From Torpedo marmorata (taxonomy: Eukaryota): DNA of 64,000 bases. The notes under the pieces were generated by a model. The model made no database searches and had not been told where the DNA came from. It saw only the letters and a program-made list of their open reading frames with translations. Location: NCBI GenBank assembly GCA_977017645.1, contig OZ360237.1, forward strand, positions 39,060,001 to 39,124,000, in the 5' to 3' direction. This document shows positions 1 through 64,000 of this stretch, piece after piece. The position numbers were made by a program, and so were the translations under genes. How positions within the stretch are numbered: the first letter of the stretch is position 1; each line of letters starts with the position of its first letter.

Positions 1-469
1 ATGCCATTGAGTCGCCATTTGTCTGAACCAAAAGATTTGTTTGGATATCCCCAGCTTTTACAATGACCCAATGCTGAAATCAATAAAATCTCTATTTCAT
101 CACAAAATTAACAAAACAAGAAAAAGCACATTCATCTGGTGCATTTAAGGACTTCCTGAAGCATTTTTAACCATTAGCTTGTTTGTTTTTTGAAATATGA
201 TGCTTGTCATAATACCGAAAACATGACAGTCAATGAGTAGAGCAAGCTCCACACAGAGAAATACGACAATGATAAATCACCTTCTGTAAAAAAAATACAT
301 TAAATGAGAAATAAATTTTGACCTGCTCCTCTTGATATTAATTTGAACACATTGAGAAAAAGAACTATCAATAAGTGTGACAAGAGGAAAGAAATAGGAG
401 TAATGTGCAGAGAACAGAAACAAGTTCATGTCAGAGGTTGATGGCTTGACGTGACCAGTTCTGATCCCA

Positions 470-1085
470 GCTAGAAAAGCTGGTTGTCTGAAATGATTGA
501 ATTTAACATTGAGCCTGAGGGTTGTAACAAGACCAGTTGGAAGATGAGATACCATTCCTTCACTTCACACTGGATTTCATTGGAATGGTGTAAAAGGTGA
601 AGAACAAGAAGGGAGGGGACTGGAGAACTAAGGGGACCTGCAGGGTCACAATTACAGACTGAGCAGAGGTGCCCTGCAAAACAAACACTAAATCTTCATT
701 TATTTCTGCAAAGTAATGGAAACCATATTATGAGCACTGAAAGCAGTGCACTGTTTTGAAAGAAGTGCACACGAATCACTGCTTTACAGGGAAGGATTGT
801 GTGGGTCTTTGAATGACAGGAAGGGACAAGCTGAAAGACTGGGTGATAAGCCTCTTGCAGTGGCAATGGGAAGGTGCCTTGAGAAAGGAACAACGACTCC
901 TTTGGAAGGTTGAAAGGGGGAGGGGAGAAGACGAGTCTGGTGCTGAATGTGGAGGAAATGGCACAGATGACCCACTGAATGAATTGGTGGAGTGGCAGGC
1001 GAGGTTGAGGGGGACCTTAGCCTTGCACTGTGGGAGAAGATAGGGGGAGAGCAGAAGTGTGGGAAGTGGAACAGACAACTCATTT
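470..1085 (-). mobile_element. Old, decayed Penelope-like element fragment (linker/GIY-YIG region)
   Basis: Minus-strand translation LNLACHSTNS...SSPLPLSTFQRSR resembles LVLTYHPTS...FPSPPLSAFRRDRS of the young PLE in this window; 490-580 resembles the EEQHLIFRLGTLQPDGINIDF end. Confidence 0.6.
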
Positions 1086-1614
1086 TGATCTCCACACGTA
1101 TTGCCCGACTAGCTACATCCAGTATTTTTGCTTCTATTTTAAATGTGCGTCTGAATCAAAAGCTGTGATTACTAATCAAGCTTCGTACATTAAAAATACA
1201 GCAAGTCAGCAATTATGACCCAAGTTTAAACAAATAAAATTCATTCTCTTGTTCACAAATCCCATCATGGGGCTTTTGATATTAAATTAAAATTTTGAGA
1301 AGAAAATGTTTTGCCAACATTTTCTTTTGAAAGACAAATCAAGCAGAAAAAAATTTGGGGGCAGTTCACCTACCGTATCTCATGGATAATTTACAGGAAT
1401 ATTATTCTGGAATATTGATGGGCATCCTGTCTTTCAGTTTCTACCGGCATATTAATTAGCAGGTTGGAGAAATGGAGAGCACAAGTTAAAAACCAAAGAA
1501 ACTGCAGTTATGTCCAAACAATTACTGTGTAAGTTTATGCAATAGTTCCTATTAACCAGTGCAAAAGTGAAGAAGGCTACCTATGCACCTGAAGATGCAT
1601 CATCAGGACATTAT

Positions 1615-1860
1615 TTTTTAGACATACAGCACGGTAACAGGCCCTTTCGGCCCACAAGCCCGTGCTGCCCAAATTTCCTAATTAACCTACAACACTATTA
1701 ACCTAACCCCACCTTGTACGTTTTGAAGGGTGAGAGGAAACCAGAGCACCATGCAGACATGGGGAGAACGTACAAACCTCTTGCAGACAGCCCTGGATTC
1801 GGACCCGGGTCGCTGGCGTTGTAACAGTGTTGCGCTAACCATGCCGTCCGCACTAACCGT
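1615..1860 (-). mobile_element. tRNA-derived V-SINE (HE1-like)
   Basis: tRNA-like head, V-domain core (ttctccccatgtctgcatggtgctctggtttcctc), tail gggcctgttaccgtgctgtatgtcta shared with other copies. Confidence 0.85.
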
Positions 1861-2954
1861 GAATAATTCAGGCAGCTACCAATGGTTTCTGATGACACCC
1901 ACCAAAGTCCAATTCTTCACTAAATCTAAATTACTAGTGTTTAAAATGAAAGTATTGAAAAGTTGATTTGCAGCCTTAATTTTGTTTCTCTTTCTATATG
2001 TTGATGAATTTCACAACTCCCTTCAAAACCCAACTTTGCAAATGCTTCGGGGAATATGTCAACTCCATAAATACCATTCCAGGACTGCCAAAGATCTGTC
2101 TACACCAATGCAATATGGCATTTTTTGGCACCAACTGAAAATGTTAATAGTTATCTGTCCTTTTATATTAATTATTTTTTCTCTCATGTGTTTGTCGGTG
2201 TATTTTACCTACATGTGTAACTTTAGCAAGCAAGAATTTCATTGCATCTGGACATTACACTTATGTACATGACAAGAAACTCTCATGATTAATTCTCACA
2301 ATGTTCATCTCTTCAGGTACTTCAGTTGACTCAAAATAGTCTTTCTCAACATGCTCTGGAGTATATTCATCAGTACTATCTGTTGAAAAGAGGAATTATT
2401 GTCGCTGGTTTGAGTTCATAACATCACTGCGCAGAAAGTTTGCTCAGTACAGTGCTGATCCTTTCAAGAATGCTGATTCACAAGCCCTGCAATATTACGC
2501 ACTGTGCTATAAGCACATAATTACAATGTCTGCTGGTCCTCAAGGCAAAAAAAAATTCAATCATGCAAACTGAAAGGAAGTTAATTCCAGATAAGATAGG
2601 ACGCAGACATTTGAATTGCAGCAGCTTTATTGAAGTTACAATGCACTGCATTTTAAAACCACTGTCATTCCATGTGAATGTAATTACACTGTAATTGCTT
2701 CTTACTCTTAGCATTTTATCCCAGGACAAAGTAAGACCTACAAGCAGCAACATTCATTAAAACCCTCTTCATAGTTTTGAACCTATGCAATTCACCTCAT
2801 AACAAAGGAAAGGCCATTCTAAGCAATATTCAACAACCAATTGTACTTGGAATATTAACACACTGTAACATTGGATGTTTATATGTTGCAGCAATAAATT
2901 AGGAGCTCGTACATTAATCATCTATGTGGCAAAAAAAAACAGCCAAATTTGCAG

Positions 2955-3095
2955 TGAAACCCGAAAGTCTGCAGACGCTGTGATTGTAGTAAAAACACAA
3001 AAACACTCGAGGAACTCAGAAGGTCTCGCAGCATCCATAGGAGGTAAAGATATATACTGGTACCAATGTTTCGGGCCTGAGCCCTTCTGCAAGCT
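2955..3095 (-). mobile_element. PLE terminal (pLTR) remnant with decayed hammerhead motif
   Basis: aaagtctgcagacgctgtgattgtagtaaaaacac... terminus and minus-strand ttgcagaagggctcaggcccgaaacattgg. Confidence 0.75.
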
Positions 3096-3589
3096 AAATT
3101 TGCAAGTTCTATACCCCGACCACTTCCTCAAACCTATTACCAACTACCTCTCTCTGCACCACACGCTCGCGCGCACACACACACACAACCCATACAAGCT
3201 CACTTTAAACACAGTGAATTGTATTGAAAGGGTTTAGATTACAAGTTCTGAGAAGTTAATACATCAGATTAATGTAGATTAGCAAAGATCACTGCTATGC
3301 GACTTAAAAAGCATGATAGTAGGCCCTTAATAGAGCAGAGCTTAACAGAGATTGGCAACAAATAATTGGTTTGCTAAGTCTGGAGTAAAACTTGAAGTAA
3401 AGAGCTTTGTGGCAAAGGATGACTCTTCCAAGATCGGGGTAAAGTGGAGTTGGGGATCTGCCATGGAAAGGACCAGATTAAAAGTTAGATAAGAAGTTGT
3501 GATGTGGACGAAACAACATAGCATCGGAGCTGGCATAGGATGTTGAATACAAAGCATCCCACATACATTGCATGCATGATCAGGGAGGC

Positions 3590-3838
3590 ACTGACAGTGT
3601 AGCAAACTCGCACAACACTATTACAGCGCCAGCTCCCTGGGCTCAAATCCTGTGCTTTCTGCAAGGAGTTTGCACGTTCTCCCCGTGACCATATGGGTTT
3701 CTGTTGAGTGCTCCGGTTTCCTCCCACATTCCAAAAGATGTACAGGTTAGTAGGTTAATTGGTCACATGGGTGTAATTGGCCGGCGCGGCTCTTGGGCCG
3801 GAAGGGCCTGTGACCGTGATGTATCTCTAAATTTAAAA
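3590..3838 (+). mobile_element. tRNA-derived V-SINE (HE1-like)
   Basis: ggagtttgcacgttctccccgtg...ctccggtttcctcccac core; tail ending tctctaaatttaaa. Confidence 0.85.
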
Positions 3839-4094
3839 AGTATTGCAGAATAGAATTTCAGCAATCTTCACATTACCTGATTTAGCATGTCATGCTCTTC
3901 AAAATGTTTTGGTGGTGCAATAATTTGGAGGCTTGATCAACAGCAGGATAGAAGGTAGACTGCCAAGGAGGTAGCATTAAGTGGGAAGGTACAGCGCAGC
4001 TGGAATGTCCAAGAAGACACAGGGGACTGGACGACTGAGAGATTTAGAACCAAAATGTTTTTGATACGGTTCAAATAACCAAGGATTAAATGAA

Positions 4095-4220
4095 AAAGTA
4101 AACCGCGAAAGTCTGCAGACGCAGTGATTGAAGTAGAAACACAATGCTGGAGAAACTCAGCAGGTCCAACAGTGTACTTTATATAGCAAAGGTAAATATA
4201 CATAACCAACATTTTGGGCG
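4095..4220 (-). mobile_element. PLE terminal remnant, truncated inside the hammerhead motif
   Basis: aagtaaaccgcgaaagtctgcagac...tgctggagaaactcagcagg...cataaccaacattttgggc. Confidence 0.75.
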
Positions 4221-5279
4221 AAGCAGGTCAAACAGCCAAATGAAAAAGACCTAGCACAGGATGAATATCGCCAACAACATTTGAATAGGGAGGACATTCA
4301 GTAAATGGCAATCAAGATTCTTAATTGAAAAGGATTTGGTAAGGACAAGGTGAGGTATTAAATGGGCATTGTTGTGAGAGAGAACAATTGGAAGTAACAG
4401 AAAATTTCTCAACCAACTTGGTCTCGAGGAAGATCTTGAAGGAGGAGACAGGGAGGCAACTGCGCCCGGCGTGACGTTAAACAAAATAGTTCTAAAAGTA
4501 GCAATGACAACATCACGAGGCCTGAAGATGAACTGAGGAGGAAATGCCCAAGAGAGTAATAGGATTGAGCAGTTACAGAATTAATGGGGAGGCCAAACCT
4601 AATGGAGTTAAGAGTGGATGGTGGAAATGTTGATATTGAACAGCGAAGTTTTGAAGAAAGTTGAATTTATAGCATACAGAGGATCAGATGATTTGTTTGA
4701 AGCACACAAAATGTTGGAAAAAATCAGCGTCCATGAAGACGATTTTGGGCCAAAATCAATCATCAGGAATCATCACGATGATTTGTTTCCTTTGTTTCCT
4801 GATTAAACTTGAAAACAACTGAGGCTTTGAATGAAGATTTCATGATGGGGCGAACTGATGGGGCCCTGGGTGGAACCTCTGCGTGAGAGAACCATACGTC
4901 GTCAGAGATGGCTTGCCAGCCGTCAGTTACATAGGATTGGAAACATCCATAAGAACATAAGAACATAAGAAAGTAGGAACAGGAATAGGTCAACTGCCCC
5001 ATCGAGCCTGTTCCGCTATTCAATAAGATCATGGCTGATCTGATCAATGACATAACTCCACCTACCTGCCCTTTCCCCATATCCCCCAATTCCTTTTTTA
5101 TGTAAAAATCTATCCAACTGAACCTTAAATATGCTCAATGAAGCAGCCTCAACCGCTTCCTTGGGTAGAGAATTAGAGAATTCCACAAATTCACCACTCT
5201 CTGGGAAAAACTGTTTTTCCTCATCTCTGTCCTAAATCTACTCCCCCAAATCTTGAGGCTGTGTCCCCTAGTTTTGGTC

Positions 5280-7866
5280 TCACCCGACAGTGAAAAAAAA
5301 CCTTCCTACCTCTATCCTATCCATCCCCTTAATAATTCTATATGTTTCTATAAGATCTCCTCTCATTCTTCTGAACTCGAGCGAGTATAATCCAAGACGA
5401 TTTAATCTTTCATCATAGGTCAACCCCTTCATCTCAGGGATCAACCTAGTAAACCTCATCTGGACAGCCTCCAAGGCCAGTATATCCTTCCTCAAATATG
5501 GAGACCAGAACTGCACACAGTACTCCAGGTGCGGTCTCACCAGTACCTTGTACAGTTGCAACATTACCTCCTTGCTCCTGAATTCAATTCCTCTAGCGAT
5601 GAAGGCCAACATTCCATTTGCCTTCTTAATAACCTGCTGCACCTGTAACCCAACTTTTTACGATTCGTGCACAAGCACTCCCAAGTCCTTCTGCACAACA
5701 GCATGCTGCAGTTTTTCACCATTTAAATAATACTCTGCTCTTTTATTTTTCTTGCCAAAGTGGATAACCTCACACTTACTAACATTGTACTCCAACTGCC
5801 AGACCTTTGCCCACTCACCTAACTTAACTATATCCCTCTGCAGCCTCTCCACATCCTCAGTACAATTTGCTCTTTCACTCAATTTAGTATCATCCGCAAA
5901 CTTGGCTACACCACATTTTGTCCCCTCCTCCAAATCATCAATGTAAATGATGAACAGTTGTGGGCTCAGCACTGACCCCTGCGGCACCCCACTTACCACT
6001 GTCTGCCAATCAGAAAAACACCCATTTATCCTGACTCTCTGCCTCCAACCAATCCTCAATCCATAGCAATATACTTCCCTAGACTCCATTCACCTGTAAC
6101 TTACTGATAAGTCTCTTGTGCGGCACCTTATCAAACGCTTTCTGGAAATCCAAATATACAACATCAACCTGTTCCCCTCTATCTACCGCACCCTTTGTGT
6201 CCTCAAAGAACTCTAACAAGTTTGTCAAACAAGATCTGCCCTTCCTAAACCCATGCTGCGTCTGCCTGATTGAACCCTTTCGTTCTAAATGTCTCACTAT
6301 TTCATCCTTAATGACAGCTTCAAGCATTTTCCCAACTACAGACGTTAAGCTAATTGGCCGATAGTTCCCAGTCTTCTTCCTACATCTCTTCTTAAAAAGT
6401 GGCGTGACATTTGCTGTCTTCCAATCTGCCGGGACCTGCCCAGAATCCAGAGAATTTTGGTATATGACCACCAATGCATCGACTATAACTTCTGCCATTT
6501 CCCTCAGAACCCTGGGATGCATTTCATCAGGACTAGGGGATTTGTCTGGCTTTAGTCCCATTAGTTTGTTCATCACTATCTCCTCAGTAACAACTATTTT
6601 ATCAAGGCCTTCACCAACATTCGCATTCCTATCTCCAATCTTTGGCATGCTGGACGTGTCTTCCACCGTGAAGACTGACACAAAATATTTGTTCAAGGCC
6701 TCGGCCATTTCCTCATTATTCAATATCAATTTCCCCTTCTCATCATCCAAGGGTCCTATGTTAACTCTAGCCACCCTCTTCCGTTTTATATATTTATAAA
6801 AATTTTTGCTATCTGTTTTTATATTTTGTGCCAATTTACCTTCATAATCCTTTCTCCCCTTTCTTATTACCCGCTTTGTTGTCCCTTGTTGTCTTTTAAA
6901 GTTTTCCCAATCTTCCAGTTTCCCATTACTCTTTGCAACTTTGTACACCTGAGCTTTTAATTTTATACTCTCCTTTATTTCCTTAGTTAACCACGGCTGA
7001 CTCTTCCCTCTCTTGCTGCCCTTATTCTTAACTGGAATATATTTTTGTTGAGCATTGTGAAAAATCTCCTTGAAAATCTTCCACTGTTCCTCAACTGTTC
7101 TACCAACTAGCCTGTGCTCCCAGTCCACGCTGACCAATTCCTCCCTCATCCTGTGATAGTCTCCCCTGTTTAAGCATAATACATTAGTTTTAGATCTAAC
7201 TATTTCCCCTTCCATCTGAATGAGAAATTCAATCATACTATGATCGCTATTTCCAAGAGGGTCCCTAACAATTACATCATTTACTCTACCTATCTCATTG
7301 CACAATACTAGATCCAAAATAGCATTCACTCTTGTTGGTTCCTTAACATGCTGCTCAAGAAAGCTATCATGGATGCATTCTATGAAGTCTTCTTCCAGAC
7401 TCCCGCGACCAACTTGATTTTCCCAATCTACGTGGTAGTTAAAGTTCCCCACGACAACTGCCATTCCATTCTTACATGCCTCACTTATCTCTCTGTTTAT
7501 TGCCTGTGACACTGTACTATTGTTATTTGGTGGGCGAGAGACAACACCCACCAGATTTTTCCCCTTTGTTATTCTTAATCTCCACCCAGATGGACTCAAC
7601 ATTATGTTCCTTAGATCTTATATTATCTCTCACTATTCCTTGAACTCATCCTTAATTAAGAGCGCCATACCTCCTCCCTTACCATCCTGTCTATCCTTTC
7701 GCACTACCTGATACCCTTGAAAGTTTAATTCCCAATCATGGTAATCTTGTAGCCATGTTTCTGTGATGGCCACTAAATCATATGCCTGGGTACCGACTTG
7801 CGCCTCAAGTTCACTAACCTTGTTTCTAATATTGCGGGCATTCAGATAAAGTGCCCTTATGCTCAT
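5280..7866 (-). pseudogene. CR1 ORF2 (endonuclease-reverse transcriptase), disrupted
   Basis: Split across ORFs 7633..8019, 6079..7602, 5658..6089, 5280..5642 with canonical APE and RT motifs. Confidence 0.9.
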
Positions 7867-8171
7867 TGACCTTTTAGAATCTAGTGACTTCTGTATCCTT
7901 TGTTCTTGATTTTGATTTTTCTGCCCTCTATTTCTCTTTGTCTTTTTCCTAACACTTTCTTTGGTCTCTGTACCACCTTCCTCATTTTTTCTGTGTAGGT
8001 TCCCATTCCCCTGCCCCACTAGTTTAAACCTTCCCCAACAGCACTAGCAAAAGAATTCCCAAGTACATTTATCCCGCCCCTGCTCAGATGTAGATCGTCT
8101 GGCGTGTATTGGTCCCATCTGCCCCAGAACCGGTTTCAATGCTTCAAGAAACTGAAACCTTCCCTCCAGCA

Positions 8172-8959
8172 TCACTGTTCAAGCCACATATTCATTCTGA
8201 CAATTCTGTTATTTATATTCTCACTAGCTCGTGGTACTGGTAATAATCCTGAGATTATTACTTTTGAGGTCCTACTCCTTAATCTATTTCCTAGCTCCCT
8301 AAATTCAGTTTGTAGGAGCTCATCTCGCATTTTTCCTATATCGTTGGTACCAATATGGGCCACGACAGCTGGCTGTTCACCCTCCCCTTCCAGAATGTCC
8401 TGCAGCCGCTCCGAGACATCCTTGACCCTTGCACCCGGGAGGCAGCGCACCATCCGGGAGTCCTTTTTGCGGCCGCAGAAGCTCCTGTCTGTTCCTCTCA
8501 CCGTAGAGTCCCCTATAACTATTGCTCTACCTGTCTTTTTACTTCCCTCTTTCATAGCTGAGCCACCCACAGAGCCACGATCCTGGCTTCTACTCCTGGT
8601 GGGCCATCTCCCCCAACCATATCTAAAGCAGTATATCTGTTATGGAGTGTGATGACCGCAGGAGACTCCCGCACTACCTTTCTGTTTCTGCTCTTGCTGC
8701 TGGTCATCCAGTCCTTATCTACTTCTGCTCTCTTAAACTGCGGCGTAACCAACTCACTAAATGTCCTATACACCATCATCTTCGCATCCCGGATGCTCCA
8801 AAGTGAGTCTATCCGCAGCTCCAGTGCCGTCATGCGGTCTATCAGCAGTTGTAGCTGTACACACTTTGTGCACACGTAAACCTCAGGGACACTATCAGTC
8901 GTCCTGAGTTCCCACGTGGCACAGGAGGAACATGACACGGGTTGGAGCTCACCTGCCAT
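8172..8959 (-). pseudogene. CR1 ORF1 (zinc finger/leucine zipper + SGNH esterase domain), split by a frameshift
   Basis: ORFs 8552..8959 (CSSC...CTKC, heptad leucines) and 8172..8570 (VIGDSTVRG, CLPGARV, HIGTND). Confidence 0.85.
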
Positions 8960-9932
8960 GTCTGAAACGTGTACAGTTGTTTTGTTAACTAATCAAAGCG
9001 ACAAATTAGAAAGAAGAAACTTACTCCTTGTAAAGTGCCTCAACCTCTCTGCGCCGAAGCCTTTTGAGCCAAAGCCTCAGTGCTCCACTCCTTCCCTGTG
9101 CCACTAACTCACTGGGACGCTCCTTTTGCTTCCCCTCCTTTTATTGGTCCCTTCCAATCTAATCAATTACCCAATTTCTCACTCCAACAAATCAACCCTT
9201 AACTTAACCCTTTGCCCTCCGCGCCCTTTTTAAACTCACGAAAATCGAGCACTCACCAACCACCAGTCGCTCCTCCTCCTCCTCCGACTCTCCCTTGACT
9301 GGAACTGAAACTAAAAGGCATTAAGAGACAGAAAATACTGCCATTCATGCAGGCCAACAATTGCATATGTCCAGAAGAAAGAGAAAACAAAGTATCACAG
9401 TCATATCAGCTGTCACTTGGGATTTTGTTAGGTGAGACCTTTGTGTGGAGCAGTGTGGATATCAAACTGAAGGACTTGTATCGAAACCTAGAGCAAACGC
9501 AAGCACAAGAATTACAAGTTGATAACATTTTCGAGATAGTCAAAGGCACTGTTCATGCAGACATCAAGGTGATGTTAGAGATTACTGCAGAAACAGGCTG
9601 AAAGATCATATTGGAGGGTCAGCAAAGCAGATATATTTCCAACTCAAAGGGTCAAACTCAGACCACAGATATGCTGTCCTGAAGTCAACCACACAACAAT
9701 TGCTGGCGAACACAGTTATATCCTCAAGGATTCATCGATTATTAACAGAGATAAAATTCTGTTCCAGATTAAATGAGTTGGCAAGAAACCCTCTGCTCAA
9801 GAATTAGAGATTTAAGATTTCATACCAACAAGATGGAGAAATCTGGATTAAAGGCACCTCAGCAACAAAAACAGGTATTAAATGATGCAACACTTCTTGA
9901 TTCCTGCTCTGGCGCTGTTGGACCTTGACTAA

Positions 9933-10194
9933 ATTTAAATTAAATTTTAAATTTAGATTTAAATTTGACAAACAGCACAGTAACTTCAGGCCCACGAGCC
10001 TGTGCCGTCCAAATACCCCAATTAACCTACAACCCCCATACCTTTTGAAGGGTGGGAGGAAACCAAAGCACCCGGAGGAAACTCACGAAGACACGAGGAG
10101 AACGTACAAACTCCTTACAGAGAGCGCTAGATTCAAACCTGGGTTGCTGGTGCTGTAATAGCGTTGTGCTAACCGCTACGCTAACCGTGTTGCC
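9933..10194 (-). mobile_element. tRNA-derived V-SINE (HE1-like)
   Basis: Same head/core/tail; (tttaaa)n tail at 9933-9966. Confidence 0.85.
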
Positions 10195-10524
10195 TTAGTT
10201 TTGCAATTTGCTCCAAATCCTGAATCTTCAGACTGAGAAGCAGAAATTTATTGAGCAATGAGATAGCATCATTTCTTCAAGATGTTTAACTGATGTTCAT
10301 CAAAGGAAACACGTTGGTAATATTTGCATTGGCACGCCAGGAAGATCAAGTAGAGTCTTGTTTTTTTTCATTCATTCAAGGGACGTGGGCTTCGCAGGCT
10401 GAGCCAATATTTAACTGCCCTTCTCGAATTGCCCTTGAGAAGGTTGTGGTGAGCTGCCTTCTTGAACTGCTGCAGTCCTCGAGGTTTGGGTGTACTCTCA
10501 ATCCTGTTGGGGTTGTTCAATACT

Positions 10525-11620
10525 GTGCCCCACTCCCATGCTGTCATGTCTGTCCATGGCCTCATGTTCTGTCCAACCAAGACCACCCGTAAATTGGAGA
10601 AGCAACACTTAATTTTCCATCTGGGCACTCTCCAACCAGATGGCATTAACCTCGACTTCTCCGGTTTCTGCAAGCCTACTCTCCGTTCTCCCTTCTGTCC
10701 CATTCCCTTTGTCTTCTTTCCTCCAGCTCTCCACCCGCTTCCCTCTCCATTCACAGAGCCACCCCCCTCACCTTGTTTGCTGGTGGGCCCTCCCTCCCTT
10801 TTTTAAAAAAAATATTTTATTTTAAGATTTTCAACTTTTTCACAATAATACAAAATAATGTAAAATATACATTAAACATCAGTTAAATTCGATACATAGG
10901 AATTTCGTATTACCATGAATCTAACCCCATCTAAACCACCCTTACTAAAACAACCCACCCTCCACCCTTCCCATCCCTTATCCCCCCCCCATACTAGAAC
11001 TAAAAAAGAAAAGAGAAGGGAAAAGAACAATTGAAAATATATCTGTACATATCCATGGCTCGATGCAAGAAATTCAACAATATTCATTCTTCAAATTTAA
11101 ACTTAAGAGAGTCAGCGGGGTCTGGGATGCAGGGCAACATATTTAAATATTCATTCCTGATAATTGGATAAATGGACGCCAAATTTGGAAAAAGAGTCCA
11201 TACTTATTCCTCATATTGTATGTTATTTTTTCCAATGGGATGCAACTCTGCATCTCTGAATTCCATCTACTCATACTCAGATTTGTGTCCGATTTCCAGG
11301 TCACTGCTATACATTTCCTAGCTACTGCTAGTGCAATTTTTATGAATTTTAATTGCCATATGGATAATTTTGTGTCCTCCCTCCCTTATCCACCTATTAC
11401 CTCCTGCCTGTGGGACTGTGCTCCTGCCCCTGCCTCTCACCCCATTTTGTTTGGGCGCCTGCCCACATTTTGTCCATAACTTGATGAAGGGCTCAAGCCC
11501 GAAATGTTGGTGATGTATCTTTATCTTTCCTATCTAAAGTACACTGTCTGACCTGCTGAATTTCTCCAGCATTGTGTTTTTACTTCAACCATGGTGTCTG
11601 CAGACTTTTGTGTTTTACTC
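10525..11620 (+). mobile_element. PLE 3' fragment (GIY-YIG end, 3' UTR, hammerhead, terminus), split by an L1 insertion
   Basis: MSVHGL...RKLEKQHLIFHLGTLQPDGINLDF; ttgatgaagggctcaagcccgaaa at 11481; terminus tctgcagacttttgtgttttact. Confidence 0.85.
10801..11370 (-). mobile_element. L1/Tx1-like 3' fragment with TSD cctccctccctt
   Basis: Poly(A)-signal-like tttatt and T-run at 10801-10822; minus-strand C-terminal L1-like coding remnant; 12-bp direct repeat at 10789-10800 and 11376-11387. Confidence 0.7.
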
Positions 11621-12016
11621 CTGTTGGGGAAAAGGTGTTTGAAAGGGCGATAATATATTTCCAAGTCAAAATGGTGTGTGGTTTTGAGGACAACTTGCAG
11701 GTGGTGACTTTCCCATGTTTTTGATACCCTCATCTTTCAAACTCGTGGAGGTTCTGTGTTTGGAAGGTACTGACTAAGGAATCTTGGTGAGTTGCAGCAG
11801 TGTGCCCTGTACATTATACAAACTGCTGCTCTTTTGCATTGGTGGTGAAGTGGATGAATGTCTGTGGCTGGGGAGCCTATCGAGTTGGCTGCTATATCCT
11901 GTGTGGCGTCGAGCTTCTTGAGTGTTGTTGAAGCTGCACTCATCTTGGAAGGTGGAGAACTTTCCATCACTCTCCTCATTTGCTCCTTGCAGATGGTGGA
12001 CTGGTTTGGGGATGTA

Positions 12017-12263
12017 TTTTAAATTTAGACATACCGCACGGTAACAGGCCCTTCCGGGCCCACGAGCCCATGCCACCCAATTACACACAATTAACCTACA
12101 ATCTCTGGTACATTTTGAAGGGTGGGAGGAAACCGGAGCACCCGGAGGAAACCCACGCAGACATAGAGAACATACAAACTCCTTACAGACAATGCCGGAT
12201 TTGAACCCGGGTCGCTGGCATTGTAACAGCGTTGCGCTAACTGCTACGCGAACCGTGCCGCCC
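12017..12263 (-). mobile_element. tRNA-derived V-SINE (HE1-like), full length
   Basis: Head gggcggcacggttcgcgtagcagttagcgc, B-box-like gggttcaaatcc, V core, tttaaa tail. Confidence 0.9.
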
Positions 12264-14409
12264 AATGATGCGAGTTATTTACCACAAGATTCTTAACCTC
12301 TGACCTGTTCATGTAGCCACATTTTATATATGGCCACTCCATTCAGTTTCTGGAAAATGGTAATTCCCCCAGAATATTGAGAGCAGGGGATTCAGAGTGA
12401 TAATGTAATTGAATTTCAGGGGATGACAGATGAATTTTCTCTTGCCTGACACTTGTGTTTTCAAGTGTTACTTGTCACCCATCAGCCCAGGCCTAGATGT
12501 TGTCCGGGTCTTACTGCGTTTAGACGTGGACTGCTTCATTATCCAAGGTGTTGAACACTCCGCAATCATAAGCAAACATCACTAATTCGGACCTTAAGAA
12601 TGAAGGAAGGTCATTGATAAAGCAACTGAAGATGACTGGGCCTGGGTCACTATCCTGAGGAACTCCTGAAGAATTGTCCGGTGGCTGAGATGACTGACAT
12701 CCACCCACCACAGCCTTACCTCGTGCTGAGAATGATCCCAACTAAGGAACGGTTTTCTGTCCCATTCCCGTACAGATTTGTGTGGTTCACAAAACAAGTG
12801 CTAAACCATGGAGAGAACTTTCCAAAGTAGAAGAAAACATTTAAACACTGTCATGTCACAATGGTCAAGTGAACAGAAGGCTACGTGTCGCACATCAACG
12901 GCTAATGGGACATTAGATTGAATATAATCAGAGACAGAATGGCCAACAACAGCTGTGGTAGCAGAAGAAGCACCTTCAATCAAAATGCTGCTCAATTAGT
13001 ATGAAATTCACGAGAAATTTATGCTTTGTCTGGGAAGGTGTCACTTCATTATTTAAACCATACAACGCTGTGAAAAACAAGAAGGAGCAATAAACAAAGA
13101 AAAGAGCATGCCAAAAAAAATCAGAATTCCAAAAACCAGCAAAGCAAAAGCAATGGGTAATGCACATCATTTGTAGAACTACTGTATAAATGAAAAAAGA
13201 CAGAGTGCATGTGCAAACCTCTGAAAAACAAAGGATTATGACTGGAATTCCATGCTTTCATTAAACTGTAATTTATAAGGGCAGGCAAGGTTAAAATATT
13301 AATTTCAATTCCCGAGAAATACCAATTTTCAACTGATTAAATTAATCATCAAATCTATAAATGATGTTGTTCTCTTGTGAAAATTCTTTTAGTTTGGGAA
13401 AGAACAATTTGATATTTCAGTGCTGAAACTATCCAATAAATTAAGCCAGTATAATTAATATTCATGAAAGGTTTTTGCATTTTAAGTTTCCTGCTCCAAA
13501 CATTTTCTACTGTCAACTGCCCCCAGTTTGCTGTTCCCCTTTTGACCACCATTATTATATATCACTACACCAGGGAGCATGAAATAACAACTGTCCAGTT
13601 CGGTTTCCATGGTAATTTCACTGTGACTACATGTACTCCTGCAACAATGGAAACCTGCTCGTCCACTTCACGCCGCCAGCCTTGCCTAAATGCAATGCTT
13701 TAGGTCCAATTCTGAACTAATTACATTCATCCATTCCCCCCCCCCCACCCCCAATAACAAATGATTACAGACGAGAAAATAAATGCGTGCCAGGCCTTCA
13801 GAAGTCCTCATGTGAAAACTGCACTACAAAGCAAAACATTTCCTTTCTTAGACCTGAAGTTTCATTAATATATAAATGAAGGCACAGCAATAAAACCAGA
13901 CATTTCTCCAGTTGCTTAGAATAATTAAACTCCAGTATTAAATTGCCTGTCAAAACCACTGGCGGGCAAACTGATGACATAGAAGGGAACTGCAATACTG
14001 TATCGAGGAAACTCTCAAATAATTCTTCACACAAATCCCAGAAGCAACAGACACAAAAAAACTGAACATGTTGCCCATTTTCGTAAATCAGGTGTTGAAA
14101 AATTAAAATAAAATCATCATATGTTGTTTTTGAGCCATCTAATCTCTGCAGTCACACTTTGACCCCAATCATCTGACCAATCTTAATCCAAGCAGAGGTT
14201 TGCCTCAATTGCTAACTTTGCCAAGGTTGTTAAATTGGACTGTGGGAAAACTGTCTGGAAACCAACGTGGAAGAGATTTCTCTGCCCAGATGTCAACGGT
14301 GCAAGAAACAAGATCAGACAAGTTATGAATAAAAGGTCCCAAACTTTGACTGAACAAAAAACGTGACCGTTTCTGCTTACTGTCTTCACTGCTGCAGAAT
14401 GAGGGAATG

Positions 14410-14680
14410 GTATCATGGTCGTTAAGTTACAGGGTAACTACAAAACAAACAAGTTCAAATCCCCCACGGCACTGAGGAATTTAAATTCAGATTCGTAAAC
14501 ATATGTTCTAGATTTAAAAAGGTACCATGTGGAATGGTGACAATGAAACTCACAGATTATCATTGAAACCACTGGTACACTGACATCCTCTGGGTGGGAA
14601 ATCTTCCGTCATTATCAATTGGCATACAGGTGACTTCAGATATACAACAACGTGGCTGATTAATGAATGAGCAAGTTCAA
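14410..14680 (+). mobile_element. Ancient tRNA-derived SINE remnant (different family)
   Basis: B-box-like gttcaaatcccc followed by gaatttaaattca; highly decayed. Confidence 0.4.
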
Positions 14681-14694
14681 TCAGTTCAGAAGTA

Positions 14695-15419
14695 CAGTAA
14701 AAAAAAACCCGGTATCCGGCACCTACAGGGATTGGTAGATGCCGGATATGAAAATTTTCCGGTTGCTTGAGACTCACTCTTACAATTCCTAACTAATACA
14801 CCAGCATTAAGAATAAACAGTTTAAAAGACAAAAGACAATGCAAAATGTAAAGTAATTTGAAAAAAAAATCAGTATTGTAGTCCTTAATTATGTAAAGTT
14901 AACTTTAATCAGGTAATTCCCAGAACTTACAAAATTTAAATTCAATTCGAACAGCGTTGCGCTAACCACTACAACATCATAATTAACCCCCCCCTCCCCC
15001 AAGTTTACAGATAAAGCCTTACTAATATACTTAATAATATACTAATAAAGATAAAGACTCTTACTAGGCAGGGATAGGGAGACACTTTGGAAGAGTTGCC
15101 CCAGTGGTGAGCGGCATCGGCCAGCTCTTCATCCTGGGCGGCGCCATTTTATTCAAACACAACTTTATTGAAACTTCATACAAACAGCTGCTGCGGGCGG
15201 GCACAACCGGGGCGCGGCTGCTAGGCTGAATGTTTGCTCCCATCTTCACCAAGGGGTTGTATGTTGTTTTGGAGAACATTTACTTTTACAATTTTAAAGT
15301 TTTATTTAATTTTTTTTAATTCTTATTTACTTTAATTTTTATTTATTTCCTCAATTTTTTTTTTGCCAGTTGTTTGGGGTTGCCGGTTGCCTGAATTCCA
15401 GATAATGGGGATTTTACTG
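14695..15419. mobile_element. Tc1/mariner (Tigger/pogo-like) MITE, copy 1
   Basis: TIR cagtaaaa..cccggtatccgg / ccagataatggggattttactg, TA flanks; homologous to 46080-46822 and 48420-49132. Confidence 0.8.
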
Positions 15420-16159
15420 TAATTTGGCATGAGCAGCAAATGCTGACCTTGCCCATGATGCTCCAGATGGTGAATGAGTAAAAGCATTTCCATGGCACCA
15501 AAGAATAGCAATAGAAATGGTTAGTGGTCATATTAAATCTGCATTGCTGAGAGTTATTCCCATAGTTTTAACTATCCTTCAGGAATGAGGTTTTCTTTGG
15601 CTGTGGAAGGGGTGAGACAACAGTTCAGAGTAACAAAGTCAACTTCATCTGTGCAACACCCTCCCATGTAGTTCAAGTACTTACCATTTTTTAAATAAAC
15701 TCTTAACTGTCGGTGGGAATCATTGGAAAAGTGGCATGTAAAGAAATTAAACTGCAGTAATTTTATAGTTCCCATTGATATGGTTAAAAAAAAAAGCCGT
15801 TTATGTGCCTTTCATCTAATGTGAACAAGCTATGGATGACTGGAAAACACAAATCATATGAATGAGGAAATCAGTTTTGAGCCAGATTGCTGAGAGATCA
15901 TGAGTTTCAGTTCGAAAACATGCCAGGATGAATTTCAAAAGTTATTCATTTCTGAGCTGTGTTAACCTTAGAGTTACAAGGGGGGAATTTTTCATTCATT
16001 AACATGAAGAAACAGTAAAAAAACAAGTAAAGGTACATCATTGTAAATGCAGACGGATACTGGGCTGAGTTTTGATCTGCAATTCTGATCAGCCCCACCA
16101 GCATTCAGCAACACGAACAGGGCTTCCACACACATACCGCCACATCTGCATACTTGACA

Positions 16160-16375
16160 CAGTTAATGGTTAGCACAACACTATTACAGTGCCAGCGACC
16201 CGGGTTTCAATTCGGCACTGTCTGTGAGAAGTTTGTATGTTCTCCCCGTCTGCATGAGTTTCCACTGGGTGAGCTGGTTTCCTCCCACCCTTCAAAATGT
16301 ACAGGTTTGTAGGTTAATTGGGGTATTTGGGCGGCACGGGCTTGTGGGCCGGAAGGGCCTGTTACTGTGCTGTAT
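16160..16375 (+). mobile_element. V-SINE whose tail is split by a PLE insertion (tail resumes at 18801-18830)
   Basis: SINE core then gttactgtgctgtat | PLE | tactgagctgtatgtctaaatttaaa. Confidence 0.85.
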
Positions 16376-16445
16376 TAAAAAAACACAAATGCTGGAGAAA
16401 CTCAGCAGGTCAAACAGTGTCTTTTATGTAGCAAAGGCAGAAATA

Positions 16446-16486
16446 CATAACCGACGTTTCGGGCTTGAGCCCTTCATCAAAGTATG
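16446..16486 (-). ncRNA. Minimal type I hammerhead ribozyme motif in PLE terminus
   Basis: CAUACU-UUGAUGA-A-GGGC(UCAA)GCCC-GAAA-CG-UC-GGUUAUG: core boxes, 4-bp stem II, palindromic ACGU stem III, bulged stem I. Confidence 0.75.
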
Positions 16487-16669
16487 AGAAAATGCTGGCA
16501 GGCGTCCGAACAAAAGAGTGAGGGGGGGGGGGTGGCAAAGGCAGGAGATGATAGGTGGAGAAAGGAGGGAGGGGACAGCAGCAAAGAGGGGGAGGAGGGA
16601 TGGCTGGGTGGGTGGGAAACAAACAGGAAGGACAGGTGAGGGGGGAGGGGAAAGAAACGACAAGCAGGT

Positions 16670-18720
16670 TTAGTGGAAAGCAGAAAAGTCAATGTTAATG
16701 CCATCTGGCTGGAGAGTGCCCAGACGGAAAATGAGATGTTGTTCCTCCAATTTGCGAGTAGTCTGGGTGGGATAGTACATAAGGCCATGGACAGACATGT
16801 GAGTGTGGGAGTGTGACCTGGAATTGAAATGGTTGGCTACTGGGAGGTCGCTGTTGTTGCGGACGGAGAGGAGGTGCTCAGCAAAGCGGTCTCCCAATCT
16901 ACGACCGGTCTCTCCAATGTAGAGAAAGCCACAAAGGGAGCACCGGATGCAGTAAATAAGTTCTCTGGATGTACAAGTGAAGTGTAGTTTCACTTGGAAG
17001 GCCTGTTTGGGGCCCTGGACCGTGGTGAGGGGGGAGGTGTGGGCGCAGATGTTGCACCTCCTGCGGGCACAGGGGAAGGTGCCGGGGGTGCGATGGGTGG
17101 GGAGGGATGAGTGCACGAGGGAATCGCAGAGGGAGCGGTCCATACGGAAGGCCGAGAGGGGAGGAGAAGGAAAAATGTGTCTGGTGGTGGGATCCTGTAG
17201 TAAGTGCCGGAAATTCCAGCGGATAATGTGTTGGATGCGGGAGGCTGGTGGGGTGGTAGGTGAGGACAAGGGGGATTCTATGTTTGTTGCGTCTGGGGGC
17301 AGAGGGGGCCAGGGCAGATGAGCGGGAAATGGAGGAGATACGGGTGAGGGCTGAGTTGATGGTGGTGGAGGGGGAGCCACGTTTGTGGAAGAAGGCAGAC
17401 ATTTCAGAAGATCTGGACTGGAACACCTCATCTTGGGAACAGATGCGGCGGAGACGGAGAAATTGAGAGAAGGGGATGGAATCCTTGCAGGGGACAGGGT
17501 GTGAGGAAGTGTAGTCCAGATAGTTGTGGGAGTTGGAGGGTTTGTAGTAAATGTCGGTGGAAAGCTTGTCTCCTGAGATGGAGACAGAGAGATCCAGGAA
17601 GGGGAGAGTGTTATCGGAGATGGACCAGGTGAGTTTGAGATCGTGGTGGAAGTTGGATGCGAAGTGGATGAAGTTGACAAGCTCATCGCGGGTGCATGAG
17701 GCAGCCCCAATGTAGTCGTCGATATAACGGAGGAAGAAATGAGGGGTCTTGCCTTTGTAGGTTTGCAGCATGGATTGCTCCACAAAGCCCACAAACAGGC
17801 AGGCGTAGCTGGGACCCATGCGGGTACCCATGGCTACTCCTTTGATTTGGAGGAAGTGGGATGAGTTGAAGGAGAAGTTATTGAGAGTGAGGACAAGTTC
17901 TGCCAGGCAGAGGAGGGTGGAGGTAGAGGGTGACTGGTCGGGTCTTTGGTCCAGGAAGAAGCGAATTGCTTTCAGACCTTCTGTGTGGGGGATAAAGGTA
18001 TAAAGGGATTTGACATCCATGGTGAAGATGATGCGGTCCGGTTCAGGGAATCTGAAGTCATTGAGGAGATGGAGGGCATGTGAGGTGTCGCAGATGTAGG
18101 TGGGGAGGGATTGGACCAGGGGAGAAAAGATGGAGTCAAGGTAAGATGAAACTATTTCGGTGGGGCAGGAGCAGGCAGAAACAATGGGTCTGCCCGGATG
18201 GTTGGGTTTGTGTATCTTGGGTAGAATGTAGAAACGGGCAATGCGGGGGTGGGGGAGAATGAGGTTGGTGGCCGTGGAGGGGAGGTGACCTCAGGTGATG
18301 AGGTCGGAGATGGTGTTGGAGACAGTGGCTTGATGTGCAGTGGTGGGGTCCTGTGGGAGGGGTCGGTAGGAGGAGGTGTCTGAGAGCTGTTGACTGGCCT
18401 CGGCAAGGTAGAGGTCAGTGCGCCAGACCACAACCGCCCCGCCCTTGTCTGTGGGTTTGATGGTGAGGTTGGGATTGTTGCGGAGAGAGTGGAGGGCAGA
18501 GCGTTCTGAGGAGGTGAGGTTGGAATACGAGAGGGGGGTGGTGAAGTTGAGACGGTTGGAAATAAAAAGGTCCAGAGCGGGGAGCTGGCCAGGACAAGGT
18601 GTCCAGGAAGAGGAAGAAGGCTTGAAGCGGGAGAAAGGGTTTTGGGTGGGGGGTGGAGAGTCACGGTCATGGAAGTGAGCTCGGAGGCGGAAGCGACTGA
18701 AGAAGAGTTCAGCATCGCGC
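16670..18720 (-). pseudogene. PLE RT-GIY-YIG polyprotein ORF, 5' truncated and frameshifted near 17240
   Basis: RT in ORF 16899..18020, endonuclease in ORF 16670..17794. Confidence 0.85.
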
Positions 18721-18728
18721 CATGTGCG

Positions 18729-18800
18729 GATTTTCGTGTTTTACTTCTGAACTACAGATTTTCGTGTTTTACTTCTGAACTACAGATTTTCGTGTTTTAC
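18729..18800 (+). repeat. About 2.6 tandem copies of a 28-bp unit derived from the PLE extreme terminus
   Basis: Unit ctacagattttcgtgttttacttctgaa; matches terminus tctacagattttcgtgatttact at 29126-29148. Confidence 0.9.
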
Positions 18801-19219
18801 TACTGAGCTGTATGTCTAAATTTAAAATTTACTGCATGATTTGAAGCCGAATTTGCTTGATTGCTCCTCCCTCGACTCGGGTGCCCAAAGGTGGAGCCCA
18901 ATCTTACTGGGATTCTCTTGAATCTAGCTCCCTCTAGACTTGGCAGGTAATTTTAAATCCCAATAATTTCCACTGGGAAAGTCAACAAAGAGGAAAGTTG
19001 TTCTAGTTTCCTTTAATATTTTTAATTTGTTATGTGTTTAAGCTTATTTTAATCTCAATTATGATTTACTTCTTATATTAGCAGCTTTTGAATGTCACTG
19101 AAACAATTTAAAACTACTTTGAACGATTATGGCTGGCAATAGGTGGGGCTTTGCCAGCTCTCAAAGACTGTTGGGATTATTTTGGGGGAAGGCCTCATCA
19201 CTACAATCCATTGCCTTCT

Positions 19220-19839
19220 TGTTGTGTGGGAAGGGAAACAAGTTTGATGGGTTCAAAGAGCAATGAGTCTGGACACAGGGTGAATACAGGTAGGACCTTT
19301 ATTAAAACACACGTAAGGGGATCACAGCAAGGAAAACACACACTTGTACTCTTAATCACACAACACAGTCTAATCAGTCACATTGGACTTAATACTACCA
19401 ATACTAGCAACTGTGAACACTTATAACAACCAAGGATTACTATACGCTACCTGCCAGTCCTTGTCTAATGTGGGCACGGCTCCAATGCTATCTACATCAC
19501 TAATGTACAACAGCCCCGATCCCTACGTAGTACACACCTTACCAATGACTCTTTTAGCGTTGTCCACAGTTCACGGCCTGGAGTGGAACAGGGTTCATCT
19601 CAGGACCGAAGAGCAGAAAGAGAATGAGCTACTGTAAGTGGTGGACTTTATAGTACAGTCAGCTGGAGGGTCCAGCCCAGGTAATCACTAGGTGCACTAA
19701 TGGGTGGGCAGAGTCCAACCTTGATTGGCAGGTGATGCGACTTCCGACTAGGTTCCAGACAGAGAGGCCACATGACCCTCCACAATCCCACCAGGTTCCA
19801 GACAAAGAGGTCACATGACCCTCCACAATCCACACTACA
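19220..19839 (-). mobile_element. Solo LTR of an LTR retrotransposon (Gypsy/BEL-like)
   Basis: Ends TGTTGTGTGG...CCACACTACA (9/10 inverted), 5-bp flanks cttct/cttgt, minus-strand TATAAA (~19647) then AATAAA (~19298), internal ~42-bp tandem duplication. Confidence 0.7.
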
Positions 19840-20549
19840 CTTGTCAATGCTAAGAACACAGCAGGAAACTCCAGTTTACTGTGGTCATGGGGGTATCATA
19901 GAATGGATAATGCTGGCAGGGAAACTGGGCAAGATCCAACAGTTCCATGTTCCAGCTCTGCAGGCAAACATTTAGAAACTATGTGCACTTCAGATGAGTC
20001 TTGTGTCCATGTGGCAATTTTAATATGCGTGGACCTTAAATATGTTGAAATGGAGAGTCATACATAATTGATCCCAACGACAGCGTTCACAATGTTTTGT
20101 TAACAGCTGATCAGGTCACATCTCTACCTTTGAGAAGAGGTCACTGGTCAAGACCTGCAAGTCGGTTTCTTTCCAGTTTGTGAACATCACATCTTGTTAT
20201 TGTGGCCTCAATGTACCCATTGCCAAGGTCAGGTAACTCAGCAGAGAGACCAAGGACTGAGTCTGTGACCTTCTTTTGTACTTGCTATTGCTCTACACAT
20301 CAATCTACAAAGGAACTCACTCGCAACAATTGAATGCTCTTCAAAAGTAGTCATTTTTTTCCATTCTCATGAGAAGTTGTCAGCTATCTTCAGAATGTCA
20401 CGTTTCTCAATAGAATTCGTAACTGGCTTATTCTTCAACCCTAAATGAGTCCTTTAGTCTGCAGTCAAGCCAGTGACATTTCCTAGGGATATACTCCATC
20501 TTCGTTTTTTTCAATGACATCAACAGATTTCTCTTGATAGTTGCGCAGG

Positions 20550-22735
20550 ACAACAGCAAACCCACAAAGGGTGAAAAGAGTGAAAATGTCATGGGTTCCA
20601 ATCAGGGTTTGTGTCGACAGCTGATTTTGTCTGGAACCACGGTTGGGGAAAATGTTGCCGATGTAATGGGGCAGTGTTTCATTGGGGAAGGGCTAATTAC
20701 AATGGTATTTGGCAGGAACCTGGGAGAGTAAATTGGGAACAGATGGTCTTGGGGAAATGCACAGCAGAAATGTGGACCAGTTGCGCAGATTCTGGGATAG
20801 ATGTGTTCCACTGTGACAGGGAAAGGATGGTGAGGTGAAGGAACCATGGTTGACAAGAGGGGTGGAACAGTTCGTCAAGAGGAAGAAGGCAGCATGTATA
20901 AGATTTAGGATGCAAAAGTCAGGAAGGGCTCATGCGAATTATAAGGTAGCCAGGAAGGAACTTAAGAAGGGACTTGGGAGAGCTATATGGGGGCACAAGA
21001 AGGTCTTAAAAAGGATTAACGAAAACCCTAAGGCATAGTCTGTATACATGAAGAACTGGAGGATGTCTAGAGTGAGGTCGGACCATCGAGGGATAAAGGA
21101 TGGGAACATGTGCCCTGAAGCAGAGGAGATAGGGGAGGTCATTAATGAATCCTTTGTTTCAGTGTTCACCAGAGAGAGAGATCATGGTGAATGTGAGGTC
21201 AACATAGAGCAGGCAACTGCGCTGGAGCATGTAAAGGTTAAGAAAGTGCAAGTGCTGGAACTTCTTAAAGGCATTTGGATAGATAACTCCCCAGGACCAG
21301 ACGGGATATACCCCAGATTACCAGGGGAAGGGATGGAGGAGATCACTGGGGCATTGGTGATGATTTTTGCATCCTCCCTGGCCACAGGAGTGATACCAGA
21401 GGACTGATGGCAAATGTAGTTCCCTTGTTCAAGAAGGGTAATGGGGAGAATCCTGGAAATTATAGACCAGTCAGTTTTACGTCAGTGGTGGGCAAACTAT
21501 TGGAGAAGATTCTTAGGGACAAGATTTATGAGCATTTGGAGAAGCACAGTCATATTAGGGATGATCAGCAAAGCTTCATAATGGACAGATTGGGCATCAT
21601 AAGCTTAAATTAGTATTTGAGGAGGTGACAAAAGTAATTGATGAAGGTAGGGTGGTGAATATGGATTTTAGTAAGGTGCTTGACAACACTCCCTATGGTA
21701 GGTTCATCCAGAAAGTCACAAGGCATGGAATCCATGGAAACCTAGCTGCATGGATTTGGAATTAGCTTGTCCACAGAAGGCAGAGGGTAGTTGTAGATGG
21801 AGTATGTTCTGCCTGGAGGTCGGTGACTAGTTATGTTCTGAAGGGATCTGTTCTGGGTCCCCTGTTCTTTGTGATTTTTATAAATGGCTTGAACAAAGTA
21901 GAGGGATAGGTCAGCAAATTTGCAGATGACACAAAGGGAGGAAATGTTGTGGATAGTATGGAAGGTTATCGGAGGTTACAATTGGATAAAGTGAGAAGTG
22001 ATATACTATAGAAGGTCGAACTTGAAGACGGAGTACATAGTTAATGGCAGGATTCTTAACAGTATGGAGAAATAAAGGGATCTTGGGTTCCAAGTGCATA
22101 GATCCCTCAAAGTCAAAAAGACGTAAGGTGTACTGGCTTTCATTAGTCAGGGGATTGAGTTCAAGAACTGTGAGGTAACATTGCAGCCTTACAAAGCTCT
22201 GATTAGACCACACTTAGAGTATGTGTTCAGTTCTGGTTGCAACATTGTAGAAAGGATGTGGAAGCTTTCGAGAGAATGCAGTGGAGATTTACCAGGATGT
22301 TGCGTGGATTGGAGAACGTGTCTTATGGTTGACCAAGCTAAGACTTTTTACTTCAGAGTGACAGAGGATGAGAGGTGACTTAATCAAGGTGCATAAGATT
22401 ATGAGAGGCATAGAGGTGAAGAGCCAGCACCTTTTTCTCAGGGCGACAATGGCAATGACCAGATCCGTGAGTGGAGGAAAATTTTGCGGCGACAAGTTTT
22501 TTTTTGTTTTACACACAGAATGGTAGGTGCCTGGATAGCATTGCCAGGGTTGGTGGTGGAGGCTGGTACAATAGGGACATTTCAAAACTTATGAAATAAG
22601 CATATGAATGTAAGAACAATAGAGGGTTATGGGCTGTGAGGTTAGGAAGAGTTAAATTGATGTTCGAATAGGTTTTCTAGGTTGGCAAAACATTGTGGGT
22701 CAAAGGGCCTGCACCATGCTGCACTGTTCTATGTG
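20550..22735 (+). mobile_element. Decayed 5'-truncated CR1 LINE (ORF2)
   Basis: SPGPDGIYPR, ANVVPLFKKG..NYRPVSFTS, KFADD, RPHLEY remnants with many stops; CR1 3' end at ~22700. Confidence 0.9.
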
Positions 22736-22865
22736 CCAGTGAGGAGAAAAAACTCCTCCTCCTGAATTCTATTCAGTGGACCCACAGGACATGATCAATG
22801 AAGTTAAACAGTTTGCCAATAACATCAGACTCACAAAGGAGACGTGATGGCATCTCCTCTCTCCA

Positions 22866-23180
22866 GCAATTCAAGATTCCTTTATTGGCTTGTACAAAAA
22901 TACACATAATTTGCTCAATTAAATTTAAATATTAAATGTTGTTAACTGTAAAGGCACAGAAATAAGCCCCACTAGCCCAGCGCCCCCACCAATAAAAGAA
23001 AGAGAAGCAAAAGAAAGTCCCTTCAGAGACACCGAGAGTCCGTGGATTTGCCTCCTGCGCTCCTGTTACCAGAGCAGCTGCTGCACGGCCTCCTGTCCAT
23101 TCCAGCAGTGAACCCGAGCTCCTTGTTCCAAAGTCCCAATACGCTTCGGAAGTTGTTAACACCCTAACACCCTAACTGCC
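22866..23180 (-). mobile_element. 3' fragment of the non-coding retroposon family seen at 30923-31805
   Basis: gaaagagaagcaaaagaaagtccc..gtccgtggatttgcctcc is homologous to the reverse complement of 31621-31680; aataaaggaatcttgaa tail. Confidence 0.6.
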
Positions 23181-24104
23181 AGCAATTGTCAGTGTCTGCG
23201 TGAATAGAGCAACAAAAGTAATTAGGGAAACAAAACAATTTTAAAAGAAAATCAGCTTGCGTCTTTTGTATCTTAACTTACAAATGAATGTTCGACTCTT
23301 GCAAATCATATTTATTTTCTTTTATCCTCTTCGTGGGGCTGCTGAGGTAATCACTGGACATTGCTCATGACTGTGAGAGTCTTGCATTTTTAAACTTCTT
23401 TGGAGACCATTTAACCCATTGGCTGCTTTATTGCCAAACATTCCTTTCCAAATCCTTCCAACTCCCTTCTCTGCCTCCACACTGTTATTTTTTATTGTGC
23501 TCACTGCTAGAAGGAACTTACTTCTAATTCAGTTTCAAATATTAATGAAGGATCTTCATGGCTGGAAAAGAATGGTTGAATACAGCCAATTGTCTAACTC
23601 TAGTTTATCCCTCTGGAGATATCTTAACATCCGAGCACCAATTTATTGTAACATCCAATTACATAATTCTAACATTTTGCTATCCACTGATGTAATTCAG
23701 TTAATTATTCACAATGCATTTTGCCCAGGCTGATGTCAACCCTAAAATTAACTTTTGCTTCTGTCAACCCACATTCCCTATATTTATCTCTTGTATTTAG
23801 TCATTAACAAACATTTTTTCCACAAGATTGCATCTTGCATGGTTCATTGCTCGCCTGTAGAACAGAAATCTACACGGTATGATCCCCCACTCGAGACATC
23901 AACCAAGTAGCTAACGGTCTTCTCATTGACCAATATTTCTCCTATTTCTTGGTAGCTAGAATTGGACACGGTATCAACAGATCTGCACAACGTGGAACAT
24001 ACTGCCTCAACTTGCATTGTGCTGCTTTAGCTGAATATGCAAATGTTCAGTGATTTTGGCGAATCACTGCTCCGTGTTTTTTGGTAACAATTAGTATCAA
24101 ATCA

Positions 24105-24445
24105 TGAAGACTCACAAGATCACAAGATATAGGAGCAGAAGTAGGCCAATCGGCCCATCGAGTCTGCTCTGCTATTCTATCATGAGCCAATCCATCCTCC
24201 CACTCAGCCCCACTCCCGGCCCTCTCCCCGTAACCCTTGATGCCCTGACTAATCAAATACCTGTCAATCTCTGCATTAAATACACCCAACGACCTCACTT
24301 CCACAGCCGCCCATGGCAACAAGTTCCACAGACTCACGAACGACTCTCTGACCAAAGAAATTTTTCTGCATCTCTGTTTTAAATTGACACCCTTTCATCC
24401 TGAAGTTGTGCCCTCTTGTCCTCGACTCCTCTACTATGGGAAACA
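24105..24445 (-). mobile_element. CR1 3' fragment
   Basis: ESRTRGHNF...NFFGQRVV remnant; (tcttgtga)n tail. Confidence 0.85.
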
Positions 24446-25026
24446 AATAATTTTCCAGCTTCACTAAAACTGATGTTCACCTGCTCCCCATATTGACCGG
24501 GGTGGGTTCCAAAAGTGAGGAAGAGGAGAGAAGGAAAAAATTTGTCTTCAGTTGCCAGAGATTAAAAAAAAAGGTCTATCATTATCAAGCAGCATCTGTC
24601 CTTAGCTCTGCAAGTACAGCTCCAAGAATTGATTGGGACCAACAAGCAGCTAATGCTCACACACACGTATGGTTGTTAATTAAAGATGAATTTCTTCCTG
24701 AGAGAACTTGCGTCACTTGGTTTTTACTGCTGCAACCTGACCGACACACTGTGCTTCCTTGTGAATGAGGAACACTCTTTGGCAAGCAGGAACACATTTG
24801 CTAAGGAGGCTCAATCCTTGATCCTGGAGGGACTGGATCTTTGAATCTTGCTGACTGGGTCTTGGAAAGGGATTGGGTGTCAGGGTCAGTTGGCAGGGAA
24901 GACGTACTTTGGGAAGACAGAGTAGAAATCAATTCCTCCAATCCTCGTGCAAAGCCATAATGATCACTGCTATCCTTGCCTCCCTCAAGCTACTCAGTTG
25001 CCTGAGATTCAGGAGCTCAGCAGTAA

Positions 25027-25191
25027 TTTTTAAATTTAAATTTAGACATACAGCACGGTAACAGGCCTTTTTGGCCACCCAATTAACCTACAACCCCCTT
25101 ATGTTTTGAAGGGTGGGAGGAAACCAGAGCACCCGGAGGAAACCCACACAGGCACAGGGAGAACATACAAACTCCTTACAGACAGCGCCAG
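25027..25191 (-). mobile_element. Truncated V-SINE
   Basis: V core and tttaaa tail. Confidence 0.8.
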
Positions 25192-25519
25192 ATAAAACCA
25201 ATTAAAAACCAATGATTAAACCAATAAAATAAAATAGGTCTGGCAAAACTCACAAACTTCAATGCTGGTCCCACACACCACACCTCCAATCAAATAGGAA
25301 AATTGCAATTGGGTTGTCATTCATATTTTTCCACTGAAACATTTCACAAAACTCTAACACACCTCCTTCTAAGTGCTGTTGTTTAAAATAAATAGTTATG
25401 ATATAATCACACAAATGAAGTTAGAAAGCTATGAATTATAAAATGCAACCTCCACGGAACCATAAATTCACCATTAGTAAGAAATTCCCAATTTAAAAAA
25501 GGCTTGGGAAAAAGCCAGA

Positions 25520-25890
25520 GAATTATAAACCAAGAACAGTATATAACATTATGGGAGGTACAGACAGGATAGATGGGAAGAGTACTTTTCCCAGGAAGCA
25601 AATACTCAATGGCATAGGTCGAGGATGATAGGGGGAAAATGTAAAGGAGATTTGGAAGGCAAGTTGTTTTTGCTTTTAGCAGATGAAAGGAGTCTTGAAC
25701 GGCAACAGGGGAGGTGGGAGAAGCGGATATGATAGCAATGTTTCAGAGGCATTTTGACAGACGTGTGACCAGTCAAGAGAATGGAGGGTTAGAGACAACA
25801 TGCAGGCAAATAAGGGTTAGTTTGGACTGGCATCGTGGTTGGTGCAGACAACATGAGCCAAGGAGCCTGTTCCTGTGGAGTAATGTTCCA
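25520..25890 (+). mobile_element. Old CR1 3' fragment
   Basis: Decayed similarity to other CR1 3' ends in the window. Confidence 0.55.
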
Positions 25891-26028
25891 TGCAAAACTC
25901 TAAACTGTTTAACAGGGAAAACTGCAGAATCATTAGTCAAGCAAATGCTTAGAGAACATTAGGGAAGCAGAGTTTGAATTAGCATACTTATTTGGTGTCA
26001 GAAACCATAACAAGGCACAAGGCACAGT

Positions 26029-26776
26029 AGGCTTTTTCACACCGCAGAGTGTATGTGGGCAAACCGGGTGATTTTCCCGGTAACTTATCTGGTAATGGTG
26101 CAGTCTGAAAAGGCCCAACCTTGCATGGCAGGTCAAAATCGACCAGGCTCCGAGACCTAGTCAGGGGTACTCTCAGAGCCTGGACGAGTTAACCCGGCAA
26201 CCGTCTTCTGGCGGTCTGAAAAAGCAAATGGCTTACCTGGTAAGATTACTGACGTCAGCGCCTGTGGGCTTGCGTCACATAAAACCCATAACAATAGAAA
26301 TATGAGATACAACAATATAAATGTTACTTTAACGATGCCAAAGGGAACTAAGCCACAATATAAAAAGTATTTTAAAATTGAAAAACTTGTAGCTTACCGA
26401 AATCAAAAAACAACAGGCCTGCTCAGGGCGCCGGCGGTTCAATGTGGGATGAATGGACGTCTTCCTTACCCATAATCCTCCACGCAGCTGGAACTGCTCT
26501 GCGTTTCCCTGGCGCTGGCAAAGTGGCAGAGGGGGATTACGGGTAACGAAGATGGCCATTGATCCCGCATTGTGCCGTCGCCCTGAGCAGGCCCGTTGTT
26601 TTTTGAAACTTTCCTGTGAGTGCGTAACGCGTCACTCGCATCATCATCGTTGGAGGTGGGACCGCCTGGTTGCTGCTTCAACTGGTAAGTTAGGCTGCGG
26701 TATGAAAGACCCCGGAGGTCCAGGCTTCCCTGGAACTTTTCCCAGGATACAAGACGTCGGCGGTGTGAAAAGGCCT
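26029..26776. mobile_element. DNA transposon MITE, PIF/Harbinger-like
   Basis: TIR aggctttttcacaccgc / gcggtgtgaaaaggcct, flanked by agt/agt; internal inverted repeat 26405-26430 vs 26579-26605. Confidence 0.7.
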
Positions 26777-26799
26777 AGTGACTGGATAATGAAGGATGC

Positions 26800-27066
26800 A
26801 GCACAGAAGGAACAGGAGTCAGCCTTCTGGGCCTTCAAGCCTCCCCATTTGTTCAGCAGGATCATGGCTGATCTACCATTTTCCTGCACTATCCCCATGT
26901 CCCTTGATTTCCATAATATCCAGAAACTATTGCTCACTGCTTTGAATGAACTCAATTATCAAGCCTCCACAGCCTTCCCAAATGGCGAATCCCAAAGATT
27001 CGCTGCTCACTCACGGAAGAAATTGTTCCTCATTTTAATCCTAAATGGCCAACCCTTATTCTGAGG
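26800..27066 (-). mobile_element. Old CR1 3' fragment
   Basis: gatcatggctgatct motif and 3' end similarity to 4980-5260. Confidence 0.65.
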
Positions 27067-28061
27067 CTATACTTAGGACAGATGTTGAACTTTTATTTCC
27101 CATTAGATAATGACTGGATTCCCAGTTGTCAAGGTAAAGGGCTTAGATCACTTTTATTTTAAAACAGACAATTTATTTTGGAAAAAATAGAACATGCAAC
27201 TTCCATAAAAGTAGGATGGTTATCACAAAACTTCTCACTATGTTCCACCCACAGAAAATATGATGTTCCCAACGTCCTTTCATTTTTTACACTACGAGTA
27301 GAACGCATTTGAGAGCAACCTGAACGAATCTTTTGGAATCCATTCAATTATTTTTGGAACAGGAATAGAATGGAGTTTTTGCAGAAGAGCATTATTTAAA
27401 AATGTACCAACCATCAAGACAAAGTGACCCAATTGATTGGACAATTTAATCACATTTCAGTGATTTATTTGATGCCATGTTTTCATGTTGCTTTGATTCT
27501 CATTCTCGGCTTACAGAATCCACTGCAAAAGTTAAAATCCCCGAAGAACAAAGACATTTGAGTAATTTAATTGATTCAGTTTTCTTTTTTACTTTCCTGA
27601 CTAATTAGCCAGGACATGGTTTCAGTGGCAAGCCATTTCAATTCTCCGCCCCATTCTCATGCTGATATGTCTGTCCATGGTCTCATGCACTGCCACACTG
27701 AGACCACCCACAAATTGGAGGAAGAAAACCTCATATTCCATCTGGGCACCCTCCAACTGGATGGCATTAACATCGACTTCTCATGTTTCCGTTAGACCCC
27801 CACCCTGGTCTCTCCCCTTCCCCCATTCCTCTGTCTCCTCCAGCTCTGCATTCACAGTGCCACACCGCCCCCCCCCCCTTCCCTGATCATATCTTACCTT
27901 TCCTCTCCTGCCCTCCTATCTATGTCCAATTATGGCCTTTTGCCTGTTCCCCCTGCCCTTTTTTCCTTACTCTCCCATCCTTTTTATTCAGACAAGAAAC
28001 ACAAATGCTGGAGCAGCTCAGCAGGTCAAACAGTGTCTTTTATGTAGCAAAGGTAGAAATA

Positions 28062-28102
28062 CATAACCGACGTTTCAGGCTTGAGCCCTTCATTAAAGTA
28101 TG
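28062..28102 (-). ncRNA. Hammerhead motif, core mutated (UUAAUGA)
   Basis: catactttaatgaagggctcaagcctgaaacgtcggttatg. Confidence 0.5.
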
Positions 28103-29001
28103 AGAAAATGCTGGCAGGCGTACGAACAAAAGAGTGAGGGGGGCAAGGGGGGTGGCAAAGGCAGGAGATGATAGGTGGAGAAAGGAGGGAGGGGACAGCA
28201 GCAAAGAGGGGGAGGAGGGATGGCTGAGTGGGTGTAAAAACTGGCAGGACAGGACAGGGGGGATGGGAAGGAAAAGGCGAGCAGGTTTAGTGGAAAGCAG
28301 AAAAGTCAATGTTAATGCCATCTGGCTGGAGAGTGCCCAGACGGAAAATGAGATGTTGTTCCTCCAATTTGCAGGTGGTCTGGGTGGGATAGTACATAAG
28401 GCCATGGACAGACATGTGAGTGTGGGAGTGTGACTCGGAATTGAAATGGCTGGCTACTGGGAGGTCGCTGTTGTTGTGGACGGAGAGGAGGTGCTCAGCA
28501 AAGCGATCTCCCAATCTACGACCGGTCTCTCCGATGTAGAGAATGCCACAAAGGGAGCACCGGATGCAGTGAATTCTCTACATCGGAGAGACCGGTCGTA
28601 GATTGGGAGATCGCTTCGCTGAGCACATCCTCTCTGTCCGCAACAACAGTGACCTCCCAGTAGCCAACCACTTCAATTCTGAGTCACACTCACATGTCTG
28701 TCCATGGCCTTATGTACTATCCCACCCAGACCACCCGCAAATTGGAGGAACAACATCTTATTTTCCGTCTGGGCACTCTCCAGCCAGATGGCATTAACAT
28801 TGACTTTTCTTCTTTCCACTAAACCTGCTCTCCTTTTCCTTCCCCTCCCCCCTGTCCTGTCCTTCCAGTTTTTTTTCCACCCACCCAGCCATCCCTCCTC
28901 CCCCTCTTTGCTGCTGTCCCCTCCCTCTTTTCTCCACCTATCATCTCCTGCCTTTGCCACCCCCCCTCACTCTTTTGTTCGGACGCCTGCCGGCATTTTC
29001 T

Positions 29002-29042
29002 CATAGTTTGATGAAGGGCTCAAGCCCGAAACGTCAGTTATG
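29002..29042 (+). ncRNA. Minimal hammerhead ribozyme motif
   Basis: catagtttgatgaagggctcaagcccgaaacgtcagttatg. Confidence 0.7.
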
Positions 29043-29299
29043 TATTTCTACCTTTGATACATAAAAGACACTGTTTGACCTGCTGAGTTTCTCCAGCATT
29101 TGTGTTTTTTACTTCAACCACAGTGTCTACAGATTTTCGTGATTTACTTTTTATTCAGGCACCTGCCTGCTTTTTGCTCACATCTTGAAGAAGGGCTCAG
29201 GCCCGAAACATTGGTTCTATGCATTTATTTCCTATGGATGCTGCATGACCTGCTGAGTTTCTTCAGCATTTTTTTTTCACTTTAGCCAAGTCCATCCTA

Positions 29300-30149
29300 T
29301 TTCCCAATGTCAGTTTCCATTCAATTCTTGTTCTTTTGATTCTGAACTCGGTCTAGTTTGCTACTGCACTTTGAACCATAGGTGTTTCAGTAGGAGAGGA
29401 AGAGTGTAATAACAAGGAAGGTGTTACAAAGAATAAGTGTGACAGCTGTGACAAGATGTGCACAATATCCAAGACATTGAATATATATTTGGCAACTCTG
29501 CTAAATGGTACATATCATTTGCAAAATTACTTCTGTGTTGCAAACTAAAATGTGTATTAATATTTCTAAGGATGACCTGCAATCATCACACAAAAGCAAT
29601 TTAAATCTACATACAAATTTGGACAAAATAAAATTCTTTTATTTGCCATCATTCTGTAAGGCAAATAAGGAGTGCAGTATAATTTTACAATAATATAATC
29701 TTTCTGCTTATTTTCAGTGGAGAAACATCCACATGAAATTAGAAGGCCAAGGAATTTCAGATCAGTTGTTGTGCCAGCCAAGTGGATTCAAGAGGTGGGT
29801 CCATCAAAGCCGTCGTGTGGTGGGGAGGTACAGCGCACACTTGCAATCAGTATCCTTTCCATTCTTTCTGCGGGGGTCTTGCTGCGAGTGTTCTGCCAGT
29901 ATCTGTCAGGTCTGCAGCTGCAATACACGGCTATTAACATACAGAAAGTCCCCAGGGGAAATGCACGCGAGGTAAATATGTCAAGTGCCGCGTCTACAGA
30001 TAGCTTCAATTAGTTTGGGAGCACTTTCCCACTGTCAGTTTCCATTCAATTCTTGTTCTTTTGATTCCTAACTCGGTCTAGTTTGCTATTGCACTTTAAA
30101 CCATAGGTGTTTCTGTAGGAGAGGAATGGTGTAATAATAAGGAAGGTGT
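29300..30149. repeat. Pair of 125-bp direct repeats (29300-29424 and 30025-30149)
   Basis: tttcccaatgtcagtttccattcaattcttg...aaggaaggtgt repeated 725 bp apart with few substitutions. Confidence 0.9.
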
Positions 30150-30715
30150 CCGCATTCACCGAGCTGCGTGTGGAGGGAATGCTGCACTCAGTTTTTTGGG
30201 GGGATGAAATAAGATGATCTAAACAAGAGAACCATCTAATGCACTGACCCATTCAGTGACTAAATCACAGAGGTCACTACCACTGCTAATTTGAAACGGC
30301 CTTACCATCTTGCCAACTAAATTATTATTCGCAGCTTCAATGTTTTTTGTCCTCAATCAGCCTGAGAAGCTTTCTTTGAAATGGAGATCGGCAATGGACA
30401 ACAGAGTAGATACAACAAAGTGGACAAGAACTGAGTAGCTAGGGGCAGGATTCACCTCCTCGTGGAAGTCAGAGGTGACACGTGAAATACCACAACAGCA
30501 CAAAAGTAGCTTCAAATTTCAGATTCACAGAGCACTTTTCTTTTTATTTGGCCAGGTCAAGTTTTAAGCAATCAGGTTTCAGAGCACACAAAATAAAACT
30601 GTATTGTCCAAAATAAATACTTTCTTTTCCCCTTTCCTTAATATAACACTACTCCAGTACCAAAGATGCATCTGCAATATTGTAACATTTTTTGCACCAA
30701 CTGCCATTGTGAATA

Positions 30716-32248
30716 CAGGTTTCCCCCGCTATCCAAAAGTAGAGCGTTCCTATGAAACCTTTCGTAAGCCGAAATGGCGTAAAGCGAAGAAGCAATTACC
30801 ATTAATTCATATGGGAAAAAATTTTGAGCGTTCCCAGACCCAAATAATAACCTACCAAATCATACCAATTAACACATAAAACCTAAAATAACACTAACAT
30901 ATAGTAAAAGCAGGAATGATATGACACAAGCACGACTGTTGGGGAACAGAGGGCATCATTTGTGAAGATGGCAGCACTGCCGGAGCCGCTGTAGCGGCAG
31001 CGCTGCCGCTGGTGCGGACCCGCGAGGAGCGAGGGAGCGGAGATACAGCGCTCCCACGGGGTCCAGCCGCCCAGTCAACTGCCGTCGGTTCTGCACGGGC
31101 TTTGAACGGCCCGTTAAAGGAGCCGACGGTGGTTTTATTTGAGATCCCGCGACCGCGGGGTCTGCGCCCAAGATGGCAGCGCCTATTAATCAGCAGCAGC
31201 CACGAGGGGCTGCAGACTCCAGGGAAGCGGGGGACTGGAGCAGGGCACCAGTGGACGGGAAGATCACCCCCCGTCTGAGAAGGAGAAGCAGAGGAGACAA
31301 CCCACGGGACGGTGAGCATAGCGGCGGACCGGTGAGGGGCTCTGAGGCTGAAGGACCAGTGCATGCGGCGGGCTGCTGGCGACTCGAGGCGAGGAACCCG
31401 CGGAGGCTGTGGGCTGCTGGAGAATACTGTCGGGGGACTCACGACGGGCTGCGGACTGCTGGAGGTTGGCTCGAACTGGCTGGAGGAGTACCAGGTATCG
31501 GAAACGGGATGTGAGGGGGTGCCGAGGGCGACCTGACCGTGTTGGAGGTTCGGATCTGGAGCTCGGGATGCCGATCGTTTGGACTGGACTCTGTGTGGCT
31601 GCGGAGGATGCGGAAGCGCTGGAGGCGAATCTATGGACACTCAGTGACACTGGGGGGACTCTTTTTTGCTTCTCTTTCTCTGACTGTAAGGAATGTTAGA
31701 GGCGCTTAGGCAATTTCTGTCTGCCTTGCAGCAGGCAAAAAGAAATTTCATGGAATATGACACTGTCTTATTACTGTGACAATAAATTGAATCTTGAATC
31801 TTGAATAAATACACAGCCTATATAAATGTCTTTATTTCGTTCACCAAGATCGAAACGCTTAAATACGTCCAGTTTTACGCTAAGCGTAACACCCTTACGA
31901 GCTCTCTTAGGCTTTTCTGATACCTTAGGACACATCTTGCTAATGGATGCACAAAATAAATCGAGATAAAGCACAGATGCTCACAGACACAGTTCAAAGC
32001 TATGGCAGCTTGATGCTGAGATGCTGAGTGTAGTTCCGGGGGAAGGAGCTTGGTGGCGCCACTCTCGCTGCTCGGGGTGTGCGCTGCCTCTATAACGGCT
32101 CGCTGCTAAACAAACGCTGAACGTTATTTTCGCTTTTCGCCTTTTTTCGTAAAAGTGAAAATCCTGTTCGGATTCTTTCGGTTAGCGAAAACAGGTACGA
32201 ATGTAGGTCTTTCGTAAAAGTGAACTTTCGAAAAGCAGGGGATACCTG
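30716..32248 (-). mobile_element. Tigger/pogo-like non-autonomous DNA transposon with CENP-B-type HTH remnant
   Basis: TIR caggtttcccccgct / agcaggggatacctg with TA flanks; MCPKVSEKPKRARKGVTLSVKLDVFKRFDLGERNKDI (31771..31974) resembles Tigger transposase N-terminus. Confidence 0.85.
30923..31805 (+). mobile_element. GC-rich non-coding retroposon with Rex1/Babar-like tail, nested in the Tigger element
   Basis: Ends gacaataaattgaatcttgaatcttgaa; two aagatggcagc motifs near the 5' end; no RT similarity seen. Confidence 0.65.
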
Positions 32249-32667
32249 TATTTATCTATCCCTTCATATGTATTTTTTTCCTCTCATGTAGTTAATTTAA
32301 TTTCTACTTATTTGTTGCAAATAGTTTACATCCCTGCATATCGACAATAAGAATTTCAGTGCATCTGTCCATTGTATTGCTGACCAATGGTGCTGATTCC
32401 AGCTTTATAAACATACCATGTGCTCCAGTCAATCAGGAGCAAGAATTTTTCCCAACGGTACATCAATTTCCCGACCCAGTGTCTTCCTTGTCATTAATCA
32501 AAACTCTACTGCAAAGACCGGGTGAACGTCAATTGAAAATACCAACTCTATTCCGAGTGTTGTCACTTTTTGGGGAAGTAAATCCACATTTGCACGGGAA
32601 GACCTTGTTTAAACATTTGACATGCATTAACGTGCAGATGTACATGTTCATCAAGGCACTATGCTCA

Positions 32668-32939
32668 GAAAAAAAAACACAGAGAAATGCTGGAGGAACT
32701 CGACCGGTCTCGCAGCGTCCGAAGGGGGTAAACATATAATTATTGACGTTTCAGGCCGGAGCCCTTCCTCACGGTATAAGCAAAAAGCAGGCAGGCACCT
32801 TAATTAAAGATGAAAGATTAAGGAGGAAGAATGGCAGGGGGAGGAGTCCAGACCAACAAAAGGTGTTAATTGGATATGATAAAAGGAGAGGTGAGAATTG
32901 ATTTTGGCTCTGTGAAAAAAGACAGAGGGAAAAGGGAAA

Positions 32940-32974
<35 letters not shown>

Positions 32975-33255
32975 GCTGGGGGAAAGGCGACAGGGGGAAA
33001 AAGAAGGGGGGGTGTTTAACAGAAACCAGAGAGGTTGATGTCAATGCCATCCGGTTGGAGGGTGCCCAAACTGAAGATGAGGTGTTGTTCCTCCAATTTG
33101 CGGGTGGTCTCAGTCTGGCAGTGCATGAGACAATGGACAGACATGTCAGCAAGGGAATGGGGCGAGGAATTGAAATGAATAGCCGTCGGGAGATCCACGC
33201 TATTGTGGTGGACAGAGCCAAGGTGATCAAAGATCTCCCAGTCTGCCCCAAGTCT
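32668..33255 (-). mobile_element. PLE 3' fragment with hammerhead-like motif
   Basis: RKLEEQHLIFSLGTLQPDGIDINL; minus-strand gtgaggaagggctccggcctgaaacgtc (~32745-32773). Confidence 0.85.
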
Positions 33256-33411
33256 CTCCGATACTGTGTTCGGTGCAGATGTGATGGGTCGAAGGGTTCA
33301 TTCCTGTGCTAAAGGCTCACACTGAGTCTTCAGGAGAAGAAGCATTGTCCTTGCTCAACAGAGAGAATCTTGTAACAATTATAGTACCCATGCACTCCCC
33401 ATTCTTTGGTT

Positions 33412-33785
33412 CAGTGGTTTTCAAACTGCCCCCCTAAACTCACATTCCACCTTAAGCAATCCCTATGCCATAAGTGTTCTGTGATTAGTAAGGGATTGCT
33501 TAAGGAGCTATGTGAGTGGAAAGAAAAAGTTTGTAAACCACTGTTTTAATTGTACCTAATTGACTCGTTATGTGCACGGTTTCATAACTCCAAAGGAAAT
33601 GGGCCAATGACAATTTTTCTCAAGCAAAATATTTCAGTAACAATTGGGTCTAGAGCAGTGGTTCTCAACCTTCCCTTCCCACTCACATACCACCTTAAGA
33701 AATCCCTTACTAATCACAGAGCACTTATGGCATAGGGATTGCTTAAGGTGGAATGTGAGTGGGAAGGGAAGGTTGAGAACCACTG
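33412..33785. mobile_element. Composite hAT (Charlie/MER5-like) MITE: two ~130-bp palindromic units in inverted orientation
   Basis: cagtggttttcaaac...gtaaaccactg (33412-33543) and cagtggttctcaacc...ggttgagaaccactg (33656-33785); 8-bp flanks ctttggtt/cttcagtt. Confidence 0.8.
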
Positions 33786-34454
33786 CTTCAGTTCAACCAA
33801 CTTCTTGCTTACTGTGCATTAAACCTTGCACCTCGAAGCAAATCAACTACAAATATTTATCCTAGAAAATTTGGTGGTTCCCTGAATTTAAAAAAATGAT
33901 TGATATTAGAATGGGAATTTCCATCATTGGCAACCTGAATCCCACCTACCACTCACAAAGAGGCAGCATCTTCAACAGACATACACTCGGATTTCTTGGC
34001 CTTTTACCAGGGAAATCACTGGCAAATTCTCAGTTGGAATACTGCTGCCAATCCTGACCACCAGGAAGGATGATCAAACTTTGGCAAAGAGTGTTGAGGA
34101 TATATCCCTGAATATCAGTAAGGGAGAAGAACTTAATGTCGAGAGACTGGACAAGGTGGGGAGTGCTCGGCTGAGAGCATAGAAGGAAAACGGGAAAATT
34201 AACGGAAACGTTCAAAATTATGAGGGGCTTCATAGATTAATGGGAAAAAGGACTTTTCCACTGGCAAGTATTGTACAAAGATAAACAGATTTCTGGTAAT
34301 TAGCAAATTACCACGAAAGAGAATCAGGAAAAAAAAAGTTATGCAACAAATTATTGTGGAGGGTGAAAATTGCAGGCTGACAGAGAAAGAGCAGAAAAAT
34401 AGTCCTAATTCCAAAACTCTTCAAGTGGACTGTCATGGTCAAAGTGGGCGAAAT

Positions 34455-34728
34455 TTTAAAATTAAATGTAAATTAAAATTGAAACTTTAAATTTAAATTT
34501 TAAATTTAGAGGCATAGCACGGTAACAGGCCCTACCAGCCCACAAGCCCGTGCCGCTCAAATACACCAATTAACTTACAAACCCCATACGTTTTTGGAAT
34601 GTGGGAGGAAACCAGAGCACCTGGAGGAAACCCACGCAGTCACAGGGAGAACATGCAAACTCCTTACAGACAGCGCCGGATTCGAACCTGGGATGCTGGC
34701 GCTAACCGCTACGCCAACCATGCTGCCC
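34455..34728 (-). mobile_element. V-SINE (HE1-like) with expanded tttaaa tail
   Basis: Core and tail as other copies. Confidence 0.85.
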
Positions 34729-34969
34729 TATGAATGGCCTTTTTCTGTGCTGATTCCATTCAAGAGTTAGGAAAACATGACATGCCCAGCTTTGAGCATG
34801 GAGCTAAAGTCATCCATTTGGAAAGGCAGATCTTCTATAGTTGGATGGCAGGCTGTGGTAGAATTGATTTTCTCTCAATATCTCCTTGAGCCTCTGTAAC
34901 ACAGACACGCAGCTTGTACTATGTCGCCTTCAAAGCCTGTATAGAGAACAGGCAGTAGAAAGCAAGGAA

Positions 34970-35478
34970 TGAAACACCAAAGTCTGCACACGTTGTGATT
35001 GTAGTAAAAACACAGAAATACTGGAGGAACTCAGCAGGTCTCGCAGCGTCCATGGGAGATAAAGATACCGTATATACCGACGTTTTGGGCCTGAGTCCTT
35101 CTTCAAGGTATGAGTAAAAATCAGGCAGGTGTCTGCATTAAAAAGCCAGGGCGAAGGAAAGAAAAGGCAGGGGGAGGAGTACAGACCAACAGACAAATGG
35201 TGTTAATTGGATATGGAAGACAGGAGAGAGGAAAGGTGAGAATTAATAGGGGGAGGGGCATGGGGATGGCTCTGTGAATGCAGAACTGGGGGAAAGGATA
35301 CAGAGGGGAAAGGGAAGAGAGAGAGACAGAGCTCGGGACACAGGGATAAATGAGGGGTGGGTGGCTAACGGAAACCGGAGAAGTCAATGTTAATGCCATT
35401 CGGTAGGAGGGCGCCCAGAGGGAATATGAGGTGTTGTTCCTCCAACTTGCGGGTGGTCTCAGTCTGGCAGTGCATGTA
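34970..35478 (-). mobile_element. PLE 3' fragment with hammerhead-like motif
   Basis: GIY-YIG end remnant; cataccttgaagaaggactcaggcccaaaacgtcggtat at 35072-35112. Confidence 0.85.
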
Positions 35479-36174
35479 CAAAGCAAAGGACAAACTGAAG
35501 GAACATTCCTGTCTTTTTTTGGAATTTCCCAGGAATCATTTGAATATCAGGGGGATTCTGTTCAATTACATTAACTATTTCTCGCATGAAGTAAATGGGG
35601 TGTGAATAGCAAACTCCCAGCCATCTGGGATAAGTGTCTTTGTGACACATGACCTCCAGCGAACCCATTGTTCATGTCTGATCGGATTCTGAGAATTTCC
35701 CTTTCACATGTGAAAATCTTCTCTTCCATCTCAAAAAGAATTGAACTCAGACACCAAGTAATCTTCTGAACAAAATATAAATAATTTACCCAAATCTAGT
35801 TTTTGATTCAAGTTATTCCAGTGAACGTCATTTTCAGTAACACTGATATCTTCCTGCTTGAGGAACATTTTTATGGTATTACTCTCAAGCACTTGAACAT
35901 TAGTTGAATTTTTAACCACACCAAACCATGTTTGTAAATAAGAACAGACTTATTGTAACAATTACTGAGCACACTAATGAGTCAGCTGCTCCATAATCTA
36001 TCGTCTCTGGTTGACAGCTATTGTACTTAAAGAGAAAGTACAATGTAAAATATACCTGAAAATTAATGACAATTTTTCATATTATGTAGTTGTGATTTTG
36101 GCCAAGTTAATTCCTGCAGTTTTTCCCTTGGAATCAAAATTTCCTTCCCCAACGATATTAAACAAGATGGGGAC

Positions 36175-36434
36175 ACACGAGAGACTGAAGATTCTGGAAT
36201 CTGGAGCGAAAAAAACAAATCTGCTGGAGGAACTCAGCGGGTCGAGCAGAATCAGTGGGAGAAAAGGAATGGTCAATTTTTCAGGCCAGAGCCCTTCATC
36301 GCGATTTAAATTTAAATTTAGAAATGCAGCACGGTAACAGGCCATTCCAGCCCACGAGCCCATGCCGCTCAAATACACCAATTAAACTAAAAACCTCGTA
36401 TGATTTTGGAAGGTGGGAGGAAACCGGAGCACCC
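36175..36434 (-). mobile_element. PLE terminal remnant followed by truncated V-SINE (36304-36434)
   Basis: tgctggaggaactcagc hairpin, decayed hammerhead, then SINE tail and core. Confidence 0.7.
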
Positions 36435-36747
36435 AGTGTAGGCACGGGGGTGGCACAGGCAACTGACCTCCAGCACATCATTGGCCTCTGTGTTTTAATG
36501 GGTGGACAAAGAGGTTAACGACGAACCAACCACGGGGGACGTGGCCGGCAAATTTCTGCCGAACCCACGACTCTTCCGAGCAAACTTCCCACGGAATCGC
36601 ACATGCTCAATGAACTTCAGTACCCCAAACTAGAAGGTGAAAAACTCAACTCATGAAGGCTTCTCCAATCCACCCACCTCTGCTTGAACATACCCAAATG
36701 GCTATCTGGTGAGAGCAGGTGAACAAAAAGTCCACAGACGCTGGGGG

Positions 36748-37190
36748 TTAAACGAGTTGGTCTGCAGATGCTGGGGTCAAGTGCAATACACAAAAGTGCT
36801 GGAGAAAACCAGCAGGTCACGAAGCATCCAGATGAAGTAAAAGATAACCAATATTTCGGGCTTGAGCCCTTTACAAGCAGAAACAGGCAGGCTCCTGATT
36901 AAAATGGTGGCAGGAGGGGCGAGAAGGAGAGGAGTGAGGGGGAGAAGGAGAGGAGGGAGGAAGTGGCATGGGGATGAACACAGGCTAACAGATAATACAG
37001 GTCGGAGGGGAGAAGACAAAAAATGCTGAGAGGTGATTGGGAGAAGAGGTCGAGGGTGACTCTCTGATAGGAGATGCTGGGGAACGCGTGAGGTACACAA
37101 AAGTGCTGGAGGAACTCAGCAGGTCACACAGCATCCATGGAAAGTAAAATGCAGTCAATGTTTCGGGCCTGAGTCCTTCTTCATGTATGG
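36748..37190 (-). mobile_element. Two tandem PLE terminal remnants with decayed hammerheads
   Basis: atatttcgggcttgagcccttt (36851) and atgtttcgggcctgagtccttcttca (37158). Confidence 0.75.
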
Positions 37191-38419
37191 AACAGGGCGA
37201 GGTTTGCCTCCCACGCAACAGCCTCTCAAAATGTCAAGTGAACGATCCAAGCTTGGTGCAATACTCCAGCAACATAAGGTGATTGTTGAAGAGAAAATCC
37301 TTCCCATTTTATTTGTTTCCCTCGTAAACAATATTATTCATAATTTAATAGTTGAGAGTGACACATTGAAGTCTTTAAAGTGGAATATGTAAATGTTTTC
37401 CTCTAGAAAAAAAAACAGGAGACAAAAAAATCTATTTTTCAAATTCTTAACCTTAATTAAACATTGACCGTACCAGTTCTCCATAATTATCTGCTATAAA
37501 TATGTAACTAAGTATCTCAAACTATTTTAAAAGTCAGTCCAAGCAAGATCAAATCAGCAGCAGAATGTTCTCCTGCAAATCCTCATTACACAGATCCCAG
37601 GCTCTTGGTTCAAAGGCTCCAACTTACTGCTTCTGAATGGTTGATTCATTCTTGCCCATCAATGCACTGCACCTTCAAAGCGTTCAGCGTACACAGAAAC
37701 CCAAAGCGAGAAAAAAGACAACTAAACACCACAGTTTATTTAGAAATGTGTCAAAATAAAGAGAGTACTGCTGGTTAGGTAATGGCATTGGGAGGGTGTG
37801 GGGAAGAGGGTTGTGAGAGGGTTTGTAGATGGTGACAGGGTCTGCTGGTGGCTCACATTGGAGGGGGCATTTCTTTGGGCTAACCATGGTTGAAAAAGTT
37901 GCTGATGGAGAAGTGGTGGGGGGGGGGGGGGGGGTTGGGGGTTGAGAAGGGAAGAATGCTGATAAGATGAGAATAAATTTTAATATATTATCATCTGCTC
38001 GTTCTGACATGGTGGGTGTGCAGTATGAACAGCTTGATGCATAGCACTGTTATCACTTGGAAACATCCATATTTATATCCCCCATTCACTGTGTGGCTGG
38101 CATATCACCCTTACCCCTCCCCCTTAAAGGCTTTGTTCCTTCTATTATGTTCCACAGAAGGTGAAAATTAAAACCCTGGAAGACAACATTTATGAAAAAT
38201 TTGACGGGAGGCAAGTGTGTATAAATTGCACATATGTTCTTAATGACAAATGCATTTTCAATCATCAATTACATCTCGCAATACTCCCCATATCAATAAA
38301 AATCATAGTTTGATCTACAGTGCAAGGGAATCGGTCCATTATTTTGTAATATTACACGTTTATACATACCCGCCGCACAATTATTTTACCACTTATTATG
38401 GACATTATTTTTTAAATTC

Positions 38420-39115
38420 ACCCAGTTCTTCATGGGCAAATGTAAAAATGGATATTAATGTTAACTTACAGCCGAATCCAATTACAGCCCTATTTGGAGT
38501 GTTGATGGAAGATATACATCTGTCACCATCCGATCGCCATGTTATAGCATTCACGACACTTATGGCCAGAAGATCTATTTTGCTTAGGTGGCAAGATTCT
38601 ATTCCGCCTACCTATGTCCAGTGGATGTGCCAAACTTTATCTTTTATAAATTTAGAGAAGATTAGATGTGCTATAATTGATACTGATATTAAGTTTGATA
38701 GAATGTGGAGCCCGTTTATGAATTTTTTTCATGATTCTTAAACCTGCTTTAATACGATATGTTTTATTATTGTTTTTCTCTTCATGTTAACTATTTTCAT
38801 TTATGTAACGGAACATTTTCTTGTTTATTACTGAATTTTATTGTTCTAACGCATCCCAACTTCTAATTTTTAATTTTCTTTTTTCTCTATTCGGTTAGGG
38901 GGTTAGATAACCTAACTTAGTTTAGTATTAGTTAGATAGTTTAGGAAATATATCTTTTCTACTGTTTTCATTATCCGAACTATAGAGCTGTGGGGTATCA
39001 ATTACTGTTTGTTTAGGATGTATATCCATTTGATTTATAATCTGTAACTTCGCATTCTATATACTATGTTTTTTTGTGTGTGCTTAAACTCAATAAAAAG
39101 ATTGGAAAAGAAAAA
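38420..39115 (+). mobile_element. L1/Tx1-like 3' fragment
   Basis: PNPITALFG...AFTTLMARRSILLRW...EKIR...W.PF C-terminal ORF2 remnant; T-rich UTR, aataaa and A-rich tail. Confidence 0.75.
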
Positions 39116-39279
39116 TGGATATTAAAAGGCAAGGGTTTCTGCAGATCATTTGCAATGTCCCAAAGCTTATAACACCCACAAAATGCTCCGATCAGCAGTA
39201 AACTCATTGGTCCCAACAGTGGAACAGGATCATCCTGTGATGGTGCTGGAGAGAATACAGAGAAGATTACTCTCATTGA

Positions 39280-39808
39280 GCTCATCGACTCTGTCCGCCG
39301 CAATAGTGTGGATCTCCCAGTGGACACCCATTTCAATTCCCCATCCCACTCCCTTGCTGACATGTTCTGTCCATGGTCTCGTGCACTGCCAGACTGAGAC
39401 CACCCGCAAATTGGAGGAACAACACCTCATCTTCCGTCTGGGCACCCTCCAACCGGATGGCATTAACATCGACTTCTCCGTTTTCTGTTAAATCATCCCC
39501 CCCCCCCCCATCTACATCCCCATCTCCTTTCCTCTAGTTCTGTCTCTCTCTCTTCCCTTTTCCCTCTGTCTCCTTTCACAGAGCCAAAACAGTTCTCACC
39601 TCTCCTCTTATCATATCCAATTAATACCTTTTGTCTGTTGGTCTGGACTCCTCCCCCTGCCATTCTTCAGTCTTTATTCAGACGCCTGCCTGCTTTTTGG
39701 TGATACATTGAAGAAGAGCTCAGGCCCGAAATGTCGGGAACATATCTTTATCTCCGATGGACGCTGTGAGACTGCTGAGTTCCTCGAGCATTTCTGTGTG
39801 TTTTTACT
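39280..39808 (+). mobile_element. PLE 3' fragment with decayed hammerhead
   Basis: ETTRKLEEQHLIFRLGTLQPDGINIDF; ttgaagaagagctcaggcccgaaatgtc at ~39708. Confidence 0.85.
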
Positions 39809-39947
39809 GCAGAGAAGATTCACTAGGGTCGAGTATTTTGTTACGAGGAGGGACTAAAGAGGTACGTCTGTTTTCCTTCAAGCAGACGAGGTTGAAAGGG
39901 GATACCATTGAGGAATATGGAATGAGGAGTGGTATAGATAAGTTAGT

Positions 39948-40160
39948 GGACACAAGAAAAGCAGATGCTGGAACCTGGGGCAAGAAAAAACAAACTGCTG
40001 CAGGAACTCAACAGGTCACGTCACATCCTTGTAGGGAAATGGACTGCTGGTATTTTGGGTCAAAACCCGGCTTCAGGGTCTCAAAAGCCGACATTCCATT
40101 TCCTTCCATGACCCATGATGCTGCCTGACTCATTGAGTTTCTCCAGCCATTTGTTTTTTT
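39948..40160. mobile_element. Miniature inverted pair of PLE termini
   Basis: tgctgcaggaactcaacaggtca ... tgactcattgagtttctccagcc inverted around a hammerhead remnant. Confidence 0.55.
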
Positions 40161-40579
40161 TTAATGGAGTGGATTGCAGGAAACTCTTACCAGTAGAGGA
40201 AGCAGAGTCACTGACACCACTGACTGTGTAAGACAAGCATTTTGAATTGCTTCAGCAGAGAGGTCTACGGGCCAAGAGCGCGAAGATGGGATGGGTGCCC
40301 ACGAGTCAGCCTGGAGTTGGTGGGCCGAATAGCCTGCTTCCATGCTACGACTCTCTGACATGCAGCCAGTGGGTCAGGGTATTGCTTACTATACATCTTC
40401 AACAAAAATCTGCAATCAAGATACATCTTATTAAAGTTTCCCATTTTCTCACTGGATTACCGAAAAAGATCAGCCACCACTGACGACCTCCATTTCACCA
40501 GCAACTTTCACATCACAGAAACCAAATGTTTTCACCAGGTATCTTTAAAGTAAAATTCTAAAAAATATCCAAAACAACA

Positions 40580-40825
40580 AACTCAAGAGATTCATTTAAG
40601 GACTCTTGTTTGCACATTATTTATTACTGAATATTTCTTTTTTTCTGTATTGCAGTTTACATTTCTCTTTTGTACACATACACACATCTTTTGTTGAGTA
40701 CAGTTTTTTTAAAATCACTACCAATTAGTAGAAATTGTGCCTGGTTCGCAGGGAAAAAGAATCTTAGGGTTGTATATGATGTCATGTATGTACTTTGACA
40801 CTAAATCTGAACTTTGAACTTTGAA
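40580..40825 (+). mobile_element. Rex1/Babar 3' UTR fragment
   Basis: Homologous to 55300-55550; tail tctgaactttgaactttgaa. Confidence 0.7.
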
Positions 40826-41234
40826 ATCCTCATCATATGAAAGAACACTTTTGTCTGCAGGTTAATGAAACTCACAGTTCAACCAAATATTTTCACTGTT
40901 CTACAATGATCACAGTTAAATCATGTGCTGTACAGTTGAGAGGGATGAATACCTTCTGAGGCACACTTCAATCAAACAGATGACACAATTCTAGCTATCC
41001 ATCCTCCAATGCCATATTCTGCTGGAAACTTTAGGCTGCCTAAGCTTCATTAATAATATCAATCTGTCATTATTTCCATTTAGTCTGTGACAATGCGTAA
41101 CACAAGAACTGCAGATGTTGGAATCGTGAACAAGGCGAAGCTGGAGGAACTCAGCAGGTCAGGCAGAATCCATGGAGTGAAATGGTCAATGTTTCGGGGC
41201 AGGGCCTATTATCAAGACTAAATCATGTCCACTC

Positions 41235-42305
41235 TGGTATATTGAAGATTGTTATGAGAAAGGGCAACTTATGTCTTTTGAGCAATTGAAGAGTAAATAT
41301 GATTTGTCTAATGGAACCTTCTACTGTTTTCTTCAACTAAGGTCCTTTTTGAGGGATAATGAAATGGAAAAGTTGCTTCGATTGGGAAATGCGCTTAAAT
41401 TCATATCTAGAATGTCTTTCGTACTCCAAAGCGAAAGCCGGGCCTACAAAGATCGAGAGAGAGGTGGGAGTCGGACTTGGGCATAACAATTCACGAACGA
41501 TGCTGGTCAGACTGGTGTTTAGATAGCATGACAGCAGTCATTAATGCCAGATTTTGGCTGGTTCAATATAATTTCCTACACCAATTGTATCTCACACCAC
41601 AAAAACTACACAAGTCAAAATCAGAAATATCAGAAATGTGTTTCAGGTGTGGGATAGAAATTGGATCCTTTTTACACTCCACTTGGTCATGTGCAAAGGT
41701 AAGGCCCTTTTGGCATGATTTAGCTAACGCACTAACTAGGATCACGGGAGTAGCCTTTGCACTAGACCCGGAGTTGTATCTTTTAGGAAACCTCATGGAC
41801 ATAAGCAACAGATTATCTAAATTCCAAATTCAATTTGTAAAAGTTGCTCTGTCCGTAGCAAAAAAAGGCATCGCAGTTACTTGGAAGTCCGACTCCCCCC
41901 TTCTCATCACTCGATGGTCTACGGAAATGTACAGCTGTATCCCCATGGAAAAAATTACATATAGTCTTAGAAATAAGTATGATAACTTTGTTAAAGTGTG
42001 GCAACCATACTTGGAACACATGGGTGCTCAGTTGTAATCAAACCTCTGAGGTATGGTATACTGTAATGTATAATTATTTTAAGGGTGTGGCATTCCCAAA
42101 TACTTGGACAAAAGTTGTAAGCGCTAACGGTACGTTTAGTTTTCTTTTCTTTTTCTTTCTCTTTTGTCTCAGTTTTATTCTTTTTGGGTGGGGAAAGGAG
42201 GGTTAAAGGGTGTAATGTATTCTGTACTTGATACGTTTGAAATTTGTGTATATTCGTGATTGTTTATTAATGTTTTGTGAAAATTTATGAAAATGAAAAA
42301 TAAAA
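41235..42305 (+). mobile_element. L1/Tx1-like 3' fragment with C-terminal zinc knuckle
   Basis: ORF 41477..42037: FLHQLYLTP...CFRC....GSFLHSTWSC...FW...EKITY...WQPY. Confidence 0.85.
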
Positions 42306-42714
42306 TTATTTTTTTTTTAAAAAAGACTAAATCGTGTCCTATGAAGGGTCCTGACCCGACACGTTGGCTGAGCATTTCTCTCCATGGATGCTGCCTGAAT
42401 CACCGCATCCCTCCAGCTTTTCATTGTTCACTCTTGTCCGTAACAATGTTTGTTCCATCTTTCAACAAGTTTCCTTTTTTGAACTCGCATCATCACTTCC
42501 TTCGATTGTGATAGCCACAGAGGAACGAGTCTGTCTTGTCATTGCACTTGCTCATCCTAATGCTACGTGGCTACATGCATTAAAACGTTTTGTGTGTCTA
42601 CTTTAAAGGACGTCAGGAAAAGAAGGCACTTATATCGAATTTTTTACTCAGTTATGTAATTTAACTATGCAGACACCATTGTGAAAATGAAACTTTGCTA
42701 TTTAAAATGAACTA

Positions 42715-43190
42715 AACATATAACATAAGAAATAAGACCATAAGAAATAGGAGCAGGAGTAGGCCATTGCAACCCATCAAGCCTGCTCCGCTATTCAATG
42801 TGATCACGGCTGATCTGATGATAGGCTCATCTCCACCTACCTGCCTTTTCCCCATATCCCTTAATTCCCTTGCTATGTAAAAATCTATCCAACCTTGTCT
42901 TAAATATATTTACCGAGGTAGCCTGCATTGCTTCAATTGGCAGCGAATTCCACAGATTCACCACCCTCTAGGAAAAGCATTTCCTCCTCACCTCTGTCCT
43001 AAATCTACTACCCTGAATCTTGAGACTATATCCCCTAGTTCTGGTCGCCCCACCAATGGAAACAACTTACCCACCTCTATCTTATCTTTGCCTTTCATAA
43101 TGTTATATGTTTCTATAAGATCCCCTCTCATTCTTCTAAACTCCAGCGAGCACAGTCCCAGATAACTTAATCTCTCCTCATAGGCTAACC
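42715..43190 (-). mobile_element. CR1 3' fragment (same family as 4946-9310)
   Basis: YEERLSYLGLCSLEFRRMRGDLIETY; ataagaa tail. Confidence 0.9.
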
Positions 43191-43197
43191 CCAATAG

Positions 43198-44510
43198 CAG
43201 GGATGGCCAAACACGGCTCGCGAGCCACATGCGGCTCTTTGACATGCAATGTGCGGCTCGTGGATGTTGGCTGGAGGAGATATCAGAGCTCCCAAAGCCA
43301 TTCCAGGACACTCCGAATCCCTGCAGCCAGACCAGAGGGTCACAGCCCGGGCTGCGTGACAAGGAGAGGGAAGAGGGAGTGGACACTGGAGGAACGGCCC
43401 CTGCAGAGAAGCGGAGCGAGCAGCGCATGCCAGAGTCAGGTTCTCCTCACACGGGCCGGGCCACACCACAGCAGAGTGCCGCCAACGTGGGGTGTGCAGT
43501 TGGAGGGTTGGGCAAAGCTGAGGGTCCTCTGCAGGGTGCGGCCATAGAGGTCGGGAAGCCGGAGCTGGGCCAGGAGAGCTCCAATGAGGCATGGCCTGCT
43601 CCAGAGGTGGGGAGTCTGTCCAGACACTCTGGCAGGGAGGAAGAAAGATGACAGAGACGGGGAGGAGAGGCTGGAGGGGGTCCCAATGAGGACCTCATCC
43701 GGGCACCAAGCCAAGACTGAGCTGGAGCTGGCAGCAGCAGTGAAGGTCCTGTCAGTGACCGCAGGCAAGCCCTGGCCCCACCGGATGGAGAGTCAGCACC
43801 AGGCAGCGCAGAGGTTAGACTGCTCCATACCCCAGACTCCACTCCCAGCAGTCGCTCTCCCCATCCCGCCGGTGACTGGGAAAAGGGGAGCGGAGGAGCA
43901 GAGCTGTGGGCCCACTGGCATCGCCCTGCCGCAGGAGGCAGCTTTGCATCGGGTGGCTTCCCGCATGGTGCGCTCGGCTGTGGACGCTGCAATGGTGCAG
44001 TTATCAGCAGAGACCAGTGACAGCAGCGTTCCTGAAGAGAACACATCAGAAACAGGAGCAGGAGTCGTCCATCCGGCCAGTCGAGCCTGCTACCACAATC
44101 AGTGAGCTCACAGCTGATCTGGCCGTGGACCCAGCTCCGCCTTTCCCCCAAAACCCTTAATTCCACCACCTTGCAAAAATATATGTTACTGCATCTTAAA
44201 TATATTTGATGAGACAACCTCTACTGCTTCCTTGGGCAGAGATTTCACAGAAAATCAGTCAGGGTTTTGAAAATATCTGCTATGTATATGTGTACTTTTT
44301 GATTATTGAAACTATTACAAATTAGCAGTTTAAAAACGACATACATGAATAAATATTATTATTCATGTATTTCTTAATATTTATATATTTTTGCAACAAA
44401 ATATGCAAGAGTAACAATGTGTATGTAATATTTTTTCATGTCTTGCGACTCTCAAACATCTGAAGTTTATTGTATGCGGCTCTTACATTAAGCAAGTTTG
44501 GCCACCCCTG
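43198..44510. mobile_element. hAT (Charlie-like) non-autonomous element with GC-rich interior and nested CR1 fragment (~44040-44250)
   Basis: TIR cagggatggccaaac / gtttggccacccctg; 8-bp TSD cccaatag/ccccatag; subterminal gcggctc repeats. Confidence 0.85.
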
Positions 44511-45369
44511 CCCCATAGGATAACAACCATTCAACATGATTAATTTACAGTACATTTTCTCCCTTTTTTATATCTAGGTACAAGGCTATGCCCACAACTG
44601 CTGACAGCACAGTTAATTTTACCTATTAAAATGATAAATATCCACACAGTTGATAAAGATTGCAATACAATACACCATATTAAGCATTTACTGTGGGATA
44701 ATCACATTATAATGCTAAGGGCTCACAGAGTACAATAAATAGACAATAGCAAGGACAAAATGACAATTGTTGCAGTTGGGAAAAAAAAACACCAAGTAAT
44801 AGCGAAACCTATTCTGGGCATTTCCAGTGAATTAATAAAAATGTGTCACTGCTAGCATGCATGCAGACAAATTTTGCACAAATGACTTATGGTTATCGAA
44901 ACTACAAGCAAGTCCAAACCAAAATTTATACAAAGATCAGAGTGAATGATAGTCAGTCAATGAATAAAACACACACTCATCTTTTTATAACCAAGTAAAT
45001 AAACTGGGGTGATTAACAGATTAAGAGGGAGATCTTTGCCATCTCTCTCAAAGTGCCCCAATATGCATCATAAACAATTATTCATTTGTGTAACCATGTC
45101 ACAGTTTTAATGCATAGAACTGTAAACATGAACCGATCTCTCTTGGTCTCCAATAGTACCCAGAATTGGATAGAAACCAGGAGTACAACTGGGTGTGAAT
45201 TCTATTCTCTTCCTCTGATCCTGAGCAGCAAAATTTAATTATAGCTTTACTGGCCTTTTCATCTGAAGTGCAGCAGAAATTAAGATTCCAGCAAAAAAAA
45301 AACCTGGTTTAAATTCATCAGTGTCTCTCAGAAAACATGTTGAACCACCACCAGGATGAGAGGGTGGAC

Positions 45370-45760
45370 AGGCTGGGTCTTTATTCTCTCGTGTGTGGAA
45401 GACTGAGGGGTGACTCAAGAGGTTTAGAAGATCACAAGGGACATGGATACATTGAATGCTCACAGTCTGTTTCCCAGGATAGACAATTCTGAAACCAAAG
45501 GGTTAAGGTGAGAGGGAAGAGATTTAAGAGGAACCCGAGGGGCAACTTTTCCACTCAGAATCTGTATCCAAAAACGAGCTGCCAGAGGAAGCTATTGAAG
45601 TGGGCACAATTTCAAAGGTCAAGACAATTGGACAGGTATGTGGATAGGAAGTGTTTGGAAGCATATGGGCCAAATGCAGCCAAGTGGGACTCACCCAGTA
45701 GGCCAACTTGGTCAGCACAGGTTGGGCTGAAGGGCCAGTTCAATGCTGTATGGTTCGATG
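45370..45760 (+). mobile_element. Old CR1 3' fragment
   Basis: RGKRFKRNPRGNFSTQ remnant and CR1-like 3' UTR. Confidence 0.7.
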
Positions 45761-46079
45761 ACTCCAATACTCGACAACCACCGTATGGAAAATGTACCCT
45801 TTGAGGAAAAGGACAATATTGTTGGCTTTCTAATTAAGATGAGATAGCTTTGCTGTTACCGAATGCTGTTAGTCCTTCCAAAGGTCACGTCAACTTCTGT
45901 CAGAGGCAGCTGAGACAAAACAACCTCAACTCAATCCTTTACTTGTGGGCCACAAGCAATCATATTCTTTTTGTGCTGGAGGAAACCATTGCACTATTTA
46001 TTTGCTCTCTGCCAAAGAGAAGACCTGAAGTCACAGCAGCAGGCTTCTTCAACTGTTGTAACTGGGGTGACAGCACGTA

Positions 46080-46822
46080 CAGTAAAACTCCTGGTATCTG
46101 GAAATCAAGCAACTGGCAGCCTCAAGCAACCGGCAAAAAAAAAATGGAGAAAACAAATAAAAAAAATAAAATAAATAAGAATAAAATAATAGGTAAAAAA
46201 TACACAAGTTTAAAATTGTAAAAGTAAATGTTCTCTGAAGTAACACAAACCTTTGGTGAAGATGGGAGCAAATATTCAGCCAGCAGAGTGCCTTGGTCGT
46301 GCTTTGCTTGTAGCAGCTGTTTGAATAAAGTTGTGTAAAAAAGCAAATGCGTCGCCCAGGATGAAGATCTGGTTGATGCTGCTCGCCGTTGGGGTGACTC
46401 TCTTAAAGTGTCTCCTTATCCCTGCTTAGTAAGAGTAGCCCCAGTCAAAGGTTTTATCTGTAAACATGGGGGGGGGGTTAATTATCTATAATGTTATTGT
46501 TCCTATTTCAGGCAGCTCCAAGGAGGGGGAGGAATTTGCAGATGCAGCGACGGTTAAATGTTTTCAAAGAATGTGACTGAAAATAAAGTAAAATGCTTTA
46601 AGGTTTACATATTCATGCAAGTGAAGTTGTTCAGTGTAAATACAGTATAGTATTTTTGTCTTTTAAACTGTTTATTCTTAATGCAGGTGAATTAGATAGG
46701 CATTGTAAGAGTAAGTCTCAAGCAACCGGAAAATACCGCAATATATAAGCAACTGGCAGCCTCAAGCAACCTGGCATCTATCAATCCCCGTAAGTGGATA
46801 CCAGATACCATGGGTTTTACTG
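46080..46822. mobile_element. Tigger/pogo-like MITE, copy 2 (opposite orientation)
   Basis: TIR cagtaaaactcctggtatctgg / ccagataccatgggttttactg, TA flanks. Confidence 0.8.
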
Positions 46823-47034
46823 TAGTTTCAAGATTCAATCTGGTCAGTTGAAAGAACTTCAACAGGAGTGACAGGAATAGGTGATATAATCGTGCTTGGC
46901 CAAGGGAGGAAACACATTTGTCAAGACTGATACCATAGATGTTCCTCTGCTACAAATGGAATCATGTGGAGGTAAACATGATTTGTAGATCATCTGTACA
47001 ACATCTGTAGGTGTTGGCTGGATTGGAAAACAAG

Positions 47035-47460
47035 TTTTATGAGGCAAAGTTAGCAGAGCTGGGACTTTTCTCTTTGGTGCGTAGAAGGATAAGAGGAGAC
47101 TTAATAGAGGTCTACACAAGATTTTGAGAGGCTAAAATAGGGTGGAGAGTCAGCGCCTGTTTCCCAGGGCAGAAATGGCAAACACCAGAGGAAATATGCA
47201 CAAAGTTAGGGGAGGGGAGTTTAGGGGAGACATCAGGGGTAGGTTTTTTTACACAGAGAGTTGTGGGTGCCTGGAATGCCTTGCCTGGGATGGTGATGGA
47301 GCTGAAACATTAGGGGCATTTAAGAGACTCTTAGACAGGCACATGGATGAAGAAAAAATAGAGGGTTACAGGGTAGGGTAGGTTTAGTACAAGGGATATA
47401 TGGGTCAGCACAACATTGAGGGCCGAAGGGCCTGTAAAGTGCTGCAGTGTTCTATGTTCT
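47035..47460 (+). mobile_element. CR1 3' fragment
   Basis: LFPRAEMANTRG..KVRGGEFRGDIRGRFF; gttctatgttct tail. Confidence 0.85.
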
Positions 47461-47561
47461 TTGTTAAACAAGAAAATCTGCAGATGGTGGGGTCCAGTGC
47501 AGTGCACAAAGGTGCTGGAGAAAGTCAGCAGGTCACGTAGCGTCTACAGGAAGTGAAAGGC

Positions 47562-47596
47562 AGTCGACGTTTCAGGCCTGAGCCCTTCGTCAGGAA
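47562..47596 (-). ncRNA. Hammerhead motif with canonical CUGACGA core, in PLE terminal remnant (47465-47596)
   Basis: ttcCTGACGA-A-GGGC(TCAG)GCCT-GAAA-CG-TC-gact; stem I short. Confidence 0.65.
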
Positions 47597-48419
47597 GGTT
47601 GCGTGCGTGTTTACATGATGTACAGACTTCAGGCTGAAACATCAGAAGAATGCTCCAGCATTTCAATACTTCAAAGAAAATGAAGCACAGTGGGAGAGAA
47701 AGAAAAACTGATTTCCACATTGTTTGAACCAAATATGAAACAGCAGCAAGTTTAAATTTCTTTCCAATCCCAGAATAAATTGTTCTGTGCAAAATCAACA
47801 CGAGAACAAGATTCTACAGTGGCAAAGAAACAATTACTCACATCTCATGGAATAATTTGTGCGAAGGTCAAAGCAACATTGTCATAATTTTAAATGGAGT
47901 CAATAGCAGTCACTACTCTTGATCTTCTTTTAATTAAGTAGCTTATTCTGAGAAAAGCAGACGCATAAAACAACCTCCCTAATACAGTGAGGTTAATGGA
48001 ATAACAATCTTGGAGTTAAACACGAAAGTCTGCAGACACTTTAACTGAAGTGCAATACACAGAAGTGCTGGAGAAACTCAGCAGATCACACAGCATCAAT
48101 TGGAACTGTGGCTTCTTGTAGCAGAATTGCTTTATGATTTGGTCTTTTACGCATTCTTCCCTGAAGACAGCAATCTATCCTTTCATATTCTTCCAACCTC
48201 TGCAGGGTGGGCACCCAAGGGTGCCAATCAAATACAGTTCTTTGCACACGAGACAATGCAGAATTATTCTGCACTAGCGAACCAGTAGAGTGATTAGAAC
48301 CAAACCCATGTCAATCCACAAAGTCTACAATTTTAGTCAAGATACCCAGAATATTGATCAGGATCAGAATTTAGGAGGCAGAAACTCATCCGAAGGGGCC
48401 TGAATGGAGGAGAAATGCA

Positions 48420-49132
48420 CAGTAAAACCCCTGGTATCTGGCACCAATGGGGATTGGTAGATGCTGGATAAGTGTATTTTCTGGTTGCTTGAGACTTACT
48501 CTTACAATGCCTAACTATACACCTGCATAAAGAATAACCAGTTTAAAAGAAAAAAATACTATACTGTACTAACACTGAACAAACTTCACTTGCATGAATA
48601 AATAAACCTTAAAGCTTTTTACTTTATTTTCAGTCACATTCTTTGGAAATATTTAACCGTCACTGCATCTGCAGGTTCCTTCCCCTCCATGGAGCCGCCC
48701 GAAAGACGAACAATAACATTATAGATAATTAACCCCCCCTCCCCTAAGTTTACCGATAAAGCCTCTGACCGTGGTGACTCTTACTAAGCAGGGATAAGGA
48801 GACACTTTAAGAGAGTCACCCCAACAGTGAGTGGCATCAACCAGCTCTTCATCCTGAGCGACGCCATTGCAGTTTCACACAACTTTATTTAAACAGCTAC
48901 TATGAGCAAAGCACGACCAAGGCACTCCGCTGGCTGAATATTTGCTCCCATCTTCACCAAAGGTTTATGTGTTACTTCAGAGAACATTCACTTTTACAAT
49001 TTCAAACTTTTATCTAAACTTTTATTTATTCTTTTTCATTTCAATTTTTTTTATTTATTTATTCTCCTTGATCTTTTTTCCAGTTGCTCGTGTTGCCGGT
49101 TGCTTGAATTCCGGATAACAGGGGTTTTACTG
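48420..49132. mobile_element. Tigger/pogo-like MITE, copy 3 (plus extra terminal fragment 49190-49280)
   Basis: TIR cagtaaaacccctggtatctgg / ccggataacaggggttttactg. Confidence 0.8.
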
Positions 49133-49676
49133 CAGTTCTGCTCATGCTCCACTCTCTTTAGACTGCACTGTAATAAACATAAAACCTATTATTTTATTCT
49201 TATTTATTTAAATTGTTTAATTTATTTTTTCCTCGATTTTTAGCCTGTTGCTTGAATTCTGGATACCAGGGGTTTTACTGTATTTGCACAAAAGACTGCA
49301 GGATTTTTTTTGAATTCGCTGCCTTCAGGAGCTCTGGTTGTTGAATTGTGTGTCCATTTAAAGCGGAGACTGACAGATAAAGAGGGAATAGTGGATGTTG
49401 GGATCATGTGAGAAAATGGGCAAGGCACAAGATTAGACGTTTTGCTGAATGACAGAACAAGCGCAAGTGCAGATTATTTCTGCTTCTAGTTCTTAGGTTC
49501 GAAGCAAAAAAATCACTCCACCAATTCAAAGGTTATGAGATTTGAGCAGAAACTGCTCTCCCATTGGAAATTAGTCTCTCTGAGAATTGGGCGTTGTGCA
49601 AGTAGTCCATCGAACAGCACCACAGGACAGATCGTGTTAGATCCACTAAGCTGTCAGGTGCTCTTGGAATCAAATT

Positions 49677-50134
49677 CCGTATATACTTGTGTAAAAGTCA
49701 AATTTTCAAGACAAATTTTTAATATTAAATTTATGGGGGCGACTGTTACATGGATACTACTTTTTAGGGGCTGAAATTCATATTAGACTCCAAAATACCG
49801 TATCAGAAGCAGAAGTCCAAATGATCACTAAATGAATAAAGAACGAAAACAATGAATTAAAGTAATAATACGCAGGTAATAATACGGAGTCTGCGCATCA
49901 AAACACACGTCCTGCCATGGGGGAAGGTCGGGACTGCAGTCGGTATTTGAGGCTTCGGGAGCTCTGGTCCATGAGTGGCTGGGACCGGGTGGGAAATCCG
50001 TGTCAAAGGTGTCGGGAGCTCCGGCCTGCGGGGCCGAGGTGAGAGACTAGGGACGACTTTTACATGAGATAGATGGAAAATTCCAGATTTTTTGGCCAAA
50101 AATAGGGGGTCAACTTTTACAGGAGTATGTACGG
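49677..50134. mobile_element. Tc1/mariner (Tc2-like) MITE
   Basis: TIR ccgtatatacttgtgtaaaagtc / caacttttacaggagtatgtacgg. Confidence 0.65.
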
Positions 50135-51493
50135 TACTTTAAAAGCACTTCACTGCACAACAGGCACAATGACCCAAAGGCATGATCTCACTTTCTTTGC
50201 TCATTAAAGGCAATTGTCCAAAAAGAAAATCAAATCATTGAAAGATGGCACTGTCGTGGACACCTTCCAGTTAGTGCAGAGACTGAAGAAAGCCTAACAA
50301 ATCATCTAAACTGTGGCAGATTAAATTCATCCACAATTTATTCAAACAGTCACTGAGTTTCGCTGCTTCTCCACCTTGTCGTCAACTGCTCTGAAGCAAG
50401 CCCTTTGTCCTCCATTTATAAAAATATATTGGAAAGCACAAAGCAGAGGGAAAAGAAATCAATACTTCTTTCAATAACGAGCTGGATATATGATTAAAAG
50501 GAAAGGTTTACTGGGCTATAGGGAAAGTAACAGGAATGTTGAAAGAACTGGGTCATCGAGCCACATGTAGTTGATTACATGAGGTGCACTGCAAGTCAGT
50601 CAGCATTTGACTGGGCAAAGGTGAATGATGTACGAGTCAGAGAGCTTTATCCCCAAATGCAATCGGAGAACAAATCCAAATTCTGGCTGAACCCTGAATG
50701 TTTCTATGCCGTTTGGTACACTTTCAGACACACTGTTATTTCTGTTTTTACTTCGGGTTCCTAAGGGTTATTTCTGCCCTTTGAAGCAATCCTCGGTGGG
50801 TTCTCGCCACATGCTGCACGGGATGATCGCTCATCGATCACAAGCTCGGCGCACGGAAAGTAAAGTTGAAAATAATCTGAGAAAAGACTCTCTGATGAAG
50901 CCATTCACAACGCAACAGGAAGAGCAACATAACTATTGAAACTTCGTTCGGCTCTCAGCAGTAACAAGAGCACCCGTTCAGGTCACAGACAAAGCTTTTT
51001 ATTTGTGATTTACGTTCACCCATGTCTAAACACTCTTTCTGCTCACTCCACTGAATTGGAGTGCACTGCATTGACACATTGTAGTTATGGATGATCCGAG
51101 AACGTAACTACATTGCTAATGGAAGTCATTAATTCTGGATTAAAAGTCCATTGGGATCCTTAAAAAAAATTACATTTGAAATGGCTGGATGGAAGCAGTG
51201 GGGAATCTCACCGGGTTCCCAGACGTGCTGAATTCACTGAGCCTGCTCGAATGTTTCACAGGCACGATAAGCTGCAAACGTGCATCCTTGCCAGAACCAG
51301 CATAAAATCAGATCTGGAAACTCAGCAGCTACAGAATCCAATGATCGCTGCCTGACCTGGTGGGTTCCTCCAGCAATTCTTTGTTTGTTCAAGATTCCAG
51401 CATTTGCAGCTTCTTTGTTTCTCTACAAAATCAGATCTCCCCTGTTGCCTAGTTTTGTGATTCTGTGCTGCAAGTGTCGGAGAACATAAAAGT

Positions 51494-52048
51494 TAGGGTG
51501 GCCATTTCCAAATTTCCAAAAAGGAGGACATGGTCATAGTTACCATATATATACAGTGTGTTTCAAAAATATATATATTTTAAAATAAAATTTAAACTGT
51601 ATTGCAAAAACAACAAATGCCTCACTCACCCTCTTTCAAAACCCGCCACGACTCCACTCGACGTCAACGGGCTAACTGAAGCGCTGCCGATCGCGCCAGA
51701 ACTACGCGCCTGCGCTAAATGTTCCCCCGTCTGCGGGCCCACCGCGCACGCGCTAACCGGCCCCAGTAAACTAACCCACCGTGCATGCGCCGGCCGGCCC
51801 CGGTACTCCAATCCATCACGCATGCGCCAGCTGGCACTCGCGCACGCGCGCAAGAACATGGCCGCGCACGGCCGACGGACCCCAGGACGCCGCATTTAAC
51901 AAGGTAAGTGCCCCCTCCCTTGCCCTTTCTGCCCCTACACCCCCAAATGGAGGACAAATTAACATCTAGCTCGAGGTGGCGCCGGACGGAGGACAGAGTG
52001 CTCAAAAGCCGGACTGTCCGGCCTAAAAATGGACGTCTGGCCACCCTA
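51494..52048. mobile_element. hAT-type non-autonomous element with CpG-rich interior
   Basis: Perfect 11-bp TIR tagggtggcca / tggccacccta, subterminal ggac/gtcc motifs; TSD unclear (ataaaagt left, ttaaaagt 4 bp off the right end). Confidence 0.7.
51624..51909. promoter_or_regulatory. CpG-rich promoter-like segment with five NRF1-like motifs and divergent splice donors
   Basis: GCGC[A/C][T/C]GCGC-like motifs at 51706, 51744, 51781, 51818, 51840; aacatggc at ~51855; AG|GTAAGT (+, 51904) and GG|GTGAGT (-, 51629). Confidence 0.45.
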
Positions 52049-52139
52049 TTTATTAAAAGTACTGCTCCGAACACAACAGAAGCAGCTTTTCTCTCAGAGC
52101 TGCTTTAAACCTGGGAAACTACTTGCAATAAAGTCAACT

Positions 52140-52605
52140 CTCACTGATCAGATTTCAAATTTATTGGCAGAATACATAACGTCACATACAACCCTGAGAT
52201 TCTTTTTCCTGCAGGTGAGGCAGAATTACTACTTATTGGCAGTGCAAAAAAAAACTGTCATCAACGTACACATGTAAACAAAAAAGAAATGTAAACAAAC
52301 TGACTGTGCAATACAAAGAGAGAAATAAAATCAATAAAGTACAAAAGTAAGAGTCCTTAATCATGTCCCTGATTGAGTTTGTGGTTGAGGAGTCTGATGG
52401 TGGAGGGGTAGCAGCTGTTCCTGAACTTGGTGGTGCGAGTCTTGTGGCACCTATACTTCTTTCCTGATGGTAGCAGTGAGAACAGAGCGTGTGCTGGGTG
52501 GTGTGGATCCTTGATGATTGCTGCTGCTCTCCGACGGCAGCGTTCCCCATAGATGGTGGGGAGGGTTTTGCCTGTGATGTCCCGAGCTGTGTCCACTACC
52601 TTTTC
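52140..52605 (-). mobile_element. Rex1/Babar LINE 3' fragment
   Basis: AAAIIKDPHHPAHALFSLLPSGKKYR...FRNSCYP. Confidence 0.85.
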
Positions 52606-53438
52606 ACACGGTGTCATAATCAGGAAGACAAACTTTTCAGCGCAGACATTCCATTACCTTGAGGTTGCCAGTCGTTTGCCCTGATCAGAGCAGTACCTCT
52701 CCAGGCTAAGTGATTGACTGCACTCCCAGAAAGGCTTTGACAGCCAGTAAGGCCCTGGCCATAGGCTCACTGATTGTCAGAGCTGTCATCAAAATCAAAT
52801 GCTCATCTTTGGCAATCACAGACATTGAAAACCACCAGGGAACCATTAACAAAACTTAAAAGTTTGAACTCATTAAAAAAGATTTAAAACATTAAAAAAA
52901 ATGTGCACTCCTGCAGAAAAACCATCAAATATGTTTAAACTAACCAAATTAAACCAAATAAAAAGATCTATTTACTATTTTCTCAGCAGCTGTTCCTTCC
53001 CATTGTTTTCAATAGGGCTACTGTACTCATGCCAGGATTTGGTCTCTGTCAAGAAAACAAACAGTAAATTTAAGCTCTGTTGATGGACCTACAACAGCTT
53101 TAAAATTTCCCAACACACCACACTCATTGCATGAGCAATTTACATTCAGTTAAGTAAGGAAATATTAAGACTGATTAATCAAAGAGCTCGCTTTATTTTG
53201 GAAGTAAGAGGGGTTCAAGGAGAGAATTCCAAAACTTAGGACACAGGCAACCGACTGTCTGAAACTGCAAGAGCTTTCCTTCATTTGATTTACACTGGCA
53301 CGGAAACATAAGGAAAACACAAGAAAATAAGACAAAATAACACAGCAAAACACAAGAAAATAACACTTTGTGCAATTTTACAATGCAATTCCCATGAATT
53401 TTGTACATAGTATTATGCAACATTATTGGGCTGAATAA

Positions 53439-53692
53439 GGGCGGCACTGTTGGCGTAGCGGTTAGCACAACGCCTTTACAGCGCCAGCGATCGAGATCAG
53501 GGTTTGAATCCCGCGCTGTCTGTAAGGAGTTTGTACGTTCTCCCCGTGTCTGCGTGGGTTTTCCCCGGGGGCTCCGGTTTCCTCCCACCTTTAGAAACAT
53601 ACCGGGGTGTAGGTTAATTGGGTGTTAATTGGGCGGCACGGACTCGTGGGCCAAAATGGCCTGTTACCATGCTGTATGTCTAAATTTAAAAT
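53439..53692 (+). mobile_element. tRNA-derived V-SINE (HE1-like), full length
   Basis: A-box tggcgtagcggttagc, B-box gggtttgaatccc, V core, tttaaa tail. Confidence 0.9.
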
Positions 53693-53721
53693 AAAATAAG
53701 AAGCTGGATAAAGTAATTGAA

Positions 53722-54115
53722 TGTAAAACACGAAAGTCTGTAGACACCGTGATTGAAGTAAAACACAACGCTGGAGAAACTCAGCAGGTCAAACAGTGTA
53801 CTTTATATCACAAAGATAGAGGTACATAACCTACGTTTTGGGCTTGAGCCCTTCATCAAGGTATGAGCAAAATGTCGGCAGACACCCGAACAAAATGGTG
53901 GTGGGGGGGGCAGGGGAGGAGCACAAGCCCACAGGCGAGGTAATAGGTGGATAAGGGAGGGAGGGCACAGCAGCAAGCAGGGGGAGGGGGGAATGGCTCT
54001 GTGAATGGAGAGGGAAGGGGGTGGAGAGCAGGAGGAAAGAAGACAGAGGGATGGGGAAGGAAGGGAGAACGGGGAGTGGGTTAGCAGAAACCGGAGAAGT
54101 TGATGTTAATGCCAC
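53722..54115 (-). mobile_element. PLE 3' fragment with hammerhead motif (53825-53865)
   Basis: cataccttgatgaagggctcaagcccaaaacgtaggttatg; full terminus. Confidence 0.85.
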
Positions 54116-54756
54116 CTGGCATTTTTTTTTAGTAACTGAGAAAAGGAATGGGGGAGTATATTGACAGGGCATTATGAATTGAAGATAGAAGGCTTGTGTG
54201 CACCGTAAGCACCAGAATTATGTGTTTCAGATCAGTGGCCTGCTTTTGCATTCCAATTCTTCATAAATAACCATGGTCATCTCTCTTCATAGCAGTGCCA
54301 ACAGGGTTACACAAATTTACAAACTTACTTTTTTCACAACAGCCACATACTAAGATATTGAAAGGGTTTACGACCTGATCTTTAATTGTTGAGGGCTTTT
54401 ATTCACCTGTGAGCAAAGGTTTATTTCTGAAGCAGTCTCACAAAAGATGTCGACTTCTGAATTCCAAGAGCAACACCCAGTCGCGTGTAACTTGTGAGTT
54501 AAGTGTCAATCCAGAACAACAAAACGGCAGCCTTGTTCAGGATTAAATACTGCATCAAATCTCCTCAGGTACGTGAACCTGAAGACAACTGTGAACCTGA
54601 ATATCAGGGTGATCAAATTAACTAAGAACAATTTCAATGGAAAAACAAAGGTCTCCTTAAAAAAATAAGCTTCAATACGCCTTTGAAGTATTTTGAGTTA
54701 ATGTTAGCAGATGTGTCACAGTTTTGCTCAATATTCATGATATTCAGATAAATGTG

Positions 54757-55555
54757 TCTCAATGTCACCAAAACCAAGGAGCTTATTGTTGACTTCAGGA
54801 AGGGAAAGCCAGAGGTGTACGATCCAGTGATCATTGGGGGATCAGAGGTGGAGAGGGTGAGCAAATTTAAGTTCTTGGGAGTCACTATCTCATAGGATCT
54901 TTTCTGGACCCAACACACCAATGGCATCGTGAAGAAAGCACGTCAGTGCCTCTACTTCCTCAGGAACCATGGCAAATTTTCTACAGAGGTGTGGTGGAAA
55001 GTGTGCTGACCGGCTGTATCACGGTCTGGTATGGGAACACCAATACCCCTGATTGTAAACCCCTCCAAAAGGTAGTGGACACAGCCCAGGACATCACAGG
55101 CAAAACCTTCCCCACTATTAAGTACATCTACAGGGAACACTGCTGTCAGAGAGCAGCAGCAATCATCAAAGACCCTCACCACCCAGCACACGCTCTGTTC
55201 TCGCTGCTGCCATCAGGAAAGAGGTATCGATGCCACAAGACTCGCACCACCAGGATCAGGAACAGCTGCTACCCCTCCACCATCAGACTCCTCAATGACA
55301 AACTCATTCATTTAAGGACTCTTACTTGTGCACCTTAATGATTTTCTTTTTGTTCTCTCTGTATTGCACAGTCAGTTTGTTTACATTCGTTATCTGTTTA
55401 CAGTTCTTTGTTTGTTTACGTTTTACGCTGTGTAGAGTTTATTTTTTGCACTACCAATTAGTGGTAATTCTGCCGCACCCGCAGGAAAAAGGAATCTCAT
55501 GTATGTGATGTCATGTATGTACTCTGACAATAAATCTGAAAAAAAAAATCTGAAA
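54757..55555 (+). mobile_element. Rex1/Babar LINE 3' fragment
   Basis: [54 protein letters not shown]; tctgaaa tail. Confidence 0.9.
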
Positions 55556-55711
55556 TCAGACAGGCCTAACAATTTTGGTGTGCGAGACAGGAAGGTGGAG
55601 TGAGGAGTGAGAGCAAATGCCACTCAAACCTTCCTTAGGGCACTCACTGCCGAAACAATCACTGTCCCAAACATCATTCCAATGCAGTGGACCCTTTCAC
55701 TTTTGGATATC

Positions 55712-55980
55712 TTCAAGTCAAGTTTATTGTCATCTGATTGCACAAGTACAAAACCCGACGAAACAGCTTTCGGTGCAAAACACGCAGACACACAACCAGA
55801 CATAATACATATACAGACAAACAATACATATGCAGAACAAGTATTCATATATGCAAATAAATAAATATTGTTTCGTGAATATGAGAGTCTCGGATGATTA
55901 GTGTGAGCAGTTCCTTTGGTCGTTCAGCATTCTCACTGCCCGTGGGAAGAAGTTGTTCCTCAGCCTGGTGGTGCTGGCTC
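55712..55980 (-). mobile_element. Rex1/Babar-like 3' fragment
   Basis: accaccaggctgaggaacaacttcttccc; gacaataaacttgacttga tail. Confidence 0.7.
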
Positions 55981-57217
55981 AGGCTTTGTGTAATGCAAGA
56001 GGACCGACTCAATAGCAGGCCTCGGTCATGTGAATGAATTGTGCCCAAGTGATGTCAGGACACGCGTGCACACTGTCTGATTTCAATGTACCTACCCTGT
56101 GCAAGACGTGCACACACTGATGAGCCAGAATAACATGTCTGGATCACAACCAAATGGTTACATTTCCTTGCACAGCACACAAAAATATTCTGCTACACCA
56201 CAAAATATTCAGCTTTTTCTCTTTGAAGGATCAACAGAAAGCTGAAAAAGCTACTAAGCAGAAAGCATTTGGGCTGGGGAAGGGCTGACACAGCCTGCAC
56301 TGTTCATATAGATCACTTAAAGGAGATCTGGAAGAGGTTTACAGGGTTCCAAGTGCTACGTACATCAACAGATCCCTCATTTATTGTTGACAGAACAACA
56401 TTCAAGCTAAGGAGGTGAAAGATGAATGGTTCAGATTTGGTAATTTTGCACAGAGGGTGATGGAAATGGACAGATGCTCAGGGAATGGAAAGACGTAATC
56501 TCATCAAATTCAAGATACGGACACACAGATGCTGACAAAAGAAATGATGGAGGGATGCACAAATGCTGAATGTGGGAATAAATCACATGTGCACAGTTGC
56601 TTCTTTTTAACTGTTATTTTGTGCACCAGTTTTCAGTGAACCATGACCTTTATTCAAACACCATAATTTGCATTTCTGAAGTGTCTCGTGTGAGCTGAGG
56701 ACGTTCCGAAGTGTGTCACAGCCAATTTCACATGTTTGATCAGTAAGGTAGAAACATGAAGCAGGCAATTTGCACACAGAAAGCTACCAATAAATGACAT
56801 GAAATAAGTGATCAGATAATCTGTTTTTATTACTATTGTTTGAGAGCGAAATATCATCCAGAACACTTCCTCATCTTAAAATAATGTAATGTGATTTTTT
56901 TTTAAAAACGCACCAAGACAGCTTCAGGCCTCACGTGAAAGATAGCTCCTCAGATAGTACTAATATTCTCAGGGAAGTGTAACATTGCTGCAGTGTTGAA
57001 TGCCACTTTTCATGAAAATGATTTGCAGAAGGACCTTACAAAAGCACTGCGAGACACACGACCTCTACATGCACAGAATCAAACAAGAGCAGAAAGTGGA
57101 AAGCCACGGGCAAAAGAGAAGACAAAACAGAACGAGATGTCGGAGACAGACAGAAACATCGAGAGGAAAAATGGACAATGCAAAGAGAGAGGGAGAATGG
57201 AGGGGAGTTCAACAGGA

Positions 57218-57320
57218 AAGTCCGCAGTGCTGTGATTGCAGTGCAATACACAAAATTACTGGAGAAACTCAGCAGGTCACACAGCACCTATAGGAAGCAA
57301 AGGATAAGCAATGTTTTGGG
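57218..57320 (-). mobile_element. Older PLE terminal remnant, interrupted inside its hammerhead motif (resumes 60058-60080)
   Basis: ...ctggagaaactcagcaggtc...taagcaatgttttggg | insertion | taaccaatgttttgggcctgag. Confidence 0.75.
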
Positions 57321-57425
57321 AAGTAAAATACGAAAATCTGTAGACACCGTGGTTGAAGTAAAAAAAAAATGCTGGAGAAACTCAGCAGGTCAAACAGTGT
57401 CTTTTATGTAGCAAAGGTAGAAATA

Positions 57426-57466
57426 CATAACCGACGTTTCGGGCTTGAGCCCTTCATCAAAGTATG
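57426..57466 (-). ncRNA. Minimal hammerhead ribozyme motif
   Basis: Identical to 16446-16486. Confidence 0.75.
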
Positions 57467-59949
57467 AGAAAATGCCGGCAGGCGTCCGAACAAAAGAGTG
57501 AGGGGGGGAAGGGGGGGGGGTGGCAAAGGCAGGATATGATAAGTGGAGAAAGGAGGGAGGGGACAGCAGCAAAGAGGGGGAGGAGGGATGGCTGGGTGGG
57601 TGGAAAAAAACAGGAAGGACAGGTGAGGGGGGAGGGGAAGGAAAAGACAAGCAGGTTTAGTGGAAAGCAGAAAAGTCAATGTTAATGCCATCTGGCTGGA
57701 GAGTGCCCAGATGGAAAATGAGATGTTGTTCCTCCAATTTGCAGGTAGTCTGGGTGGGATAGTACATAAGACCATGGACAGACATGTGAGTGTGGGAGTG
57801 TGACTCGGAATTGAAATGGCTGGCTACTGGGAGATCGCTGTTGTTGCGGACGGAGAGGAGGTGCTCAGCAAAGCGATCTCCCAATCTACGACCGGTCTCT
57901 CCGATGTAGAGAAAGCCACAAAGGGAGCACCGGATGCAGTAAATAAGTTCTCTGGATGTACAAGTGAAGTGTAGTTTCACTTGGAAGGCCTGTTTGGGGC
58001 CCAGAACCATGGTGAGGGGGGAGGTATGGGCGCAGGTGTTGCACCTCCTGCGGGCACAGGGGAAGGTGCCGGGGGTGCGATGGGTGGGGAGGGATGAGTG
58101 CACGAGGGAATTGCGGAGGGAGCAGTCCCTGCGGAAGGCCAAGAGGGGAGGAGAAGGAAAAATGTGTCTGGTGGTGGGATCCTGTACTAAGTGTCGGAAA
58201 TTCCGGCGGATAATGTGTTGGATGCAGAGGCTGGTGGGGTGGTAGGTGAGGATGAGGGGGATTCTATGTTTGTTGCGTCTGGGGGCAGAGGGGGCCAGGG
58301 CAGATGAGCGGGAAATGGAGGAGATGCGGGTGAGGGCTGTTGATGGTGGTGGAGGGGAAGCCACGTTTGTGAAAGAAGGCAGACATTTCAGAAGATCTGC
58401 ACTGGAAGACCTCATCTTGGGAACAGATGCGGCGGAGACGGAGAAATTGAGAGAAGGGAATGGAATCCTTGCAGGGGACAGAGTGTGAGGAAGTGTAGTC
58501 CAGATAGTTGTGGGAGTTGGACGGTTTGTAGTAAATGTCGCTGGAAAGCTTGTCTCCTGAGATGGAGACAGAGAGATCCAGGAAGGGGAGAGTGTTATCG
58601 GAGATGGACCAGGTGAGTTTGAGATCGTGGTGGAAGTTGGATGCAAAGTGGATGAAGTTGACAAGCTCATCACGGGTGCATGAGGCAGCCCCGATGTAGT
58701 CGTCGATATAATGGAGGAAGATATGAGGGGTCTTGCCTTTGTAGGCTTGCAGCATGGATTGCTCCACAAAGCCCACAAACAGGCAGGCGTAGCTGGGACC
58801 CATGCGGGTACCCATGGCTACTCCTTTAATTTGGAGGAAGTGGGATGAGTTGAAGGAGAAGTTATTGAGAGTGAGGACAAGTTCTGCCAGGCGGAGGAGG
58901 GTGGTGGTAGAGGGTGACTGGTCGGGTCTTTGGTCCACTCTCCCCTTCCTGGATCTCTCTGTCTCCAGCTCAGGAGACAAGCTTTCCACCGACATTTACT
59001 ACAAACCCTCCAACTCCCACAACTATCTGGACTACACTTCCTCACACCCTGTCCCCTGCAAGGATTCCATCCCCTTCTCTCAATATCTCCATCTCCGCCG
59101 CATCTGTTCCCAAGATGAGGTCTTCCAGTCCAGATCTTCTGAAATGTCTGCCTTCTTCCACAAACGTGGCTTCCCCTCCACCACCATCAACTCAGTCCTC
59201 ACCCGCATCTCCTCCATTTCCCGCTCATCTGCCCTGGCCCCCTCTGCCCCCAGACGCAACAAACATAGAATCCCCCTCATCTTCACCTACCACCCCACCA
59301 GCTTCCGCATCCAACACATTATCCGCCGGAATTTCCGACACTTACTACAGGATCCCACCACCAGACACATTTTTCCTTCTCCTCCCCTCTCGGCCTTCCA
59401 CAGGGACCGCTCCCTCCGCGATTCCCTCATGCACTCATCCCTCCCCACCCCCGGCACCTTCCCCTGTGCCCGCAGGAGGTGCAACACCTGCGCCCACACC
59501 TCCCCCTCACCACGGTCCGGGGCCCCAAACAGGCCTTTCAAGTGAAACTACACTTCACGTACATCCAGAGAACTTATTTACTGCATCCAGTGCTCCCTTT
59601 GTGGCTTTCTCTACATTGGAGAGACCGGTCGTAGATTGGGAGATCGCTTTGCTGAGCACCTCCTCTCCGTCCACAACAACAGCGACCTCCCAGTAGCCAG
59701 CCATTTCAATTCCGAGTCACACTCAGATGGCATTAACATTGACTTTTCTGCTTTCCACTAAACCTGCTTGTCTTTTCCTTCCCCTCCCCCCTCACCTGTC
59801 ATTCCTGTTTTTTTCCACCCACCCAGCCATCCCTCCGCCCCCTCTTTGCTGCTGTCCCCTCCCTCCTTTCTCCACCTATCATCTCCTGCCTTTGCCACCC
59901 CCCCCTTTCCCCTCTCACTCTTTTGTTCGGACGCCTGCCGGCATTTTCT

Positions 59950-59990
59950 CATACTTTGATGAAGGGTTCAAGCCCGAAGCGTCGGTTATG
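59950..59990 (+). ncRNA. Hammerhead motif, slightly mutated
   Basis: catactttgatgaagggttcaagcccgaagcgtcggttatg. Confidence 0.55.
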
Positions 59991-60659
59991 TATTTCTACC
60001 TTTGCTACATAAAAGACACTGTTTGACCTGCTGAGTTTCTCCAGCATTTGTGTTTTTTAACCAATGTTTTGGGCCTGAGTTGGAGGGGACTTGTACAGAA
60101 ACAACTGGGCAAAAACAGATTAAGGGACTTGTTACTGTGTAAAACTGACAGCCAGTTTCCAAACTATCAAGAGATTCTGCTGAGAATATTTTATAGAATT
60201 TTTGCAGCAATAAAATAAATACACAGGGTTGTAAATTCCTTGCTTAATACTTTTTTTATGTGCTGTGCAAAAGAAGTTAATCAAAAATGTGGTTGCTGAA
60301 AGAGAACTAGTATTTATTAGGTCGTTCTTCCAGAGCATCAAAATGCATGCAAGACAAAAATCTCTCCCCAGCTGCAACACTTACTAATTTGTCAGTTAGG
60401 TTAATGTGTCCAGTCGCATCAACTGCATCTCATCCTTTGAAACCTGCAGCAAATGCAAGGGTAAGCACATAGATAATGATGACATAGTCTGTGTACATCG
60501 GCGAGGATGGATAGTTCTGTGGGGAGACCCAGAGCGGGGAAGAAAATGTGATAATGATGCAAGTCGCGGTATTGATGGAACCAATTGGCTCCGGGTGCGT
60601 TTCATCTGTCCGATGGATCATCGTCAGCTTCTGGTGGTGGGTTGGACAGCTCTGCATTC

Positions 60660-62390
60660 GCCTTGAATCCTCGTTTCAACCCCATCTAAGCTGGTTTCAG
60701 GCTGGTAAGCTCCTTACTAGACAGAGACAGATACACGCCAGCTATGGCAGGGAGTGCAGGCCATTACAGCCTACAAAGCGAGGGCGAACACTATAGACAG
60801 CTGTGATGCTTCACTACCCGATGAGCTGAACACCTTCTATGTCCGCTTTTGAGGACCCTGTGATATCTGCCTCTGAGGGTGACGTCAGAACATCATTCGC
60901 AAGGCGTCATGCCCTTACGGCGCACCTGGCAGGGTACTGAAAATCTGTGCCAACCAACTAGCCGGAGTGTTCACGGACATTTTCAACCTCTCATTGCGGC
61001 AGTTAGAGGTTCCCACCTGCTTCAAAAGGGCATCAATCATCCCGGTACCCTAGAAGAGTAGAGTGAGCTGCCTCAACGACTACCGCCCAGTAGCACTAAC
61101 ATCTACTGTGATGAAATGCTTTGAGAGGCTGGTCATGGCCAGAATTAACACATACCTAAGCAAAGATCTGGACCCAATGCAATTCGCCTATCGTCACAAC
61201 CACTCCACAGCAGATGCAATATCACTGGCTCTCCACTCAGCTCTGGATCACCTCGAAAACAGCAATTCATACATAAGGCTGCTCTTCGTCGACTACAGCT
61301 CGGCCTTCAATACCATTATTCCCTCAGTGCTGGTCAAGAAGCTACAAACTCTAGGCCTCTGTGTACCCCCCTCTGCAACTGGATCCTTGACTTTCTCATC
61401 GGAAGACCACAGTCAGTACGAATTGGAAACAACGTCTCCACCTCACTGATTATCAACACAGGCGCACCCCAAGGATGCGTACTTAGCCCACTGCTCTACT
61501 TGTTACACATCCATGACTGTGTGGCCAGGCACAATTCCAATGCCATCTACAAGTTTGCTGATGACATCACAGTTGTCGGCAGAATCACAAACGGCAATGA
61601 GGAAGCGTACAGGAGGGAGATAGATCAGCTCGTTGAATGGTGTAACGACAACAACCTTGCGCTCAACGTCAGAAAAACCAAGGAGATGATCGTGGACTTC
61701 AGGAGGAAGTCAGGGGAACACGACCCAGTCCTCATCGAGGGCTCAGTAGTGGAGAGGGTCAAGAACTTCAAATTCCTTGGTGTCAACATCTCCGAGGATC
61801 AGTCCTGTAGCCTCCACGTTGATGCAATCACAAAGAAGGCTCGCCAGTGGGTATACTTTGTGAGGTGTCTGAGGAGATTCAGTATGTCACCGAAGACTCT
61901 CGTAAACTTCTACAGGTGTACCATGGAGAGCATTCTGGCTGGTTGCATCACTGCCTGGTATGGAGGCGCCAACTCTCAGGACAAAAATAAACTCCAGAGG
62001 GTTGTTAACTCGGCCTGTGACATCACAGGCACCAGACTTCACTCCATCGAGGACATCTACACGAGACGGTATCTTAAAAAAGCAGCCTCTGTCCTCAAAG
62101 ACCCCCACCACCCAGGCCATGCCCTCTTCACTCTGTTACCATCGGGAAAAAGGTACAGGAGCCTAAAGTCGAGCACTCAACGGCACAAGGACAGCTTCTT
62201 CCCAGCTGCCATCAGATTCCTGAATAATTCAATGAACCAAAGACACTGACTTACTTTTTGTGCACTATTATTTATATTTTTTTATAGTAATGTCGTAAGA
62301 TGGTAATAATATGAATGTTTGCACTATGATGCTGCCGCAAAACACCGAATTTCATGACTTGTTCATGACAATAAATTCTGATGATTCTGT
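60660..62390 (+). mobile_element. Rex1/Babar LINE, 5'-truncated, frameshifted RT
   Basis: [69 protein letters not shown]; gacaataaattctga tail. Confidence 0.92.
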
Positions 62391-63189
62391 GTCAATACTA
62401 CCAAACCACTTGAAAATTAGTGTGAGTACATCAACAGCCTGGCTGTTACCGTGGTAATGGAAATGCTGCCTGGGACAAAGACAGCTTTCAGCATCCTTGC
62501 TGATGGTCTTATTACAATCAGTGAAGAGCTTCCTTGTCATGTAAACAGAACCAACTCGATGTTATCACAGCAGAACCACGGTGGAGAAATCTATCTTACA
62601 CCAGCTGTGTAATCTAACCCACTTAAGGTTTCACACACACCTACATGCCTCTGGCCTTCAATCTACCAAACTCCTATCTATTCGAACTGAGGCCAGAAGA
62701 GGGGAATTCTGGTGCAATGCTTAAGCCTGCATTTAAAATCCTTCTTCATATCTGATCATTCATTGAATTTCCTTCACCTGCAAACTACGCAGCCCACAGG
62801 GTGCACCTTCCTCTTCTGTCTGAGATCCAAGACTTTCATCCACAACTTAATCGCTGCAGAACAGGATACTTCTATCTCCTTACTACTTTCCTTTTCTCCC
62901 TTCCAACATGCTGCTTGACACTGAGCTTCAATTAGGGCCCTGTTGTTCACCTTCTTGGTTCTTACGAAGCTCCACTGACTGCCCATATAACAGTATCAGT
63001 TTAATGGGATTTATTGATAAATGCAATGGTCGGCGTGGACATGGTAGGCCAAAGGGACTCTTTCCCTGCTGCACGACAACATGGTGAGATCCCATTACAC
63101 GCATCCAAATCCCTCATCATCTCCATGCCTCGATCCTCTCTAATGTGCCACCTATTTCTTGTCCCTGCTTCCCCACTCCACTACTGCCA

Positions 63190-63585
63190 ACAACAGAACA
63201 TAAATATACAGCACAGTACAGGCCCTTCGGCCCACAGCGTTGGGCCAACCTTATAACCTACTCTAACACCTGCCTAGAATTTCCCTCCTGCATAACGGAG
63301 CAGACTCAATGGGTCGATTGGCCGACTTCTGCTCCTACATATTGTGATCTCTATCTTGTGATGACCCTCCATTTTTTTTTCTGTTCCATGTACCTATCTA
63401 ATATTCTCTTCAAACATCCCATTGTACCTGCCTCCACCACCGTTGCCGGCAGCGCGTTCCATGCACCCACCACTCTGTGTATGAAAAATGTACCTCTTGC
63501 ATCCCCCTGCATTTACTCCCAAGCACCTTAAAACTATGCCCCCTCGCGTTAGCCATTTCAGCCCTGGGATAAAGCCTCTGACCAT
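63190..63585 (-). mobile_element. CR1 3' fragments
   Basis: LYPRAEMANARGHSFKV remnant; CR1-type 3' ends. Confidence 0.75.
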
Positions 63586-64000
63586 CCAAAAAGCCTCTGG
63601 CCATCCTGAGAACAATGTTCTCAACTGGTCTGCCAAAATTGAAGAAGTATTTTTAAACGCCCTTCCTGCCTTCAAGAGCAACCAGAAGATCCAGTTACTT
63701 GCCGCTTGCTCAAAATTCAGTCATTGTCCACAGCCCTGTTAAATGGTCAAAACCAGGAGCCTAAATTGCAAGGCAAGCTACTATAAACCGTTATTGTCAT
63801 TGTTCTAACACTCATTTTATCTCTATAATTAATGCTTGAATTTTACAGGTCACTGGTGAAAAATCACTGCTGTGATCGGGGTGAAAGAAATAGGGTGCTG
63901 AAAGCAAATTATTTTCCAAATAAACAATTAAAACAAAGCCCCAATTTGCCTGTAATTTTAACCAATTTTGCTACAGAAGCATATTATAGAAACAGAATGG

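What the first reader, a model, noticed from the sequence alone, without database searches (positions are those of the whole stretch)
18729..18813. Telomerase-like reiteration of the PLE terminus at an insertion junction
Seen: the 5'-truncated end of the PLE is joined to the target through about 2.6 tandem 28-bp units. Each unit is the element's own extreme 3' terminus in inverted orientation (ctacagattttcgtgttttac) plus ttctgaa(ct), which resembles the start of the TSD (tactgagct). Established: PLE RTs are the closest retroelement relatives of telomerase RT. Inference: repeated prime-extend-realign cycles on a short terminal template at the second target nick, a fossil of repeat-addition behaviour in an endonuclease-bearing PLE.
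Basis: partly seen in the sequence, partly recalled or inferred. Interest (0 to 1): 0.7.

Follow-up and report, generated by a model that had tools for sequence, protein, structure and literature searches.

The report
Penelope retroelement re-copies its own tail
A Penelope-type jumping gene carries three back-to-back copies of its short tail at one insertion seam, and about 40 places in this genome show such stacked tails, likely because its telomerase-related enzyme restarts several times on the end of the same, probably shrinking, RNA, but mostly without the base-paired realignment that defines telomerase.

Summary
Window 18729-18800 holds 2.6 units of 28 bp, inverted against a 5'-truncated Neptune-type Penelope element, inside a 13-bp target duplication that splits a SINE. 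The 7-nt spacer is not target DNA. It is the element's own sequence just beyond the usual start of copying and recurs at unrelated targets. Stacked tails occur at 41 loci among 35,942 exact tail starts; 31 of 41 carry the element-derived spacer. Successive passes shrink (26 decreases, 3 increases), share source variants (24 of 25 loci) and join with 0-1 nt of homology. Best model: after priming on the second nick, the RT runs off a short RNA remnant and jumps end-to-end to its 3' end repeatedly; some arrays later grow as DNA. Telomerase's defining features mostly fail: stops range from +19 to +38, and the perfect 5-nt realignment product is absent. My paper searches found no description of such arrays. 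This scan noted similar stuttering in two other genomes (unchecked AI notes). Reads could not bridge this locus.

The parts
16150..16375 (+). SINE, 5' part (left boundary approximate), split by the PLE insertion
   Evidence: its 3' motif recurs in 7 other window copies; tRNA-derived SINE label is recalled, not tested
16363..16375 (+). Target-site duplication, left copy; inferred primer of the long cDNA
16376..18730 (-). 5'-truncated, frameshifted Penelope-like element body; begins at the inner start site (about +37), so this end has no tail
   Evidence: 93-95% identical to five long copies (91-94% to a sixth)
16455..16482 (-). Hammerhead-like motif of the pseudo-LTR
   Evidence: motif recalled and placed as in PMC11167929; no Rfam match
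16670..17200 (-). C-x4-C-xx-C linker and GIY-YIG-type endonuclease segment
   Evidence: motifs read by eye against PMC8557442; no Pfam match for this frame
16899..18290 (-). Reverse transcriptase frame
   Evidence: Pfam RVT_1 E 4e-6, 27.1 bits, below the curated cut-off of 29.6
18729..18730 (.). 2-nt microhomology joining the last tail pass to the end of the long cDNA
18729..18751 (+). Third pass: element positions -7..+16, inverted against the body
18752..18779 (+). Second pass: element positions -7..+21 (the 28-bp unit)
18780..18800 (+). First pass: element positions +1..+21, inferred to be primed by the minus-strand target end
18801..18813 (+). Target-site duplication, right copy
18814..18830 (+). 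SINE 3' remainder

Best explanation
The array is three copies of the element's tail joined by the element's own next 7 bases, and it likely arose during insertion when the Penelope reverse transcriptase, probably primed on the second cut strand, would have run off a short piece of its RNA and jumped back to that RNA's 3' end twice. Steps: (1) both target strands are cut 13 bp apart (duplication shown; two-strand nicking and extension shown in vitro for another PLE, PMC11167929). (2) One end primes the long cDNA at the inner start, the other primes at +1, probably pairing with bases -6..-1 of the RNA (two-start layout shown; pairing inferred). (3) The RNA left to the second primer is short, so copying stops at +21 (stop shown; trimming by host RNase H or decay inferred). 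(4) With no complementary end, the enzyme restarts at about -7 and now copies the bases that the target had only paired with (spacer origin shown; physical RNA end inferred). (5) The last pass anneals to the long cDNA by 2 nt and repair seals it (inferred). Some arrays elsewhere later expand as ordinary minisatellites.
For: Spacer equals element -7..-1; 31 of 41 array loci have a restart copying 5 or more such bases, while only 668 of 16,870 single tail+body starts have that 7-mer in front. Passes shrink in order of synthesis: 26 non-final decreases against 3 increases, p 1.5e-5; long-to-short at 19 loci, short-to-long at 2; no increase in 16 further loci. The +20 variant agrees between the first two readable passes in 24 of 25 loci, the minor G in 5 of 5 against a background of 6 of 30. 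Junctions: 22 of 43 gapless types blunt, 15 share 1 nt; 25 types carry extra bases, 28 of 43 of them T, as an oligo-A RNA end would template. In 5 of 30 loci with two or more short junctions the stop is the same but the junction differs, as separate jumps would give. Same 28-bp junction at 3 unrelated targets. All 14 inverted pairs bracketed by a duplication have the tail on one strand only.
Against: At this locus both junctions are identical, so one RNA jump followed by a DNA duplication fits equally; 25 of 30 multi-junction loci are not shown to have independent junctions. Arrays L012, L089 and L091 carry substitutions shared by subsets of units, and 3 of 41 arrays (L017, L074, L083) repeat target flank, so DNA-level growth happens. 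Pass lengths were read by hand from a parse, ignoring single substitutions. L172 switches variant between passes. Shared variants would also follow if one source copy supplied several RNAs. No RNA 3' ends were seen. The event is rare (41 loci per 35,942 exact starts, a lower bound).
Confidence: 0.68

Rival explanations
1. One RNA-templated restart made the first 28-bp unit; the second copy, and most identical units elsewhere, came later by replication slippage or unequal exchange.
For: Identical junctions here; shared substitutions among subsets of units in L012, L089, L091 and target-containing arrays L017, L074, L083.
Against: Loci with three or more different passes (L100, L078, L082, L205, L209, L072) and 5 loci with the same stop but different junctions need several restarts; an independent locus, L200, has the same two-junction layout. 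It still needs the first jump.
Confidence: 0.2
2. True telomerase-type repeat addition: the new 3' end re-pairs with an alignment segment of the RNA and is extended to a fixed boundary.
For: The template has A-B-A' layouts (GAAGTAAAA at -3 and +33; TGTAG at -14 and +17); 2 of 41 loci (L102, L084) have the 35-nt unit that the first predicts; target ends resemble -6..-1 (mean 3.3 of 6 matches against 1.6, 26 loci).
Against: The 30-nt product of the second layout is absent from the genome although stops at +21/+22 recur; stops range +19..+38; most junctions lack homology; the 35-nt units fit DNA slippage between the two repeats just as well; no unusual RNA fold around the tail (z 0.30).
Confidence: 0.06
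3. Repair-polymerase templated insertion: the break end copies target flank or a tail from another genomic copy several times.
For: Target-flank spacers in 3 of 41 arrays; microhomology at the final join.
Against: A random genomic donor has the 7-mer in front only about 4% of the time and would not stop at -5..-9; ordered shrinking is not expected.
Confidence: 0.04
4. Assembly artefact.
For: No read or contig was shown to bridge this locus.
Against: 41 loci with different unit lengths and internal substitutions; the spacer is family sequence absent from the local flank; clean target duplications.
Confidence: 0.02

Closest known systems
PLE 'tail' and two adjacent RT start sites (Poseidon of Anolis, PAc; PMC11167929, parts 1-2 of 4 of the text read; supplements searched, no hits)
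   Same: 30-40-nt tail between two internal starts, element sequence continuing past it, both strands nicked and extended, hammerhead next to it.
   Different: No repeated tail products are described in the parts read. There, initiation is at RNA not homologous to the cut DNA; here target ends resemble the -6..-1 segment. This family has the Neptune/Nematis linker motif.
Partial tandems, pseudo-LTRs and inverted 5' copies of EN+ PLEs (PMC8557442, PMC3846280; passages)
   Same: A longer copy followed in synthesis order by a shorter one; inverted copy at the 5' end; tail at either end; target duplication.
   Different: Here the series goes on down to 28-48-bp units repeated up to about ten times, with a defined restart 5-9 nt past the usual start.
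End-to-end template switching of group II intron and R2-type RTs (PMC8363836 passages; R2 jumping recalled)
   Same: Jump from the 5' end of a template to a 3' end with little pairing and extra bases; serial switches give multimers.
   Different: Shown in vitro between separate RNAs; here the record is genomic and points to re-use of one shrinking RNA.
Telomerase, DRT10 and DRT2 repeat synthesis (PMC12632851, PMC12039810; passages)
   Same: A related RT copies a short RNA segment several times onto one DNA end; a segment 3' of the template appears to pair with the primer at first initiation.
   Different: No fixed boundary, no A-A' realignment in most arrays, rare rather than processive, no dedicated non-coding RNA.
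LINE-1 twin priming (PMC2837659, search listing only; mechanism recalled)
   Same: Both target strands prime on the element RNA, giving an inverted piece inside a target duplication and a microhomology join.
   Different: The second primer here uses a fixed start site, not a random internal match, and is reiterated.

Membership tests
EN+ Penelope-like element | RT followed by a C-terminal GIY-YIG endonuclease with CCHH motif | tested here: met
   RVT_1 hit below cut-off; YIG core with flanking cysteines read by eye; copy is frameshifted
EN+ Penelope-like element | 30-40-nt tail at one end, tandem or inverted pseudo-LTR layout | tested here: met
   36-nt tail between two starts; 15 of 20 inverted partners lack it
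EN+ Penelope-like element | Hammerhead ribozyme in the pseudo-LTR | tested here: inconclusive
   no Rfam match at E up to 5; core motif recognised from memory only
Neptune/Nematis clades | CX2-5CxxC motif between RT and EN | tested here: met
   against PMC8557442 passages
Neptune/Nematis clades | Placement by RT phylogeny | not tested
   no tree built
Telomerase-type repeat addition | Realignment by pairing with an alignment segment (A-B-A') | tested here: not met
   37 of 43 gapless junction types share 0-1 nt; perfect TGTAG product 0 matches; 2 of 41 loci compatible
Telomerase-type repeat addition | Fixed 5' template boundary | tested here: not met
   first short stop per locus spans +19..+38; no unusual fold
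Telomerase-type repeat addition | Several repeats from one RNA in one binding event | tested here: inconclusive
   shrinking passes and shared variants fit one RNA; processivity cannot be read from DNA
End-to-end template jumping | Little homology, extra bases at the junction | tested here: met
End-to-end template jumping | Restart at the physical 3' end of the RNA | not testable with these tools
   needs RNA 3'-end mapping

The most novel reading that the evidence does not exclude
Penelope RT holds a 28-45-nt RNA core, with a primer-pairing segment at its 3' side, and can copy it again and again onto one DNA end without letting go: a crude, boundary-free form of repeat-addition processivity inherited from the ancestor shared with telomerase, and the same cycle that builds pseudo-LTRs and seeds tail minisatellites.
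Probability: 0.25. Interest if true: 0.85.

Novelty: new variant of a known kind. Interest (0 to 1): 0.62.

Why it matters
How Penelope elements make their tails, partial tandems and inverted ends is still open (PMC8557442, PMC11167929 passages). These junctions give a genomic record with testable numbers: first start at +1 with primer likeness to -6..-1, one start site per strand, restarts at -5..-9, and passes that shrink to about 20-38 nt. They show the closest eukaryotic relative of telomerase RT re-copying a short terminal template, and say what it lacks (boundary, realignment). An in vitro system for a PLE exists, so the question of whether repeat synthesis predates telomerase becomes directly testable. 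It also offers a route by which minisatellites are born at insertion.

Tried and rejected
Target origin of the spacer: rejected. Telomerase-type TGTAG realignment product: 0 matches. Reads: no RNA holder listed. Contigs of four runs did not bridge the array. At 100% identity one run has 35- and 39-nt pieces containing the unit-to-unit junction, too short to count as bridging and not assignable to this locus, and no cover of the left junction. Rfam: none. PDB by sequence: none. RNA fold around the tail: z 0.30. Sister tail variant: 8 matches at 2 loci 23 kb apart on one contig, spacer target-like, uninformative. Rows left out: L017, L074, L083 from the order test (target spacers; kept in the denominator of 41); L207, L208, L159 from the extra set (chimeric or ambiguous; 16 of 19 used); 4 of 30 baseline loci from the primer test (read-through, 7-mer start, restart, duplicate); L146 unreadable. 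Only the first 30 places of each large search were examined, mostly from one or a few contigs. Seven paper searches listed no paper describing stacked PLE tails; subscription journals (for example the 2005-2008 Penelope structure papers) are not covered, and bioRxiv supplements were not seen.

Full report
Observation. Window 18729-18800 reads, on the + strand, 16 nt of tail, a 7-nt spacer, 21 nt, the spacer again, 21 nt. TRF gives period 28 and 2.8 copies. It abuts a 5'-truncated element on the minus strand (16376-18730) with an RT frame (RVT_1, E 4e-6, under the curated cut-off) and an endonuclease segment with a C-x4-C-xx-C linker, the motif that marks Neptune and Nematis (PMC8557442, passages). 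The insert lies in a 13-bp duplication that splits a SINE. The body is 93-95% identical to five long copies. I number the element in the direction of cDNA synthesis, with +1 the first base of the tail.

What the spacer is. Other window copies show a 36-nt tail in front of the body; the copy here lacks it at its 3' end and begins at about +37. A genome search for spacer+tail+body gave 668 places; 11 of the 30 examined run on into the coding part of long elements. The spacer is therefore element sequence -7..-1. This matches the Anolis element, whose tail lies between two internal RT starts (PMC11167929, parts 1-2 read). The target matches the spacer at 5 of 7 bases only, and two other loci with different targets have the same 28-bp junction. 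That fits primer-template pairing, though nuclease preference could also give it.

Recurrence. Two exact tail starts within 32 nt occur 69 times (control 0), at 41 loci, against 35,942 exact tail starts: about 0.1%, a lower bound. In 31 of 41 loci a restart copies 5 or more bases upstream of +1, most often 6-8, whereas 4% of single starts have the 7-mer in front (668 of 16,870), and in several of those it is part of the target duplication. Three of 41 arrays repeat target flank instead and are DNA-level duplications.

Order and source of the passes. Reading each array in the direction of synthesis (lengths entered by hand), passes shrink and then level off, for example 774, 58, 46, 20, 20, 20 or 394, 26, 26, 26. 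There are 26 non-final decreases and 3 increases (p 1.5e-5); 19 loci go long to short and 2 short to long; none of 16 further loci shows an increase. A variant at +20 agrees between the first two readable passes in 24 of 25 loci, the minor form in 5 of 5 against a background of 6 of 30 (in two loci those passes are of equal length). New RNAs at each restart would not give this; one RNA being shortened from its far end would.

Junctions. Of 68 junction types with a restart at -5 or beyond, 43 are gapless (22 blunt, 15 with 1 nt, 6 with 2-3 nt of overlap) and 25 carry extra bases, 28 of 43 being T (a few of the others are substitutions). In 5 of 30 loci with two or more short junctions the stop is the same and the junction differs, which points to separate jumps. 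This is how end-to-end template switching looks (PMC8363836, passages). The window's two junctions are blunt and identical, so for this locus a later duplication of one unit cannot be excluded. L012, L089 and L091 show later DNA-level growth.

Which strand. Among 80 distinct +1 starts, 20 have an inverted partner end within the fetched flank; 15 partners lack the tail, and 14 of those pairs sit in a duplication of about 12-17 bp; none of the 5 tailed partners gave one. So one cut strand starts at +1 and the other at about +37, as in the window, in line with two-strand nicking and extension in vitro (PMC11167929).

Telomerase test. Repeat addition needs an alignment segment used for re-pairing and a fixed boundary (PMC12632851, PMC12039810; passages). 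The template has two candidate repeats. The 9-nt one predicts a 35-nt unit, seen at 2 of 41 loci and equally explained by slippage. The 5-nt one predicts a 30-nt unit with the very stop seen here, and it does not occur. Stops range from +19 to +38. So it works like telomerase in re-copying a short RNA onto one DNA end and, probably, in pairing the first primer with a 3' segment, but it is not telomerase-type realignment.

Novelty. Tails, partial tandems and inverted copies are known (PMC8557442, PMC3846280; passages), and so is template jumping by related RTs. Seven searches listed no description of stacked tails, of a restart site 5-9 nt past the start, or of shrinking passes; older subscription papers are not covered. 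The retrozyme preprint (10.64898/2026.07.22.740005, passages) concerns longer hammerhead-bearing units; PMC2718515 (passages) describes R1 tandems separated by the target duplication, like the 3 target-spacer arrays here. Earlier AI notes of this scan report alike stuttering in two other genomes and two-ended insertions in this one; I had reached the spacer and shrinking readings before seeing them.

Verdict. Real, recurrent, rare; a new variant of known PLE insertion behaviour with a testable bearing on the origin of repeat synthesis. Interest 0.62.

Noticed in passing
L075, L078, L084, L089, L203, L072 (around the arrays): In 6 of 13 inverted insertions with a long first pass, both arms end within about 10 nt of the same element position (for example 1279 and 1279), as if both strands copied the same 5'-broken RNA (read by eye).
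   Followed up: partly
window 18801-18813 versus 16363-16375: The one mismatch between the two target copies makes the right copy match the element's -6 base; chance or templated change is not known.
   Followed up: no
L086, L209, L200 (after the last pass): The array folds back and is followed by its own inverted copy, a hairpin self-priming signature.
   Followed up: no
window 19743-19831: Unrelated 43-bp tandem repeat, 2.1 copies.
   Followed up: no
window 11603, 29132, 53723, 57323 and others: Many further ends of this and related PLE families, some nested in each other's pseudo-LTRs.
   Followed up: no
window 6079-7617 (-) and 61149-62249 (+): LINE fragments: endonuclease plus RT, and RT with an ALKBH8_N-like domain.
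   Followed up: no
L212-L219 (G000:C42, about 13.84-13.86 Mb): Two 39-bp tail arrays of a sister variant lie 23 kb apart with the same spacer.
   Followed up: partly
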